Notes: generated by a model from the sequence alone, not told the origin. A DNA stretch of 64,000 nt from IMGVR_UViG_3300037502_003770:124001-188000; one strand, 5' to 3'; numbered from the stretch's first letter, positions 1-64,000 are shown. A program made the numbers and translations.

Positions 1-2
1 TA

Positions 3-116
3 TATATTGCAGATGATTTTGAAACATATAATCATGGCAGCCTTTTATATTTTGAATCTAATGGTTTAAAATATTATACCAATCAAAAATTTTTAATTAC
101 TAAAAAAAGAAAATAA
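3..116 (+). CDS. 3' end of hypothetical protein (partial)
   Basis: Open frame YIADDFETYNHG...KKRK* runs in from the window edge and stops just before ORF 119. Confidence 0.6.
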   Translation, partial: YIADDFETYNHGSLLYFESNGLKYYTNQKFLITKKRK

Positions 117-118
117 TA

Positions 119-433
119 ATGAAATACATTTGTTCAGAAACAACTACAGTTTTAGAAAGTCTTCCTTTAATAAAAACAAGGCTTCATATTAATAATGAAA
201 ATGTTGAACATATTTGGATTAAATATGATAAGGCAACAAATAAAATGTGGTTACAAAATAACGCTATTAATTTATATCCTTTTCATAGTTGGGGAATGGA
301 GTTAGATTATTCTTCAAGTTTTGATTTAAACGATACTTTAAATCAAACAGAAATTAAAATTCATCCTGAAACTTTTAAATCAATGATTGTTAAAAATATT
401 ATTGATAATGAAGGAAATCTTATTAAAGAATAA
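119..433 (+). CDS. hypothetical protein
   Basis: 104 aa ORF followed by a terminator. Confidence 0.75.
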   Translation: MKYICSETTTVLESLPLIKTRLHINNENVEHIWIKYDKATNKMWLQNNAINLYPFHSWGMELDYSSSFDLNDTLNQTEIKIHPETFKSMIVKNIIDNEGNLIKE

Positions 434-449
434 AATGATTAAACCCTTT

Positions 450-480
450 AAAACTTATTTCTTTTAGAAATAAGTTTTTT
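450..480 (+). terminator. intrinsic terminator
   Basis: AAAACTTATTTC-tttta-GAAATAAGTTTT followed by a T-run. Confidence 0.75.
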
Positions 481-850
481 CTTTTATATAACACCTTTCC
501 GTTTATAGGTAGGAAACCTAACTAAGTCCGTTTAAGTGGTTGGAGGCTTTGAGGTAGTCCGAAAAAAAGTTCACTTTTTTCAGGTTTTTGAATAGATTAT
601 TCAATTTTGAAATTTTGAGTATATGAATCTAAGGTAAGGATAGTTTCATATAGAGGCTAGATTTTGGCTACATTATGTTAAGTAGAGGGTTAAAAAACCT
701 TAAAAACAGGCTCTTTCTTTAAAAGATTAAAAATTTCTTAAAGAAAGAGGGTTTTTATTAACAAAATAGTAGTAGCAAAGGTAGTATCTATATCAATGAA
801 ACAACGGTAGTACGGAGTTTTTCAGAGAGTAAAAAAAGTTTAAAAAAAGC

Positions 851-972
851 TTGCATACCTCAAAACGATTAACTACCTTTGTAATGTTGAAACAACAAAC
901 GGCAGACGGTCTGAAATAGCGAAAAAAATTAATAAAAAAACTTGCATACCTCAAAAACAATCACTACCTTTG
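851..972 (+). promoter_or_regulatory. two tandem Bacteroidota-type housekeeping promoters
   Basis: TTGCATACCTCAAAA...TACCTTTG at 851-881 and 942-972; matches the -33 TTG / -7 TAnnTTTG consensus. Confidence 0.8.
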
Positions 973-1079
973 TATGGTAGTAATCAAAGTAAGCAAAGCT
1001 TAACCATTAATAATAATAAAGCTATTCTTATTGAAAGCTACAAACAGTATTAACCTTTATAACATTTTAAACAAGTCTT

Positions 1080-2612
1080 ATGGGACAAAACACAAACAAC
1101 ACAGTAGCAAAAGCTACAAGTAATGCAGATGAAACTATTGCTGCATTTCAAAATGAATCAACACCTACTCAAGAAGTAGAAACTACCGAAACTCAAGAGG
1201 TAGAGGAAACTGAAACCAACAGGGATGAGGTTTTAAATGAATTAAAATCTAAGGCAGTTTCTATGCAATCGCACTTAGGTATCAATGCAGAAGAGCAAGA
1301 AATTGTTTCTAACATCATTAACGAAGCTTTCCCTGACCCAACTCAATATGGTTTAAAACAATACCAAGGTGGTAGCGAAGCAGCCAAAAAAGGTGATAAA
1401 GTTGGTTCAATCGCTCTTAGAATGTTAAAAACCACAGGTGAAAATCCTAGGTTTGGTACAAAAGATGCTTATGATGTTGAAACGTTGGCAGAACAAATTT
1501 TAACAATGAAAAGGTTAACCTCACCTATTCATGTTATTGAAAACAATCCAGAAATCACTGGGATTCAAAATCCTGGTTCAAAAGCAATTTATTATATTGT
1601 ACTAGATGGTCACCGCAGAATTAGTGCAATAGAATTATTATTAGCACAAGGTAAAATTGATGCTACTAGTAGTTTAGTAATGAATGTTCCAATTGTTAAA
1701 GTTCCGTTATCGTGGACTAAAGAAAATTGGAGAGAGCGTGTAACTGAATATATGTTAAAACAAAGTGGTTCAGTAAAACCTTTACATTTTGTAGAATTTA
1801 CTAACGCTCTTTTAAAGGTCACAAGATTAGCCAATAAAACAGCTGGCGAATGGTCTAAAACTTTATTAGTACCTATTACCAAAATGAAACAATACTTAGA
1901 TTTAGTTAAGTTTGTTGATTTTACTGGCGATTCTCAAGAAGAAGCACTAGAAATTGAAAAAACTAGAAGTGCATTATTCTTAATCATTCAAGAAAAAGAA
2001 TATACTTTAACTGATGTTTTAAATAAATTAAAAGAATTTAAAACATCTTTCACAAAGGAGAATAACATTGCTCCTGATTTAAATGATATTCTTATCTTCT
2101 TATCTGAAGCAAAAGTATCAAAAAGAGGTCGTATTTCTGAAAAGAATATGACTGAGGCAGAAAAAGAGCAATTTGAAAAAGACCGTTTGGCTAAGGCTCA
2201 GGCTGAAGCTCAAGAGGCTAATGCAAAAGTGGCAGCTTTAAGTGGCAATGCTTCTCAAGCTTCACAAAATTCATTATCAGAAAGTACAAACTCTACTTCT
2301 GAAAATGAAGGTAGTGCTGAAAGTGATGTTGCTCTAACTATGGAACAAAAACATAATAGAGCGAAAATTGAAGGTCGTATGGCATTATTTAGTGAAAATG
2401 CACCTACAATTTTAAACGAGAAATTAAGTCAAAACTTAATTACTCAAGAACAATATGACGCTGCAATTGTTGCACTTAATGTTGTTTCTAATTTGAATAT
2501 ATTAGTAACAACTGTCCTTACAAAAGGTAAGACTTTTGAAGAACAAGTTTTAGATGTTTTAGGAATTACTTTGCCAGTTCAAAGTGATACTGAAAACCCT
2601 GATACTATCTAA
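1080..2612 (+). CDS. ParB/Srx N-terminal (CTPase-like) domain protein with acidic low-complexity ends
   Basis: ENPR, LAEQI...LTSPIHV, YIVLDGHRRISA (ParB GxxR box). Confidence 0.75.
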   Translation: MGQNTNNTVAKATSNADETIAAFQNESTPTQEVETTETQEVEETETNRDEVLNELKSKAVSMQSHLGINAEEQEIVSNIINEAFPDPTQYGLKQYQGGSEAAKKGDKVGSIALRMLKTTGENPRFGTKDAYDVETLAEQILTMKRLTSPIHVIENNPEITGIQNPGSKAIYYIVLDGHRRISAIELLLAQGKIDATSSLVMNVPIVKVPLSWTKENWRERVTEYMLKQSGSVKPLHFVEFTNALLKVTRLANKTAGEWSKTLLVPITKMKQYLDLVKFVDFTGDSQEEALEIEKTRSALFLIIQEKEYTLTDVLNKLKEFKTSFTKENNIAPDLNDILIFLSEAKVSKRGRISEKNMTEAEKEQFEKDRLAKAQAEAQEANAKVAALSGNASQASQNSLSESTNSTSENEGSAESDVALTMEQKHNRAKIEGRMALFSENAPTILNEKLSQNLITQEQYDAAIVALNVVSNLNILVTTVLTKGKTFEEQVLDVLGITLPVQSDTENPDTI

Positions 2613-2624
2613 TATAATTAAATT

Positions 2625-2667
2625 TACCTTGCTAAGTATTTAATTATATTTAGCAAGGTATTTTTTC
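2625..2667 (+). terminator. intrinsic terminator
   Basis: TACCTTGCTAA...TTAGCAAGGTA followed by a T-run. Confidence 0.75.
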
Positions 2668-2688
2668 TTTAAGAAAGGAATAGTTATA

Positions 2689-2889
2689 ATGGCAGCAAAA
2701 AAAATATGTAAACCAATTTTTCATGGTTGGTTTATCAATAGTACTGATGGTACTTTAGAGGTAGTTAAAGTTAGAAGTAATAATTTATCTAACGCTAGAA
2801 TTCTAGCTATAAATAAATTTGAAAATCTCTTTAAATTTGAATCATCTGATTTTTATTTATCTAATGTAGTTCAGGCTACTTTAGGTTAA
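2689..2889 (+). CDS. hypothetical protein
   Basis: 66 aa ORF between two terminators. Confidence 0.65.
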   Translation: MAAKKICKPIFHGWFINSTDGTLEVVKVRSNNLSNARILAINKFENLFKFESSDFYLSNVVQATLG

Positions 2890-2967
2890 CCCTTACCAAT
2901 ATTAAGCCTATATTAAGTTATAGGTTTTTTTTCTTAACATAAAGATAACATTGCAGGTATTGATTTA

Positions 2968-2999
2968 TTAACAAAAAACCCTTATCTTTGTAGTATAAA
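2968..2999 (+). promoter_or_regulatory. composite promoter (host-type TATCTTTG overlapping class II TTAACA-N17-TAGTATAA)
   Basis: TTAACAAAAAACCCTTATCTTTGTAGTATAAA. Confidence 0.6.
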
Positions 3000-3019
3000 T
3001 ACCTTAAATCAGTTAAACG

Positions 3020-4267
3020 ATGTTAACACAGACCCAATTTGAAGAGCAGTTCAGAAATTTAGTAGCTATCATAGATATAGCAAAAACTAAGTTTCCATCA
3101 TATATTAATAATCCTTTCAAATTAAATATAATTGATGGTTTATTAAGTTTATCTTTTTATAAAATTTCTTTTTCAAAAGAAAAGACAATCACCAAATTTT
3201 CTCAAAAGATAAATAAAACTTTAACAAAAAAAGTTGTTGAAGATACTATTGATGTTATAAAAACTGTTCCTATAAATAGTTTTATTCTTTCAGAAGAATT
3301 TCTTTCTTATTTAGATAATAATCTTTTAATAAAGACTTCTGAAAAAAGTAATAAACTTTACTTTTTTAAATCATTAAATGAAGTAAAGCTTAATGATATT
3401 GATTTTACTTTTGATGGTAAAATTCTTAAAAAGAATAAGACTGGCAGTCTTTCAGAAAGAAACAGAAAACTATTTCTTTTAAATTATTTTTATGCTACAT
3501 CGAGCAATAAAACAATAAATAAAAAATATCTTCTTTCAAAGACAGATATTTCTCATATTGAAAATATTGCTTACAGGAAGTATTTTAAAAACAGAAGTAA
3601 AATTGAAATAGAAGATTTTATTTCTGATACTCAAGTAAGAGTATTTCAATATATTTGTTATTTTGATATAACAAAAGCCAATTTTAAAGCTTTCTTTATT
3701 TTTGTAATGAAAAATATTATTAACAGTAATAATGTTAATGATTATAAGAAAGGGAACTTTAGGCAAGTTTCAATTGAAATAGAAAATGAACAAGGCGATT
3801 TTTCACAAAATACAGCTTTAAATTCTTTATCAAGTGAAACTTTTAATTCTGATTTTGATAGGAATTTTAGTAATTCTTCTCAAAAGAATAAAAGGATGTT
3901 TGATTTAATAATAAATTTACCTTTAAGTAACCAAAGTAGAATTATTCTTAGGTCAATATATAACGTAGCTTTAATTGGTAATACTTCTATTCAACAAGAA
4001 GATAAAAGGAAAAAAAATCAGTTCAAAATATCCGTAATGGATGAGTTAAGAAAAACATTTAGAAAAGATATTAGCGATGATTCATATCGTGTATATCTTA
4101 CTAATATGAATAAATATCTTAAACAAATAGGTATTATTGAACCTGATAAGGAAACCCAACATATTCTAAATGAATATAAAAATGGTGAACTTGATATTAA
4201 GATTGCTTATGAATATATGGAGAACAAAATCAAAAACAGTCTTATTTCAGAACCTTGCATTTCTTAA
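3020..4267 (+). CDS. phage sigma70-like RNA polymerase sigma factor
   Basis: Region-2-like HIENIAYRKY..IEDFISDTQVRVFQYICYFDITKANFKAFFIFVMKNII; region-4-like LPLSNQSRIILRSIY...ISDDSYRVYLTNMNKYLK. Confidence 0.65.
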   Translation: MLTQTQFEEQFRNLVAIIDIAKTKFPSYINNPFKLNIIDGLLSLSFYKISFSKEKTITKFSQKINKTLTKKVVEDTIDVIKTVPINSFILSEEFLSYLDNNLLIKTSEKSNKLYFFKSLNEVKLNDIDFTFDGKILKKNKTGSLSERNRKLFLLNYFYATSSNKTINKKYLLSKTDISHIENIAYRKYFKNRSKIEIEDFISDTQVRVFQYICYFDITKANFKAFFIFVMKNIINSNNVNDYKKGNFRQVSIEIENEQGDFSQNTALNSLSSETFNSDFDRNFSNSSQKNKRMFDLIINLPLSNQSRIILRSIYNVALIGNTSIQQEDKRKKNQFKISVMDELRKTFRKDISDDSYRVYLTNMNKYLKQIGIIEPDKETQHILNEYKNGELDIKIAYEYMENKIKNSLISEPCIS

Positions 4268-4340
4268 CAATAAGATAATATTCAAGGCTTGCGAGTAACA
4301 GTAATAACCATTATCTTTGTAAACATTTTAATCTTTATAT

Positions 4341-4733
4341 ATGGAGCGTTATAGTTTCACAATTTCAAAATTTTCTGTAATTGTACAGAAATTAGTTAAT
4401 CCAAAATCTGTATTATTATGCAGGGAAGAGAAATCTTCTGATAGTAATGCAGTAAATTTCATAACAGCATTAATTGATGTTTGTTATGACGAAATAAAAG
4501 ATTTTTTAGAAAATAATAATGACCTTTTCTTAAAAGACTTATTTCTATTAGAAAATAATATTCTTTCTTGCAATCAAAGCAAAGTAAAAGAATTATTTTC
4601 AGTAGATAGTAACGATATTTTAGAGCCGTTTGGTAAAGGAAATATTACTGAGGTTTTAATTAAAAAGCTAGACTTTACTTTAACGATGATAAGTAAAACT
4701 AAATCTTCAGTTGTAATTCTTTTAAACAAATAA
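4341..4733 (+). CDS. hypothetical protein
   Basis: 130 aa ORF after TATCTTTG promoter at 4312. Confidence 0.7.
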   Translation: MERYSFTISKFSVIVQKLVNPKSVLLCREEKSSDSNAVNFITALIDVCYDEIKDFLENNNDLFLKDLFLLENNILSCNQSKVKELFSVDSNDILEPFGKGNITEVLIKKLDFTLTMISKTKSSVVILLNK

Positions 4734-4740
4734 TTTTCTT

Positions 4741-4866
4741 ATGGGAAAATCATATAATTCCAAAATTGAATCTTCTTCTAAAAGAAGTAGTGAGAACTCT
4801 AAAAAAAGAGATGAACAAAGAAAGATTCAAGAAAAAAGACAGTTAAAGAAAATGTTATATCAATAA
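4741..4866 (+). CDS. small basic protein (41 aa, not in ORF track)
   Basis: MGKSYNSKIESSSKRSSENSKKRDEQRKIQEKRQLKKMLYQ*. Confidence 0.5.
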   Translation: MGKSYNSKIESSSKRSSENSKKRDEQRKIQEKRQLKKMLYQ

Positions 4867-5011
4867 TATTCTTTAACAAAAGAACGTGATTTAGGTTACG
4901 GTTTAAGGTTGTATATAAGGAAAAAACCTATTTCTTTTAGAGATAGGTTTTTTATTTTAACAAAAAAGCTTTATTTCTGTAATATAAATAGTTCACTTAA
5001 ACAACTAAATC

Positions 5012-5389
5012 ATGTTAAACTATATCTTACTTTATATTTTCTTTACTTATGGTATTTCTTTTGCATACCATTTCTTATTGTTGATAACTCTTTTCTTTAA
5101 AAAAGATATTTTCCCTAAGATATATAATTTATATTATGGGAGAGAAACTGAAGAATTAAAATTAGAACAGCTAAGTAATAAAAGATATTATAAAAATGAA
5201 CTATTTAGTAGAGGTTATACCACTAAGAATAAAGAACTAACTTGGTTTATTGTAAGTACTTTATTATTTCCTATGTTACCTATAAGTGTTTTTATTATTT
5301 TAATAATACCTACTACTTTAATTTCTTTAATAGAAAAAGAATTTAAAAAATATAGGGATTCAACTAAGAATGGCAGTAACGAAAATTAA
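5012..5389 (+). CDS. membrane protein (2 hydrophobic segments)
   Basis: Hydrophobic N- and C-terminal stretches; class II promoter at 4957. Confidence 0.7.
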   Translation: MLNYILLYIFFTYGISFAYHFLLLITLFFKKDIFPKIYNLYYGRETEELKLEQLSNKRYYKNELFSRGYTTKNKELTWFIVSTLLFPMLPISVFIILIIPTTLISLIEKEFKKYRDSTKNGSNEN

Positions 5390-5395
5390 CAGAAT

Positions 5396-5441
5396 AGTAA
5401 CATTGCAGGTATTGACAAGTTCAAAAATAGTAGTACCTTTG
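5396..5441 (+). promoter_or_regulatory. host-type promoter with upstream TAACATTG box
   Basis: TAACATTGCAGGTATTGACA...TACCTTTG; near-identical copies at 9496 and 18021. Confidence 0.8.
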
Positions 5442-5494
5442 TAATGTAATCAATCACAATCGAGTTCTAAACAACCCTTAACCTTAATCATAGT

Positions 5495-5752
5495 ATGGCA
5501 ACTAAAATAGACAAAAACCTCAATACAGAGAAAGTAGGCACGTTTTTCGTTATGTATGATACAGACGTTAGACAAGCTATTCAGTTCAACCTTGAAGATA
5601 ATAATCTTGTGGAAATTAATAGTGCTGAAGTACAAAACTTTCTAGTAAAAAATATTTCAGAAGCCGAATTAGATGCTCTTTTGGAAAATCTAGTTGATAC
5701 CAAAAAAATCAATTGCTATTGTTATCATGAAGTTCAAGCTAATATGTTATGA
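5495..5752 (+). CDS. hypothetical protein
   Basis: 85 aa ORF directly after the promoter. Confidence 0.75.
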   Translation: MATKIDKNLNTEKVGTFFVMYDTDVRQAIQFNLEDNNLVEINSAEVQNFLVKNISEAELDALLENLVDTKKINCYCYHEVQANML

Positions 5753-5985
5753 GAAAGCCTTTCTTTAACAAATGGTGCTGGTGTTTTAATGATATTTTAA
5801 TTAATAAATATCATAAAACTAATAGTTCTAAAACTCTTGAAATTCAAACTAGGTTACATAAAAATAATTCTAGTGAAATAGTAAAATGTTCAGAAGTTTT
5901 CTTTCGTTATAAAAATGAAAAACCTAATGAACAAGGTCAGGCAATCTTTCGTTTAAAAACGTTAAACCTCAAAAATCTCAAATGA
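5749..5985 (+). CDS. hypothetical protein
   Basis: ATGA overlap with the upstream gene. Confidence 0.65.
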   Translation: MRKPFFNKWCWCFNDILINKYHKTNSSKTLEIQTRLHKNNSSEIVKCSEVFFRYKNEKPNEQGQAIFRLKTLNLKNLK

Positions 5986-6143
5986 AAAATCAAACTCTTT
6001 CAATAATTTGTTTTATTTATATAGTGCTAAATATTAGTATTATATTTATTAAACAAAATGAAGAATCAATTCTATTATTTCTACCTATCTTAGTATCTTT
6101 CTTTCTTGGCGCAAAGAGTCTTTCTTTAAAAAAGAGATATTAA
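5982..6143 (+). CDS. small two-TM membrane protein (53 aa, not in track)
   Basis: MKNQTLSIICFIYIVLNISIIFIKQNEESILLFLPILVSFFLGAKSLSLKKRY*, ATGA overlap. Confidence 0.6.
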   Translation: MKNQTLSIICFIYIVLNISIIFIKQNEESILLFLPILVSFFLGAKSLSLKKRY

Positions 6144-6183
6144 AATAAAAAAAACAGCCTTTCACCCTTAAACACATACCGTA

Positions 6184-6495
6184 ATGGCAGGAGAACCTAG
6201 TATAGTAAATAAAATCAAAGATATTATTTCTCACAAAGAAGCTGAATACTCATTAAGTATTTTAAATGATGTAATAGAAATTATATCAGAAATACTTTCT
6301 ATTACAGGAAAAGATTTTATCTTTATAAATGAAGATAATTTGAAAGATACCTCATTTGGAATGGATAAAGTAACAAGACCAATTAAAGTAAATAAAGATG
6401 TTATTATCTTTAAAAATACTTATCTTGGTGAGTTTACGCTTTTTTTAGATGAGTTACCTTTGCCAGTTTTGATAGAGTTATCAAAAGTGATTTAA
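6184..6495 (+). CDS. hypothetical protein
   Basis: 103 aa; leader CCCTTAAACACATACCG is shared with gene 9579. Confidence 0.7.
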   Translation: MAGEPSIVNKIKDIISHKEAEYSLSILNDVIEIISEILSITGKDFIFINEDNLKDTSFGMDKVTRPIKVNKDVIIFKNTYLGEFTLFLDELPLPVLIELSKVI

Positions 6496-6584
6496 AACTT
6501 TTTGTTTTATTTTGAATATTAAAACCTACTTTCTTTGAAGGTAGGTTTTTTTAACTTTATAAATATTTTTTTGTATTATAAATA

Positions 6585-6905
6585 ATGGAAGGTATTAAAC
6601 TAAAAGTAATTAATGAAATTATTGACTTAATAATATCTTGTAATAGAGGTAAGATTTATCATTTTGATAAATCATTTTTAACATATAATAAAATTAATAA
6701 TATTTATATTGAACATAAAATTATTGCTTTCTTAACAGGTGAAAATATGATTCGTTTTTATGATAATGGTAGTTTAATAGCAAGTGCGATATATTTTAGA
6801 AAATCTAATCAAAATTTAATTATTTATTTAAGTAAATTTACTTTACTTGATTTACAGTATTTAAAATTAATAATGAAACAAGCAAAAAATAGACCTTTTC
6901 AATGA
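6585..6905 (+). CDS. LLDLQ-family paralogue
   Basis: IKLKVINEII ... FTLLDLQYLK. Confidence 0.75.
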   Translation: MEGIKLKVINEIIDLIISCNRGKIYHFDKSFLTYNKINNIYIEHKIIAFLTGENMIRFYDNGSLIASAIYFRKSNQNLIIYLSKFTLLDLQYLKLIMKQAKNRPFQ

Positions 6906-7261
6906 CAGATATTAAAACAAAACAAATAGACATATTCATAAAAAATATTGAACTTTTAAGAAAAAGTCAAGAAAGAAAATATTCCGTAATTACATTTGAA
7001 TTAGATAATATTTATTTTAAATTTAGAGGTGAGAACAGAAAAAATAAGAATATATTAAAGAGAATAACTTACAATTTAAAAACATATAAATATCGAATTA
7101 TATATGGTGATAAAAATTGTATAACAAGTGATTTAATTATAAAAAAAGACTTTTTCTATATATTAGAAAATCTTTCAGTATTAGATTTATTTTATGTAAA
7201 TAACTGTTTAAAACAGGCTTTAATTAAAAAATTTAATTTTTCTTATGAAACCCTTGCTTGA
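6902..7261 (+). CDS. LLDLQ-family paralogue
   Basis: IKTKQIDIFI ... LSVLDLFYVN. Confidence 0.7.
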   Translation: MTDIKTKQIDIFIKNIELLRKSQERKYSVITFELDNIYFKFRGENRKNKNILKRITYNLKTYKYRIIYGDKNCITSDLIIKKDFFYILENLSVLDLFYVNNCLKQALIKKFNFSYETLA

Positions 7262-7298
7262 CCTCCAATACATACATTTAAAATTAACACAAAGTTAA
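7245..7298 (+). CDS. 17 aa motif-only micropeptide or remnant of the LLDLQ family
   Basis: MKPLLDLQYIHLKLTQS*. Confidence 0.4.
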   Translation: MKPLLDLQYIHLKLTQS

Positions 7299-7356
7299 CA
7301 TTGAAAGCTTGACAAAGTGCAAAATTCTTTATACCTTTGTAATAGGTAATTAAACT

Positions 7357-7614
7357 ATGGAAGACTATAAATTTGAGCCGATAATGATAGGAATACATGA
7401 CCGAATGTATCATAATTTGCTTGTTTCTACAATTATCCCTGAAATATATTCTAGTAAATTACCGATATTTATTCCATCGCCACCTGAAAAGATAAAACCT
7501 AATATTCCAAAAATAAAGCTTTCTGATATACTTTACTATCCAAAAATAAGTATAAAAGAACTAGTCTTACCTTACCACAAAACAAGCGAATTTAAAAACT
7601 TCTTTTTAACATAA
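7357..7614 (+). CDS. hypothetical Pro-rich protein
   Basis: Follows host-type promoter 7309-7339. Confidence 0.65.
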   Translation: MEDYKFEPIMIGIHDRMYHNLLVSTIIPEIYSSKLPIFIPSPPEKIKPNIPKIKLSDILYYPKISIKELVLPYHKTSEFKNFFLT

Positions 7615-7657
7615 AGAAGTCTTTTTTTGTAATATAAGTAACTTTTATTTTTAATAT

Positions 7658-7960
7658 ATGATTATGTCTTTAAAAGAAAAGATAATTAATAAAATAATAT
7701 CTTACATAAATAAGGTTGATAATTACATAAGATTAGTTTACTATATACCTGATTATTGTTATGATGAAAATATTTTATTGAGAACAGAAATTTTTATTTC
7801 TTTAATAGATGAATTTAGCTATTATTATAGTTTGTATCGTACTGAAGATAATAGAGAATTTGAAATTACTTTAACATATAAAGAACTTATTTCTTTATTA
7901 AATAAACTTTCTTTGTTGGAACTACAATTTATTTTAATAAAAACAAATGAAAAAAACTAA
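7658..7960 (+). CDS. LLDLQ-family paralogue
   Basis: LKEKIINKII ... LSLLELQFIL. Confidence 0.75.
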   Translation: MIMSLKEKIINKIISYINKVDNYIRLVYYIPDYCYDENILLRTEIFISLIDEFSYYYSLYRTEDNREFEITLTYKELISLLNKLSLLELQFILIKTNEKN

Positions 7961-8249
7961 ATTTTCTTTAAAAAAAGAACTTTCTTTGAAAATATATAAA
8001 TCTCTTTTTTCTCTTTTCGATTGTCAGAAAGATTATGCTATTGAAATTTTAGTTTTTAGTAAATTCTATATAAAAAGAAATAAATTTAATAGTATAGTAC
8101 TTTCTGGTGATAAAAAATTTGGTTTTTCATCTTTTTGTTATTCGTTTGCATATAATGAAAAAAAACAATTTTTAGATTTTATGGTTAAAGAATTTCATTT
8201 ACTTGAATTACAAGTTATATTAAGAACAGTAAAAAAATACGTATGGTGA
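7947..8249 (+). CDS. LLDLQ-family paralogue
   Basis: LKKELSLKI ... FHLLELQVIL. Confidence 0.75.
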   Translation: MKKTKFSLKKELSLKIYKSLFSLFDCQKDYAIEILVFSKFYIKRNKFNSIVLSGDKKFGFSSFCYSFAYNEKKQFLDFMVKEFHLLELQVILRTVKKYVW

Positions 8250-8530
8250 AAAAAACTAAATCTTATCTTAAAAAACAACTTTCTTTGAAAATAATTACTA
8301 TTTTGAATAAATTATTTTTAACAACTTCATTTCCTAAATATGTTGGTTTTAAATCTTTTAAAAATTATATATCTATTACTTACATAAGATTTAATTATTT
8401 AAAAATTGATATTGGTAATAACACAAGATATATGAGTAAAACCGAATTTATTTATACATTTATGACTGAATTTTCTTTAATTGAACTTCAATATATAAAA
8501 AATTATGTTAAAATATATTTTTCTTTTTGA
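8243..8530 (+). CDS. LLDLQ-family paralogue
   Basis: LKKQLSLKI ... FSLIELQYIK. Confidence 0.75.
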   Translation: MVKKTKSYLKKQLSLKIITILNKLFLTTSFPKYVGFKSFKNYISITYIRFNYLKIDIGNNTRYMSKTEFIYTFMTEFSLIELQYIKNYVKIYFSF

Positions 8531-8903
8531 AATAAAAACTTTTCCAATTATAGATTTTAATAAAAGAAATATTGATATTTTAAAAAAATCTCTTACTAAA
8601 GAAATATTATCATCTTTAAAAAAAGGTATTAAATATAAGTTTGCGATTTCTTATGCTTTAATATTTATTTTAGAAGAAAGAATACTCAGGGAATATCCTA
8701 AGTATTTATATGGCTTATTTAATGGTATATACCCTCCATCTCAACCACCAATATTAGATGAACATGGAAAAGAAGAAAAATATTATAATGAAATTAATAC
8801 TTTAGAAACATTTAAAAAAGACTTTTTAATAAATCAATCATTACTTGATTTACAATTTATTTTGAAAATAATTAAACAAACAAATGAAAAACATCTTAAT
8901 TGA
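8505..8903 (+). CDS. LLDLQ-family paralogue
   Basis: LKKSLTKEIL ... QSLLDLQFIL. Confidence 0.75.
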   Translation: MLKYIFLFEIKTFPIIDFNKRNIDILKKSLTKEILSSLKKGIKYKFAISYALIFILEERILREYPKYLYGLFNGIYPPSQPPILDEHGKEEKYYNEINTLETFKKDFLINQSLLDLQFILKIIKQTNEKHLN

Positions 8904-9498
8904 AAAGATTAAATATCTTTTAGAAGTAATTAAACTTAAAGAAATAACTATTTCTAATTGTAATTTTGTTTTAGATTTTTATAATATAAGTGGTTTTGAT
9001 TATAGATGTCCAAAATGGTATGATTTTTTTAATCATAATTATTATAGAAAATCTAACCCTGTTCTTGAAATAAAAATATTTACATCAAAAAAAGAAGTAC
9101 GTTTTAGAATAAAAGATTTACCAAGTATTTTTCGTAATGAAGTAATTACTTGTTATGTTTCTTTTGAAGCATTTTACAAAATCATGGAAAATATGTCTTT
9201 ACTTGATTTACAATTTATTAAAAGAAATCTTTCCAAAATAAAAAATCAACAGATTAAAAAAGATAAAAATAAAATAGTTAACAATATTATAGAAAAAATT
9301 AAATCATATAAAACTTATTTTTGTGTAAATAATGTTTATAATTCAACATTTGAATTTTATGTAAATAAAATTACTGTATTATCAATATCTTTATACATAA
9401 ATGATATACCATATAATTTTAAAGAATTAAAATGGGAACTAAAGAGGTTTCCGTTGCTTGACCTCCAATACATTGATAAAAGATTAACAATTTCTTAA
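8884..9498 (+). CDS. LLDLQ-family paralogue, two fused units
   Basis: MSLLDLQFIK and FPLLDLQYID, each preceded by its own N-helix. Confidence 0.75.
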   Translation: MKNILIEKIKYLLEVIKLKEITISNCNFVLDFYNISGFDYRCPKWYDFFNHNYYRKSNPVLEIKIFTSKKEVRFRIKDLPSIFRNEVITCYVSFEAFYKIMENMSLLDLQFIKRNLSKIKNQQIKKDKNKIVNNIIEKIKSYKTYFCVNNVYNSTFEFYVNKITVLSISLYINDIPYNFKELKWELKRFPLLDLQYIDKRLTIS

Positions 9499-9578
9499 CA
9501 TTGCAGGTATTGACAAACCGAAAAATAGGTTGTACCTTTGTAATGTAATCAATCACGAACCCTTAAACACATACCGAA

Positions 9579-10046
9579 ATGGCAGTAGGAAAAACTTTTG
9601 TCGAAAGTTTAATACATGAACAAAAAGACCTCAGACATAAAATTATATATTCGATAATTGGATATATAAATGATTCACCTCAAAAAAGGATTGAATTTTA
9701 TGGTACAGACCATGATATTAGGTTGAATATTAATCACCCTAATTATACTTCAGCAGTTCACGTAAAATTGCTGGAAATCTCAATGAATCCTAACTATGTA
9801 GTTACTACTAACTTATTTAGTGATTTAGATACTGATAGATATGATTTAGCTGATATTCATCACATTGATAATATTTTATCATTTAAAGTTAAAACTTTAG
9901 ATGATTTAAATCATTATTTAGTTTCTGATGAAGAATTTAGTAATGATTGGGAGAATGAAGATTCACCTTTAAGTTTCAATGATATATTCACAGATGATTT
10001 AATGGAGATATTAAATCGTTTGAGTTTATTAAACGAAACAGAATAA
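9579..10046 (+). CDS. hypothetical acidic protein
   Basis: Follows host-type promoter 9510-9540; terminator at 10063. Confidence 0.75.
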   Translation: MAVGKTFVESLIHEQKDLRHKIIYSIIGYINDSPQKRIEFYGTDHDIRLNINHPNYTSAVHVKLLEISMNPNYVVTTNLFSDLDTDRYDLADIHHIDNILSFKVKTLDDLNHYLVSDEEFSNDWENEDSPLSFNDIFTDDLMEILNRLSLLNETE

Positions 10047-10062
10047 ATATCTCTTTCAAAAG

Positions 10063-10103
10063 AAAATCCCTTTAACAAATAAAGGGATTTTTTATAATAT
10101 AAA
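10063..10103 (+). terminator. terminator hairpin with embedded class II promoter
   Basis: AAAATCCCTTT-aacaaat-AAAGGGATTTT; TTAACA at 10072, N17, TAATATAA. Confidence 0.7.
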
Positions 10104-10112
10104 TAATATATC

Positions 10113-10556
10113 ATGAAAACAACACTTTCCGAAAGAAAAGAATTACTTATTAAAGAAATAATATCTTTAATAAAAAACTTTGATTATTCAAAAATACATA
10201 ATTCAAGATGGAAGGGTATTCATTTTGTTGAAATTGATTATAATTTATCCGAAAGAGATACGTTTAAAATAAAATTAAATGATTTATTTAATATTCGTTA
10301 TAATTATTTTGAAAGAGAATATTATTTATATTGTATTGAATGTAAAGAAGATTTTTCATTTTTCATGAAGGAAAATAAATATAGAGAAGAAAGAAAATAT
10401 AAAATTTGGTACTACACTATAGAACCATATAAATCTGGAGAAGAACATCATTCAACCACTCTAACAATAAGACAATTTAAAAAGTTATTTAATAAAATGT
10501 GTTTACTTGAGTTATTTAGTATTAAGTTAAAAATAAAAAAATTAGGAAGTAAATAA
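10113..10556 (+). CDS. LLDLQ-family paralogue
   Basis: RKELLIKEII ... MCLLELFSIK. Confidence 0.75.
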   Translation: MKTTLSERKELLIKEIISLIKNFDYSKIHNSRWKGIHFVEIDYNLSERDTFKIKLNDLFNIRYNYFEREYYLYCIECKEDFSFFMKENKYREERKYKIWYYTIEPYKSGEEHHSTTLTIRQFKKLFNKMCLLELFSIKLKIKKLGSK

Positions 10557-10563
10557 TTTTACA

Positions 10564-10926
10564 ATGAAAAAAACTTTAGTTAAAATAAAACTAATTTTGA
10601 AAATTCTATTCTCAAGAATGGATAATACAAAAAGATTTATTATTGTAAGAATTAAACCTTACGATAATAATGTTTTTATTGTTAATGAAATACATATTGT
10701 TGAGAATTATGGTCGACATAAAGAAAAATATTTTAGATTTAGATTAACTTGTACCGATAATAATTACGATGAAATTTATCGTACCAATAATAGATTTAGA
10801 ATGTTTCCATATTTATATGATTTATCATTATCAGATTTACAGTTTATTAAAAAAAATATTGAATATGCTTATAGTAAAGATTATCTATCACCTAAAATTA
10901 ATGATTTCTTAACATTGAAACCTTGA
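10564..10926 (+). CDS. LLDLQ-family paralogue
   Basis: VKIKLILKI ... LSLSDLQFIK. Confidence 0.75.
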   Translation: MKKTLVKIKLILKILFSRMDNTKRFIIVRIKPYDNNVFIVNEIHIVENYGRHKEKYFRFRLTCTDNNYDEIYRTNNRFRMFPYLYDLSLSDLQFIKKNIEYAYSKDYLSPKINDFLTLKP

Positions 10927-10988
10927 CATTCTCAAGTAGATGTATTACCTTTACAGAAGTAATACAACCACTCAAACCCTTAATTCGT

Positions 10989-11741
10989 ATGTTAACCACA
11001 ATTGCACAGCCAAGCTTCTTAAAACTAGATTCTGACCTATTCTTGCCAGTATTTTATGTTAGTACTGAAGCAAATCCTACATATATGGATTTTTATCCTG
11101 AAATAATTAATTTCTTTTCAAGAAAATTACTTTTCTCAAAAAAAGAATTATTAAATCATATTGATTATGAAGATAATTATAAACTTCATAATCAAGATAT
11201 TCCTTTAGATAATAAAGGTTTCAGGAAACTTATTCTGAAAGGAATAAGAGAAGCTAGGGAATTAGAATCATATCAAAATCATATTTTCTATATTCATTTG
11301 AGAATAAAAGATGAAAGTTTTGAACCGAATCCTATACCTCATAAATTGTATATTGAAAATTTTGGCAACGAAAATATTGGTAATCGTTATGAAGTAACCT
11401 TTAATTTAACTTATCAAGATAGAGATATTAGTGAAGATATTTCTATTGTAAGAGCAGCTTTTCATAATATTGAAAACAATGAAAGAGTTACTAAAATTAA
11501 AGTTGTTAAACACTTTGATTTACCAATTAAATCACAAAAGTTTTTAATTTCAACAGAAAATAAAAATACAGGTTTAGTTCTTTATGTAGCTGGTAGTGAT
11601 AAACATAAATTCTTTCACTCAAGCAGTATAGACCAAGCAAGAAGATATACTCAAAAAGAAATAGATAAATTTCTCGATAAAGATATTCACTTTAAAGAAA
11701 AGTTTACTATTACAAAAGATTTCAACTCAATAAAATTTTAA
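10989..11741 (+). CDS. hypothetical protein (start moved to ATG 10989)
   Basis: The track's TTG start at 10923 is the TTGACA of its own promoter. Confidence 0.7.
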   Translation: MLTTIAQPSFLKLDSDLFLPVFYVSTEANPTYMDFYPEIINFFSRKLLFSKKELLNHIDYEDNYKLHNQDIPLDNKGFRKLILKGIREARELESYQNHIFYIHLRIKDESFEPNPIPHKLYIENFGNENIGNRYEVTFNLTYQDRDISEDISIVRAAFHNIENNERVTKIKVVKHFDLPIKSQKFLISTENKNTGLVLYVAGSDKHKFFHSSSIDQARRYTQKEIDKFLDKDIHFKEKFTITKDFNSIKF

Positions 11742-11745
11742 CCTT

Positions 11746-11922
11746 ATGGCAGAATTCCCTGAACACTTAATTAAATGGTTTAATAAAATAGATAGAGAAA
11801 ATAAACTTCATATTGAAATGAAGAATAAAAAATATGTGTTGTATTTTAATCGAAAAGATAAAAAACTTCAACCGATAACTCAATTTATTAAACTAACCAA
11901 AAAACACAGACGTAAATACTAA
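11746..11922 (+). CDS. small basic protein (58 aa, not in track)
   Basis: MAEFPEHLIKWFNKIDRENK...HRRKY*; fills the gap in an operon. Confidence 0.55.
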   Translation: MAEFPEHLIKWFNKIDRENKLHIEMKNKKYVLYFNRKDKKLQPITQFIKLTKKHRRKY

Positions 11923-11940
11923 ACAAAACATCTTTCAAAC

Positions 11941-12390
11941 ATGAAAAAATTAAAAAAAGAACTAATCTCTTCTTTAAATAATGATTTTACTTTAAAGGTA
12001 GTAGATTTTCTACAAGATGATGTAAATAAGATTTCTTTTTTAAGAAATTCTTTAAACTTAGATAAACTTGAATCTTACAAGTTTTGCAATACCCATCGAG
12101 GTTTAACATTATCTTTTCAAAAAAGACTTAATGATTTACCGATGACAATTCATATTGGAGTTAAAAGAATAGGTAAACCAAAACAATATGAACCTAATAA
12201 TTTTCATTATGAATTGAGGATTTATCATCGACATTTACATTTTGAAGATGAAAGATTAATCGAAACTTGTAAAAGAATTAAACGTTCTAAACATAGTCCG
12301 TATCATTATTATACAGTAAAAAAGCACCCTTATCTTGGTGCAACTCTTGAATCTTCAATAGAACGATTCTTAACTGAGTTAATAAAGTAA
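11941..12390 (+). CDS. hypothetical protein
   Basis: 149 aa ORF before a terminator. Confidence 0.7.
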   Translation: MKKLKKELISSLNNDFTLKVVDFLQDDVNKISFLRNSLNLDKLESYKFCNTHRGLTLSFQKRLNDLPMTIHIGVKRIGKPKQYEPNNFHYELRIYHRHLHFEDERLIETCKRIKRSKHSPYHYYTVKKHPYLGATLESSIERFLTELIK

Positions 12391-12395
12391 AATAA

Positions 12396-12451
12396 TTCTT
12401 TCCTTAAAAACCTTTCATTCTTAACAAATGAAAGGTTTTTTTGTATATAAT
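12396..12451 (+). repeat. ~55 bp terminator/class II promoter unit, duplicated at 19482-19536
   Basis: TTCTTTCCTTAAAAACCTTTCATTCTTAACAAATGAAAGGTTTTTTTGTATATAA in both places. Confidence 0.85.
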
Positions 12452-12454
12452 AGT

Positions 12455-12742
12455 ATGGAGGAGGTAAGACTTAATTTAATAAAAGAAATTGTAGAAAAAA
12501 ATAAATTATGTTATGTTTCTAATTTAGATTTATTTTATTTTTACAATATTAAATATAAAAATTCTTTAGTTATTGATATTAATAATCGTATTAATGAAAT
12601 AAAAAATATTTTTTATTTTAATGATTATTTTAAATCTTTTGATGATGAAAAAAATAACTTTAATAATATAAAATTATATCAGATATTAGAAACATTACCT
12701 TTATTAAAATTACAATTTATTAACCATTGTCTTTATGAGTAA
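12455..12742 (+). CDS. LLDLQ-family paralogue (start moved to ATG 12455)
   Basis: VRLNLIKEIV ... LPLLKLQFIN; track start lies inside the terminator. Confidence 0.7.
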   Translation: MEEVRLNLIKEIVEKNKLCYVSNLDLFYFYNIKYKNSLVIDINNRINEIKNIFYFNDYFKSFDDEKNNFNNIKLYQILETLPLLKLQFINHCLYE

Positions 12743-13163
12743 AGAACAACTTAAAACTAAAGAAATAGATTTAATAATTGATTTCTTTCTGAAAGAAAAT
12801 AGAAAGCTAGATATTATTAATAGACATACAAGCGCAAGTGGTCATGAATTTAAAGTAAAAAATCCTTTTAATCATAATAAATCAAATATATATAAACATT
12901 TTCTTTTTTCAATTAAATCAAAAGAACTACCGTATGATTTTGATGAAAGAAATATAAATGGTTTTATTTTTACTAAATTTAAAACTAGAAAAATATTTGT
13001 GTTAGAAATATGTTTAGTTAATGATAAAAATGAAAATATTGGAATTGATGATTATAATTATATAGAACTAGAAGTAAAAAAATATTTAAAATCAATGAGT
13101 TTACTTGATTTACAGTTCATTAAAAATAAATCTTTAAATGAAAATAACCCCTTACAAAAATAA
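12735..13163 (+). CDS. LLDLQ-family paralogue
   Basis: MSLLDLQFIK. Confidence 0.75.
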   Translation: MSKEQLKTKEIDLIIDFFLKENRKLDIINRHTSASGHEFKVKNPFNHNKSNIYKHFLFSIKSKELPYDFDERNINGFIFTKFKTRKIFVLEICLVNDKNENIGIDDYNYIELEVKKYLKSMSLLDLQFIKNKSLNENNPLQK

Positions 13164-13530
13164 TAAATTTCTTTTAAAGAAAAGAATTGTCAATCAAATA
13201 GTAAAACTTCTTGATGTTGTTTCTTTTGATAATAGAAAAAATAATTATAATTTATGGTTTAAGAGTACTATTATAAATGTTGAAGCTAAATTTGATTATA
13301 TATTACTTAATTATGTAGTAAATACTTACTTAAATGAAAAAAAAGTTGAATATACTTTTGTTGTTGAAGGTAAAAATGGTCAGTTTTTTGGTATGGAAAA
13401 TTATAAATACGTTACAATTTCTCAACTGAAAAAAATATTTAATTCCTTTAGTTTACTCATGTTACAAAAAATAAAAACAATTCTTCAAAATAAAAAAATA
13501 CAATATGAAAAAACTTCTTACTTAAAGTAA
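13138..13530 (+). CDS. LLDLQ-family paralogue
   Basis: LKKRIVNQIV ... FSLLMLQKIK. Confidence 0.75.
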   Translation: MKITPYKNNKFLLKKRIVNQIVKLLDVVSFDNRKNNYNLWFKSTIINVEAKFDYILLNYVVNTYLNEKKVEYTFVVEGKNGQFFGMENYKYVTISQLKKIFNSFSLLMLQKIKTILQNKKIQYEKTSYLK

Positions 13531-13838
13531 AACTTATAATAGAAATAAATAATTCTATTCAAAAATTTAAATCTGTTAATTATAAACTTGATATATTATT
13601 AAATTCAAATATAAAAATATCTAAAATATATTATAATCATGATAATAGCAGGAAAAGGAAGTTTGAATTTTATTACTCATATAGAAATAATTATGAACAA
13701 AATATGTGTTATTCAAAATTTGATTTTTTAAATTTTTTATTTAAATTAAAATTACAAGATTTACAATACATTCATAATATAATTACATCTGAAAAAGATT
13801 TAAGTGATTTACGTATTCAATTAAGAAAATTATTATGA
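13505..13838 (+). pseudogene. LLDLQ-family paralogue with a +1 frameshift in an A6 run after ATG
   Basis: Removing one A gives MKNFLLKVKLIIEI...LKLQDLQYIH...RKLL*. Confidence 0.7.
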
Positions 13839-14236
13839 TAAAAAACCTCTTTCTTAAAGTAAAGGAATATTTTCTTAAAAAGAAATCAATTAAAGAAAAT
13901 ATAAAACTAAAAAATAAATTAGTTAAAGAAATAATAAACTTCTTAGATAAGTTTCAAGATATTAATTATTCAACTTTTGAAATTAAAATTAATGATAGAT
14001 TAACTATTACTAAATTAAAATTACAGTATAGTGGAATTACTGAAACAACAAAATATGATTTATTTTATACTGCTCTAAACAGTAAACAAGAAGAACATAA
14101 TTTAGATAAATATACATTTAAACGTTTTTTGTTTACTTTAAATTTATTAGATTTACAAAGGTTTCATAAACATATTTTAGATGTAGAAAATATTTATTAT
14201 CATAAAGTTAAATTTAATAGATTGCTTGATATATGA
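13835..14236 (+). CDS. LLDLQ-family paralogue
   Basis: LKNKLVKEII ... LNLLDLQRFH. Confidence 0.75.
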   Translation: MIKNLFLKVKEYFLKKKSIKENIKLKNKLVKEIINFLDKFQDINYSTFEIKINDRLTITKLKLQYSGITETTKYDLFYTALNSKQEEHNLDKYTFKRFLFTLNLLDLQRFHKHILDVENIYYHKVKFNRLLDI

Positions 14237-14592
14237 AAAAACTTTTTATTAAAGTAAGACTGATTTATCAAATAGTCATTTCTCAAAGTGAAAGCTTTAA
14301 GAAAAATAATATCTGTTTAAATGAAGAAGATTATTCTTTTGCAAGTAAAAAACTAATTGAAACAAGGTATTTAAATAGATTTAATAATCCCTCATTTTAT
14401 GGTGGAATTCAAACATTTACTATACATAAATTTACAGGTGCTTTAAAACCTTTAATATTAGTTACACATGAAAAGAATATTGGTTCAAGTGATTATATTA
14501 CAATTTTTAAATTCTTATTAAAATTAAATATTTTAACCTTACAAAAAATAAAAATGGTTTTAAAAAATGTTACAGAAACAAAAACTAATTGA
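14233..14592 (+). CDS. LLDLQ-family paralogue
   Basis: IKVRLIYQIV ... LNILTLQKIK. Confidence 0.7.
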   Translation: MKKLFIKVRLIYQIVISQSESFKKNNICLNEEDYSFASKKLIETRYLNRFNNPSFYGGIQTFTIHKFTGALKPLILVTHEKNIGSSDYITIFKFLLKLNILTLQKIKMVLKNVTETKTN

Positions 14593-14857
14593 AGAAATAT
14601 ATTATTATTCAATATATAATGAAGATGTGATTGAACTTAATTTTAAATTTAATAATTTTGTATTATATAAAATTGAAGATAGAAAACTTCATTATCATAA
14701 AGAAACAAAGATTCATTCATTATTTTATTTTGAAATAAATAACTATCTTTATCTTAAAGATATACCTACTTTGACTATGTTCTTTAGCGAAAATAAAATC
14801 TCTTTACTTGATTTACAGTTTTTAACAAATAAAATTAGAAATAATGCAAACAATTAA
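14567..14857 (+). CDS. LLDLQ-family paralogue
   Basis: QKQKLIEEIY ... ISLLDLQFLT. Confidence 0.75.
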   Translation: MLQKQKLIEEIYYYSIYNEDVIELNFKFNNFVLYKIEDRKLHYHKETKIHSLFYFEINNYLYLKDIPTLTMFFSENKISLLDLQFLTNKIRNNANN

Positions 14858-15152
14858 AGAAAATTTTATTGAACAAATTGAATCCATTCTTTTAGAAAAG
14901 AATATTTCTCATTATAATAATTTATATAATATTTATATTAATAATTATTCTTCAAAAATATTAGAAATAGGTGTTCATTCCAGTAAATATATATTTGTTA
15001 TGTATTCTTTAAATGAAAATACAGATGAAGATACTAATATTAATAGTTTTGATGTTCAATTTTCTTTTGATAAAAATTTTTTATTAAACATTAACCTTCT
15101 TGATTTACAATATATTAAAAATAAATTATGTACATACAGCAATCACCATTAG
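14844..15152 (+). CDS. LLDLQ-family paralogue
   Basis: IKENFIEQIE ... INLLDLQYIK. Confidence 0.75.
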   Translation: MQTIKENFIEQIESILLEKNISHYNNLYNIYINNYSSKILEIGVHSSKYIFVMYSLNENTDEDTNINSFDVQFSFDKNFLLNINLLDLQYIKNKLCTYSNHH

Positions 15153-15469
15153 AAAAACTAAAATTAAAACTTATTGAAGAAATCTATCAAAAGATATTAT
15201 TTATATTAAATAATACTTCTAAGACTGTAAATTTTATTATTTTTAATTATGTTTTTAATAAAAAAACAATTAAAGGTGAATTTAAAACTATTCAATTAAC
15301 CAAAAATTGTATTGTTTTTTTATCACCATTAGGATATATTAAACATACTTCTGATATAAAACTTACTAAAAATTCATTTATTAAACTAAATTTATCTCTT
15401 CTTGAACTACAATATATTAAAATAAATATGAACTCGAGTCTAATCAATCCCGACTTTTGTAATTATTAA
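15128..15469 (+). CDS. LLDLQ-family paralogue
   Basis: LKLKLIEEIY ... LSLLELQYIK. Confidence 0.75.
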   Translation: MYIQQSPLEKLKLKLIEEIYQKILFILNNTSKTVNFIIFNYVFNKKTIKGEFKTIQLTKNCIVFLSPLGYIKHTSDIKLTKNSFIKLNLSLLELQYIKINMNSSLINPDFCNY

Positions 15470-15513
15470 AAAATAACCATCTTTAACAAAAGATATGGTT
15501 TTTTGTATTATAT

Positions 15514-15801
15514 ATGATGAATGAAATAAAAGAAAGCTTAATAAATAGAATTATATTAGAAGGTAAATTATATCATGCAGATACAGGTCATTTCGCTCTT
15601 AATATATTTTATTTTTATAATAAAAAAATTAAAATGTCAATTATTATTAACCCTAGTAAATATATTAATAATAAACCGTACATTTATACATACAATCATA
15701 ATTATCATTTTATGACAGAAATTCATAATGAAAAATTATATAAACTATTAAAACAATTACCTTTATTAGATTTACAATTTATCTTGTACTTTATTTTATG
15801 A
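15514..15801 (+). CDS. LLDLQ-family paralogue
   Basis: IKESLINRII ... LPLLDLQFIL. Confidence 0.75.
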   Translation: MMNEIKESLINRIILEGKLYHADTGHFALNIFYFYNKKIKMSIIINPSKYINNKPYIYTYNHNYHFMTEIHNEKLYKLLKQLPLLDLQFILYFIL

Positions 15802-16214
15802 AAGAAAACTTAATTAAAGAAATAATTGATAACCTTAGTTCAATAAAAGAATATTTTAATATAGGAAACGTAGATACAGTTATTAGAAGTATTTTATTTG
15901 AAAATAAAATCTTTTTTTCAAAAAAGAAATACTTTGATTATATAGAACTTGAATTTGGGGATGGCGTATATTCACATAATTTATTAGAGATAAGGTTTGG
16001 TGAACGTGAATCAAAATATGGTTTTTATATACATAAAGAAATTTATTTCTTAAATCCAAATAAAGTAAATAAATTTTTTAATAAACTAACAATTCTTCAA
16101 TTACAATCATTTCTTATTGAAATAAAACATTTTATTAAATATAATGAGTATTCAATTTATCGCTCTAAATATAGAAAAACAGGAAGAAAAACAAAAGCGA
16201 TTACATATTATTAA
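15798..16214 (+). CDS. LLDLQ-family paralogue
   Basis: MKENLIKEII ... LTILQLQSFL. Confidence 0.75.
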   Translation: MKENLIKEIIDNLSSIKEYFNIGNVDTVIRSILFENKIFFSKKKYFDYIELEFGDGVYSHNLLEIRFGERESKYGFYIHKEIYFLNPNKVNKFFNKLTILQLQSFLIEIKHFIKYNEYSIYRSKYRKTGRKTKAITYY

Positions 16215-16518
16215 AAAGCAGTTAATTAAAAAAATAAAGAAATCTATTTTTAAAAGTAAAACCGTTGACCCTTCAGTTATTATTATTTCAAATAAAATAT
16301 CTTTATTAAGAAATAAAGATTTAACATATTTTAATATGCTTTCAATAGAAAGAAATATTTCAAATAAAATAACTTATATTAATTTTTTTAAATGGTTAAA
16401 TGATAATAGTTTAATTAGAATAACATATCTAAAATATCCAAGTTTAAATTATTTTCTTAATAAATTAACGATTCTTCAATTACAATCAATTCTAATAAAT
16501 TTAAAAAATGATGACTAA
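16144..16518 (+). CDS. LLDLQ-family paralogue
   Basis: IKKQLIKKIK ... LTILQLQSIL. Confidence 0.75.
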   Translation: MSIQFIALNIEKQEEKQKRLHIIKKQLIKKIKKSIFKSKTVDPSVIIISNKISLLRNKDLTYFNMLSIERNISNKITYINFFKWLNDNSLIRITYLKYPSLNYFLNKLTILQLQSILINLKNDD

Positions 16519-16819
16519 AGAAGAACTAAAAACTAAACTTATTTTAGATATTTATTATAATTTAAGATGTTGCTATGATTTTCATTTAAATTCAATTTGT
16601 TTATATAATAATATTAATTATAAAGGTGTTAATTTTAATAAATTGTTTTTAACAGTTAGAGAAGATATTAAATTAAAATATACTACTTATGAACATGATT
16701 ATACAATTAGTGAGATATATAATAAATGTATTTTCTTCAATGAACTAACAATACTTCAATTACAATTGATTTTAGTACATTTTAAACGAGTGGTCAATGA
16801 AAGAAGAGATAAAAAATAA
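16508..16819 (+). CDS. LLDLQ-family paralogue
   Basis: LKTKLILDIY ... LTILQLQLIL. Confidence 0.75.
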   Translation: MMTKEELKTKLILDIYYNLRCCYDFHLNSICLYNNINYKGVNFNKLFLTVREDIKLKYTTYEHDYTISEIYNKCIFFNELTILQLQLILVHFKRVVNERRDKK

Positions 16820-17183
16820 CATTATCAATAAAATAATGTATATAATAGAAAAAGTATATCTTTATTCAAAAGGAAATGATTATATAAATATTCCTTTAAA
16901 TAAAAATCATTTTATTTCTATCAATAATAAAATTTTTAACCATATTATTATAGACCCTGAAGACTTTGAAATATTATTGGTGAACATATTTGACGGTTTA
17001 TACAAAACAAAACGTAATGAAGTTATTCTTAAATCCAATTACTCAACATTTAATGAACATTTATTTAAACAATTTACTTTACTCCAGTTACAATACATAT
17101 TAATTGATTTAATTTCAAAAGAAAATAATCCTTCATTATTAAAAAATAGAATCAATCAGATATGGGAAAAGTATCCACAATAA
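16797..17183 (+). CDS. LLDLQ-family paralogue
   Basis: IKNNIINKIM ... FTLLQLQYIL. Confidence 0.75.
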   Translation: MKEEIKNNIINKIMYIIEKVYLYSKGNDYINIPLNKNHFISINNKIFNHIIIDPEDFEILLVNIFDGLYKTKRNEVILKSNYSTFNEHLFKQFTLLQLQYILIDLISKENNPSLLKNRINQIWEKYPQ

Positions 17184-17653
17184 AGAAAAATTTAATAAAA
17201 GAAGTTATAATTAAGGAAGCAACTTATTTTGTTGAAGAATTTTTATTAAAAAGAAAAATAAAAAAATTTAGTTTTATTAGAAATCATGAATTACTTTTAA
17301 ATTGTAAAAATTTTAAAAGTAAGTTAATTGGTGCTTATGATTATTCATATAACTTTTGTGAATACATACCTAAATATAATAAAACTTTATATTATTTAGA
17401 TGATATAAATATTAATTATTCTCATCGTAATCTTGGTGATATTTTTGAAGTTAAATTAAGATGTTTACCTTTTAATATAAAACATTTCTCTAATGATAGA
17501 TTTAATATGGATAAAGACACCTTTATAGAATTATTATCCACAACAAAAAATTTATTATATTTACAATATATAAATAAGAAAATACAAAGTATCGAACAAA
17601 ATTCTAATTTAATTAATAAACATTATGAGTCTGAGTTCTATTTTAATTGGTAA
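17162..17653 (+). CDS. LLDLQ-family paralogue
   Basis: IKKNLIKEVI ... KNLLYLQYIN. Confidence 0.75.
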   Translation: MGKVSTIKKNLIKEVIIKEATYFVEEFLLKRKIKKFSFIRNHELLLNCKNFKSKLIGAYDYSYNFCEYIPKYNKTLYYLDDININYSHRNLGDIFEVKLRCLPFNIKHFSNDRFNMDKDTFIELLSTTKNLLYLQYINKKIQSIEQNSNLINKHYESEFYFNW

Positions 17654-18000
17654 TAAAAATGATTTTAATTTCTATTCTTAAAATAAAAACTATTTTTCTA
17701 ATAATATATCTTTTATTAAAGAAAAATATTCATACTTACTTTAAAGTAATTAAAATAAATAAAGAATACACATATAGATATATTATTATAGGTAATTTTT
17801 ATTTTGTTAAAAATATTATTTACCTTACTAGAGAAGAATTTTTAAGTATAAAATTTTTGCCTATATTATTTAGTTTACCCTTATCTGATTTACATTATAT
17901 AAAAATTAAATTATCATTAGAAAAACCATATAAAGTAAAAAATTTACCAACAAATAAAACAGTCACCTTTATTCAAGGAAGACGCTTTTTTGCAAAATAG
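17647..18000 (+). CDS. LLDLQ-family paralogue (ATG at 17659 is an alternative start)
   Basis: LPLSDLHYIK. Confidence 0.7.
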   Translation: MVIKMILISILKIKTIFLIIYLLLKKNIHTYFKVIKINKEYTYRYIIIGNFYFVKNIIYLTREEFLSIKFLPILFSLPLSDLHYIKIKLSLEKPYKVKNLPTNKTVTFIQGRRFFAK

Positions 18001-18098
18001 ACCATTTCTTAACAAAAAGATAACATTGTAGGTATTGACAAATCCAAAAATAGGTCGTATCTTTGTAAGGTATTCAGAAACAACCTTAACCGAGCCTT

Positions 18099-18164
18099 AT
18101 GCTAAAAGGAAGAACAATAACCAAAGAAAGATTCAATCTTATTGAAGAAATTATTGAATTATAA
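18099..18164 (+). pseudogene. 5' fragment of an early gene interrupted by the TnpB insertion
   Basis: Host-type promoter 18035-18065, then MLKGRTITKERFNLIEEIIEL* ending where an A/T-only stretch begins; possible 3' remainder at ~19410-19475. Confidence 0.45.
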
Positions 18165-19410
18165 TAAATTATATAATATTTATATTAATAATTATTTTTT
18201 ACTATTTAATAATATACATTTAAATTAATGAAATTAATTCACAAAGGTTATAAATATAGAATCTACCCAAATAAAGAACAAACTGAATTGTTAAATAAAC
18301 ATTTTGGTTCTTGTAGATTTGTATTTAATTATTTCCTTAATTTAAAAATGAATACCTATAAACAAGAAAAGAAAAATCTAAATAATAATTATCTATCTTC
18401 ATTATTAACCCTTCTTAAAAAAGAACAGAATTATTCTTGGTTAAATGAAATTAATTCTCAAAGTTTGCAAGCTTCTTTAAAAAATGTTGACGTTGCTTAT
18501 GATAGGTTTTTTAAAAAGATAAGTCAATATCCAAAATTTAAAAGTAAAAATGATAAACAAAGTTTTAAAGTACCACAGTTTTTAACTATTGAAAATGATT
18601 TATTATATTTGCCTAAATTTAAGAAAGGAATTAAAATAAATATTCATAGAGATTTTAAAGGAAAGATTTTATATGGAACTGTATCAAAAACACCAACAGG
18701 TAAATATTATGTATCTATCACTTGTAAACAAGAATATATTCCTTTTGAAAAGACAGGTTCTATTATAGGAATTGATACTGGTATTAAAGATTTAGCTATC
18801 CTTTCAGATAAAACTGTTTATGAAAATAAAAAGGTTTTAAAGAAGAGGATAAAGAAAATAAAATATAAACAAAGGCAATTAAGTAAGAAAGTAAAAGGTA
18901 GCAAGAGTAGGATAAAACAAAGGAATAAACTTGCAATAGAACATGAGAAAGTAGTAAATATTAGAAAAGATTATTTACATAAAGTAAGTACAGAAATTAT
19001 CAAAAACCACGATATTATATGTATTGAAGACCTTTCAATAAAAAACATGATGAAGAACCATAAATTAGCGCAAGCATTTTCTGATGCAAGTTTAGGTACA
19101 TTCTATGATATGTTAGAATATAAAGCTTCTTTTAATGAGAAGAAAATTATTAAGATAGGAAGATTTTTTGCAAGTAGTAAAACTTGTTCAAAATGTAATT
19201 ATATTAATGAGGAATTAACATTAAAGGATAGGGAATGGACTTGCAAAGGTTGTGGCACGTTGCATGATAGAGATTATAATGCAAGTATAAATATTAAAAA
19301 CGAAGGTTTAAAGATATTATCTGGTTTGGGTTGCAAGTCGGATATAAAACAAAAAGTGATGGAGGCGTTTCCGTTAGGAGAGTCAATGAAATCATATATT
19401 TAGAAATAAA
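18165..19410 (+). mobile_element. IS200/IS605-family element, solo TnpB (IS1341-like), boundaries approximate
   Basis: TnpB ORF without TnpA, interrupting a promoter-gene-terminator unit. Confidence 0.65.
18228..19403 (+). CDS. tnpB: RNA-guided endonuclease TnpB
   Basis: HTH_OrfB start YKYRIYPNKEQ..FGSCRFVFN; RuvC-I GIDTG, RuvC-II IEDL, zinc finger CSKC/CKGC, RuvC-III HDRDYNASINI. Confidence 0.95.
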   Translation: MKLIHKGYKYRIYPNKEQTELLNKHFGSCRFVFNYFLNLKMNTYKQEKKNLNNNYLSSLLTLLKKEQNYSWLNEINSQSLQASLKNVDVAYDRFFKKISQYPKFKSKNDKQSFKVPQFLTIENDLLYLPKFKKGIKINIHRDFKGKILYGTVSKTPTGKYYVSITCKQEYIPFEKTGSIIGIDTGIKDLAILSDKTVYENKKVLKKRIKKIKYKQRQLSKKVKGSKSRIKQRNKLAIEHEKVVNIRKDYLHKVSTEIIKNHDIICIEDLSIKNMMKNHKLAQAFSDASLGTFYDMLEYKASFNEKKIIKIGRFFASSKTCSKCNYINEELTLKDREWTCKGCGTLHDRDYNASINIKNEGLKILSGLGCKSDIKQKVMEAFPLGESMKSYI

Positions 19411-19542
19411 TACAACATGGAGAAAATCCTGATTTTAATATCAATAAAATAAGCCTTGAATTGAACCCTCAATAAAACAATTTCTTTCCTTAAAAACCTT
19501 TCATTCTTAACAAATGAAAGGTTTTTTTGTATATAAAATAGT

Positions 19543-19788
19543 ATGGTAAAGGAAAAATCCGATTTATTGAAAGAAAATCTTATTAAAGAAATAATATTGA
19601 TTAAGTCCGAATCTGAATCAAAAAATATTCCGTCAGGTTCTATTTTAAAACTTATTATTTTTTATAATCCAACTTATAATTTAACTGTTATAAAATTTAA
19701 AAATAAAAGTATTAAAATTATTAAAAATAAATTATTTACATATAATTATGGTCATAGTAGTTCAATACATAAAACAATCTATCATTAA
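19543..19788 (+). CDS. LLDLQ-family paralogue, probably deleted or frameshifted near the C-terminus
   Basis: LKENLIKEII present; C-motif missing in frame but VVQYIK...* appears in another frame at ~19757-19813. Confidence 0.55.
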   Translation: MVKEKSDLLKENLIKEIILIKSESESKNIPSGSILKLIIFYNPTYNLTVIKFKNKSIKIIKNKLFTYNYGHSSSIHKTIYH

Positions 19789-19812
19789 AGAAAATAAACT
19801 TTTGAATTCGTA

Positions 19813-20136
19813 ATGAAAGAAAATCTTATTGAAAAAATATTTTCCCTTGAATGGAAAATACCTAAAAATAATTATGTATATCTTAATAAAGGAAATTTTC
19901 GTTCAAACAAATATTCACTAAATGCAATAAAAATAGAAAATAAAGAAATACTCATACACTATAAAAATAAATATTATGATATATATTTTTATGATGAAGT
20001 AACAACATTAGAAAAAAAGAATGTTCTTAAATCTTTATCTATTTTAGATTTACAATTTATTTTTCTATTTCTAAATTCAGAAAAAAATCAAAAACCTATT
20101 AATATGAAATTAAATTTTGATTCCATACCTAGATAA
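19813..20136 (+). CDS. LLDLQ-family paralogue
   Basis: MKENLIEKIF ... LSILDLQFIF. Confidence 0.8.
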   Translation: MKENLIEKIFSLEWKIPKNNYVYLNKGNFRSNKYSLNAIKIENKEILIHYKNKYYDIYFYDEVTTLEKKNVLKSLSILDLQFIFLFLNSEKNQKPINMKLNFDSIPR

Positions 20137-20147
20137 AATATATTCTT

Positions 20148-20453
20148 ATGAAAGAAAAATTAATTCAAGAAATATTGAATCTTGTTAAAAATACAAGAAA
20201 AGATTTTATTAACGATATTACTAACCCTTTTATCACTAATATCTATTATATAGACCCTGTATATGGCACTCGTAAAATATATTTAATGGATATAGTTGAT
20301 ATAGATATATACCAAATTATTACTGTAAAAAATTTAAATCTAGGTGATGATTATCGTAGTATAATTAATAAAACAGAAATAATAAGAATATTAAACCTTG
20401 TTTCATTATTAGACCTGCAATATATTCTATTATTATTAAAAAAATTTTTATGA
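20148..20453 (+). CDS. LLDLQ-family paralogue
   Basis: MKEKLIQEIL ... VSLLDLQYIL. Confidence 0.8.
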   Translation: MKEKLIQEILNLVKNTRKDFINDITNPFITNIYYIDPVYGTRKIYLMDIVDIDIYQIITVKNLNLGDDYRSIINKTEIIRILNLVSLLDLQYILLLLKKFL

Positions 20454-20752
20454 AAGAAATACTCCTTAAAGAAATAACCTCACTCCTTAAAGAAAAAGAT
20501 TTTACTTTAAAAAGTAACAATTATTATACTATTAATCTAAACCTTAAAAAAATACAAAATAAAGAATATTATTATTTCCTAAGAAATATACATTATAATA
20601 AAAATAATAATTCCTATATTCTAACATACAGTTTTAAAAATCAAACTCATCTAACAGATGATTATATCACACTTAAAAATAAAAATATAACCAAATATAT
20701 AAAACATATTTCCCTTCTTGATTTGCAATTTATAAAATTATCTCTTTTATGA
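20450..20752 (+). CDS. LLDLQ-family paralogue
   Basis: MKEILLKEIT ... ISLLDLQFIK. Confidence 0.8.
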   Translation: MKEILLKEITSLLKEKDFTLKSNNYYTINLNLKKIQNKEYYYFLRNIHYNKNNNSYILTYSFKNQTHLTDDYITLKNKNITKYIKHISLLDLQFIKLSLL

Positions 20753-20982
20753 AAGAAAAACTTATTCAAGAAATAAAAGATATTATTGAAAAATATGACC
20801 TTCATTATATGACAATATATACAGATATATATAAATTATCAAACCATATAAAAACTAATCGTACTCTAATGAAAGAAGTTTTCCTTTCTGATTTAAAAGA
20901 ATTTAACTTACTTGAATTGCAATTTACTTCTATAAAAATAAAAAATGATGCAAATAAACAAAGAAAAAATATCTTTTCTTAA
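20749..20982 (+). CDS. LLDLQ-family paralogue (short insert)
   Basis: MKEKLIQEIK ... FNLLELQFTS. Confidence 0.8.
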   Translation: MKEKLIQEIKDIIEKYDLHYMTIYTDIYKLSNHIKTNRTLMKEVFLSDLKEFNLLELQFTSIKIKNDANKQRKNIFS

Positions 20983-21295
20983 AGAAAAATCTTTACTTAA
21001 ATTTAAAAACCTTTTGGAATCACATAATAATTATGAAAATATCCTTAATTTTAGATATTATGTAAAACAAAAACATGGAGAAATTATAGGATATCCAAAA
21101 CCAATTTTAATAAATAATTATTATACTATACTTGAACTAAGAAAAAAACATTATACCTTATATACCCTACTTTATAAAACCACAAAAGAAAATAAATATA
21201 TATTCAAAGATTATAACCTTAATAAAATTATGAAAATATTTAAAAATATATCACTTCTTGACCTCCAATTTATTCTAATTCATATCAAAAAATAA
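20945..21295 (+). CDS. LLDLQ-family paralogue
   Basis: ISLLDLQFILIHIK. Confidence 0.8.
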   Translation: MMQINKEKISFLKEKSLLKFKNLLESHNNYENILNFRYYVKQKHGEIIGYPKPILINNYYTILELRKKHYTLYTLLYKTTKENKYIFKDYNLNKIMKIFKNISLLDLQFILIHIKK

Positions 21296-21306
21296 AACTT
21301 AATTAT

Positions 21307-21651
21307 ATGGATATATCACTTCTTAAAGAAAACCTTTTTAATCAAATATATAACATACTTGAAAAACAAAAAGAATTAGAATTAACAACACCCAATATTT
21401 ATATAAAATTTTTAGATGCTCATTCTATACATAATAAAAACCTATACCTACTAAAACTAAAATATCTAAATTCAAATAAAAAATATGAACTCCATTATAA
21501 ATATGATTATGATGGTAGTAATTTAAACCATTATAGAGTAAATTATTTAACAATTCAAGGAAAAGATATTTTATTGAAATCTATATCCTTACTTGACTTG
21601 CAATTTATTCTAATTCATATCAAAAACCGCTCACAATCAATTCAAATTTAA
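21307..21651 (+). CDS. LLDLQ-family paralogue
   Basis: LKENLFNQIY ... ISLLDLQFILIHIK. Confidence 0.8.
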   Translation: MDISLLKENLFNQIYNILEKQKELELTTPNIYIKFLDAHSIHNKNLYLLKLKYLNSNKKYELHYKYDYDGSNLNHYRVNYLTIQGKDILLKSISLLDLQFILIHIKNRSQSIQI

Positions 21652-21702
21652 AAAGGATATTCCACTACCAAAATATATTCTTCTCTTAAAATAACCATTT
21701 TT

Positions 21703-21981
21703 ATGAAAGAAAAAGATTTTATTAAAGAAAAACTCTTTAAACAAATAAAATACTATATTAAAAAATATCAACTTTGTTATATCCCATACACAGGTATTAA
21801 TGATTTACATAATATAAATAAAAACTCACCAACATATAAAATGTTTATTCATAATATAAATGAACTCCTTTCAAAAATAAAAACATTCCCACTATCAGAT
21901 TTAATCTTTCTAAAAAACCAAATTAAAAATGATGCACTCAAAAATAAAACAAAAACTAATAAATCAAATTCTTTCACCTAA
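21703..21981 (+). CDS. LLDLQ-family paralogue
   Basis: IKEKLFKQIK ... FPLSDLIFLK. Confidence 0.75.
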   Translation: MKEKDFIKEKLFKQIKYYIKKYQLCYIPYTGINDLHNINKNSPTYKMFIHNINELLSKIKTFPLSDLIFLKNQIKNDALKNKTKTNKSNSFT

Positions 21982-22345
21982 TAATAATCTAGTTGATAAT
22001 AAACATAATGTAGTAATAAGATATACCTCCGTTAATAACCCTAAACTCTATAATATAAAATTCTTTAATAAAGAAAAAACAACACATTACTCACTAAATG
22101 AACTCTCAATTAATAAACTCTTTATTAATACAAAAAAAATTAAAAGACATATAATAATTTATCAAAATAATTACCACCTTAAACCAATAACAATATCTCA
22201 TAAAAAATATATACACTCTTACCTAAACCTTATCCCACTACTTGACCTGCTCTTTATTAAAAATCTAATAATAAAAGAAAATAATAGAATAAAAAATTCT
22301 ATATTAAGAAATACTTTACTACTAGATAAACTTAAAAATGAATAA
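21929..22345 (+). CDS. LLDLQ-family paralogue
   Basis: IKQKLINQIL ... IPLLDLLFIK. Confidence 0.75.
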   Translation: MMHSKIKQKLINQILSPNNNLVDNKHNVVIRYTSVNNPKLYNIKFFNKEKTTHYSLNELSINKLFINTKKIKRHIIIYQNNYHLKPITISHKKYIHSYLNLIPLLDLLFIKNLIIKENNRIKNSILRNTLLLDKLKNE

Positions 22346-22595
22346 AATAACCTTTATTAAAAATACTCTTATTAAAGATATAAATAATTATAAAAATAAA
22401 TCACTTTCTCTTAATATAGAAAATTGTACATTTAAAATAAATAATACCTTATATAAATTAGAATTTTTTCAATATGGTGAAATATGTTATAGTACAAATG
22501 GTTGCTATACTTTCTTAAAAGATGATATTTTTTTATCTAAAATATCTTTACTCGACTTGCAATATATCCTTTTAAAAATGAAATCTTCTTTATGA
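22338..22595 (+). CDS. LLDLQ-family paralogue
   Basis: IKNTLIKDIN ... ISLLDLQYIL. Confidence 0.8.
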   Translation: MNKITFIKNTLIKDINNYKNKSLSLNIENCTFKINNTLYKLEFFQYGEICYSTNGCYTFLKDDIFLSKISLLDLQYILLKMKSSL

Positions 22596-22825
22596 AAGAA
22601 AAACTTGCCCTAAATATCCTACATACTATAAATCATTATAACCTTTTAAATAAAAAAATCCTTTATAATAATTTAATTTATGATTTTAAATCTTTTTATA
22701 CCATACTAGATTTTCAAGACCTACCCTTACTTGAACTACAATATTTGAAAATATTCCTTAAAACGATTGCAACCTATGGAAAAAATTACTCTTATTGGAA
22801 AAATTCTATCCCTTCTGAAAAATAA
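22592..22825 (+). CDS. LLDLQ-family paralogue (short insert)
   Basis: MKEKLALNIL ... LPLLELQYLK. Confidence 0.75.
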   Translation: MKEKLALNILHTINHYNLLNKKILYNNLIYDFKSFYTILDFQDLPLLELQYLKIFLKTIATYGKNYSYWKNSIPSEK

Positions 22826-23078
22826 AAACTTCTCACTAATAAAAAATAATAACCTAAAATTTATTTTAACTAATCAATATAATGGCTCATTATATTTCAT
22901 CTCTTATAATAATGTAAACAGTTATTATTATATACATTATTTTTACAATAATGACACCCATTTAACTACTGACTCTATTACAGAAAAAGAACTTTATTCA
23001 TACCTACTCTCTATGAATCTACTTGATATTCTCTTTATAAAATCTTATCTTATTAAAAATTCTATATATTACAGTTAG
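22767..23078 (+). CDS. LLDLQ-family paralogue (ATG at 22776 likely)
   Basis: EKITLIGKIL ... MNLLDILFIK. Confidence 0.75.
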   Translation: MQPMEKITLIGKILSLLKNKNFSLIKNNNLKFILTNQYNGSLYFISYNNVNSYYYIHYFYNNDTHLTTDSITEKELYSYLLSMNLLDILFIKSYLIKNSIYYS

Positions 23079-23083
23079 TAACC

Positions 23084-24035
23084 TAAAACATTTATAACAT
23101 TCTTTTAAATAAAACAATGTTTCCAAAACATAAATAGTTAAATATCAAAGAGTTATGAAAAATAATGGTATGTAATAATCACAAAGATTGTTTATTGAAA
23201 AGAATGTTTATACAAAACATTCTTTACTTAATAAAAAGAATCTTCTTAATAAAAACATTGTTCCTGATGAAAACATTGTTTTTTTTTAACAGCACTTTTT
23301 TTTAATAAAACATTCTTTCTAATAAAAACATTCTTCCCTTATATATTACATACATTGTATATAAAACATTGTTCTTAATAAGTAATATATTCTATTACAA
23401 TTACTTATATATAATAAAATAAACTTTTCTTGAATAAAAAGTTGTTTTTATATAGTACTTTTTTTATTGAAACCTATTTTTTCTATAGCACTTTTTTTCT
23501 TTTATATTATAGTTTTTATCTAAAAAAGGTTATTTTACTTGAAAACCTAATTTTTTCTACAGTACTTTTTCTTTAAAGAAGATACTTTTTTAATAAAAGT
23601 TGTTTTTTTCTATAGTACTTTTTTTCTTTTAAAAAAGATTATTTTACTTGAAAACCTAATTTTTTCTATAGTACTTTTTTTCTTTAAGTAAGGTTATTTC
23701 TTTCAGAAGGGAAGCTGTTTATCCCCTCGCCCATCGAGACACTCTAATTTTTTGAAATAAGTTTTCTTAAAGAAGACTTTTTTTCAAAAAACATATATTT
23801 CTTTAAGAAAACTTATTTTTTTATACAGCACTTTTTTTCAGAAAGTAAGTTTTTTATACAGCACTTTTTTTCTAAAACATATTCTTTTTTAAAGGGATAA
23901 ATTTTTCTTAGTAATTATTTCTTTTACAAAGGTAAAACTTTTTTCTTTAAAAACAAAATATTTCTTTAAAGTTTTATTTTTTCCTACAGCACTTTTTTTC
24001 TAAAAGTAAGTTTTTTTCTATAGTACTTTTTTTCT
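23084..24035 (+). repeat. non-coding iteron-like array
   Basis: About 9 AAA(C/G)A(T/A)T(G/C)TT boxes (23084-23375) and 10 A(C/T)AG(C/T)ACTTTTT boxes (23289, 23452, 23485, 23559, 23612, 23668, 23825, 23858, 23986, 24020); ~55 bp duplication 23522/23631. Confidence 0.8.
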
Positions 24036-24236
24036 TTTACAAAGATAGATATAATTTTTATATATACAAAATATTTCTTTAAAAAATTTCTTACCTTATA
24101 TATAGGTATGTTATACCGCTATGTTCCTGATGCCTGAAAAAAAACTTAAAAAACTTTAAGAAAAATTTGGTGGTATGAAAAATTGCCTTTATCTTTGCAG
24201 TAGATAAACAACCCAATAACCTTAACCGCTACTAAT

Positions 24237-24917
24237 ATGGCAAGTGAACTTAAAAGAGTACTGCACAAAGAAAGTAAAATTTTGTTTGTTGCAACCTATT
24301 CTGAGGATGCAGAAAGTCCTCGCACAATGTATGACAACTTATGCACTATGTTATGTTTTCATAATAGGTATAATTTAGGTGATACTGATTCACTTTTAAG
24401 AAAAAAAGGTTTCAACTATGATAGTGATGATTATGATAGTTGGGAAGAGATGGAGAAAGCTATCATAAAGGAGAATGATATTGCAATAATATTGCCTTTA
24501 TGGTTATACGACCACAGTGGATTAACAATTTCTTTTGGTAGAACTTGCAGCTGGGATAGTGGACAGGTAGGTTTTATACTTGTTGATAAAGCAACTATAA
24601 GAAAAGAATATAGTTGTAAGAGAATAAGTAAGAAACTTTTACTTAAAGTAGAAGAAATTCTAAAAAATGAAGTAAAAGAGTACGATTCATATTTAAGAGG
24701 TGATGTATATGACCTTAACCAATATACAATTTCTGATGAATATATGTCAGAAATAGAATCTGAAAATATCGATATTGATGAAATAGATATTGATATGTTA
24801 GAAGAGGTTGAATCTTGTTCCAATTATATTGGAGAAAGTTGGTTAGATGATGCTATAAATAATAGTATATCTTATCTAAATAAAAAATATCTTTCTCAAA
24901 AAGCTGAAACAATTTAA
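24237..24917 (+). CDS. conserved-looking phage hypothetical protein
   Basis: LPLWLYDHSGLTIS...WDSGQVGFI...YDSYLRGDVY; promoter at 24166-24197. Confidence 0.8.
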   Translation: MASELKRVLHKESKILFVATYSEDAESPRTMYDNLCTMLCFHNRYNLGDTDSLLRKKGFNYDSDDYDSWEEMEKAIIKENDIAIILPLWLYDHSGLTISFGRTCSWDSGQVGFILVDKATIRKEYSCKRISKKLLLKVEEILKNEVKEYDSYLRGDVYDLNQYTISDEYMSEIESENIDIDEIDIDMLEEVESCSNYIGESWLDDAINNSISYLNKKYLSQKAETI

Positions 24918-24938
24918 AATAGGGTTATATTGAACTTT

Positions 24939-25040
24939 AAAGCCTATCTTTTTTAAAGGTAGGTTTTTTTTCTTAAAGGTATTGTTTTATTCAGAAAAAA
25001 GGTTTATCTTTGTAATAAGTAAAACGAACTAATAACCTTT
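24939..25040 (+). repeat. terminator+promoter cassette repeat (related copies at 25446, 26222, 26386, 27317)
   Basis: AAAGCCTATCTTTTTTAAAGGTAGGTTTTT; TTATTCAGAAAAAAGGTTTATCTTTGTAATAAGTAAAACGAACTAATAACCTTT repeated at ~26393-26446. Confidence 0.8.
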
Positions 25041-25056
25041 AACCCTTAGAAAAGCT

Positions 25057-25416
25057 ATGTTAAACCATATAGGCGTAAGAGTAAAAAATTTGAGTGAACT
25101 TGTAGGTATATTTTTTACCACAGGTGAGCAGGTACAAAGTATTTCTAATACTTGTACTTTACATGATAATCATTTTTATCCTGATTCAAGGATTGAATTA
25201 TGGTTATACAGAACTTGCATAGCAAGGATAACAAAAGATGGTAAGTTATTTATTACTTATGGTGAGTATGGTAATAGTATGACTACTTCCAAAAGATTAA
25301 ATACTATTTTAAAAGATAGTAGTTTGAACTTGAGTAGAGAAAAAATTGCTCATTACACTAAATTGGCAAGGGAAAAAAAGCCTAATGAAGTGGAAATAAT
25401 AGAGTACAAAAAATAG
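25057..25416 (+). CDS. hypothetical protein
   Basis: Promoter-gene-terminator unit. Confidence 0.75.
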   Translation: MLNHIGVRVKNLSELVGIFFTTGEQVQSISNTCTLHDNHFYPDSRIELWLYRTCIARITKDGKLFITYGEYGNSMTTSKRLNTILKDSSLNLSREKIAHYTKLAREKKPNEVEIIEYKK

Positions 25417-25905
25417 TATTAATGATTGGGATTTTGGTTTATTTAAAGCCTACTTTTTTTAAAGGTAGGTTTTTTTCTTATATACTGATTCTTACTTAAC
25501 ATAATGAAAGCCTTTAGAATTGAATAAAAACTTTTATCCTGAAAGAAAGGTCGAATACTTAAAAATTTTACTTATTAAAAAAAGTTAAGTTTTTTGGTAA
25601 GAGTATTGTTTATTGAAAAAAATATGTTTATCTTTGTAATAAGTAAAGCAGTTCAAAAGAAAGAGCCTTTACCCAAGATTAAAACTTTTTTTCTTAAAGA
25701 AGTAGGATATATCAAAAATAGTCCTTATCTTTACAGAAAGAAAAGTACCACAAAGAAAGAGGCTTTCCTCAAGGAACAAAAAAACTTTAAAAATATTTCG
25801 CTTAAAGTTTGGAAGTATCAAAATAAAGTCTTAACTTTGTATAAGTAAAAACAATCAACCCAACCAATTTACCTTATGGTGTAGAGGCTAACCAAAATAC
25901 ATATT

Positions 25906-26157
25906 ATGAAAAAGTACACAATCGAGTTTTCAGTAACTTCAAAGAAGTTAAACACTACTTTAAATTCCGAGATGGAAATGCAAAGTAGTTCTGAAAATAT
26001 GGTACAAGCTTTTAAAGAAGCTACCATATTAGTAAATAAGTTAGCACCTATGTTTTCTGGTGAGGTCGAGTTCGATGTTACCAACGTGAAAATGAATAAG
26101 GTACATACTAAACCACGTAAAAGCAAAAATGAACCAGCAGCACCAGTAACCGCTTAA
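25906..26157 (+). CDS. hypothetical protein
   Basis: Promoter TAACTTTG at 25832; terminator at 26222. Confidence 0.7.
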   Translation: MKKYTIEFSVTSKKLNTTLNSEMEMQSSSENMVQAFKEATILVNKLAPMFSGEVEFDVTNVKMNKVHTKPRKSKNEPAAPVTA

Positions 26158-26453
26158 TATGTCCTGAGTACCTTGTAAACTACTCACTTCATATATACAA
26201 GTCAATAATATTTTACTTTCAAAAAACCTATCTTTCTTTAAGGATAGGTTTTTTCTTATATAATTAATTTTATCCTGATACCTTACTTAACATAATGAAA
26301 GCCTTTAGAATTGAATAGATTTTTATTAGTAGGATATTTCCTTGAATAAAGAAATTTTATATAAGGAAAAAATATTTTCAGAAAGTTATTGTTTATTCAG
26401 AAAAAAGGTTTATCTTTGTAATAAGTAAAACGAACTAATAACCTTTAGAAAAT

Positions 26454-26687
26454 ATGAGAAAAAACTCAACCCTTAGCAGAATAATTACTAAAGTAAATTG
26501 TTTTTATGGTGCACCTATGGGAAGGCAAAATGTAGGTAATTTACCTGATAATAAAACTATCTTTGATTGTAAAGTACCTATGAATGGTGCTTATGACGTT
26601 GGTGGCGTTTATTGGGGTTTAGGTTCTGAATTAAGGGTGTCTTATACAAAAGATTTAACCTTTATACATTTTTACAGAAAAGAATAA
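26454..26687 (+). CDS. hypothetical protein, Gly-rich
   Basis: YGAPMGR...GAYDVGGVYWGLG. Confidence 0.75.
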   Translation: MRKNSTLSRIITKVNCFYGAPMGRQNVGNLPDNKTIFDCKVPMNGAYDVGGVYWGLGSELRVSYTKDLTFIHFYRKE

Positions 26688-26771
26688 AAATATTTCCTTA
26701 AAGATTAGGTTTATTCAAAAAAATACCTTATCTTTACAGTAAGTTAAAACCTCAAAAAACCCTTATTCCTT

Positions 26772-26939
26772 ATGAAAAAATTCCTTTCCATTATCCTGAT
26801 TGCAGTTGTACTTTCAAGTTGTGCAACTTATCAATATCAACAACCTTGCCCACCTACCTATAAAGGTACGAGCAAAAAACGTACTAAATATATTAGTACT
26901 GAAAAGAATTGTTTAACCTATAAAAGAAATTCTAACTAA
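26772..26939 (+). CDS. small lipoprotein (55 aa, not in track)
   Basis: MKKFLSIILIAVVLSSC: signal peptide II with LSSC lipobox. Confidence 0.75.
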   Translation: MKKFLSIILIAVVLSSCATYQYQQPCPPTYKGTSKKRTKYISTEKNCLTYKRNSN

Positions 26940-26940
26940 T

Positions 26941-27273
26941 ATGAGAAAGTTCTTGCAAAATTGTTATTACAATATAGGTGGAATTATCCTTTCAAAAGGT
27001 GTTTCTATCTTAAATAAGATTCCTTTTTTTAAGAAAAGAGTTTCTTATATGGTTAAGCAAACAATAGTAGCTATCATATTTGATAATATGGTGTTACTTG
27101 TTAGTACAATAATATTTATTAGAATAACTAATTTGATAGTTTCTAATAATATTGTTAGTCAATATGCTGAATATGTTATATTGTCTTTAATGGTAATATA
27201 TTTTGTACCTGCAATGTATATACTTTGGAGACGTATGGAAAGGCATAGATTAGCATCAAAAGAACTAGAATAG
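26941..27273 (+). CDS. membrane protein
   Basis: Two hydrophobic segments. Confidence 0.7.
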   Translation: MRKFLQNCYYNIGGIILSKGVSILNKIPFFKKRVSYMVKQTIVAIIFDNMVLLVSTIIFIRITNLIVSNNIVSQYAEYVILSLMVIYFVPAMYILWRRMERHRLASKELE

Positions 27274-27450
27274 AATTAAGGTATTTGGTTAAATTTGGTT
27301 TAAGTAAAACGTTATTAAAGCCTATCTTTTTTAAAGGTAGGTTTTTTCTTATATAAAATTTTTTTTCTTAAAGGTATTGTTTTATTCAGAAATTATGTTT
27401 ACCTTTACACTAGGTAATTAAACCAATAACCTTTAACCCTTTGGCAGTCT

Positions 27451-27903
27451 ATGAATACAGAAGTGGCAACCCTAACCAACAAAGAACGTATCAAAAAACA
27501 TTTCTTTCAGATAATGAAGGATGTAAAATTTGTAAATACTTCTGATAATTTTTTAGAAGTATTAAACAATTATGATACAGTAGATATTGAAGAAATATCA
27601 AAAAAGTTATTAAAAGAATTATCAAAAGTTAGTGATTTTCTAAGAAAAGAGAATATACATTTATTAGATTATGATATAAGTTTAAAAATTTATGAACTAA
27701 TAATTCAACATTCGTTAGTTTATTGTATTTTAAGAGAAAGTATATATCTTGACGTTTCAATTGCTAGATATTTTGCTAGTATTGCTAGATTAAATTATAG
27801 AAAAGAAAATAATTTAAGTGACACTTTTATTACTACTGAACAAACTAGAATAGAAGGTAAAGCTTATTTAGATGCAATTTCTAAATTTAAGTATAAAGAA
27901 TAA
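27451..27903 (+). CDS. hypothetical protein
   Basis: Promoter-gene-terminator unit. Confidence 0.75.
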   Translation: MNTEVATLTNKERIKKHFFQIMKDVKFVNTSDNFLEVLNNYDTVDIEEISKKLLKELSKVSDFLRKENIHLLDYDISLKIYELIIQHSLVYCILRESIYLDVSIARYFASIARLNYRKENNLSDTFITTEQTRIEGKAYLDAISKFKYKE

Positions 27904-27984
27904 CCTAGAAGAATCTTTTATTTGAGAAAAACCTATTTCTTTTAGAAGTAGGTTTTTTTGTATATGAGAATTTTTCTATTATAT

Positions 27985-28510
27985 GAAAAAAAGTGCTGTT
28001 GAAAAAAATAGAATTTTATTAAATAAAACAATCTTTTTAATAAAACATTGTCTCAAATAAAAGAATCTTTATCTTAAAAGAATGTTTTTATAAAGAATGT
28101 TTATATATTTTAAGAGAAAATCTTCTTTTATTAGAAAAAAGTACCGTTGTAAATGGAGTTTCTTTTAGAAACTACAATACAAAAAGTATAATATTCAAAA
28201 AAAGTGCTGTACTAAAAATAGAATTTTACTTAAAAAGATACCAATTTTCAAAAAAAGTGCTATACAAAAAGTATAATTATATCATAATGTATGTATATAT
28301 TTTAATAAAAAAGAGTTTTATTAAAAAAAAGTACAGTACTAAAAATAGAAAATTCTTATATAATGGAATATTTTGCTATACAAAAAGTGTAAAATTAAAA
28401 AAAGTACTGTAGTATTTTTTACTTTTAAAGAATTTTAGTCCAATATAAGAGAAAAATTCCCTTATTAGAGAATAGTTTTTCTTTAATAAGAGAATTTTTT
28501 TGCTGTAGTA
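27985..28510 (-). repeat. second iteron-like array, inverted relative to the 23.3-24.0 kb array
   Basis: AAAAAAGT(G/A)C(T/C/A)(G/A)T at ~27987, 28135, 28198, 28251, 28325, 28398, plus AAA(C/G)A(A/T)T(C/G)T boxes at 28025-28102. Confidence 0.7.
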
Positions 28511-28766
28511 TTTTTCTATATGAGAATTTTTTTCTTATGGTAGATTTTTTTTCTCAAAAAGTATTTTCTCATTTAGTAGAATTTTTCTCCTATTGTATAT
28601 TTCTTATTGTAGAAAAGAGGTTTTCTCAAAAAGTAGTATCATTTCTAGCAAAGTATATCATTTCTTTGAGAAAAAAATAATTAAAAAAAAGTTTGGATAT
28701 ATGAAAAATAGATGTTTACTTTGTCTTGTTATTGCAATGGTGCTTTAACATTAACCCTTAAACCGT

Positions 28767-29267
28767 ATGGCAACTGCATTGTTAACCTTAGAAAATTGTA
28801 TTTACGAAATTGTAAACAATGGAAAAAATATAATTTTCCCTAAAGAAATTGAATCATTCAGTAATATTCTGATTGATAAAGAAAAAATATTAAATGAATA
28901 TGATTTTAATAAATTTGGATATATTCCTAGTTTAGAAAATCAATCTTTAAAAACAATTATTCAACATAATACAGAATTCAATGAATATCCGAATTATTGT
29001 TTACGTTCAATAATTGCAAACTTAATTCAAAATGAATTTAGTAATTATTATCAAAGTATATTTGATAAAAATATTAATGACCATAAATACATACCTGATG
29101 CAGAATATTTAGGTACACAATATCATAATTTCGTTTACAATAAAACGATGTTAGAAGTAATACAACACTTCAAACTAAATTTTAACTATAATCATTATAT
29201 AAATGATTTAGTTTTTCTTACTGATTTATTATACAAATATTCAGATTATGAAAAAGTAAATAATTAA
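28767..29267 (+). CDS. hypothetical protein
   Basis: Promoter-gene-terminator unit. Confidence 0.75.
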   Translation: MATALLTLENCIYEIVNNGKNIIFPKEIESFSNILIDKEKILNEYDFNKFGYIPSLENQSLKTIIQHNTEFNEYPNYCLRSIIANLIQNEFSNYYQSIFDKNINDHKYIPDAEYLGTQYHNFVYNKTMLEVIQHFKLNFNYNHYINDLVFLTDLLYKYSDYEKVNN

Positions 29268-29352
29268 TTGAAAGTAAAGCCTATTTCTTAATGAAGTAGG
29301 CTTTTTTTATATCCTTACTTTTTCTTAATGGTTACTACTTGTTTAGGTAGTC

Positions 29353-29570
29353 TTATTTCTTTAAGTAAAGCAGTTTTAAAGGTTCCTGATACTGCAAAGG
29401 TAGTTTGATACCTTTAAACTTTACAGTTGCTTAGATAGTCTTTCTAGTGGTTCCTGATACCCTAGAAAAAAAGTTTACTGAAAATTTGGATAACTCAAAG
29501 TAAGGTTATATCTTTGCAAGTGAATAGTAATAAAGCTATTCAATAACCTTAAACCTGATTCCCTTATGAA
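29353..29570 (+). repeat. upstream regulatory block duplicated at 31721-31943
   Basis: TTATTTCTTTAAGTAAAGCAGTTTTAAAGGTTCCTGAT, GGTTCCTGATACCCTAGAAAAAAAGTTTACTGAAAATTTGGATA and AAACCTGATTCCCTTATGAA are shared. Confidence 0.8.
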
Positions 29571-31461
29571 GTACCAACTTAACCCAAGATTAGATAGCTG
29601 CCAACTTAATGCAGTTAATACAGTTGCTCAAGCTACTGAAAATGAAGTTGTAAAAGTTGAGGCTGTTGCTGGTTCAGGCAAAACTACTACAATCATTGAA
29701 TCTATTAAGGAACTTGTAAATAGGGACTTAATACAATACAATAATAATGTATTGGTTCAGTTTAATAAAAATATTGCAACTGAAACAAAAGAGAAAATTA
29801 TGTTCAATAAATTAGATAAGTTTATTGATTGCAGAACTATTCATTCTGTATTTTTTCCTGCATTAAATGTAGTAAAAAAGTTCTTTGGAAAATTGCAAGT
29901 TAAATTAGTTGAGGATAATTTTAAAGCTACCTCAATTGTGAATAAGTATGTAGATGCTTATTGTGAAAATAATAATATTGATTCAGAAAAATCAATTGAA
30001 TTATTTAATCTTTCTGATATGTCAAGATTATTCGATTTAATCCGTTTATTTGCAATTACTGATTATTCAGATGTGGATGCAATTAACGAAATAATAGAAC
30101 GTTACAGTTTAAATATTTCACCGATTGCATTACAATTAATGCAAAATATCTTTGAACTGCAATATCCAAGTAGATATAAAGATATTGAAGTATTTACTAG
30201 TGGTGCTTTTAAATATAGTTTCTATTCACGTTCTGATAAAAAAACTGTAACCGTTTTTGAAAAGAACTTAAATAATAATATTCCTTATATGTATTTTGAT
30301 TTTACCGATATGCTTTATATTGCATATAAGTATTATTCAAGCTTACAAAACGAGCTACCTAGTTTTGAATACATATTTATAGATGAGGCTCAAGACTTAT
30401 CTAAATTGGATTATTGTTTAATTCAATTGATTAAACAAAAAAATTCAAAACTTATTTATGTTGGAGACCACCTGCAAGCTATTAATATGTTTAAAGGTGC
30501 TTTACCTGAATTGTATAAAAATTTCGATGCTACATACAATTGTGAATTAAATTACAATTACCGTAGTGGTTCCGAAATAATTCAGTATGTAAATGAAAAT
30601 ACAGTATGTAAAAATATTGTAAGTGGTTTAAATACTCAAGGTATAATTAATACCGATTATTTAACTACTTCTGAAAATAAAAACAAACTAATATCTTTTG
30701 TAAATGAATTAAAATCATTTTCCGAAGATAAAAGTAATAAAGAAAAACATTTAATACTTTCTGAAAAAAACGATATTTTAATTTCGTTGTATATTCAGTT
30801 AGCAAAAAATAATGTTTCTGATATTACTTTAAAAGGTGTAGCCGAATTATTAACAAGTTACAATACTTGTTTAAACTTTCAGAATGATAAAATGAAAGTA
30901 AAAGCAGTTAAAGATACTGATTCAATCGATACCGTTTTAAATGCAATACAATTGCAATTAAATATGAAAAGAAAAACTTTGCAGTCTTTGTATAATTTCG
31001 ATAATGAAAACGATTATCTAAAAGATACTGATTACTTCAATTTTAGTATCATTGAATATTTAGTAAAAGAACTTACTTCAATGAAGGAATATAATTCTGT
31101 AAAAGAATTAAGTTTGCAAGTAAATAAAATATTGAATAGTTATGATAGTGGTAAGCTTAGTAATAAAATTACCCTAATGACTGTTCATAAAGCCAAAGGT
31201 TTAGAAAGTGATATTGTAACTATCGTTAATTCAGATTTTAAACCTAAAGAAAAATTAAATAAAAATACAGGCAAACCTTATCCAATACCTAACTGGTTAG
31301 TTGAACAGTTTGAAAATTTAAAATATGTTGCTTTTACTCGTGCAGTAAAACAATTAAATATTTTAACATTGCCACAAACTGAAAATGAAAAAACAGGTTT
31401 TAAAAATAGTGGTAGGATGTATAAGGAAAATAACAAAGGTCAAACAGTAAGGAATTTTTAA
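29566..31461 (+). CDS. UvrD/Rep-like superfamily 1 helicase
   Basis: AVAGSGKTT, FNKNIA, RTIHS, DFTDML, FIDEAQD, VGDHLQAI, NYRS, TVHKAKGLE, YVAFTRA. Confidence 0.92.
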   Translation: MKYQLNPRLDSCQLNAVNTVAQATENEVVKVEAVAGSGKTTTIIESIKELVNRDLIQYNNNVLVQFNKNIATETKEKIMFNKLDKFIDCRTIHSVFFPALNVVKKFFGKLQVKLVEDNFKATSIVNKYVDAYCENNNIDSEKSIELFNLSDMSRLFDLIRLFAITDYSDVDAINEIIERYSLNISPIALQLMQNIFELQYPSRYKDIEVFTSGAFKYSFYSRSDKKTVTVFEKNLNNNIPYMYFDFTDMLYIAYKYYSSLQNELPSFEYIFIDEAQDLSKLDYCLIQLIKQKNSKLIYVGDHLQAINMFKGALPELYKNFDATYNCELNYNYRSGSEIIQYVNENTVCKNIVSGLNTQGIINTDYLTTSENKNKLISFVNELKSFSEDKSNKEKHLILSEKNDILISLYIQLAKNNVSDITLKGVAELLTSYNTCLNFQNDKMKVKAVKDTDSIDTVLNAIQLQLNMKRKTLQSLYNFDNENDYLKDTDYFNFSIIEYLVKELTSMKEYNSVKELSLQVNKILNSYDSGKLSNKITLMTVHKAKGLESDIVTIVNSDFKPKEKLNKNTGKPYPIPNWLVEQFENLKYVAFTRAVKQLNILTLPQTENEKTGFKNSGRMYKENNKGQTVRNF

Positions 31462-31938
31462 AATATCCTTACCTCAATATAAAACCTATCTTTTTTAAAG
31501 ATAGGTTTTTTTATATCCTTACTTTATCCTGATACCTACCTTAGTTCTCTATATAGTCTTATTAACGTTTTAAAGCCTCGTTAAGCTACTCTAAATACTA
31601 AATGATAGTTTGATACCTTTATACTATCCTGATGCCTTAAAGATACCTTTATGTAAGGAATAGAACTACCTACCTAGATAACCTTACTTAGTTGTGAAGT
31701 AGTAACCCTATATAAATAGCTTTATTTCTTTAAGTAAAGCAGTTTTAAAGGTTCCTGATTAGTGGTAAAGTAATTTACTATTAAAATAGCTTAGGTTCGC
31801 TTAGAGAGGCTTTATATAGGTTCCTGATACCCTAGAAAAAAAGTTTACTGAAAATTTGGATATATGAAAATAAAGTATTAACTTTGCAGTAGTTAAAGCA
31901 ATCAAGCTTTAATCATAACCAATAAACCTGATTCCCTT

Positions 31939-32124
31939 ATGAAAAATTTAATCTATGTAACTAATTTCCTGATAGGTGCTTTAACCTTATTATTACCTAT
32001 TACTTTATATCGTTTTGGTTTAGGAAATAATAATGCAATAATAGTAACTATTTTCTTACTGATTGAATTATTCTTATTAGTAAGATTAAATATTATATTC
32101 AGAAAATTAAATACAACTAAATAA
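31939..32124 (+). CDS. small two-TM membrane protein
   Basis: Hydrophobic 61 aa ORF after a promoter. Confidence 0.7.
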   Translation: MKNLIYVTNFLIGALTLLLPITLYRFGLGNNNAIIVTIFLLIELFLLVRLNIIFRKLNTTK

Positions 32125-32154
32125 ACCTATTCACTTAAAAACAATTTAATCCTT

Positions 32155-32325
32155 ATGGAAAAGACTTTCAGAAAATCAATTGCCTTAATAATTGATTCAT
32201 TATTGTATTTAATACTTTTATTAGTATTGAATTATTCAATTGAAAACATATTTCTTTTAATAGGAAGTGTTTTATTAGGAACATATATATATTTAATTCA
32301 TATAATTAAAAAATATCCTGATTGA
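32155..32325 (+). CDS. small two-TM membrane protein (56 aa, not in track)
   Basis: MEKTFRKSIALIIDSLLYLILLLVLNY...IKKYPD*. Confidence 0.6.
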   Translation: MEKTFRKSIALIIDSLLYLILLLVLNYSIENIFLLIGSVLLGTYIYLIHIIKKYPD

Positions 32326-32357
32326 ACGATGTCGCAAATAGTATTCTCATATATGGG

Positions 32358-32373
32358 AGTTCCACGTGGAACA
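32358..32373. promoter_or_regulatory. parS-like centromere site
   Basis: AGTTCCACGTGGAACA: perfect 14 bp palindrome, 15/16 match to the chromosomal parS form TGTTCCACGTGGAACA. Confidence 0.7.
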
Positions 32374-32376
32374 GTA

Positions 32377-32437
32377 GGGGTGGGGGTGGGTATCCCCTAG
32401 GGGGAGGGGAGGGGAGGTGGGGAGGACAGGGGTGGGG
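32377..32437 (+). other. G-rich tract with G-quadruplex potential
   Basis: Nine runs of 3 or more G in 61 nt, in an otherwise very AT-rich genome. Confidence 0.75.
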
Positions 32438-32483
32438 ACTACATCGAAACATTTTTTCCAAAAAAACAGAATTTTTCTAAGGA

Positions 32484-32624
32484 ACTTTTTTTTAAAGAAA
32501 ATAACCCTTTCTTAAAGGAAGAAATTGATTTACAGATACTTATGTTTTATTTAAAAGACTTTTTTTTAAAGAAAATAAGCTTTCTTTAAGAAAGAAATTG
32601 ATTTAGAGATAGTTATGTTTTATT
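32484..32624 (+). repeat. tandem imperfect repeat, period 74 bp, 2 copies
   Basis: ACTTTTTTTTAAAGAAAATAA...AAGAAATTGATTTA.AGATA.TTATGTTTTATT twice. Confidence 0.8.
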
Positions 32625-32836
32625 CTAAATAAATCTTTTTCAGAAGGTTATAAAATTTTAAGAAAACAGAATTTTTCTAAAGTACTTTTTCTTTACAAGA
32701 ATATTCTTTATGTGTAGATTTTCTAATAGGGGAAGGGGGGGGGTATTTTTATGAGTGGTCAATAAAATTTTTTTGTGGAAAAATTATGATTTTATAAAGA
32801 GAGCTATTTATTTAGAAAGGCGAATAATATTTAAAG

Positions 32837-34345
32837 ATGAGAGATATTAAGAACATTGATAAGCTGAGTGATAATAATCATAAGATAGATATTTTATCTT
32901 TAAATAAATTTTTAATTGAGAGGGGAGATAATTTTTTAGAAACTATTATTACAAACAATTATACCTTTATTAAGAGGGAAGATATTACAAAAGAATTTTT
33001 TCAATTAAATTATAAAAAGATTTTTCATGGTGAAAGTATTGATGATTTGGATTTTCTTGGTAAAGATTTTCCTATTGAGTGGTATAATGTGGATATTTTT
33101 AAATATATTCTTGATACATATTTTATTTTATTTCCAGCTTTTAAAACAATAAAATTATTTCCAAAGGAGATATTCTATATTTATAATTATTGCGAATTAT
33201 TTATTAAATATAATACAGTATTTTTAGAATATATACCAAAAGATATTGAGAATTATTATGAACTTGTTAAACAAGCTTTTATCAAATATGATGAGATAAT
33301 ATGGAAAAATTGGTTTCCAAAGGAATATATTCCTCAATTAAGAAAAGACTTTCCTGATAATTTAACTGTTAAAGCTTATATTCAATTAAAAAATTTATCA
33401 GAAAATAAAAATTCTTTATTAAGGGAAGATTATCGTTATGTATTAACTAATAGTGATGTATATCTTACTAAGAAGATAGAAGCTGTAAGTGATAAAAATA
33501 AGTTTGATGCTATTGCTTTTGATAAGTATTTACTTTCTTTTGGAAATAATGATTTACACAAGATATTATTTAATAAAAGGTATATTATTCCTAGTAAGGA
33601 GAGATTTCAAAAAAATTACATGAATATTTTAAGAAAGAATAATACTGTTAAAAATATTCATGGTTATGATGATGAGAAATATGGTTATTTAAGTTCTTTA
33701 ATACCTAAAGAGTATTATACTAAAGAAATGGTAGATAAGATAGTTGAACATTTTGGTTTATTTACTGTGGTAAAAAAGAGTCTAATAAATCAAAATGTTG
33801 ATGGGTTTGCTAATTTGGTTAAGGAGTATATTACGAATAGGGCTGTTTATTCAATACTTGCCAACATTAATCCTTATATTGAGGGTTATTATGATTTATT
33901 TAAATATGCAATTGAGAAAAATCCTTTTTCGATTAAATATTTAAATACTGAATTTGATAGGTATGAAGAGCTTGCTTTATTTGCTGTTTCTATTAGTGCT
34001 GGTGTCTTATTTTATATACCAGAATATAAAAGAAGTTATTATGTTTGTTTAAAAGCTGTTTCTGAAAATGGTTTTTTAATAAAAAGAGTACCAGAAGATG
34101 TTGAAAACTATTATTCTTTAGTAAAAGTTGCTTATTTACAGAATAAAGATAGTATTAATGAAATTAATTTAAATCCTTATTATATTGATATGTTAAAAAA
34201 GGATTTTCCTGAAGACGAGGAGCTTCAAAAAAAGAAAGGTTTTGATGATGTATTTGATGACCCTTATAATTTTCTTAAAGAACATATTTCAAAACAGGTA
34301 AGAAAGTTATTAAAAGAAGCTATTTATAAGAAAGGAAATTTTTAA
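32837..34345 (+). CDS. two-module DUF4116-like repeat protein with L-x-E linker and C-terminal tag; putative internal head protein
   Basis: KIDILSLNKFLIERGD start, (I/V)PxD(I/V)ENYY repeats, linker LSENKNSLLRE, tail LKEHISKQVRKLLKE. Confidence 0.7.
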   Translation: MRDIKNIDKLSDNNHKIDILSLNKFLIERGDNFLETIITNNYTFIKREDITKEFFQLNYKKIFHGESIDDLDFLGKDFPIEWYNVDIFKYILDTYFILFPAFKTIKLFPKEIFYIYNYCELFIKYNTVFLEYIPKDIENYYELVKQAFIKYDEIIWKNWFPKEYIPQLRKDFPDNLTVKAYIQLKNLSENKNSLLREDYRYVLTNSDVYLTKKIEAVSDKNKFDAIAFDKYLLSFGNNDLHKILFNKRYIIPSKERFQKNYMNILRKNNTVKNIHGYDDEKYGYLSSLIPKEYYTKEMVDKIVEHFGLFTVVKKSLINQNVDGFANLVKEYITNRAVYSILANINPYIEGYYDLFKYAIEKNPFSIKYLNTEFDRYEELALFAVSISAGVLFYIPEYKRSYYVCLKAVSENGFLIKRVPEDVENYYSLVKVAYLQNKDSINEINLNPYYIDMLKKDFPEDEELQKKKGFDDVFDDPYNFLKEHISKQVRKLLKEAIYKKGNF

Positions 34346-34944
34346 TGAAGAATTTTAATAAATTAAATGATACTAAACATGAGATAGATTTAATTTCTTT
34401 AAGTGATTTTTTACTTGAGAAGGATGATGATTATTTAGATAAGTTTATAAAAAAAGAATTTAAAAAACCTGAAGATATAACAGAGACATATCTTAAATTA
34501 TGGTATAAGTATATATTTAATATAGATAGTTATTTTGGTGTATCATACACTGAGTTTGATTTTACTGGTGATGATTTTCCTATTGAGTGGTATATGGATG
34601 CAAAATTTTTAGATACTTTATTTGAAGAATCTGGTATTAAGTTTTTAATGTGTGTACCAAAAGTATTAAGATATGATTATGAAGTTTGTGAACGTTCTAT
34701 TAATAAAAACCCTATTTCTTTAAAGTATGTCCCAAAAGATATTGAGAATTATTATGGTTTAGTAAAGCTTGCTTTTAAGAAAAAACAAAATTTAATTGGA
34801 CAAAAATGGTTTCCAAAGGAATATATTCCTCAATTAAAGAATGATTTGGATGATGAATTATCTCAACATTATTTAAATCTTCAGGAGCATATTTCAAAAG
34901 AAGTGAGGAAACTTTTAAAAGAATACTATTTAAAGAAAATATAG
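34345..34944 (+). CDS. DUF4116-like repeat protein with C-terminal tag
   Basis: EIDLISLSDFLLEKDD ... LQEHISKEVRKLLKE. Confidence 0.7.
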   Translation: MKNFNKLNDTKHEIDLISLSDFLLEKDDDYLDKFIKKEFKKPEDITETYLKLWYKYIFNIDSYFGVSYTEFDFTGDDFPIEWYMDAKFLDTLFEESGIKFLMCVPKVLRYDYEVCERSINKNPISLKYVPKDIENYYGLVKLAFKKKQNLIGQKWFPKEYIPQLKNDLDDELSQHYLNLQEHISKEVRKLLKEYYLKKI

Positions 34945-34948
34945 TTAG

Positions 34949-36511
34949 ATGGGATTAGTGTATAATAATAAGAGGATTAAAAAAGATATAAGTGATATTC
35001 ACAATATTGATATTATTTCTTTAAATAAATTTCTTCTTGATAAGGGTGATAAATTTTTTGGAAAGTTATTATATTACAATTGGTGTTTACTTCCTGATAA
35101 GGAGACTTTTCAAAAGAATTGGATGTATTATATTGAAAAGTACGATAAATACAATGAAGATGGTTTTGGTAAAAAATCAAATTTAATACCAAAAGAATAT
35201 TATACAAAAGAGATAATTAATTCTATATTAAAAACTGATTTTGATAGTAATCATAGTTTTACTTTAATTAATCAATATGCTGATGGTTTTGCTGAAAGTG
35301 TTAAGGGTTATTTATTAGATAGAGTTATGTATACAAATTTGTTATATTTTATTAAATCTGATATACCTGGTTATTTTGAGTTATGTAAATCTTTAATAAA
35401 AAAGAACCCATCATATATTGACTATGTACCTAAGACTTATGATAATCAAAAATTAGTTGAGCTTTGTGCGTTAGCTGTTTCTATTGATGGTATGATTTTA
35501 AGATATGTTAGAGATAAAATTGATTTATTTTCAAATCCAAATGTTATATATACGGCAATTAAAAATAATACAATAGCTTTAAGATTTGTACCTACTAGTA
35601 TAGAAAATTATTATTCTTTTCTTAAAACAGCTTATACATTAAATAAAAGAATAATTTCAATAGATAGTGCAAAAGAATATCTTGATGATTTAAAAAGAGA
35701 TTTTCCTGAAGATATAGATTTTATTGAGAAGCGAATTAATCTTCAAGAAAATAAATCTTTATTAAAGGAAGAGAATTTTAATGAGGAGTCTTTTGTTTTT
35801 ACTTCAGATAGACATAAGATAGATATTAAATCTTTAAGCAATTTCTTAATTGAGAAGGGTGACAGGGTTTTAGATACATTATTATATGCTCGTGGTTATA
35901 AGGAAATAGATTATTATTCAGATTTTTTTAGGGAAGAGATTATAAAATATGTTAATTCTGATATTATTAAAAAGATTCCAAAAGAATTGTGGGATGATTA
36001 TTCTTTTTGTTTAACAGTTTCTTCAAGAAATGGTTATTATGCAATTGATTTTATTAATGAAGATTTTTTAAATGATTATAATATTGTAAAAAATCTTTTA
36101 ACTCAACAAGGTGAATTAATAAATAAAGTTAATCCTGATATTTTGGATGAGAAATTAATTAGATTAGCGAATAAAACAAATACTAGTGGAAAAGATTTAA
36201 CTGATACTTGTTATTTTTGGGAACATTATGATGGGAGGTATGAATTATTAAAGAAAATTATTTCTGTATACCCTGATAAAATAAGGTTTATTAGACCTAG
36301 TGATAGTAGATTTGCTGTTGATAAAAAATATTATGAATTATTAAAAATAGCTTACTTAAAGAATAAGAATATTTTAAGATATAAAGATATTAAATACAAG
36401 TATACACCTTATTATGAAAAATTAAAAAATGAGTTTGGTATTAAATTTTATTTAAAAGAGTATATTTCAAAACAGGTAAGAAAGTTATTAAAAGAAAAAA
36501 TCTCCTTATAA
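34949..36511 (+). CDS. two-module DUF4116-like repeat protein
   Basis: Two ID.xSL..FL..KGD starts, linker LQENKSLLKEE, tail LKEYISKQVRKLLKE. Confidence 0.7.
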   Translation: MGLVYNNKRIKKDISDIHNIDIISLNKFLLDKGDKFFGKLLYYNWCLLPDKETFQKNWMYYIEKYDKYNEDGFGKKSNLIPKEYYTKEIINSILKTDFDSNHSFTLINQYADGFAESVKGYLLDRVMYTNLLYFIKSDIPGYFELCKSLIKKNPSYIDYVPKTYDNQKLVELCALAVSIDGMILRYVRDKIDLFSNPNVIYTAIKNNTIALRFVPTSIENYYSFLKTAYTLNKRIISIDSAKEYLDDLKRDFPEDIDFIEKRINLQENKSLLKEENFNEESFVFTSDRHKIDIKSLSNFLIEKGDRVLDTLLYARGYKEIDYYSDFFREEIIKYVNSDIIKKIPKELWDDYSFCLTVSSRNGYYAIDFINEDFLNDYNIVKNLLTQQGELINKVNPDILDEKLIRLANKTNTSGKDLTDTCYFWEHYDGRYELLKKIISVYPDKIRFIRPSDSRFAVDKKYYELLKIAYLKNKNILRYKDIKYKYTPYYEKLKNEFGIKFYLKEYISKQVRKLLKEKISL

Positions 36512-37165
36512 AAGGAGATTAATTTTTATTTGTTTAATTTCTTCTTTAAGAATTTTCTTTACTTGTTTTTGTATATATTCTTCAAGATAATTTCTATCGA
36601 TTTTATTTGGATTAACAATATTTAGTTTAATATTTCTTTGATTACAAAGGTTTTGTAGTTCATCTATAATTTCTTGAGGGTCACGATAATCCACATCCTC
36701 ATAATAATTATCTACTTTTTTTATATCTATTTGAATAATGTATTTTGAAAAATTTTCAATTCTATCTTTATTTGATAAAATCCTATCTTCATACTCAAAA
36801 TTCCTATCATCTTTATTAGCAAATTTAAAATGGTTAAATGGTTGACCTTTATAAGTTTGTGAAAGTTTTCTACCATCTAATTTTAATCTAACAATAAAAT
36901 CTAAATCATATAATTCTTTTTCATTCCAATCATTATTTAATTTATAAAAACCAGTTTTTGATGATTTAGTTCTACTTAGTGATAAATAATTATATCCATT
37001 TATATAATCATCATCTTCACCATATTTTAAATAAAAAATATCATCTTTTAAAATACTTATAATACTACTTAACGTTGTAAAATGATATACTTCATCAGTT
37101 ACAGATTCTTTTAATAAACTCTTTACTTGTTTTTGTATATATTCTTTTAATAATTGATTTTCCAT
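36506..37165 (-). CDS. ADP-ribosyltransferase-like domain flanked by two tags
   Basis: VYHFT...LSLSR...LDGRKL...FEYEDRILS; LKEYIQKQVKSLLKE at the N-end and LEEYIQKQVKKILKE at the C-end. Confidence 0.6.
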   Translation of the reverse strand: MENQLLKEYIQKQVKSLLKESVTDEVYHFTTLSSIISILKDDIFYLKYGEDDDYINGYNYLSLSRTKSSKTGFYKLNNDWNEKELYDLDFIVRLKLDGRKLSQTYKGQPFNHFKFANKDDRNFEYEDRILSNKDRIENFSKYIIQIDIKKVDNYYEDVDYRDPQEIIDELQNLCNQRNIKLNIVNPNKIDRNYLEEYIQKQVKKILKEEIKQIKINLLL

Positions 37166-37236
37166 TAAAAATAACTCTTTTATATAAATAGGTTTTATTT
37201 TAAAATTACTATTTAAGAAAAAGATGATTATTTTTA

Positions 37237-40200
37237 ATGAAAGATATTAATGTAATAAATGATAATAATAAGATAGATTTAAGTTCTTTGAATAAATTTC
37301 TTATTAGTAAAGGTGATGAGTATTTAGAATATTTATTAATTAGTAATGTTTATAATAAAAATATTACAGAAGACAAAATTAGAGAATATGTTTTAAAAGG
37401 TTATAATATTAAAGAAGAATTATTAAAGTTTGTTACAAAAGATAAAGAATTATATTCATATATTAGTTTAATGAATAAAGTACTTGAAGAAATATATAAA
37501 GAAAATTCAAGCGAAGAAGATACTGAGTTTTATATATTACCTTTAGATTTTATTAAAAGTAATAAATATTTTTCAATAGATAAATTTTTTAGTGTATATG
37601 GTGGGTATGCTATTAGATTTATACCATATGAATTACAAACAAAAGAATTATGGGAATTTTCAGCTTTAAAATCACCTTATTTTATAAGTGATGATAGTTT
37701 TCCTCAAGAGTATAAAAGTTATAATTTATTTTTAAAATTAATTGAGATTGAATCATCTCTTATTTATGATGCAGCTGATAGTAATATTTTTAATAAAGAT
37801 GAGATTTATAATTTATTCGAGTTTACATACAAAAAATATATTAAAGAAAATAATGTATCTGAATTTTGGAAAACACATAGATATAACCCATTAGATTTTA
37901 AAGATATATATCTTAAATTAGCAAGTAATTTTAAACATGAATCATATTTAAAAAAATATGGGATTCCTGATATTCATGATGTACCTAGATTTGCATTTAA
38001 TGAAAGTAAGTCTTTATTAAAAGAAGAAACTTTATTGGATAAATTTAAATTAATGGATGAAAATAAGATTGATTTATTTTCTTTAAATAAATTTCTTCTT
38101 TCAAAAGAAGATAATTTATTAGAATATTTATTATTAGAGAATAATTTAATTTTTGGTTTAGATGAAAATAAAATTAGAAACTTTATATTAAAAGGTTATA
38201 AACCGTTAGAAACATTTCCTAATAATATAAAAATTGATATGGATTTAAAGGAGTATGTTAATGTATTATTAACTTTTGAATCTATTAAATATATTCCTAA
38301 TGAGAAATATACTGTTTCGTATGCTAAATTAAAAGATAATAAATATATTTCAATAGAAGGTCTTTTAAAATATAATTCTTTATTTATTAGGTATATCCCT
38401 GAAAATTTATTAACACAAGAAATATGTAATAATGTATATAATAAAAATTACAGAATTTTTAGAGAAATTCCAAATAGGTTTAAAACATATGAAATGTGTG
38501 AAAATGTTATAGGTAAAAACGCATATTTTTTTGTTTATTTACCTGACCCTTTGGATAATGGTACTTTAATTACGGTTCAGGAATGTTATAAATTATTAAA
38601 ACTTGCTCATACTTATTATATTGATAAAGATAAATTTTCAAATGGTGTTGAACAATTTTGGAGTGATGCTATTGTTTCAAAATTAGATAGAGATTATTTT
38701 GTTAGATTAATGTATGAAGTAAATGCACAAGAATATGTAGGAAAATACGGTCAGGGTGGTATTAAGAAAAATAATAATCTTCAAGAAAGTAACTCTTTAT
38801 TAAAGGAAGAAGAATTCTTTAATGTAGAACAACTAGAATATGATTCAGATAAAAATAAAATAGATTTACAAGAATTAAGTGAATTTTTATATAATAACGG
38901 AGATGATTATTTAGAATATTTATTAGCCAATAAAGAATATATTAAAGTTGATAGTAAAAATGTTTTTAGATTATATAAAAATAAAAATTTTAAAGATGTA
39001 ACTGAATTTTTAAATATTGGTTATGATTTTTTAAATGTAATATTAACTGACCCTATTGAAAAAAACAAAATAGAACAATTTTATTTAAAAAACCGATACC
39101 CTCATGATTATCCAGATATTTTATGGGAAAGTCGTGCATTTTGTGAGGCTGCTTTAATTAAACAAAAGAGTTGTTTATATAAAGTACCACTTAAATTTAG
39201 AGATTATAAAATGTGTAAGCTTGCTGTTAGTTTTGATGGTGATAATATAAAAAGTGTACCTGAAAATATTGAGAATTATTATTCTCTTTGTGAAATGGCT
39301 GTTTCTCAAAGGGCTTGGTCTTTGATGTTAATTGATAAGAATAAATGGGATTATAATTTATATGAAAAAGCTGTTTCTCAGAATGGTGGTGTTTTATTTT
39401 ATATACCTGAAAAATATAGAGACTATAATTTATGTGAAAAAGCTGTATCTAGTGAACCTAGTTCAATATATGATGTACCTAAAAATATTGAGAATTACTA
39501 TTCTTTAATAAAACTTGCTTACTCAAAGGATAAAACAGTTATATTAGATATGAATTTACCAAAAGAGTATTTTGATAAATTAAAAAATGATTTTCCTAAA
39601 GACTTTAATCTTCAAGAAAGTAAGTCTTTGTTAAAGGAAGGAATTACTGATGAGGTATATCATTTTACAACATATCAATCAGCTGCTGAAATATTACAAT
39701 ATAATAGATTTAAATTTTCTATTGAGACTGAAGGTGATTCTTTATCAAGGATGAATAATTACAAAAATTATATGTCTGTAAGTAGGACTAAGTCTTTAAA
39801 TAAAGGTTTTTTTAATACAATAAAGAATGGTGTTAATTTAGTTATTAGATTTAAACTTGATGGTAGAAAATTAGCTCAAAAATATAAAGGTATTCCATTT
39901 AATTATTTCCCTGCTTGGGGTAAAGAAAATTATGCTTTTGAATATGAGGATAGATTGCTTTCAAATGATGAATATATTGAAAATTTTTCAAAATATCTTT
40001 TATCTGTAGATATTATTGATTTAACTATTGGAAATAATATAAATAAAACAAAAATCCATACAATAAAAGAATTATCTCAAAAATTAAATCTTGTTTGCAA
40101 TGTTTATAAACATGATGATAATAATATTGTAAGAAAACAATTTCAATCCGACCCGATTAATTTTATTAAAAATAAAGGAACTTTTGTTTTAAATGATTCT

Positions 40201-42216
40201 TTTTTTACAAAAGAAATTGTTGATGAAATATATAATCATTTTAAAGAAAATATTTATACATATATTCGTTTATCTCAAATACCAGCTGAATTTAGAAATT
40301 ATGAGCTTTGTGAATTATATATAAAAAAGAACCCTATTAATATTATAGGAGTACCTTCACCAAATAATACTTTAATAAAAAACAATTTAATATCAAGAGA
40401 AGAATATATGTCTTTGGTAAGGATAGCTTTTTCTTTAGATAAAAATATAATAGATTATATCCCAGATGAATTTGAGAAAATATTAAGAGATGAAATTAAT
40501 AAAGCAAGTAATAATAATCTTCAAGAAAGTAAATCTTTATTAAAGGAAGGTATTACTGATGAGGTGTATCATTTTACAAGTTTAGAAAATTTTATTAAAA
40601 TAATGAATACAAATACATTTAGATTTTCAGATTTATTATATGATTTAAGTGATGTTATTCATAATACACCTTTAAAAAAATATAAATATTATATGTCTTT
40701 AAGTAGGACTGGTTCAATAAAAACAGGTTATGGTAACTATCAAAGTGATAATAGTAATTTTATTGTTAGATTAAAAATAGATGGTAGAAAACTTTCGCAA
40801 AGTTATAAAGGTCAACCAATAAATTATCATAATTATGGTAGAAAACAAAAATCTAGTAAAAAAACTAGTTTTAGATTTGAATATGAGGATAGAATATTAT
40901 CCAATAAACCAACTATTGAGAATTTTTCAAATTATGTTTTAAGTGTTGATATTATTAAAATTACTAATTCATCTAATAATTTTTTATTAGATGATGATAT
41001 GAAATCATTAGAATATATATTAAAAAATAAAGAAAATTATAACGCACCAATAAATTTCACAAATGAAAAAAATTCACCTCTTAATGAAAATAAATCTTTA
41101 TTAAAGGAAGGTATTACTGATGAGGTGTATCATTTTACAAGTTTAGAGAATTTAATTAGAATATTAAAAAGTAATTCTTTAAATTTAAGTTTTATGGATA
41201 ATGATATTAATCAGACTTGGAATAGGAAAGATAGCAATATACATAAAACTTTAAATAAATATATGTATTTTTTATCATTAAGTAGAACAAAGAGTATTGA
41301 TAAAGGTTATGCTCAAGTATTAAAATCACAAAATATACCTGTCATTACCAGAATTAAACTTGATGGTAGAAAACTTTCTTTTAATAATAAAATTATACCT
41401 TTTGATTATAATCAAACTATTAGCCGAAATGTTAATAAAAATGATAAATATTTTGAATACGAAGATAGATTAGTTAGTGATAAATCTTCAATTAAAAATA
41501 TAAATAATTATATTTTAGAGATTGATATTTTTATGTATTATAATTATGATTTTCAAAAAGATAGTTTTTTATTCTTAAAAGAATATCAAAATACCACAAA
41601 TATACCGATAAAAGTTTTTAATAAAGTAAAAAATAATTCTTTAAATGAAAGTAAATTATTATTAAAGGAAGATTATACAGAGGAAGAAGTTTTAGAAGAA
41701 ATAAGTGATAAAAATAAAATAGATTTAATTTCTTTAAATAAATTTCTAAAAGAAAATAATGATGATTATTTAGAATATTTATTATTTTATAATGATTTTT
41801 TAAATATAGAAAGAAATATTATAAAAATAGTAAAAAATAAATACATTACAGGTTTTGGTAGTTTCCCAATAAAATATTTATATCAACCAAAAGTAATAAG
41901 AGAAATAGTATTAAGAAATCCTGAATTATTAGAAAGATTGAATTTATATTACTTAGAAAGAATGGAAGATAGTAAACAGGAAATGAAAGATATTTACAAA
42001 TACGCTGTAATAAATAAACCAAATATGTTATCACGTATACCAACTAATCTACCTTATTATGATGAACTGCTTGAGGTGATGTTTCAAAAAGATAGAGGTA
42101 ACTTATTTGATTTATTAATTATTCAACCAAAATCTATTCAACAAAGTAATATGTTAAATAAAGTAATATCTTTTTTACAAAATAAAGGTTATACTTTAGG
42201 AAAAAATCCTTCTTAA
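37237..42216 (+). CDS. 1659 aa seven-module polyprotein (4 DUF4116-family-type modules and 3 ART-like modules)
   Basis: Six (L/F)(Q/N)E(S/N)(K/N)(S/L)LLKE linkers at 37996, 38779, 39610, 40519, 41080, 41641. Confidence 0.75.
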   Translation: MKDINVINDNNKIDLSSLNKFLISKGDEYLEYLLISNVYNKNITEDKIREYVLKGYNIKEELLKFVTKDKELYSYISLMNKVLEEIYKENSSEEDTEFYILPLDFIKSNKYFSIDKFFSVYGGYAIRFIPYELQTKELWEFSALKSPYFISDDSFPQEYKSYNLFLKLIEIESSLIYDAADSNIFNKDEIYNLFEFTYKKYIKENNVSEFWKTHRYNPLDFKDIYLKLASNFKHESYLKKYGIPDIHDVPRFAFNESKSLLKEETLLDKFKLMDENKIDLFSLNKFLLSKEDNLLEYLLLENNLIFGLDENKIRNFILKGYKPLETFPNNIKIDMDLKEYVNVLLTFESIKYIPNEKYTVSYAKLKDNKYISIEGLLKYNSLFIRYIPENLLTQEICNNVYNKNYRIFREIPNRFKTYEMCENVIGKNAYFFVYLPDPLDNGTLITVQECYKLLKLAHTYYIDKDKFSNGVEQFWSDAIVSKLDRDYFVRLMYEVNAQEYVGKYGQGGIKKNNNLQESNSLLKEEEFFNVEQLEYDSDKNKIDLQELSEFLYNNGDDYLEYLLANKEYIKVDSKNVFRLYKNKNFKDVTEFLNIGYDFLNVILTDPIEKNKIEQFYLKNRYPHDYPDILWESRAFCEAALIKQKSCLYKVPLKFRDYKMCKLAVSFDGDNIKSVPENIENYYSLCEMAVSQRAWSLMLIDKNKWDYNLYEKAVSQNGGVLFYIPEKYRDYNLCEKAVSSEPSSIYDVPKNIENYYSLIKLAYSKDKTVILDMNLPKEYFDKLKNDFPKDFNLQESKSLLKEGITDEVYHFTTYQSAAEILQYNRFKFSIETEGDSLSRMNNYKNYMSVSRTKSLNKGFFNTIKNGVNLVIRFKLDGRKLAQKYKGIPFNYFPAWGKENYAFEYEDRLLSNDEYIENFSKYLLSVDIIDLTIGNNINKTKIHTIKELSQKLNLVCNVYKHDDNNIVRKQFQSDPINFIKNKGTFVLNDSFFTKEIVDEIYNHFKENIYTYIRLSQIPAEFRNYELCELYIKKNPINIIGVPSPNNTLIKNNLISREEYMSLVRIAFSLDKNIIDYIPDEFEKILRDEINKASNNNLQESKSLLKEGITDEVYHFTSLENFIKIMNTNTFRFSDLLYDLSDVIHNTPLKKYKYYMSLSRTGSIKTGYGNYQSDNSNFIVRLKIDGRKLSQSYKGQPINYHNYGRKQKSSKKTSFRFEYEDRILSNKPTIENFSNYVLSVDIIKITNSSNNFLLDDDMKSLEYILKNKENYNAPINFTNEKNSPLNENKSLLKEGITDEVYHFTSLENLIRILKSNSLNLSFMDNDINQTWNRKDSNIHKTLNKYMYFLSLSRTKSIDKGYAQVLKSQNIPVITRIKLDGRKLSFNNKIIPFDYNQTISRNVNKNDKYFEYEDRLVSDKSSIKNINNYILEIDIFMYYNYDFQKDSFLFLKEYQNTTNIPIKVFNKVKNNSLNESKLLLKEDYTEEEVLEEISDKNKIDLISLNKFLKENNDDYLEYLLFYNDFLNIERNIIKIVKNKYITGFGSFPIKYLYQPKVIREIVLRNPELLERLNLYYLERMEDSKQEMKDIYKYAVINKPNMLSRIPTNLPYYDELLEVMFQKDRGNLFDLLIIQPKSIQQSNMLNKVISFLQNKGYTLGKNPS

Positions 42217-42236
42217 TTAGAAGGATTTATTTTTTT
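42203..42236. terminator. bidirectional terminator between convergent genes
   Basis: AAATCCTTCT-taatt-AGAAGGATTT. Confidence 0.7.
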
Positions 42237-42258
42237 ATAATAAGATACCTCGTTTATT

Positions 42259-43221
42259 TTATTTAAATTTTTCATTTTTTATACCCATTTTATAATATTT
42301 TTCAAAAGTAAATTTTGCTTTAGTTAGTTGTATTTTTAAAAATTCCCAATACTTTTTAAAAATCTTTTTTAATATAAAAGAAATTCTTTTATAATGTTTT
42401 AATTCCACATAAGAATATAGTTTATTAAAATCATTAGTTATTTGATTATCTTTAATATTATTAAATATTGGTTTTAAACTATCCAATAGATATCTTGTAA
42501 TACCATCATCATATACAACATCATCAATATTTTTATATAATTCATATTCATTATTTGTTAAAATATTTTCAATATCTTGATAATATATTTTATATATCTT
42601 TGTTTTAGTTTTATCAGCTTTACATCTACCAAATACATAAAAATTAATAGTATTTGCTCTAATTTCTTGGTCGGACAAATAATAAATCATCCTTTTATCT
42701 ATTACAAGTGTTAATTCTTGAATAATTTCTTTTTCATTATTATAAGATTTGTATAAGTTATTTAAATATTTATTAGATGTATTATTAATGTTTTCGATTT
42801 CATCAAAATAATGTCTTAATTCATGAAAAACTGTTCTATATAATCTTTTTAGATAAGCGTGTTTATAATTTATCTTATCATCAATATCTAAATCTATCGC
42901 ATCATTAATATAATAATTATTAATTATAATTTCATGTATCCTAGAGTTTTTAAAATAATTACCTAATAACTCTTCTTTTTTATCAGATATTACATTTATT
43001 CGTAAATCTTTTTCTTTATTAAATTTTATATTAAAAAAATCAGAGTTAAAATCATATATATTATTATTATCAAAATTATAATATAACGACAACCGTTTAT
43101 TTAATTCAAAAGTTTTTAAATTAATAACAGAAAATATTTTTTTTGTTATATTAAAAGCAAGTTCTTTAATTCTTTTATTTATAATATTTTCTGATACTTT
43201 ATATTCGTTTAATTTTTTCAT
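42259..43221 (-). CDS. HExxH zincin-like protein
   Basis: TVFHELRHYFD...QEIRAN; N-terminal MKKLNE. Confidence 0.55.
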   Translation of the reverse strand: MKKLNEYKVSENIINKRIKELAFNITKKIFSVINLKTFELNKRLSLYYNFDNNNIYDFNSDFFNIKFNKEKDLRINVISDKKEELLGNYFKNSRIHEIIINNYYINDAIDLDIDDKINYKHAYLKRLYRTVFHELRHYFDEIENINNTSNKYLNNLYKSYNNEKEIIQELTLVIDKRMIYYLSDQEIRANTINFYVFGRCKADKTKTKIYKIYYQDIENILTNNEYELYKNIDDVVYDDGITRYLLDSLKPIFNNIKDNQITNDFNKLYSYVELKHYKRISFILKKIFKKYWEFLKIQLTKAKFTFEKYYKMGIKNEKFK

Positions 43222-43224
43222 GTT

Positions 43225-45411
43225 TTATCTACGTTTAACTACATAATAAGTATTATTTTCAAATTCAAAATCACCTAAAATAGTTTCATAAGCTAATATA
43301 TCATGTGCGCTGTATTCATATATAGTATTACTTACTAATTCTGTAATATAATCACTATACTTAGAACTATTACCAGTAAAATCAATATATTGTATTAGAT
43401 TTGAATAGCCATATAATTCAGTTACATAATCATTTATTATATTAATCATTTTTCCTTGTAATACTTTTTCTTTTACTTTTTCTTTTAACAAATTTATATA
43501 GTCTTCATCTAATATATCAGAATTATTATTGTTATATGATAAATAAAAAGCAATAGGATATTTATATTTTTTTCTTTTACTATAAAGATAAAGGTTTAAT
43601 CGATAAATATAATTTGATAGATTATTACCTTTTGGTACAACAAGAATATTAGCTTTTTCAAAATAAAATGTACTCTTATATAATTTTTTTATTTTATCAC
43701 ATAATTCAATTATCTCAGAATTATTTTCTTTTTTAGCTATTGCTTTTACTGTATATAATAAATTTTTTATGAAAAAATCATTATTAGGTCCAGGTAGTCT
43801 TATTTCATAAAACATGTTTTCTTTTTGATTTAAATAAAATTCATTTTCTTTTTCATTATTATTTGAATAATTTAAATAATGTCTATTTAAAAGTTCGTAT
43901 AATTTATATGGTTTACTTTGATAATAATTTAAATATTCAAACGGAAAAATATTTCTATCTAATTCAAGAAATTCTGTATATTTTTTTAAATCATTAATAA
44001 AATTTTGTCTATTACCGTTATATAAATTTTTTATTATACCATTTATATTAAATATTTTTTCATTATAGAATATATCAGTAAATAAATTTAAATCATTAAA
44101 ACTATATTCTAAATTATCAATAATATACTGACGAATTTCATCTGAGTCAAAATTATCATTTATATTATCCTCATTCCATTCTAATTTATCTAAAAATTGG
44201 TTAATATATTTTTTATTTTCAGCAAAGTCATCATAATAAGAACCAAAATTATCACGATAGAAAGAATCATATAAACTATCATGTTCATATACTTCATATT
44301 TATCACCGTCATTATCTATATAAACATTAGGTTCTGGTTCATCTACGATTTTAACTCCTAGGAAATCAGCTAAAGCTTCTTCAAAAGTTTCACTTTCTAC
44401 TTCTAACCCATCTGGTGTTAAAAACTTAGCTTTTAAACCATTATCAAGATATGGTAAAGATAACCCTTTAACGGCTGTACCATGATATGTTTCAGTAGTA
44501 TTTGTTGTTACTTTAAAACCTAGATTATTATTAATATAATTTTTTATTAAGTCACTATCTAAAACACCGTAAGTTCTATCTAAATAAAATTCACCTTTTT
44601 CTTTATAAAGAGTTTCTATATAACGAATAATATTTCTACTTAAAGGTGTATAATTAACTTTATTACCAGCTTGGTCAATAAAAGGTTCATCATATATCAT
44701 ATAACAGACTTTCATATTTTTATCAAAAACATTATTAAGAAGTTTTTGATTATGTGAACCATTATATAAATTTTGACAACTATTAAAAAAACAACTTACT
44801 GACATATTTAATACGTCAATAGGTTTATCACTTATATAAATATAAGCTTTCTTTAATTTATTATTATTTACAATTAAAGTTAAATTTGTTATACCATTAA
44901 TAATACCGTTAATTGTTTTTTCTTCAGATTTTAAATCTTGTGAAGTATATGATAAATTAAAATTATTTTTTTCACAATGGGTTAAAAAATTATAAAGAGA
45001 TGTTTTATTATTAGATATCTCTAATGTTTGAAAATTCTTTATTAAATAATATTCTTTACTTAGTATTTTTCTAATTTCATCTACCATTAAATAATCATCT
45101 TCATCACTAACATTATGATTAATATTTTTTAAAACATTAATTTTTGTTAGATAATCAACCAATTCAGATTTAGCAAATTTAGTTTTACGCAATTGTTTAA
45201 TTATATTTTTACTATTCTGTTTAATAATCTGTTCTTTAATAACTGATAATAATTTTTGGTCAGTTATTTCTTTTTTAATATTAGGTATTATAGGATTTTT
45301 TTCAGGAACTTCTAAATCAAGAGCTTTATCACCATGTTTTACAGCTTTTTGCATGTATTGAGGTACTACATCTCTAAACTTTGCTTCATCTATATATTTT
45401 CTTTTCATCAT
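43225..45411 (-). CDS. large hypothetical protein
   Basis: 728 aa; DVLNMS..FFNSCQ..LDRTYG; no confident family. Confidence 0.75.
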   Translation of the reverse strand: MMKRKYIDEAKFRDVVPQYMQKAVKHGDKALDLEVPEKNPIIPNIKKEITDQKLLSVIKEQIIKQNSKNIIKQLRKTKFAKSELVDYLTKINVLKNINHNVSDEDDYLMVDEIRKILSKEYYLIKNFQTLEISNNKTSLYNFLTHCEKNNFNLSYTSQDLKSEEKTINGIINGITNLTLIVNNNKLKKAYIYISDKPIDVLNMSVSCFFNSCQNLYNGSHNQKLLNNVFDKNMKVCYMIYDEPFIDQAGNKVNYTPLSRNIIRYIETLYKEKGEFYLDRTYGVLDSDLIKNYINNNLGFKVTTNTTETYHGTAVKGLSLPYLDNGLKAKFLTPDGLEVESETFEEALADFLGVKIVDEPEPNVYIDNDGDKYEVYEHDSLYDSFYRDNFGSYYDDFAENKKYINQFLDKLEWNEDNINDNFDSDEIRQYIIDNLEYSFNDLNLFTDIFYNEKIFNINGIIKNLYNGNRQNFINDLKKYTEFLELDRNIFPFEYLNYYQSKPYKLYELLNRHYLNYSNNNEKENEFYLNQKENMFYEIRLPGPNNDFFIKNLLYTVKAIAKKENNSEIIELCDKIKKLYKSTFYFEKANILVVPKGNNLSNYIYRLNLYLYSKRKKYKYPIAFYLSYNNNNSDILDEDYINLLKEKVKEKVLQGKMINIINDYVTELYGYSNLIQYIDFTGNSSKYSDYITELVSNTIYEYSAHDILAYETILGDFEFENNTYYVVKRR

Positions 45412-46211
45412 TATTCAGGTTTATTAATATTATTTTTGATACTAAATAATTCTTGGTTATTAACACTATATTTATTAATAATTGAAGTTGGTGCTTTCAC
45501 TATTTGGAAATCTGATTTCTTAATAAGATAACCTCTTAAAACAACTTTAAATACTTTTACATAATATCTTTTTCCTTCAAGGTCATTTAATGTTCCATCG
45601 GAACTAACATCTTCAAGATTTAAAGGCATGTAATGACCGTTTACATTAATATATAATTGTCTTTCATTAAACTTATTTAAATAAAGTTCAACCATTTCAT
45701 TTACATCGGTTATAAAAGCTGATATTAATCTTATTTCATATTCAATATCTATTGGAGTTGGTTGAGTTATTTTATAATGAATATATGTTAACATATCATT
45801 TTCAATAACAGGCATTTTATAATAACTAAAAGCTTTTTTATTAGGAATATTAAATTTCTCTCCGTAGATAGTTCCTTTAAGAATATTGGTTCTTTCCATT
45901 GTTATAAATGGAGGAACAAGGTTTTTATTATCATCTTGCAAGTGCCAAGTTTTTTGAAATTCACCCCATCTTTCATTATTCATAAAAATTGTATCAACTT
46001 TAACTCTTTCATCATTTTCACTAAGAATTGATAATGATAAATCACCTTCATTTGTACAATTAAATACAGCAATATCCAAATCGGCAATATCAATACTTTG
46101 AGGTAAAAAAGTAGAGTTTTCATCTGTTTGATTTAACAGTTCTTCAACACGAACAATTCCAACATTTGTAGGGTATGTATTTCTTAAAGAAGTTTTTTTA
46201 GGTAGAGCCAT
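45411..46211 (-). CDS. tail completion / sheath terminator (T4 gp15-like)
   Basis: VPPFITMER and QPTPIDIEYEIRLISAFITDVNEMVE resemble gp15-family motifs; structural gene context. Confidence 0.55.
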   Translation of the reverse strand: MALPKKTSLRNTYPTNVGIVRVEELLNQTDENSTFLPQSIDIADLDIAVFNCTNEGDLSLSILSENDERVKVDTIFMNNERWGEFQKTWHLQDDNKNLVPPFITMERTNILKGTIYGEKFNIPNKKAFSYYKMPVIENDMLTYIHYKITQPTPIDIEYEIRLISAFITDVNEMVELYLNKFNERQLYINVNGHYMPLNLEDVSSDGTLNDLEGKRYYVKVFKVVLRGYLIKKSDFQIVKAPTSIINKYSVNNQELFSIKNNINKPE

Positions 46212-46965
46212 TTACTTTTCTTTTAAATAGTAATTCTTTTAAAAGTTTTTTTACCTCTCTTGAAATATATTCTCTTAAATTAAACTTCTCTTTTATTTGT
46301 TTTAATATCAAAGGGTCTTCTATATAGTAAATAAGGGTTTTATCATTAGAAACAACTATTTCCCAAAGGTGAAAATCTTGTAAATGTTTAGGTACATGAA
46401 ATATTGAATCAGAAAAACTTAAAACAGCTTTTTCACAAAGAGAGTAATCTATAATTTTTTTAGATACATATGGTAAACAACCATATTGAGACGTAACAGC
46501 TTTTTCACAAAGAGAGTAATAATTTTCAATATTATCAGGTACAAATTGTAAAGCTGTGCCATCTTGAGAAATAGCTTTCTCGCAAAGAGAATAATCTCTT
46601 AATTCTTCTGGCACAAATTCTAAAGCTGTTCCATTTGTAAAAACAGCTTTCTCACAAATAGAATAATCTCTTAAATGTTTAGATACAAATTCTAAAATCC
46701 AACCATTTTTAGAAACAGCTTTTTCACGAAAAGAATATATATTCCATAATTCTTTTGGTATACGTTTAATATCATCTTCTTCATTGCTGTATATTATACT
46801 TATATAATAATTTAGTAATCTTTTATTAGAAAGGTTTTTTTCTTTAAAACCATTTACTTGCAATAATATATCTATTAAATCATCTCCTTTCTCAAGTAAA
46901 AAATTATTTAAAGAAAGTAAATCTATTTTATGTTTATCACTTATATTTTCTAACTTATTATTCAT
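46198..46965 (-). CDS. DUF4116-like repeat protein with C-terminal tag
   Basis: 25 aa repeats VPEELRDYSLCEKAxxxGxALxF; tail LREYISREVKKLLKE. Confidence 0.8.
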   Translation of the reverse strand: MNNKLENISDKHKIDLLSLNNFLLEKGDDLIDILLQVNGFKEKNLSNKRLLNYYISIIYSNEEDDIKRIPKELWNIYSFREKAVSKNGWILEFVSKHLRDYSICEKAVFTNGTALEFVPEELRDYSLCEKAISQDGTALQFVPDNIENYYSLCEKAVTSQYGCLPYVSKKIIDYSLCEKAVLSFSDSIFHVPKHLQDFHLWEIVVSNDKTLIYYIEDPLILKQIKEKFNLREYISREVKKLLKELLFKRKVNGST

Positions 46966-47002
46966 TATAAAAAATTACTTTTCTTTTAAATAGTAATTCT
47001 TT
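46212..47002. repeat. 28 bp perfect direct repeat flanking gene 46198-46965
   Basis: TTACTTTTCTTTTAAATAGTAATTCTTT at 46212-46239 and 46975-47002. Confidence 0.85.
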
Positions 47003-47010
47003 ACTATTTA
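46987..47010. promoter_or_regulatory. divergent pair of putative late promoters (CTATTTA)
   Basis: TAAATAG at 46987 (minus) and CTATTTA at 47004 (plus); motif recurs before most late genes. Confidence 0.6.
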
Positions 47011-47025
47011 CAATAAACAATATTT

Positions 47026-47502
47026 ATGGAAATTTATTTCAAAATAAATTATGACAAAAATTTTGATTTTACTTTAGAAAATAAACAAGATAAAATGGAT
47101 TTCATAATAAGAAAAAACTCAACTTTACCAATATTAAGATTAGAACCAATTAGAGTTTTAGATTATAAAGATTTAGTTGAAAATATTGAGAACGCAGCTG
47201 TAACATTTTCTATGATTGATATAGAAAATGGTTCATATAGAATAGCAAATAAGGCTGGTTATATTGAAATAAATGAAAGAGATAATGATACAAAAGTTAA
47301 AACAGGTAATGGTGATATGAAACCTGATTTTTATATATGTTATAAATTTACTGAATTTGATACAAGAGTTAATGGAGTATTTAGAGGTGAATTTAAAATA
47401 GATTTTATTAAAGATAATTGTGTTAATTCTTTAATTGCTCCCATTAAAAATGATTTATATATTCATATATTAGATTCTATTACAAAAACAAGTTTTATTT
47501 AA
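47026..47502 (+). CDS. putative virion structural protein (Ig/BppU-like beta sandwich)
   Basis: FIIRKNSTLPILRLE...AAVTFSM...YKFTEFDT...GVFRGEFKIDF. Confidence 0.45.
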   Translation: MEIYFKINYDKNFDFTLENKQDKMDFIIRKNSTLPILRLEPIRVLDYKDLVENIENAAVTFSMIDIENGSYRIANKAGYIEINERDNDTKVKTGNGDMKPDFYICYKFTEFDTRVNGVFRGEFKIDFIKDNCVNSLIAPIKNDLYIHILDSITKTSFI

Positions 47503-47506
47503 GAAA

Positions 47507-48991
47507 ATGAAAATTAAAAATATAAAAAGAATTTTAAAGGAAGAAACCAAAGGTGAAAGATATTTGAATAGTAAACTATCTAATATGGGTCCTATGGGTA
47601 TATCAAGACAGATTAGTAATCTTGGTGGTTACGGTCAAATAGATACTTTAAAGAAAGCTGAAGAAGAATTTTATAAATTACATAGAGTAGAATTTAAATT
47701 AAATAATCAAAAATATGAGGGTTATTTTATTGTATATCCTCAAAGTGATAATACTCTTATTTTTTATGATGGTTTACCCTTTGCAAAAAAGAGAGATACG
47801 ATGTATACAGGCGGTGAATTAAATAAAGATAAATCTGTAATATTTACAGGTTCAAGAGTAGATTTACAACTTTTAAAAACATATCAAAACTTTCTAAAAA
47901 GATTTAATTTAAAAAGTATAGTGTTAAAAGGATTTCCTGATATTACTGAACAAATTAAAAAAAATATAATTGTTGATGTAAAATTATTTTTTGAACAATT
48001 ATATAATCTTTTTATTATAAAAAATGAATTTTATAAAGAAATAGATGATTTTATAAATATATTTACTCAATTAAAAAAATACCCAAAAAATAGTAGATTG
48101 AATCGTAATGTAATTGATAAATATACTAATTTTAGAAATAATTTTGTTAATAGTAATGTATTGGAAAATAATATATTTAATGTCTTTAATAGTTATAATG
48201 TTGATGAAGCTTTTAATACTAGTGATATATCTGGTTTGTATATATATTTTAATTTTATAAAAAATAATATCGAAGAAATAAGAAATTCATCATCACAAAT
48301 AATTAAATTTTTAGAAAATTTATCTAATAAAAATAGTACCAGAATTAGTCAACCGTTTATCAGTAGTGATAAATATGATGTTAGTTATATTGTTAACGTA
48401 AAAAATAATTTATTACCAGGTGTTAAATCAGAATTAAAAAATCAAATACTTGAATTTACCTATATTAGTGAAAACTTAATAGATAAATCTAACTATAAAA
48501 TGGGTAAATCTTTGGGTGTTATGAAAATTAATGGTATATCTTTGAATATGAGGGATAAAAATGATAAATATGAAATAATATTTGATGCTGAAAAAAGTAT
48601 TATTTCATTAACTATTAACGGTAATAAACAATCTGGTAGTGATAGGGATAATAGTCTTAAAAAAATATTAGATAATATTTTTATTCAAAAATTTAATGGT
48701 GAATTTAATTATATAAATACTAAATTAATAAATGATGCTATAAATAATAAAATGTATAATTTTAATTATATTGAAAATAATAATAGACATTATCGTTTAG
48801 GTAGGTCAGGCGCACCTTTTAAATTTGATATTCTTTTCTATAATGACTTAGATGGTACAATGTTTAAAGGTAAATTACCTAACATTAATATTATATCCTT
48901 ACAAATAAATGATTTTAAAATATTAAAAGAACAGACAACATATATAGATGAAATAAAAATAAATATTGAATTTATATCAACAAATAATTAA
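47507..48991 (+). CDS. hypothetical protein with N-terminal ILKEE tag
   Basis: MKIKNIKRILKEE. Confidence 0.7.
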   Translation: MKIKNIKRILKEETKGERYLNSKLSNMGPMGISRQISNLGGYGQIDTLKKAEEEFYKLHRVEFKLNNQKYEGYFIVYPQSDNTLIFYDGLPFAKKRDTMYTGGELNKDKSVIFTGSRVDLQLLKTYQNFLKRFNLKSIVLKGFPDITEQIKKNIIVDVKLFFEQLYNLFIIKNEFYKEIDDFINIFTQLKKYPKNSRLNRNVIDKYTNFRNNFVNSNVLENNIFNVFNSYNVDEAFNTSDISGLYIYFNFIKNNIEEIRNSSSQIIKFLENLSNKNSTRISQPFISSDKYDVSYIVNVKNNLLPGVKSELKNQILEFTYISENLIDKSNYKMGKSLGVMKINGISLNMRDKNDKYEIIFDAEKSIISLTINGNKQSGSDRDNSLKKILDNIFIQKFNGEFNYINTKLINDAINNKMYNFNYIENNNRHYRLGRSGAPFKFDILFYNDLDGTMFKGKLPNINIISLQINDFKILKEQTTYIDEIKINIEFISTNN

Positions 48992-48993
48992 AT

Positions 48994-51483
48994 ATGAGTA
49001 TATCAAAAAAAGAAATAGCTGATGCTTTAGCTAGAAGTAATGCTGAAATGGAAAAGTATTCACAAAGTCTGAATACTCAAATGGATATACACGAAAAAAT
49101 TGCTAATTTAATTGATAAATCTAATAGTTCAATAGCTTCTTATTTTAAAACTTCTAAGGATATTAATAATCTTGAAAAAAAGAATCTTCAATTAGCTAAT
49201 GAAAGAAAAAAACTTGAAGAACAATTAAATACTTTAAGAGAAGCTCAAAGTAAAATTGAAAAGAAGATATTAAAAACTGTTGATGAAGAAAAAGAAAAAG
49301 CACTTAAATCTCAATTAGAATTACTAACAAAAAATCTAACAGCTTTAGAAAAACAATCTCTTCAACTAGAAAATAATATAGACGCAAATAATGAAATAGT
49401 AAGAGGATTTAAAGAACAAACATCATTACTTGGAACAATTGGTCAATCTATTCAGGATAATCTAGTTAATAGAATGGTTAATTTTAGTAAATCTATTTAT
49501 GGTTATTTTAATGAAGCTGATAGAGCTATAAAAGACTTAAATTTATCATTAGGTAAATCAGGAGCTAATTCTGCTATGCTTAGAGATAATATGACTGATG
49601 TTGCTATGCAAGCAGCTTATTTTGGTTTAAGTGTTAAAGATTTAGCAAGTATTCAAGAAAGATATGCTGAGGCAACAGGTAAAGCTAACGGTTTAAGAAG
49701 AGATGAATTAAATTCAGTAATGTTAATTGCTAAAGGTACTTCTTTAGGAAGTGAGGCTGCTGGTGAAATGGTAGGTAATTTTGAAACTATTGGATTGTCT
49801 GCTGTTCAAACAAAAAACTTTGTAGAAAAAACTGTTAACTTAAATGAAAAATTTGGTGTTAATTCAGGAAAAGTTTTAAAAACCATTAATCAAAATTTTA
49901 GTAAATTAAATGAATATAGATTTCAAAATGGTGTAGAAGGTCTTGCAAAAATGAGTAGACTTGCAGAAATAACTAAAATTTCAATAGAAAGTACTTTTTC
50001 CGCAATAGATAAATTTAGAACATTACAAGGTACATTAGAAGCTTCTGCAAGACTTATGACTATGGGTGGTAAGTTTGCTCAAGCTGACCCTTTTAAACTA
50101 TCTTTCTTATCAAGAAATCAACCTGAAAAGTTTGCTCAATCAATAGCTGATATGACTAGAGGAATAGCTACTTTTAATAAAGAAACTAGGGAATTTGAAT
50201 TGTCAGCTTTAGATATGGATAGATTAAGAGAAGTATCAGAAGCTACAGGTATTTCAGTTAAAGAATTAGCTGCTTCAGCAAAAGAAGTTTCAAAAATAGA
50301 TTTAGCTAAGAAAAGTATATTTATTGGAACTAAAGAAGATAGAGATTTTCTTGGTAGAATGGCTAAGTTTGGTGATAATGGTAGAATGGTTGTTGAAATT
50401 GATGGTCAAAATGTTGATTTACAAAATGTTACTAAATCACAATTAGATGTTTTAAAAGGTTCAGCTAAAAATTTAAAAGAAAGAGCTGATGCTGCAAAAA
50501 CATTTGATGAAATTTTTGTAAATACTGTAAATGAATTAAAAGCTTCTTTATTACCTTTCTTAAAACAATTTAATGCGTTAGCAACAAGTTTAAATAGTTT
50601 TATAGATGGTATAGATAATAATAAAGGTGTTTGGCAAATTATGGGTTCTATTGCTGTTATTGCAGGTGCAACATTACCATTTATTGCTGCTGCTGGCGGT
50701 ATAAAATCTATTCTTGGTGGAATAGGTGATATGATAAGTAATACAAAAGATAAAATAGTTGATAAATTAATAGATAAAAGTGTTGATACCGCTGTTAATA
50801 GAGGAGGTTCTTTATTAAATTCAGGTGCTAGTGCAGGAGCAACTGCAAGTAATTATAGTTTTGCAGCATCACTCGCTGCTGTTGGTGTAGCTGCTGCTGG
50901 TATTGGTTTTGGTATTAAACAAGCAACAGAAGGATTTGCAAGTTTGGCTACAGCTATGAAAGGTTTAACTGGTTCAGAAATGGAAGGTTTAAAAGATATA
51001 TTATTAGGTGTAGGTATTGGTATTGTTGCAATTGGAGGTGGATTAGCTGCTTTAGCTTATAGTCCTGCTGGACCTGGAGCTTTACTTATGTTAGGCGGTA
51101 TAACAGCTTCATTTATGGGTATTAGTTGGGCAACAAGAAATGTATTAGATGGTATTACAGATGTTGTAACAGGAATAGGTAAATTATCAAATGTAAATTA
51201 CGCAGGTATATTAAGACCTATTAATGATTTAATAAATGTTGATTTAGGTAAATTACAAAAATTAGAAGATTTCTTCACTAATTTAAGTCAAATCAAATAT
51301 AATAATTTTGCTACATTAGAACAAATATCTAAAGATGGTATTAAATTAGTTTTACCTGATAAAGTACCATTTAATATAGAAATAGATTTTACTGCGACAT
51401 TAGATAAAACTCAATTATCTAAACAATTAGCAAAACAAATACAAGTAGAAATATATAAAGGAAAAACAGGAAAAAGTAGTTAA
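48994..51483 (+). CDS. tape-measure-like protein
   Basis: N-terminal coiled coil, Ala/Gly-rich helical body, hydrophobic Gly/Ala C-terminal segments; next to the spike gene. Confidence 0.7.
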   Translation: MSISKKEIADALARSNAEMEKYSQSLNTQMDIHEKIANLIDKSNSSIASYFKTSKDINNLEKKNLQLANERKKLEEQLNTLREAQSKIEKKILKTVDEEKEKALKSQLELLTKNLTALEKQSLQLENNIDANNEIVRGFKEQTSLLGTIGQSIQDNLVNRMVNFSKSIYGYFNEADRAIKDLNLSLGKSGANSAMLRDNMTDVAMQAAYFGLSVKDLASIQERYAEATGKANGLRRDELNSVMLIAKGTSLGSEAAGEMVGNFETIGLSAVQTKNFVEKTVNLNEKFGVNSGKVLKTINQNFSKLNEYRFQNGVEGLAKMSRLAEITKISIESTFSAIDKFRTLQGTLEASARLMTMGGKFAQADPFKLSFLSRNQPEKFAQSIADMTRGIATFNKETREFELSALDMDRLREVSEATGISVKELAASAKEVSKIDLAKKSIFIGTKEDRDFLGRMAKFGDNGRMVVEIDGQNVDLQNVTKSQLDVLKGSAKNLKERADAAKTFDEIFVNTVNELKASLLPFLKQFNALATSLNSFIDGIDNNKGVWQIMGSIAVIAGATLPFIAAAGGIKSILGGIGDMISNTKDKIVDKLIDKSVDTAVNRGGSLLNSGASAGATASNYSFAASLAAVGVAAAGIGFGIKQATEGFASLATAMKGLTGSEMEGLKDILLGVGIGIVAIGGGLAALAYSPAGPGALLMLGGITASFMGISWATRNVLDGITDVVTGIGKLSNVNYAGILRPINDLINVDLGKLQKLEDFFTNLSQIKYNNFATLEQISKDGIKLVLPDKVPFNIEIDFTATLDKTQLSKQLAKQIQVEIYKGKTGKSS

Positions 51484-51488
51484 TTAAT

Positions 51489-52418
51489 ATGGATTTATTT
51501 TTTGATAAACAAACATTATTGGATAGAGAAACTAGTAATCCTACTAGTTCAAACCCTACTGGTCTTAGAAGTACTAAGACTATACATAAGGGTATTGTTG
51601 TTAGTGTAGATGATAGTGAGAATGGTAAAAGAATTAAAGTTCGTTTAACTGGTTTTGATGATGGCGTTACTGATGAAAATTTACCTTATTGTTATCCTTT
51701 ACTTCCTTTTAATATTACAATTACACCAACAGAAAAGAGTATTGTAAGAGTAATTATTTCTGATATTTCAGCTCCTTATCAAGATAGATTATATATTTCA
51801 GAAGTTATTTCACAATTTCAAAATTTAAATGGTCAACCGTTTTTTATTGATACTAAAAATAAATATAGTGAAGAAGCTTTATTTAATCAAAATAAAAATC
51901 AACCAATAAAAAATATACCAACAGTAGGTGATTTATACCCTAAAAATAAAAAAGAATTATTAGATACAATTTCATTTAATAGTAAAAACGGTAAAACCGA
52001 TTTATTATTAAATGAAAACTATTATTCTTTAAGGACAAATAAATTTAAAGTAAGTAATACTGAAAAGAATTTAACTAACCCTTGTTATATAAACGGTTTT
52101 TTAGAACCAAAGAAAAATGTTAACTATAATATAATTAATTCTGATAAGATATTTTTACTTTCAAATAAAACCAATCTTAATTATAATAAGAATTTAATAG
52201 AAAGTAAAGACTCTCAAGAAATAGATAATTTATTAAAACAAGTTCATAATGTTGGTTATGGTGATACCATTGCAGAGTTTTTAGATTTATTTAGAAAGGC
52301 TTTTACAAACCACGTTCATTCTTATGATGGTAAAGAACCAATTAATAGTGATTTTATTAAAAAATTAAATGAATTTGATTTATCAAGAATATTCTCAAAA
52401 GATATACATATTAATTAA
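51489..52418 (+). CDS. baseplate central spike (gp5/gpV/VgrG-type OB-fold)
   Basis: GIVVSVDD..GKRIKVR...LPYCYPLLP...RLYI; C-terminal NHVH metal-binding motif. Confidence 0.7.
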   Translation: MDLFFDKQTLLDRETSNPTSSNPTGLRSTKTIHKGIVVSVDDSENGKRIKVRLTGFDDGVTDENLPYCYPLLPFNITITPTEKSIVRVIISDISAPYQDRLYISEVISQFQNLNGQPFFIDTKNKYSEEALFNQNKNQPIKNIPTVGDLYPKNKKELLDTISFNSKNGKTDLLLNENYYSLRTNKFKVSNTEKNLTNPCYINGFLEPKKNVNYNIINSDKIFLLSNKTNLNYNKNLIESKDSQEIDNLLKQVHNVGYGDTIAEFLDLFRKAFTNHVHSYDGKEPINSDFIKKLNEFDLSRIFSKDIHIN

Positions 52419-52455
52419 AATAATATACTATTTATAATTAAAATAATTAATAATT

Positions 52456-53211
52456 ATGATTAATTTAGGTATTATAAAAACAAATCTGAGTAGAGTTGTA
52501 GCTGAGAATCTATTATCTGAAAATAAAGATATTAATAAAGTTGATTTATATAAAAATTTTTTAAATATTCTTAAAACATCAGATATTCTTATGTTGGAAT
52601 ATAATATATTTAAAAATTTTGAACAAAAGAATCATTCTATTGAATCAGCTTATAATTTAATATCTGAAAATTTAAGACCGATAAAGTCTTTTACAAAGAA
52701 AGAAATTATTAATGAGAATAAAAAAATAAAAGATTTTAATTTAAAAAATAATCTTTCTCAAAAAGAAAACACTTTTTATAATGCTATTCATAATTTAATT
52801 ATGGAATCAACAGCTAAATATCCTGATATTAATCTTTTACATGAATCACATGAAATTATATTAAATTCTTTACTTGAAAAAAAATCTCTTATTAAAGAAG
52901 AAAGACAAATTAATAAAGTAAATAATGCTGTTATAAATTTGGCTACTAAAAAAATTAATGAAGAGATAGGTAAATTCTCTTCTAAAGAAAAAGATATATT
53001 GCAAACTTTATCTAAAGGAACTTTTAATGATAAAGTAATGTTGCTTGAAAATATTAAAGGTGAGTGTAAGATATTAATAGAAGATTCTAAATCTTTAATA
53101 GAAGATTATGTTTATGAAAATACTATTAATAAAATAAATAATATTGATGCAACGCCTGAAACTATAAATGAATCAATACTTGATTTATATTCTTTGTTAA
53201 GTGATGAATAA
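52456..53211 (+). CDS. hypothetical late protein
   Basis: 251 aa with many L/I-x-E sites; CTATTTA at 52428. Confidence 0.75.
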   Translation: MINLGIIKTNLSRVVAENLLSENKDINKVDLYKNFLNILKTSDILMLEYNIFKNFEQKNHSIESAYNLISENLRPIKSFTKKEIINENKKIKDFNLKNNLSQKENTFYNAIHNLIMESTAKYPDINLLHESHEIILNSLLEKKSLIKEERQINKVNNAVINLATKKINEEIGKFSSKEKDILQTLSKGTFNDKVMLLENIKGECKILIEDSKSLIEDYVYENTINKINNIDATPETINESILDLYSLLSDE

Positions 53212-54007
53212 ATTAAAAGTAATTAATGATAATAATCAAATAGATTTACTTTCTTTAAGTAATTTTTTATTAAGAAAAAAAGATGATTATCTTGAAGCTT
53301 TATTAAAAATAAATGGTTATAAAAAATTAATTATTGATTATAATAGTGATTTCTTTTTTGATAGAATTTTACCATACGGAGAATCAAAATATTTTAATGT
53401 AAATATAATACCAGACCAATATTGGTATAATTATGATTTTTGTATGAGAGCCATTTCGTCTAATGGCTGTGGTTATTTATTATCTTATGTACCGAAAGAA
53501 TTAAGAGATTATAAACTTTGTAAGAAAGCTGTATCTGATAAAAATAGTGCTGGTATTATTTTAGGTTTTGTTCCAAAAAAATTAAGAGATTATTCTCTTT
53601 GTGAAATAGCTGTTTATAGTGATTGGATGAATTTAGAATATGTACCAGAAAATTTAATAGATTCTTCTTTATGTGAAATAGCTATCACTCAAAATGGTTA
53701 TTCTTTAAAATTTGTACCGAAAGAATTAAGAGATTATTCTCTTTGTGAGAAAGCTGTTAATAATAATGCTTTCGCTTTACAGTTTGTTCCTAAAAATATT
53801 GAAAATTATTATTCTTTACTAAAAATAGGTTTTAAACAATACGATTCAGCTTTAGTTAGTAATGAATGGTTTCCAATAAACTATATTCCTCAATTAATCA
53901 AAGATTTTCCACAATATAAAGAATCACTTGAATCGTATCTTCTTCAAGAATATATTAAAAAAGAAGTAAAGAAATTATTAAGGGAGTACTATTTAAAAGA
54001 AAAATAG
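53201..54007 (+). CDS. DUF4116-like repeat protein with C-terminal tag
   Basis: VPKELRDYSLCEKAV repeats; LQEYIKKEVKKLLRE. Confidence 0.8.
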   Translation: MMNKLKVINDNNQIDLLSLSNFLLRKKDDYLEALLKINGYKKLIIDYNSDFFFDRILPYGESKYFNVNIIPDQYWYNYDFCMRAISSNGCGYLLSYVPKELRDYKLCKKAVSDKNSAGIILGFVPKKLRDYSLCEIAVYSDWMNLEYVPENLIDSSLCEIAITQNGYSLKFVPKELRDYSLCEKAVNNNAFALQFVPKNIENYYSLLKIGFKQYDSALVSNEWFPINYIPQLIKDFPQYKESLESYLLQEYIKKEVKKLLREYYLKEK

Positions 54008-54008
54008 T

Positions 54009-55250
54009 ATGTCGTTTTTCAATTGTAACCTTGATGAAATCAATAAATATAAGATAGTAGATATTGATATATCAGATAATAAATCATGGAATTTAAATAC
54101 TGGTTTAACTATTAATTCATTAAAAAAATATAATGATGCAATAACATCTACTTTTGAATTACCTACTTATGGATTAACAGCGTTTGATTATGGTTTAGTT
54201 AATTCATTAACAGCAACAACTACCATCAATTATACAGATAATAAATTAAAATTACAAAGAGTAGGAGAAAATGATTTTACTGGTAATACAAGTTATACTG
54301 GGTATAGTATTACACCTGTAACAACAGCTACTACTGTAGGGAATTATTTTCTTTTAGAAGGAGGATATTTTACAGGGTTTTATAAACTTCATGATTATGA
54401 ATATGAAATATTACCTTATAGATATAACGAAGGTTTAACTATTTCAACATGGATTAATGTACAATCAGGTATTACTTTTGAAAATATTTTATCTGAAAAA
54501 GATGGTTTCTTTTTTTATATGGGTGCTTTAGCTGAGAATAAATATTCATTAGCTTATTCAGGTGATACAATATATTCTTCTTTTACTGGAACAAATATCA
54601 CAAAAAATGTAGATTTATCAGGAAATACAACAGGTTTAACAAATATTTTTTTAAATGACCATACTGATTTAGAATCAGGTATTACTAAAAATATAATAGC
54701 TTTTAGAATAAATCAAAATAAACAGATAGGTTATAGATTTTTAGATTATACTGGAAATACAATAGAAAATTATTCTGATAAAGAAATTTCTTATGGATGG
54801 AATAATATTACAATAACATTTAAACCAAAAGAATTAATTAAAGATAAAGATTTATTAAATTGTTATAAAGATAGGGATATGGTATTGACAATTTATTTAA
54901 ATGGGATTATTATTTATGAAGAAATAGATTTTAAAGAAATATGGTTTAAAGAAATGTTTACTGAAAGAGAAAAACAATTACATATACCATATGTTATTAA
55001 TTGGGGTGGAGGTAGTTTTGGTTTAAAACATTCTTGGCATTTCAATAATTCATTAAATGAGTTTATTCAAGATGAAAGAAAAAAAGATTTATTAATTGAG
55101 AAAAATTTTGATGGTTCTTTTTATGGTGGTATTCAAAAATTGGAATTATATAATAAAGCGTTAAATTTTATTGAGGTAAGAAAAATTATTGAATATTATT
55201 CAAAATATAATATAAATAATTTTAAAGGCGGAAGATTGATTAATATATAA
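54009..55250 (+). CDS. LamG/concanavalin-A-like virion protein
   Basis: LTISTWIN, GWNNITITF, TIYLNG, FYGGIQKLELYNKALNFIEV. Confidence 0.65.
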   Translation: MSFFNCNLDEINKYKIVDIDISDNKSWNLNTGLTINSLKKYNDAITSTFELPTYGLTAFDYGLVNSLTATTTINYTDNKLKLQRVGENDFTGNTSYTGYSITPVTTATTVGNYFLLEGGYFTGFYKLHDYEYEILPYRYNEGLTISTWINVQSGITFENILSEKDGFFFYMGALAENKYSLAYSGDTIYSSFTGTNITKNVDLSGNTTGLTNIFLNDHTDLESGITKNIIAFRINQNKQIGYRFLDYTGNTIENYSDKEISYGWNNITITFKPKELIKDKDLLNCYKDRDMVLTIYLNGIIIYEEIDFKEIWFKEMFTEREKQLHIPYVINWGGGSFGLKHSWHFNNSLNEFIQDERKKDLLIEKNFDGSFYGGIQKLELYNKALNFIEVRKIIEYYSKYNINNFKGGRLINI

Positions 55251-55837
55251 TGAAGAATATTGATAAGGTTAGTGATAGAAATCAAATAGATTTACTTTCT
55301 TTAAATAAATTCTTTATTGAGAAAGGGGATGATGAATTAGAATATTTATTATGGAATAATCAACTTATAGATACTAATTATTCAAATGAACGTATACAAA
55401 ATTATATTATAAAAAGATTTCAACCTAATGAAATAAAGAATGAGTTTTATTTATCATATAAATTTTGTGAAAAAATAGTTACTAAAGATGGTATGGCTTT
55501 AATGTATGTACCCGAACATTTAAAAGATTATAATCTTTGTGAGAAAGCTGTTAATAATGAACCATATGCTATACATTTTATACCAAAAACAATAGAAAAT
55601 TACTATGAATTAGTAAAAATTGTTTTTAAATTAGCAGTTAAATGGAAATTAAAAGAGTCTGAAATTTTTAAATATATATCAAGAGATGATTTAATACAAT
55701 TAAAAAAAGATTTTCCAGAACATATAGATTTTTTTGATGAGCTTAACTTAAAAGAATATATTTCCAAAGAAGTAAGAAAATTATTAAAAGAACAAATTTT
55801 TAAAAATAAAAACTATTTAATTAAAAATATAAAATAA
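55250..55837 (+). CDS. DUF4116-like repeat protein with C-terminal tag
   Basis: QIDLLSLNKFFIEKGD ... LKEYISKEVRKLLKE. Confidence 0.75.
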   Translation: MKNIDKVSDRNQIDLLSLNKFFIEKGDDELEYLLWNNQLIDTNYSNERIQNYIIKRFQPNEIKNEFYLSYKFCEKIVTKDGMALMYVPEHLKDYNLCEKAVNNEPYAIHFIPKTIENYYELVKIVFKLAVKWKLKESEIFKYISRDDLIQLKKDFPEHIDFFDELNLKEYISKEVRKLLKEQIFKNKNYLIKNIK

Positions 55838-58236
55838 TGAATATTAAGAAATATTTAGAAGGTAAATCAATTACAGAAGCCGAATATAAAGGAAGAAAAG
55901 TAAGTTTAAATAAACCTTTCAGAACACCAGGCGGACCTAAGAAATTTAGTGTGTATGTTAAAAATGAAAAAGATAATGTAGTTAAAGTTAATTTTGGAGA
56001 CCCAAATATGAGGATTAAAAGAAATTCCCCTGAAAGAAGAAAAAGTTTTAGAGCAAGACACAAATGTGATACACCAGGTCCAAAAACAAAAGCAAGATAT
56101 TGGAGTTGTCAAGCAGGTTGGAATAAAACAAAATCTGTAAAGGATTTAATTAAGGAAGAATATAAAAGTAAATCATCTCATTTTAGATGGGAAGATACTT
56201 ATAAGAGTGAAGAACAGGCTTGTAGTGATTATATGGCTGGTGTTAATTCTTCAAGTGGGACTATACAAATAGTAGACCCAAAAATTTCTTGTTATTATGA
56301 ATTATGTAAAATATCAGTTTCAAAAAATTGGTCAAATTTAAAATTTATATCAGGTGCTTATCTTGAAAATTATGATGATATATGTTTAATTGCTATTAAA
56401 CAAGATGAGAGTGCTTTTCGTTTTATTGAAATTAAATTTGTTAAATCTAATAATTTAAAACAAATGTATAACGAATATCATCAGAAATATTTAGATAGAG
56501 AAACAACTTGGGATAATAGTACTAAAGAAGATTATAGGAATTATTACGGATTAAATAATATTAATGAAAGTAAAACTTCAATTAAAAAAATAATTACTGA
56601 AGAAATACTAAAACAATTAAAAGAAAATACTCAAACAAAAGAATATGAAAATCATTTAAAAGATAAATTAAGAAAAAATGGTTTAGCTTTACAGGATGTA
56701 CCAAAAGATATTATTAATTATGATTTATTATGTAAGATAGCTCTTACACAAAATGGTCATGCTATTCAATTTATAGACCCTTCAAACGAATCATATTATC
56801 AGTTTTGTCAAATTGCAATTAGACAAAATCCTTATTCAATATCTTTAATTGATGAAAATAGTTTTTCTGAAAAAGAACTTTATTTCCGTCTTTGTGAAAG
56901 AGCTTATTTAATTAATCCTGATGTAATTAAATCTATTCCGCAAGAATATCAAGAGAAATTAAAAACTTCTTTTAATAATCCAGAATATAGAAAAGAAAAA
57001 GAAAATCAATTTCCTCAATCTGGTGATATTATGGAATCAGATGACCTTCAAGAAGGTTGGAGAGATAATATAACAAAAGTATTAGCTGGTTTGTCTTTAA
57101 TTACAACTTTAAATACAGGTGTTTCTTTTGCAAAAGGTGGTGAAAAAGATAGGGCTGTTAAAGAATATATTTCAAAGAAATTTACTGGGAATATTGAAGA
57201 TGTTGCTGGCTATACAAAAGGTGGTTATCCTGTTTATAAAAAAGATTCTCCTTCAGCAAAAGAATTCAATGCTAAATATAATAATGCTATTGAAAATAAA
57301 ATTCCTTCTTTTGAATATAACGGTTTTACTTATCAAGTAAATAATAATAGTAGGGAAAAATTAGATATTTTAGGTATTGCTCAATTAGGTCTTAAAACCG
57401 ATTTAAAACAACCTGAAATTAGTAATAAGCGTTATGATGTACCAGCTGTTAAAAGTGTCTCTGAGCCTGAAAGTGGGGGTAATTCAGTAGATAATAGTAA
57501 GAGTACAAACATATCCAAATTTAATAAGAATAAAATTTATGATTTATCGGCAGAAATAAATAATAATATTCGTAATAGTGATAATGAATGGTTTGAATTA
57601 CCTGATGATTATATGAAGTATTTAAAATCGTATGGTAAAGAAATCCAATCAACTTACAACGTTAAAGGTTTAAGAGATACAAAAACAAATAAGATTTATT
57701 TAGCTTTACCAAAAACTAAAGAAGGTGTTAATTCATACATACAAATATTTAAAAAATATATTTTACCAAAAATGAAAGGTATTGAAGCCGTTAAAACTTT
57801 AGATGGTAAAGTTGTTTCAGTACAAGATTTCTTAGGTGGTCAATTAAATGAATTATTGTTATTTAATAAAGATGCAAGGAAAAAAGGTTTTGACGCTGAA
57901 CAAGAAAAATATAAAGATAATCCAAACGCTATTCATTATAAATCAGAACCTCAACCCACAGCAAAATATAAACCTAAAACAAATTCAATATACGATGTAG
58001 TGGATAGTAAAAAATTAAAAGAGGAAAATGAGTCTAATAATTATGTAAAAGAAATTTTATATAGACATAAACGTGGTAATAAATGGCATGAATTACCATT
58101 ATTTCTACATGGTAAACCTATGAATCTTACATATGAAAAAGCATTAAAATATGTTGAAGAAAATTTTGGCGTTTTTAAAGTTATTAATAAAAATATTTTA
58201 AAAAGTCAAGATGATATAATTAAAATAAAATTCTAA
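55837..58236 (+). CDS. multi-module protein: basic RRKSFRARH(K/N)C domain, DUF4116-like modules and others, separated by x-x-E sites
   Basis: ITEAEYKGRKVSLNKP...FGDPNM..RRKSFRARHKC..KARYWSC; LIKEE, INES..ITEE..LKEN, LQEG, LNE, LKEE. Confidence 0.7.
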   Translation: MNIKKYLEGKSITEAEYKGRKVSLNKPFRTPGGPKKFSVYVKNEKDNVVKVNFGDPNMRIKRNSPERRKSFRARHKCDTPGPKTKARYWSCQAGWNKTKSVKDLIKEEYKSKSSHFRWEDTYKSEEQACSDYMAGVNSSSGTIQIVDPKISCYYELCKISVSKNWSNLKFISGAYLENYDDICLIAIKQDESAFRFIEIKFVKSNNLKQMYNEYHQKYLDRETTWDNSTKEDYRNYYGLNNINESKTSIKKIITEEILKQLKENTQTKEYENHLKDKLRKNGLALQDVPKDIINYDLLCKIALTQNGHAIQFIDPSNESYYQFCQIAIRQNPYSISLIDENSFSEKELYFRLCERAYLINPDVIKSIPQEYQEKLKTSFNNPEYRKEKENQFPQSGDIMESDDLQEGWRDNITKVLAGLSLITTLNTGVSFAKGGEKDRAVKEYISKKFTGNIEDVAGYTKGGYPVYKKDSPSAKEFNAKYNNAIENKIPSFEYNGFTYQVNNNSREKLDILGIAQLGLKTDLKQPEISNKRYDVPAVKSVSEPESGGNSVDNSKSTNISKFNKNKIYDLSAEINNNIRNSDNEWFELPDDYMKYLKSYGKEIQSTYNVKGLRDTKTNKIYLALPKTKEGVNSYIQIFKKYILPKMKGIEAVKTLDGKVVSVQDFLGGQLNELLLFNKDARKKGFDAEQEKYKDNPNAIHYKSEPQPTAKYKPKTNSIYDVVDSKKLKEENESNNYVKEILYRHKRGNKWHELPLFLHGKPMNLTYEKALKYVEENFGVFKVINKNILKSQDDIIKIKF

Positions 58237-58256
58237 ATTATAAAAAAAATAATAAT

Positions 58257-58862
58257 ATGAAAATTAAATCAAGTGAACTAAAAAAATTAATTAATGAAGC
58301 TATCGATACTGAAATGAAAGCTTTACTTAAAGAGGGTTATACCCAAGAACAATTAGATGAAATTGATTTTTCTAAAGTAGGGAACTTTTTCAAAGGTGCA
58401 GCTAGAGGTGTAAAAGATTTAGCTGTTGATACAAAGAAAAATTATTTTGATAATTCTGATTTAAATTTAGAAAGTGAAATAAAAAAACTTACTAAAATAT
58501 ATATGACTTTAAGTGAAGAAGTAGCTGATTTAACAGAAAATCTTTCTTCTATGAAGCAACAATTAAAAGATTTACAAAGAACAATTAAAGAAAAGAAATC
58601 TCAATTAGAGAAAATTAAAAAAGAAAGAGGTTCAGACCCTTACTTTAAGAAATATTCTCATGAAGATAGATATAAAAATGAGAAAAAACCTGTATCTAAA
58701 AAAGAACCTGAATCTAAGGAATCAACACCAGAAACAGAAAAAAGTAAACCTTCAATTGATGTAAATAGAGATGCTTCTACTTTTGAAAAAGACCCAAAAT
58801 CAGGACAAAGATTTAGAAGAAAAATGCAAGAAATGAAATTAAAAAGAAGTTTAAATAAATAA
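58257..58862 (+). CDS. coiled-coil protein with L/I-x-E leader
   Basis: LKKLINE...LLKE...LDEID. Confidence 0.7.
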   Translation: MKIKSSELKKLINEAIDTEMKALLKEGYTQEQLDEIDFSKVGNFFKGAARGVKDLAVDTKKNYFDNSDLNLESEIKKLTKIYMTLSEEVADLTENLSSMKQQLKDLQRTIKEKKSQLEKIKKERGSDPYFKKYSHEDRYKNEKKPVSKKEPESKESTPETEKSKPSIDVNRDASTFEKDPKSGQRFRRKMQEMKLKRSLNK

Positions 58863-58953
58863 ACTTTTATATTAAAAATAATTTACAATAAAAAAGCATA
58901 TATTCGTAAAAAATATATGCTTTTACTATTTAATAAAAAATATTGTACATACA

Positions 58954-60156
58954 ATGGATAACAAATTAAAACAAAGATTAAGAGCTTTAGGTGATGTAGA
59001 TAAAGTTAGAGTAAATGAAAATAAACTTTCTAATCTAATTTATCGTAAAAACACTATTAAAGGTGAAACTTTTGGTATTATAAATGAAAGTGGTAAATAC
59101 TTTATAAAAAAATCAAATAAATTAAATTCAGAAGATTCTAAAGATTTTGAATATATCGGTGGTTTAAAAAATAAATTACAAGAAAGTTATTCATCATATA
59201 ATTCAGCTTTACATAGATTAAATGAAAAAATTAAATTAATAAATGAATCCACAAAAGAAGAATTTATTGAAGATAAGAAAGAAGAAAAAACTGAAAAAGA
59301 AACTACTTCTGAAACAAAGAACACTATATTAGAAAAACTTTTATCTAAAATAGAAAAAAATGAAGGTAAAGAATGTGATTTATACAAAGATTTAGAAAGT
59401 GAAACTAAATCTATGTTAAATAAAGAAACTTTATCAAAAGACGATATTGATGATATTAAAAATATTTTAGATGACCACGATTGTTTAGATGAATATAGTT
59501 ATTTATTAAAGAAAAAAGTAAAAACTTCTGACAAAAAGGAAGAACCTTCAACTGATAAAGAAGAAAAGAAAGAAGAGCCTTTGGAAGAAAAACTAACTAA
59601 AGATGCTCGTGAAGAAAAACTTTTAAATAAATTAGATAAAGAAAAAGAAGATAATAATAAGCCAGTTCAACCAGCTGCGCCCGCACAACCTTCAGCTCCA
59701 GATATGATGGGTGGTGATTTACCTCCTGTTGATGATAAACCAATTGATACTAACGAACCTCAATTTGATTTGGGTGGTGAAGAAGGTGAATCGGAAGAAA
59801 GCATTGATACAACTGATAGCGAATCAGATGATGAAGAAAGTGAATCTGATGACCCAGCTAATGAAGCTTTAAAATTAATGGGTAAGATTACTAAGAATTG
59901 GGGTAAATTACAATCACCTGATAAAGACACCGCTAAAAATCTTTTTGGTCAATTAATTACTGCAACCAAAGAAGAAATTGGTGAAATGGATGATGAAGAA
60001 AAAACTAAAATTATCAAAAGAATTGAAAAGAATGGTGAGAAAATAGAGGAAGGTAAAAACTATACTATTCCAAGAGTTTCTATTAATGAAAATGTTAAAA
60101 ATTTAGTTAAAAAAATTGTTTCTGAAGAGATAAATAAATTTAAAGGTAAATTATAA
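58954..60156 (+). CDS. acidic/Pro-rich putative prohead core or scaffold-like protein
   Basis: Highly charged, PAAPAQP linker, many L/I-x-E sites, tail VKNLVKKIVSEE. Confidence 0.45.
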   Translation: MDNKLKQRLRALGDVDKVRVNENKLSNLIYRKNTIKGETFGIINESGKYFIKKSNKLNSEDSKDFEYIGGLKNKLQESYSSYNSALHRLNEKIKLINESTKEEFIEDKKEEKTEKETTSETKNTILEKLLSKIEKNEGKECDLYKDLESETKSMLNKETLSKDDIDDIKNILDDHDCLDEYSYLLKKKVKTSDKKEEPSTDKEEKKEEPLEEKLTKDAREEKLLNKLDKEKEDNNKPVQPAAPAQPSAPDMMGGDLPPVDDKPIDTNEPQFDLGGEEGESEESIDTTDSESDDEESESDDPANEALKLMGKITKNWGKLQSPDKDTAKNLFGQLITATKEEIGEMDDEEKTKIIKRIEKNGEKIEEGKNYTIPRVSINENVKNLVKKIVSEEINKFKGKL

Positions 60157-60165
60157 TTAGAAAGA

Positions 60166-60594
60166 ATGGATATAACATTATTACTTAGTATACTAGGTCC
60201 GATTATCTTGAGTGAGAGTATTACTTATTTTAAGGTTATACCTGAATTAAAGGGTAAAATAATTTCTTTAGAAGAAAAAACTTTAAACTTGGAAGCTGAA
60301 TATAAAAGTAATACAGATAACAGTAATGAATCAACTAAAGAATTAGTTAAAATTACAGAGAAGTTAGAAAACTTAGAAAAATCTAACAACGAACAAAAAC
60401 AAGAGAATAAAGAGTTATCTAAAATTGTTACAAAATTTGAAAATTTAGAAAAAAATTTTGACGAGCAAAAAAAAGAGAATAAAGAATTATATAAAGAAAT
60501 GCAAAAAACTTTAGAATTAAATACTTTAGCAATTGGTAAATTAGATACTACTTTAAAGAATTTAGAAAAAATGATTGATAGAACAAATAGTTAA
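60166..60594 (+). CDS. membrane-anchored coiled-coil protein
   Basis: Hydrophobic N-terminus, internal repeat (T/N)KELxKIxxKxENLEK. Confidence 0.65.
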   Translation: MDITLLLSILGPIILSESITYFKVIPELKGKIISLEEKTLNLEAEYKSNTDNSNESTKELVKITEKLENLEKSNNEQKQENKELSKIVTKFENLEKNFDEQKKENKELYKEMQKTLELNTLAIGKLDTTLKNLEKMIDRTNS

Positions 60595-61006
60595 TTTATT
60601 TATGAATGATTTATATTTAATATATGTTAAGGATTGTGGGGAAAATTTTAGAAAGGAAAGACTTTATGAATTTATTTTCTCCACAAAACCTGACGAAGCT
60701 ACAGGTGTTAACTGGCATTTAACATGTAAATATGGTGGGGTTGAACCTCCAGCTGATGAATTTATTGATTTTGTTTTAAAAGTTGAAATACCTGAATCAG
60801 AATTTACTTTAGAATTATTAGAAAATAGTACTGAATTTACATATTTTGATGGTGTTTATAATATTGTTGCTTTAGCTTGGGAATATATTGAAGACTATAA
60901 AGTATTTAATTTTGATAAGAAATTAACTGTATTTAAATACAGGGATTCATTAGAAAATATTAAAGAAATATTAGAAGATAAAGAAATAAATTTTTTAGAA
61001 TATTAA
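60575..61006 (+). CDS. hypothetical acidic protein (ATG at 60602 likely)
   Basis: ORF track. Confidence 0.7.
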   Translation: MIEQIVNLFMNDLYLIYVKDCGENFRKERLYEFIFSTKPDEATGVNWHLTCKYGGVEPPADEFIDFVLKVEIPESEFTLELLENSTEFTYFDGVYNIVALAWEYIEDYKVFNFDKKLTVFKYRDSLENIKEILEDKEINFLEY

Positions 61007-61061
61007 GATAATTACATTAAAATAATAAAAATCTCTATTTATAATAAAATAGAGATTTTTT

Positions 61062-62408
61062 ATGAAAAAACCAAAAATGTTAAAAAAAGCAGTAGAAGGA
61101 AGAGAAGATGCTACTGATATGATTGTACCTGATTATGTGTACACAGATAATGGGATTGAATTTGTAGATAGTATAAATTCTTTTCAGTATAATAATAAAG
61201 AGTATAAATTAAAAGAATTAACTGGTACTAGTTATAACGTACAATTTAGTATATCAAGATATATGAAAGTTGAACCTGATTTTGTATTTCATATATATGA
61301 TTTACAAACAAGAGAATTTACTTATAGAAAAGCTAAAGATTTAAAACTAGGTGATTATGTAATTCATAAAGACGAAATAAAACCTTATGTAAATAAAAAT
61401 AATAAAATAAATAAACTTTTTATTTTAGAAAAAGACTTTCTTTATTTTTATGGTTTAACTCTTAGAAATTTAGATAAATTAAATAAAAAAAACAATGACT
61501 TTGTAATTAAAAGAATTGGTAGATTTTCGTATATAGATGATATATTAAATAAAATAGACCCTGATTTTAAACATGATTCAATAAGTGATAAATTTACAGT
61601 AACACACCCTAGATTTAGAAAATTATTTAAAAGATTTCATATTAATTATAATGATAAAGTTTTAAAGGAATGGTTATTTACTTTAGATAAAGAAGCTATT
61701 ATAGATTTTTTAAGCGGTTACGCAGAAGGTCATATTAAAATAAGTGAATTTGATGGTGGATTAATGTCAACTAGTAATAATTTAGACAATATGTTAAAAA
61801 TTGCTTTACTTTTTAGACTAGTTGGTATTGAATGTACTGTTTTATCAAGACCTAGAAGACATTATAAGGGGAGATTAGATTTTCAATACTATCATAAATT
61901 TACAAGTGAAGGTGTTCAAAACTTTTATAATATAATTAAATTTAAAATACCTTCTAATAAAAAGAAGATAAGTAGAAGACCTAGAAAATTAGATAGGTCA
62001 ACAATTTTACCTGATATATTTTATCAAATACAAAAAGGTTTAGAACCAACAGATAAAAATATTTTAAGACCTATATTTCATGGTTATAGTAAACATAAAT
62101 GGTTTAAAGCTTTATATGGTTATAGTGCAAATATACAAAAAGCTTTAACTAGAAATTCATTTAAAAAAATATATTATGAACAGTTTTTACAACCTAATTT
62201 AGATAAAATAACTCTTTCTCAAGAATTTAAATCTAATTTAGAAAAATATTATTTAAGTGAAGAATACTCATTTATGGAAGTATCAAAAATAAGAATAAAA
62301 GAAAATGATGTATGGAAAAAAGTAGATAATGACGAACCATATTCATTTAGTGAATTTAGTTATATAGATTATATAGAAGAATGGAAGAAATTGCAAATAA
62401 AAAATTAA
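61062..62408 (+). CDS. free-standing degenerate intein (HINT) plus LAGLIDADG-like protein
   Basis: VYTDNG..I, KAKDLKLGDYV (HINT-N), FYGLTLRN and FLSGYAEG (LAGLIDADG-like), LLFRLVGIEC, FMEVSKIRI (HINT-C); no Cys1, block-B His or terminal HN. Confidence 0.6.
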   Translation: MKKPKMLKKAVEGREDATDMIVPDYVYTDNGIEFVDSINSFQYNNKEYKLKELTGTSYNVQFSISRYMKVEPDFVFHIYDLQTREFTYRKAKDLKLGDYVIHKDEIKPYVNKNNKINKLFILEKDFLYFYGLTLRNLDKLNKKNNDFVIKRIGRFSYIDDILNKIDPDFKHDSISDKFTVTHPRFRKLFKRFHINYNDKVLKEWLFTLDKEAIIDFLSGYAEGHIKISEFDGGLMSTSNNLDNMLKIALLFRLVGIECTVLSRPRRHYKGRLDFQYYHKFTSEGVQNFYNIIKFKIPSNKKKISRRPRKLDRSTILPDIFYQIQKGLEPTDKNILRPIFHGYSKHKWFKALYGYSANIQKALTRNSFKKIYYEQFLQPNLDKITLSQEFKSNLEKYYLSEEYSFMEVSKIRIKENDVWKKVDNDEPYSFSEFSYIDYIEEWKKLQIKN

Positions 62409-64000
62409 CAAAAGCTCAGATTACTGAAGAATTTATAAAAATTTCTTTGGATATAGAATATTTCGCTTTAAATTATTGTAAAGTAAAAGATAAAGCTAAA
62501 GGTGTTATAGGTCCTTTTAAAGTTATGCCTACACAAAAAAAGGTTTTAAAAGCTTATATGGAAAATGATTATGTAGGTGTTTTAAAATATAGGCAAGGAG
62601 GTATTACAACAGTAACTATTTTATATGTGTGTTGGTTAATTTGTACTCAAAATGATTTAAAAATTGCTATTGTTGCTGATAAACTTAAATTATCAATAAC
62701 AGATATTGTAATGCCAATACATAATATGTTAATGGATTTACCAGAGTGGCTTAGACCCACTTTATCAATCGATAGACAAGAGTTAAAACAATATAGTAAT
62801 GGATGTGTGCTAAAAGCAGTTGCAGCTTCTAAAGACGGTTTAAGAGGTATGTCTCCTGATTATTTAATAATTGATGAAGCAGCTTATTTACAATATGGTG
62901 AAGCATTTTGGACATCAGCATCAGGTACATTATCTGTCGCAGGGAAATGTATTATGATTTCAACACCTAATGGTCAAGACCCTGTTTATTTTGCTCAATA
63001 TGAAGCATCAAGAATAGGTGAAAGCGGATTTCATTTTGTGGAAATTAAATGGTATGAAGATATAAGATTTAATAAAGGGTTAGTTTGGAAACAAGGTAAT
63101 GAAATTATGGTTGAAGGTGAGGAAGCATTAGATGAAACAAAATTTAATGAATATATACAACTAGGTTATAAAGCTTCTTCTCCTTGGTATGTTACTATGT
63201 GTAAAACTTATTTTGGTGATAAAAAACGTATTGCTCAAGAAATTGAAAATAGTTTTATTGGTTCAGGTGGTGCAATGATACATGATGAAGATTTAATTAG
63301 ACATGAAAGAATTGCAAAAACTTTTCCATTTAGAGAATTAAATAGAGAACCGAATTTATGGATTTTTGAAGACCCTATTCCAACAGAAGATTATGTATTA
63401 TCAGCTGACGTTGCATCTGGAGGAGAAGATTATTCAACTTTTCAGATAGTTAGAATAGATAAAGTTTCAGGAAAATTAATTCAAGTTGCAGAATATCAAA
63501 ATAAAGTAAAAAATGATGTTTTAGCTCCAACTGTTTTTGAATTTGGTAGATTATATAATTTTGCTTATCTTGTTGTCGATGTTACAGGTTCACATGGTTT
63601 ACCTTTAGTTGAAAGATTAATAGAATTAAAATATCCTAACCTTCATTATAGTGATTATTCAACATCAGCTATTTCTGAAAGAATAGAAGGTTTAGAAAGT
63701 TTTGATGGTAAAAAACCTGGTTTTATTGTAGGGGGTGGTCAAATTAGACAATTAATATTGGCTAAATTTGAAGAAATGGTAAGACTTGATACTTTACAAA
63801 TTAGGTCAGTTAGATTAATTTCAGAAATGAAAACATTTGTATGGATGCCTTCAAAAAATAGATATGACCACACAAGAACTAAACACGATGACTTATTATT
63901 TGCTATGGCAATAGCTTGTTATGTTGTTGAATATTCTATTATTAAAAGTAAAAATAATAAAGAAGGTGTTAAAAATATGTTGGATAGTTGGACTTTTGTT
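62381..64000 (+). CDS. terL: terminase large subunit, T4 gp17-like (partial, runs off the window; not in track)
   Basis: MEEIANKKL...; adenine motif PTQ, Walker A KYRQGGITT, Walker B LIIDEAAY, coupling motif ISTPNG, nuclease ADVASG..DYS and HDDLLFA. Confidence 0.92.
   Translation, partial: MEEIANKKLTKAQITEEFIKISLDIEYFALNYCKVKDKAKGVIGPFKVMPTQKKVLKAYMENDYVGVLKYRQGGITTVTILYVCWLICTQNDLKIAIVADKLKLSITDIVMPIHNMLMDLPEWLRPTLSIDRQELKQYSNGCVLKAVAASKDGLRGMSPDYLIIDEAAYLQYGEAFWTSASGTLSVAGKCIMISTPNGQDPVYFAQYEASRIGESGFHFVEIKWYEDIRFNKGLVWKQGNEIMVEGEEALDETKFNEYIQLGYKASSPWYVTMCKTYFGDKKRIAQEIENSFIGSGGAMIHDEDLIRHERIAKTFPFRELNREPNLWIFEDPIPTEDYVLSADVASGGEDYSTFQIVRIDKVSGKLIQVAEYQNKVKNDVLAPTVFEFGRLYNFAYLVVDVTGSHGLPLVERLIELKYPNLHYSDYSTSAISERIEGLESFDGKKPGFIVGGGQIRQLILAKFEEMVRLDTLQIRSVRLISEMKTFVWMPSKNRYDHTRTKHDDLLFAMAIACYVVEYSIIKSKNNKEGVKNMLDSWTFV

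What the first reader, a model, noticed from the sequence alone, without database searches (positions are those of the whole stretch)
61062..62408. Free-standing, apparently dead intein/homing endonuclease overlapping the terminase gene
The 448 aa ORF has full intein layout (HINT-N, two LAGLIDADG-like helices, HINT-C) but almost no extein. It lacks Cys/Ser1, the block-B TxxH His (reads VEPDF), the terminal His-Asn, and the catalytic acids of both LAGLIDADG motifs (YGLTLRNL, LSGYAEGHI). The frame is nonetheless intact, has its own CTATTTA promoter and overlaps the terL start by 28 bp, where a small terminase often lies. Inference: a domesticated intein used as a DNA-binding packaging or regulatory factor; WhiA and yeast HO are precedents for domestication.
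Basis: partly seen in the sequence, partly recalled or inferred. Interest (0 to 1): 0.7.

Follow-up and report, generated by a model that had tools for sequence, protein, structure and literature searches.

The report
Extein-less, catalytically stripped intein beside terL
A freshwater jumbo phage carries, just upstream of its DNA-packaging motor gene, a stand-alone gene descended from an intein homing endonuclease that has lost its protein-splicing residues and probably its DNA-cutting residues, yet is kept intact by selection, so it probably now works as a DNA-binding protein rather than as a selfish element.

Summary
The ORF is real: 61062-62408 on the + strand, 448 aa, overlapping the terL start by 28 nt. 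It has no detectable sequence relatives outside one phage clade.

Four lines of evidence point to an intein-plus-LAGLIDADG layout:
- protein-language and predicted-structure neighbours;
- sub-threshold Pfam hits, in the right order, in both orthologues;
- structure matches to LAGLIDADG enzymes for residues 207-309 (Z up to 9.5);
- alignment to real inteins.

All splicing residues are missing. Position 8 of both LAGLIDADG motifs is non-acidic (N136, H224).

The gene is not decaying. Between two clades dN/dS is about 0.24, similar to terL, and it is lowest in the LAGLIDADG domains. dS matches the flanking genes. The gene is present in every close relative.

It is absent from the sister clade, where the neighbouring 145-aa gene sits 11 nt from terL. 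So it is an insertion, not a universal packaging subunit.

It has its own copy of a promoter-like motif that is 15-fold enriched upstream of genes genome-wide. That copy lies inside a conserved terminator-like hairpin, and terL has no copy of its own.

Best reading: a fixed, domesticated intein-derived DNA-binding protein, extein-less like yeast HO/WHO and catalytically stripped like WhiA, co-expressed with TerL. A small-terminase role is unsupported. An active nuclease is not excluded.

The parts
60575..61006 (+). Conserved 143-aa acidic gene (g143), the left flank of the insertion. In the sister clade its orthologue abuts terL. It is a positional TerS candidate only.
   Evidence: 39% identical to L012:5552-5986, E 3e-29. 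Synteny. No family hit. pI 4.3.
61027..61060 (.). Perfect 14-bp stem-loop with an A-run before and a T-run after. It looks like a bidirectional terminator. Its 3' arm holds the likely ribosome-binding site (AGAGA) of ORF448.
   Evidence: RNA fold -13 kcal/mol, z -4.64. Almost invariant across both clades. Belongs to a genome-wide class of AAAA-stem-TTTT hairpins.
61035..61041 (+). Promoter-like motif CTATTTA, 27 nt before the ATG, inside the 5' arm of the hairpin.
   Evidence: The motif is 15-fold enriched within 60 nt upstream of genes. ACTATTTA is 18-fold and TCTATTTA 8.5-fold enriched. The commonest distance to the ATG is 26 nt.
61062..62408 (+). ORF448: a free-standing intein-derived protein, basic (pI 9.4), with a single Cys.
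61116..61415 (+). HINT-N-like part (residues 19-118). Block A lacks the nucleophile (D19). Block B reads E71..F74 in place of TxxH. The AKDLKxGD segment resembles real inteins.
   Evidence: Pfam Intein_splicing E 0.047-0.074. MAFFT alignment with five inteins. omega 0.37-0.42.
61416..61676 (+). Putative first LAGLIDADG domain (residues 119-205). Motif FYGLTLRNL at 61446-61472, with N136 at position 8 and L137 at position 9.
   Evidence: Placed by sequence pattern only. The AF2 model is unreliable here. N136 is invariant. omega 0.16-0.18.
61677..61961 (+). Second LAGLIDADG domain (residues 206-300). Motif LSGYAEGHI at 61710-61736, with H224 at position 8 and I225 at position 9.
   Evidence: VIA-align: I-DmoI Z 9.5, PI-PfuI Z 9.1 (rmsd 2.5 A over 96 aa), WhiA Z 8.7. 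Pfam LAGLIDADG_3 on residues 215-292. omega 0.17-0.18.
61962..62261 (+). Conserved, strongly basic (net +11) helical region (residues 301-400) of unknown fold. It may be an added DNA-binding module.
   Evidence: Helices predicted. No fold or family match. omega 0.18-0.21. Charge.
62262..62372 (+). HINT-C-like part (residues 401-437). It shows a block F-like pattern but has no terminal His-Asn (Y437-I438).
   Evidence: Alignment with five inteins. Beta strands predicted at 411-420.
62381..64000 (+). terL (580 aa in full; it runs 124 nt past the window). It overlaps ORF448 by 28 nt and has no CTATTTA motif of its own.
   Evidence: PHROG 2 E 7.6e-30, Pfam Terminase_6N. Full gene. Motif map.

Best explanation
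ORF448 descends from an intein with a LAGLIDADG homing endonuclease. It now stands alone as a gene between a conserved 143-aa gene and terL, in one clade of freshwater T4-like jumbo phages.

**Shown**
- It is an insertion relative to the sister clade.
- It has no usable exteins and none of the four splicing residues.
- It has been inherited vertically with its flanks and is under purifying selection in every domain, strongest in the LAGLIDADG core.
- Its upstream region carries a copy of the phage's gene-proximal promoter-like motif, embedded in a conserved terminator-like hairpin.
- It overlaps the terL start in both clades.

**Inferred**
- The two metal-binding acids of the nuclease site are replaced by Asn136 and His224, and the following glycines by Leu and Ile. 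The protein therefore no longer cuts DNA.
- It still uses the basic LAGLIDADG saddle and a basic helical module to bind a specific DNA site.
- It is made together with TerL from one late transcript. Transcripts that start at the promoter inside the hairpin would leave the ribosome-binding site free. Read-through transcripts from upstream would terminate or bury that site.

**Most likely role**
A site-specific DNA-binding factor of the terL operon. My rough split is:
- regulator of its own promoter/hairpin region, in the manner of I-TevI or WhiA: 0.3
- accessory to terminase, as the HNH protein of HK97 is: 0.2
- something else: the remainder

It is not a replacement for the small terminase.
For: **Existence and limits of homology:**

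**Fold:**

**Lost splicing residues:**

**Motif positions.** The alignment ranges I-DmoI 101..186, PI-PfuI 233..334 and I-CreI 5..111 against model 207-209 onward put H224 at the penultimate motif position. PMC3384342 names that position as the metal-binding acid (E117 in I-DmoI). N136 and H224 are invariant in 7 sequences.

**Selection.** omega is 0.23-0.26 between clades, against 0.19-0.23 for terL. Within clades it is 0.03-0.13. dS is 0.68-0.76, against 0.49-0.57 for terL. Per domain, the LAGLIDADG domains have omega 0.16-0.18.

**Synteny.** The ORF is present in all close relatives. It is absent in three sister-clade contigs with homologous flanks.

**Promoter and hairpin:**

**Charge.** pI 9.4, with net charge +6, +3 and +11 on the LAGLIDADG-1, LAGLIDADG-2 and helical parts.

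**Precedents.** HO and WHO proteins are extein-less and lack motif G (PMC7282813). WhiA lacks the catalytic acids (PMC3384342). The HK97 HNH protein upstream of terminase cooperates with it (PMC10448857).
Against: - No confident 3D model exists (pLDDT 34 and 39.6). Only residues 207-309 have a solid structural match, so the first LAGLIDADG domain and the HINT fold rest on weak evidence.
- The Pfam hits are below the curated cut-offs. hhalign against five inteins was not significant.
- E222-G223, two residues before H224, could serve as the acid if the helix is two residues shorter than in known enzymes. D138 lies two residues after N136.
- Purifying selection is also expected for an active homing endonuclease.
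- DNA binding, timing of expression and any target are untested. No RNA data were found.
Confidence: 0.55

Rival explanations
1. It is still an active, free-standing homing endonuclease gene. It cuts, or nicks, the g143-terL junction or the terL 5' region of related phages that lack it, and spreads by recombinational repair during co-infection (intronless homing, as in T4 seg/mob genes and yeast WHO elements).
For: - It sits next to an essential, conserved gene, and the region upstream of terminase is a known hot spot for such genes (PMC10448857).
- It is present in one clade and absent in the sister clade, with otherwise identical flanks.
- It has its own promoter motif and terminator, as mobile cassettes often do.
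- It is under purifying selection.
- Related TerL proteins carry inteins at two sites, so the locus is exposed to such elements.
- E222 or D138 might serve as a displaced acid.
Against: - N136 and H224 occupy the two metal-binding positions, and bulky L137 and I225 replace the glycines.
- No relative with TerL at least 81% identical lacks it.
- Its dS is equal to or above that of its flanks, so there is no sign of recent transfer between clades.
Confidence: 0.2
2. It has taken over the small-terminase role. It would recognise the packaging start site and recruit or stimulate TerL.
For: - It holds the position directly upstream of terL and is translationally coupled to it in both clades.
- It is a basic protein.
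- No recognisable TerS was found in the genome.
- A precedent exists for a nuclease-like protein helping terminase in HK97.
Against: - The sister clade packages without it. There the conserved 145-aa gene is adjacent to terL, and that gene is also kept here.
- TerS proteins are often too divergent for profiles to detect, so failing to find one says little.
- There is no evidence of oligomerisation or of contact with TerL.
Confidence: 0.1
3. It is a decaying remnant with no function of its own. The frame would be kept open only because the region carries the promoter and the translational coupling needed for terL.
For: - The catalytic residues for both activities are gone.
- terL has no promoter motif of its own.
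Against: - omega is 0.16-0.42 in every domain across 1.3 kb. There are no stops or frameshifts in 7 sequences from two clades separated by dS of about 0.7.
- Constraint on expression signals would not hold amino-acid sequence along the whole protein.
Confidence: 0.05
4. ORF448 and TerL are made as one fusion protein by a programmed frameshift, or the ORF is a true intein of terL split off by an assembly error.
For: - The two frames overlap.
- TerL is the commonest intein host in phages.
Against: - terL lies in frame +2 relative to the ORF here (28-nt overlap) but in frame +1 in the other clade (14-nt overlap).
- The same arrangement appears in independent assemblies.
- TerL aligns from its first residues with intein-free relatives.
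- There is no +1 nucleophile and no splicing residues.
Confidence: 0.02

Closest known systems
Yeast HO endonuclease and WHO elements (PMC7282813)
   Same: - Free-standing genes derived from an intein with a LAGLIDADG domain.
- No exteins and no motif G (terminal His-Asn).
- WHO genes sit beside the conserved gene they target. HO is a domesticated member.
   Different: - HO and WHO proteins are active nucleases and carry a C-terminal zinc finger. ORF448 has one Cys, no zinc finger, a basic helical insert instead, and non-acidic residues at both catalytic positions.
- No sequence homology was detected.
- The host is a phage rather than a yeast.
WhiA/DUF199 (PMC3384342)
   Same: - A LAGLIDADG scaffold that has lost the catalytic acids and serves as a regulator.
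- An extra helical DNA-binding module follows the scaffold.
- It is a structural match to residues 208-309 (Z 8.7).
   Different: - WhiA has no HINT parts and is a conserved bacterial gene.
- Pfam LAGLIDADG_WhiA did not match.
- The helical region of ORF448 was not recognised as a helix-turn-helix.
Inteins with LAGLIDADG endonucleases in phage TerL and other genes (e.g. PI-PfuI, PI-SceI; TerL relatives P0091, P0100)
   Same: - Domain order HINT-N, two LAGLIDADG domains, HINT-C, over about 420 aa.
- The best Foldseek hit is PI-PfuI.
- The Atlas structure neighbours are such inteins, including ones in TerL.
   Different: - It is not inserted in a host protein.
- Blocks A, B and G lack their catalytic residues, so it cannot splice.
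Free-standing phage homing endonuclease genes near terminase, and the HK97 HNH protein that cooperates with terminase (PMC10448857)
   Same: - A nuclease-family gene inserted directly upstream of terL, with its own expression signals.
- It could be selfish, domesticated or both.
   Different: - Those are mostly HNH, GIY-YIG or T5orf172 proteins with intact motifs.
- This one is LAGLIDADG with intein remnants and lacks the catalytic acids.

Membership tests
Intein (protein-splicing element) | Inserted in frame within a host protein, with N- and C-exteins | tested here: not met
   About 18 residues precede block A and 10 follow block F/G. terL is in another frame, and in different frames in the two clades.
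Intein (protein-splicing element) | Block A nucleophile (Cys/Ser/Thr at position 1) | tested here: not met
   The position aligns with D19, or E19 in the other clade.
Intein (protein-splicing element) | Block B TxxH | tested here: not met
   Reads E71-P-D-F74, or D-G-E-F in the other clade.
Intein (protein-splicing element) | Block G His-Asn followed by a +1 nucleophile | tested here: not met
   Aligned positions are Y437-I438 (Y-K in the other clade). The terminal N448 lies in an unconserved tail.
Intein (protein-splicing element) | HINT fold formed by the N- and C-terminal parts | tested here: inconclusive
   Pfam Intein_splicing E 0.047-0.074, below the cut-off. Atlas TM 0.54-0.61 to intein-bearing proteins over residues 21-417 or beyond. 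The AF2 model is unreliable here. hhalign was not significant.
LAGLIDADG homing endonuclease | [quoted passage not shown] | tested here: inconclusive
   The second domain is met (Z 9.5/9.1 on residues 207-309; Pfam LAGLIDADG_3). The first domain rests on sequence pattern and Atlas alignments only.
LAGLIDADG homing endonuclease | Acidic residue at the penultimate position of each motif | tested here: not met
   N136 and H224, invariant in 7 sequences. Caveat: the register comes from a low-confidence model and the motif pattern.
LAGLIDADG homing endonuclease | Site-specific DNA cleavage and mobility (patchy distribution, tree conflict) | not testable with these tools
   The only pattern seen is presence in one clade and absence in its sister. 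There are no empty sites among close relatives.
HO/WHO family | Extein-less intein-like region lacking motif G | tested here: met
   The feature is as defined in PMC7282813.
HO/WHO family | C-terminal zinc finger with repeated CxxC; sequence homology to HO | tested here: not met
   One Cys in the whole protein. No homologues outside the phage clade.
WhiA/DUF199 | Degenerate LAGLIDADG scaffold plus C-terminal helix-turn-helix; family profile match | tested here: not met
   Only a fold-level match (Z 8.7). No Pfam WhiA hit. The helical region was not assigned to any fold.
Small terminase (TerS) | Family profile match, and conservation as the partner of TerL across related phages | tested here: not met
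   No PF11053 or PF03592 match in the genome. No PHROG hit. The ORF is absent from the sister clade with the same flanks.

The most novel reading that the evidence does not exclude
A phage has turned an intein homing endonuclease into a nuclease-dead, sequence-specific DNA-binding subunit of its packaging operon. For example, it could mark the packaging start site for TerL, or shield the terL locus from the active endonucleases of co-infecting relatives. That would be a phage counterpart of the domestication of HO and WhiA.
Probability: 0.15. Interest if true: 0.8.

Novelty: new variant of a known kind. Interest (0 to 1): 0.55.

Why it matters
- Extein-less inteins are known from yeast (HO and WHO). 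I found no report of one in a phage in the paper library.
- This case shows the later part of a homing element's life cycle in a virus: insertion beside an essential gene, loss of both catalytic activities, then retention under selection and wiring into the host operon.
- If its DNA target were found, it would give a testable example of how phages recruit selfish nucleases as regulators or packaging factors.
- It would also provide a natural, cleavage-dead LAGLIDADG scaffold with an extra basic DNA-binding module.

Tried and rejected
**Sequence searches that found no relatives**
- Whole-protein Pfam, PHROGs and PDB sequence searches: nothing relevant.
- tblastn against phage records: no match.
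- Three large protein searches found only the two close clusters. No deep alignment could therefore be built.

**Structure prediction and profile comparison**
- AlphaFold2 failed on the single sequence and on the 7-sequence alignment (pLDDT 34.1 and 39.6).
- Only residues 207-309 of the second model gave usable matches. Foldseek found nothing at E 0.001 or better.
- hhalign of the family against five real inteins: E 0.15, not significant.
- Pfam Hom_end and Hom_end_hint: no match in the genome.
- Atlas search of the helical region 297-405: no usable hit.

**The neighbouring gene g143 as TerS**
- Atlas and PHROGs searches of the 143/145-aa neighbour gave nothing.

**Related loci and related inteins**
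- The search for related loci with TerL in viral contigs: nothing.
- The Staphylococcus phage helicase intein, fetched as a canonical comparator, turned out to have a degenerate endonuclease domain.
- The portal intein was rejected as the source of ORF448. Its long form in a relative carries a different, HNH-like insert.

**Promoter motifs**
- A window-only test of CTATTTATA (7 found, 5.5 expected) wrongly suggested there was no motif. The genome-wide, strand-aware test reversed that result.
- The T4 late promoter TATAAATA is not enriched in the window.

**Reads and expression**
- No RNA runs hold the sequence.

**Not run**
- Complex prediction with TerL. I do not claim binding, and ORF448 cannot be modelled.

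**Readings rejected**
- A frameshift fusion with TerL, because the relative frame differs between the clades.
- A chance ORF.

Full report
**Setting.** The window is bases 124001-188000 of a 312,694-bp virus record with about 22% G+C. It is a T4-like jumbo phage. It has a TerL of the T4 type and a gp20-type portal. Near-identical sequence occurs in subsurface, freshwater and lake metagenomes.

**The observation.**
- The ORF at 61062..62408 (+) is 448 aa, and terL starts at 62381, so the two overlap by 28 nt.
- From the window's base composition, an open frame of this length has a chance probability of about 8e-21.
- The whole protein matches no Pfam, PHROG or PDB sequence.
- Three very large protein searches found only two close clusters, 443-448 aa and 444 aa, 72% identical to each other.

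**Is it an intein/LAGLIDADG derivative?** Several weak lines of evidence agree.
- The ESM Atlas holds the sequence. Its nearest clusters by language-model features are LAGLIDADG_3 and Intein_splicing families.
- Its nearest predicted structures are all intein-bearing proteins, TerL among them (TM 0.54-0.61 over 296-343 residues, covering residues 21-417 or more).
- Pfam run on pieces gives Intein_splicing on residues 19-118 (E 0.047-0.074) and LAGLIDADG_3 across its whole profile on residues 215-292 (E 0.008-0.098). Both appear in both orthologues and in the expected order. These hits are below Pfam's cut-offs, but they are exactly the families predicted beforehand.
- AlphaFold2 gave poor models (pLDDT 34.1 and 39.6). 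Even so, the 7-sequence model has moderate confidence over residues 210-296.
- An exhaustive structural comparison against 48,161 PDB chains put LAGLIDADG proteins in the first 18 places for residues 207-309. The top hits were I-DmoI (Z 9.5), PI-PfuI (Z 9.1, rmsd 2.5 A over 96 residues), WhiA (Z 8.7), I-Vdi141I, the TliVMA intein, I-MsoI and I-CreI.
- The best Foldseek hit was the intein endonuclease PI-PfuI (E 0.015, probability 0.90).
- An alignment of the N- and C-terminal parts with five real inteins shows residual blocks A, B and F. These inteins were this genome's portal intein, three TerL inteins of relatives and a Staphylococcus phage helicase intein. The ORF has a strikingly intein-like AKDLKxGD segment after block B.
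- A profile-profile comparison with those five inteins was not significant.
- I regard the second LAGLIDADG domain as established, the overall intein layout as probable, and the first LAGLIDADG domain as plausible.

**Catalytic residues.**
- In the alignment with real inteins, Cys1 corresponds to D19 (E19 in the other clade), TxxH to E/D71...F74, and His-Asn to Y437-I/K438.
- About 18 residues precede block A and 10 poorly conserved residues follow the last block. Splicing is therefore out of the question.
- For the nuclease, the structural alignment ranges (I-DmoI 101 to model 208, PI-PfuI 233 to 207, I-CreI 5 to 209) place H224 at the penultimate position of the second motif.
- That position holds the metal-binding acid in active enzymes, E117 in I-DmoI (PMC3384342).
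- The motif LSGYAEGHI fits the consensus without gaps. G219 and G223 fall at the small interface positions 3 and 7, E222 at position 6, H224 at position 8 and I225 at position 9.
- The first motif, FYGLTLRNL, has N136 at position 8 and L137 at position 9. This placement is by sequence only.
- All of these residues are invariant in the seven known sequences.
- The caveat is that E222-G223 could act as the acid if the helix were two residues shorter, and that D138 is close to N136. I put loss of nuclease activity at about 65-70%.

**Selection and descent.**
- Codon alignments of five loci give omega 0.23-0.26 between the two clades for ORF448. The comparison values are 0.19-0.23 for terL, 0.16-0.24 for the 143-aa gene and 0.30-0.33 for the 400-aa gene. 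Within clades, omega for ORF448 is 0.03-0.13.
- dS for ORF448 (0.68-0.76) is equal to or slightly above that of its flanks (0.46-0.66). This fits co-divergence and argues against recent transfer.
- By domain, omega is 0.16-0.18 in both LAGLIDADG domains, about 0.2 in the helical region and 0.37-0.42 in HINT-N.
- The protein is basic (pI 9.4). The charge lies on the LAGLIDADG domains (+6, +3) and the helical region (+11), while the neighbouring proteins are acidic.

**Distribution.**
- Every contig with TerL at least 81% identical has the ORF directly upstream of terL and overlapping it, by 28 nt in one clade and 14 nt in the other.
- The next relatives (TerL 44-45% identical; three contigs) have the order 389/404-138-145-terL with homologous flanking genes. 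The 145-aa gene is 39% identical (E 3e-29) and lies 11 nt from terL, with no ORF, hairpin or spacer between them.
- More distant relatives also lack it.
- ORF448, with its upstream hairpin, is therefore a lineage-specific insertion at the g143/terL junction.
- The relative reading frame of terL differs between the clades (+2 against +1), which rules out a conserved frameshift fusion.

**Expression signals.**
- Genome-wide, CTATTTA (fuller form TACTATTTA followed by A or T) occurs within 60 nt upstream of 59 of 354 genes, against 4.0 expected. It lies most often 26 nt before the ATG, and mostly in the structural-gene part of the window.
- ORF448 has a copy 27 nt upstream. terL has none, and the next copy lies after terL.
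- The ORF448 copy sits in the 5' arm of a perfect 14-bp hairpin (61027-61060, z -4.64). The hairpin is flanked by an A-run and a T-run, like more than a dozen terminator-like hairpins between transcription units in this genome.
- This hairpin is nearly invariant across clades whose coding DNA has diverged to a dS of about 0.5-0.7.
- Its 3' arm contains the purine tract that serves as the ribosome-binding site in this phage's usual layout.
- My inference is that transcripts from upstream end here or bury the site, while transcripts that start at the embedded promoter express ORF448 and, by coupling, TerL. This resembles the hairpin and late-promoter arrangement known for some T4 genes (from my own knowledge, not tested here).

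**Interpretation.**
- The data fit an intein-derived element that entered the junction beside terL. The terL locus is exposed to such elements: relatives carry inteins at two terL sites, and the region upstream of terminase is a known hot spot for homing endonuclease genes (PMC10448857).
- The element then became fixed, lost both catalytic functions and has been kept as a protein under selection, wired into the terL transcription unit.
- The closest analogues are yeast HO/WHO, WhiA and the HK97 HNH protein. HO and WHO are extein-less and lack motif G (PMC7282813). WhiA is a LAGLIDADG scaffold without the acids and acts as a regulator (PMC3384342). The HK97 HNH protein cooperates with terminase.
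- ORF448 is not a member of any of these families by the tests listed under membership.
- The small-terminase idea is weakened by the ORF's absence from the sister clade and by the retained 143-aa neighbour, although no TerS could be identified by profiles.
- An active, non-canonical endonuclease remains possible, at about 0.2.

**Limits.** There is no confident structure, no deep alignment, no expression data and no biochemical test.

Noticed in passing
L007:6611-9016 (-), i.e. G000:C1:189611-192016, just beyond the window; compare L008:13930-17217 (-): The portal gene (801 aa) holds a 150-aa mini-intein with Cys1 and block B TPDH. It ends in Gln-Asn followed by Ser. In one close relative the same intein is about 294 aa longer. 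The insert shows an HNH-like motif by eye, which Pfam did not confirm. So a full intein and a mini-intein occupy one site in sister phages.
   Followed up: partly
whole genome; in the window e.g. 32804, 34320, 34926, 37209, 47004, 52428, 53989, 55813, 58926, 61035: The promoter-like motif (T)ACTATTTA(A/T) is 15-18-fold enriched upstream of genes, most often 26 nt before the ATG. It is concentrated in the structural-gene half of the window and nearly absent from the block of small genes at 1-30 kb. It is probably this phage's late promoter.
   Followed up: partly
window 450-478, 10063-10091, 12406-12440, 19492-19526, 31481-31509, 58892-58924, 61027-61060: A class of perfect 12-14-bp hairpins flanked by an A-run and a T-run lies between transcription units and looks like bidirectional terminators. 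The copies at 12406 and 19492 are identical in sequence, as are two copies elsewhere in the genome (108637 and 109477).
   Followed up: partly
window 62585-62611 (TerL residues 69-77): TerL and all its relatives read K-Y-R-Q-G-G-I-T-T in the Walker A region, with no lysine in the usual G-K-T/S position. K69, R71 and Q72 are invariant. This looks like a deviant Walker A with the lysine at its start.
   Followed up: no
proteins P0091, P0100 and P0081 (TerL relatives, 33-38% identical): Related TerL proteins carry inteins at two different sites. P0091 and P0100 have one just before the conserved T-P-x-G motif. P0081 has one after I-A-Q-E-L. The endonuclease domains of the first two are degenerate.
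   Followed up: partly
window 55837-58236; L007:5158-6189, 9128-10399, 11330-12094: Many proteins with DUF4116 repeats are scattered through the structural module. They vary in number and length between close relatives.
   Followed up: no
L007:12916-14001 (-), G000:C1:195915-197000: An ORF of at least 361 aa resembles, by eye, a TnpB/IS200-IS605 OrfB-type protein. It was not tested against any family library.
   Followed up: no
window 60575-61006 and 60166-60594: Two small genes upstream of the insertion are conserved in the sister clade. The 143-aa protein is acidic (pI 4.3) and has no known fold. The 142-aa protein has a hydrophobic N-terminus and a coiled coil. Either could be the unrecognised small terminase.
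   Followed up: partly
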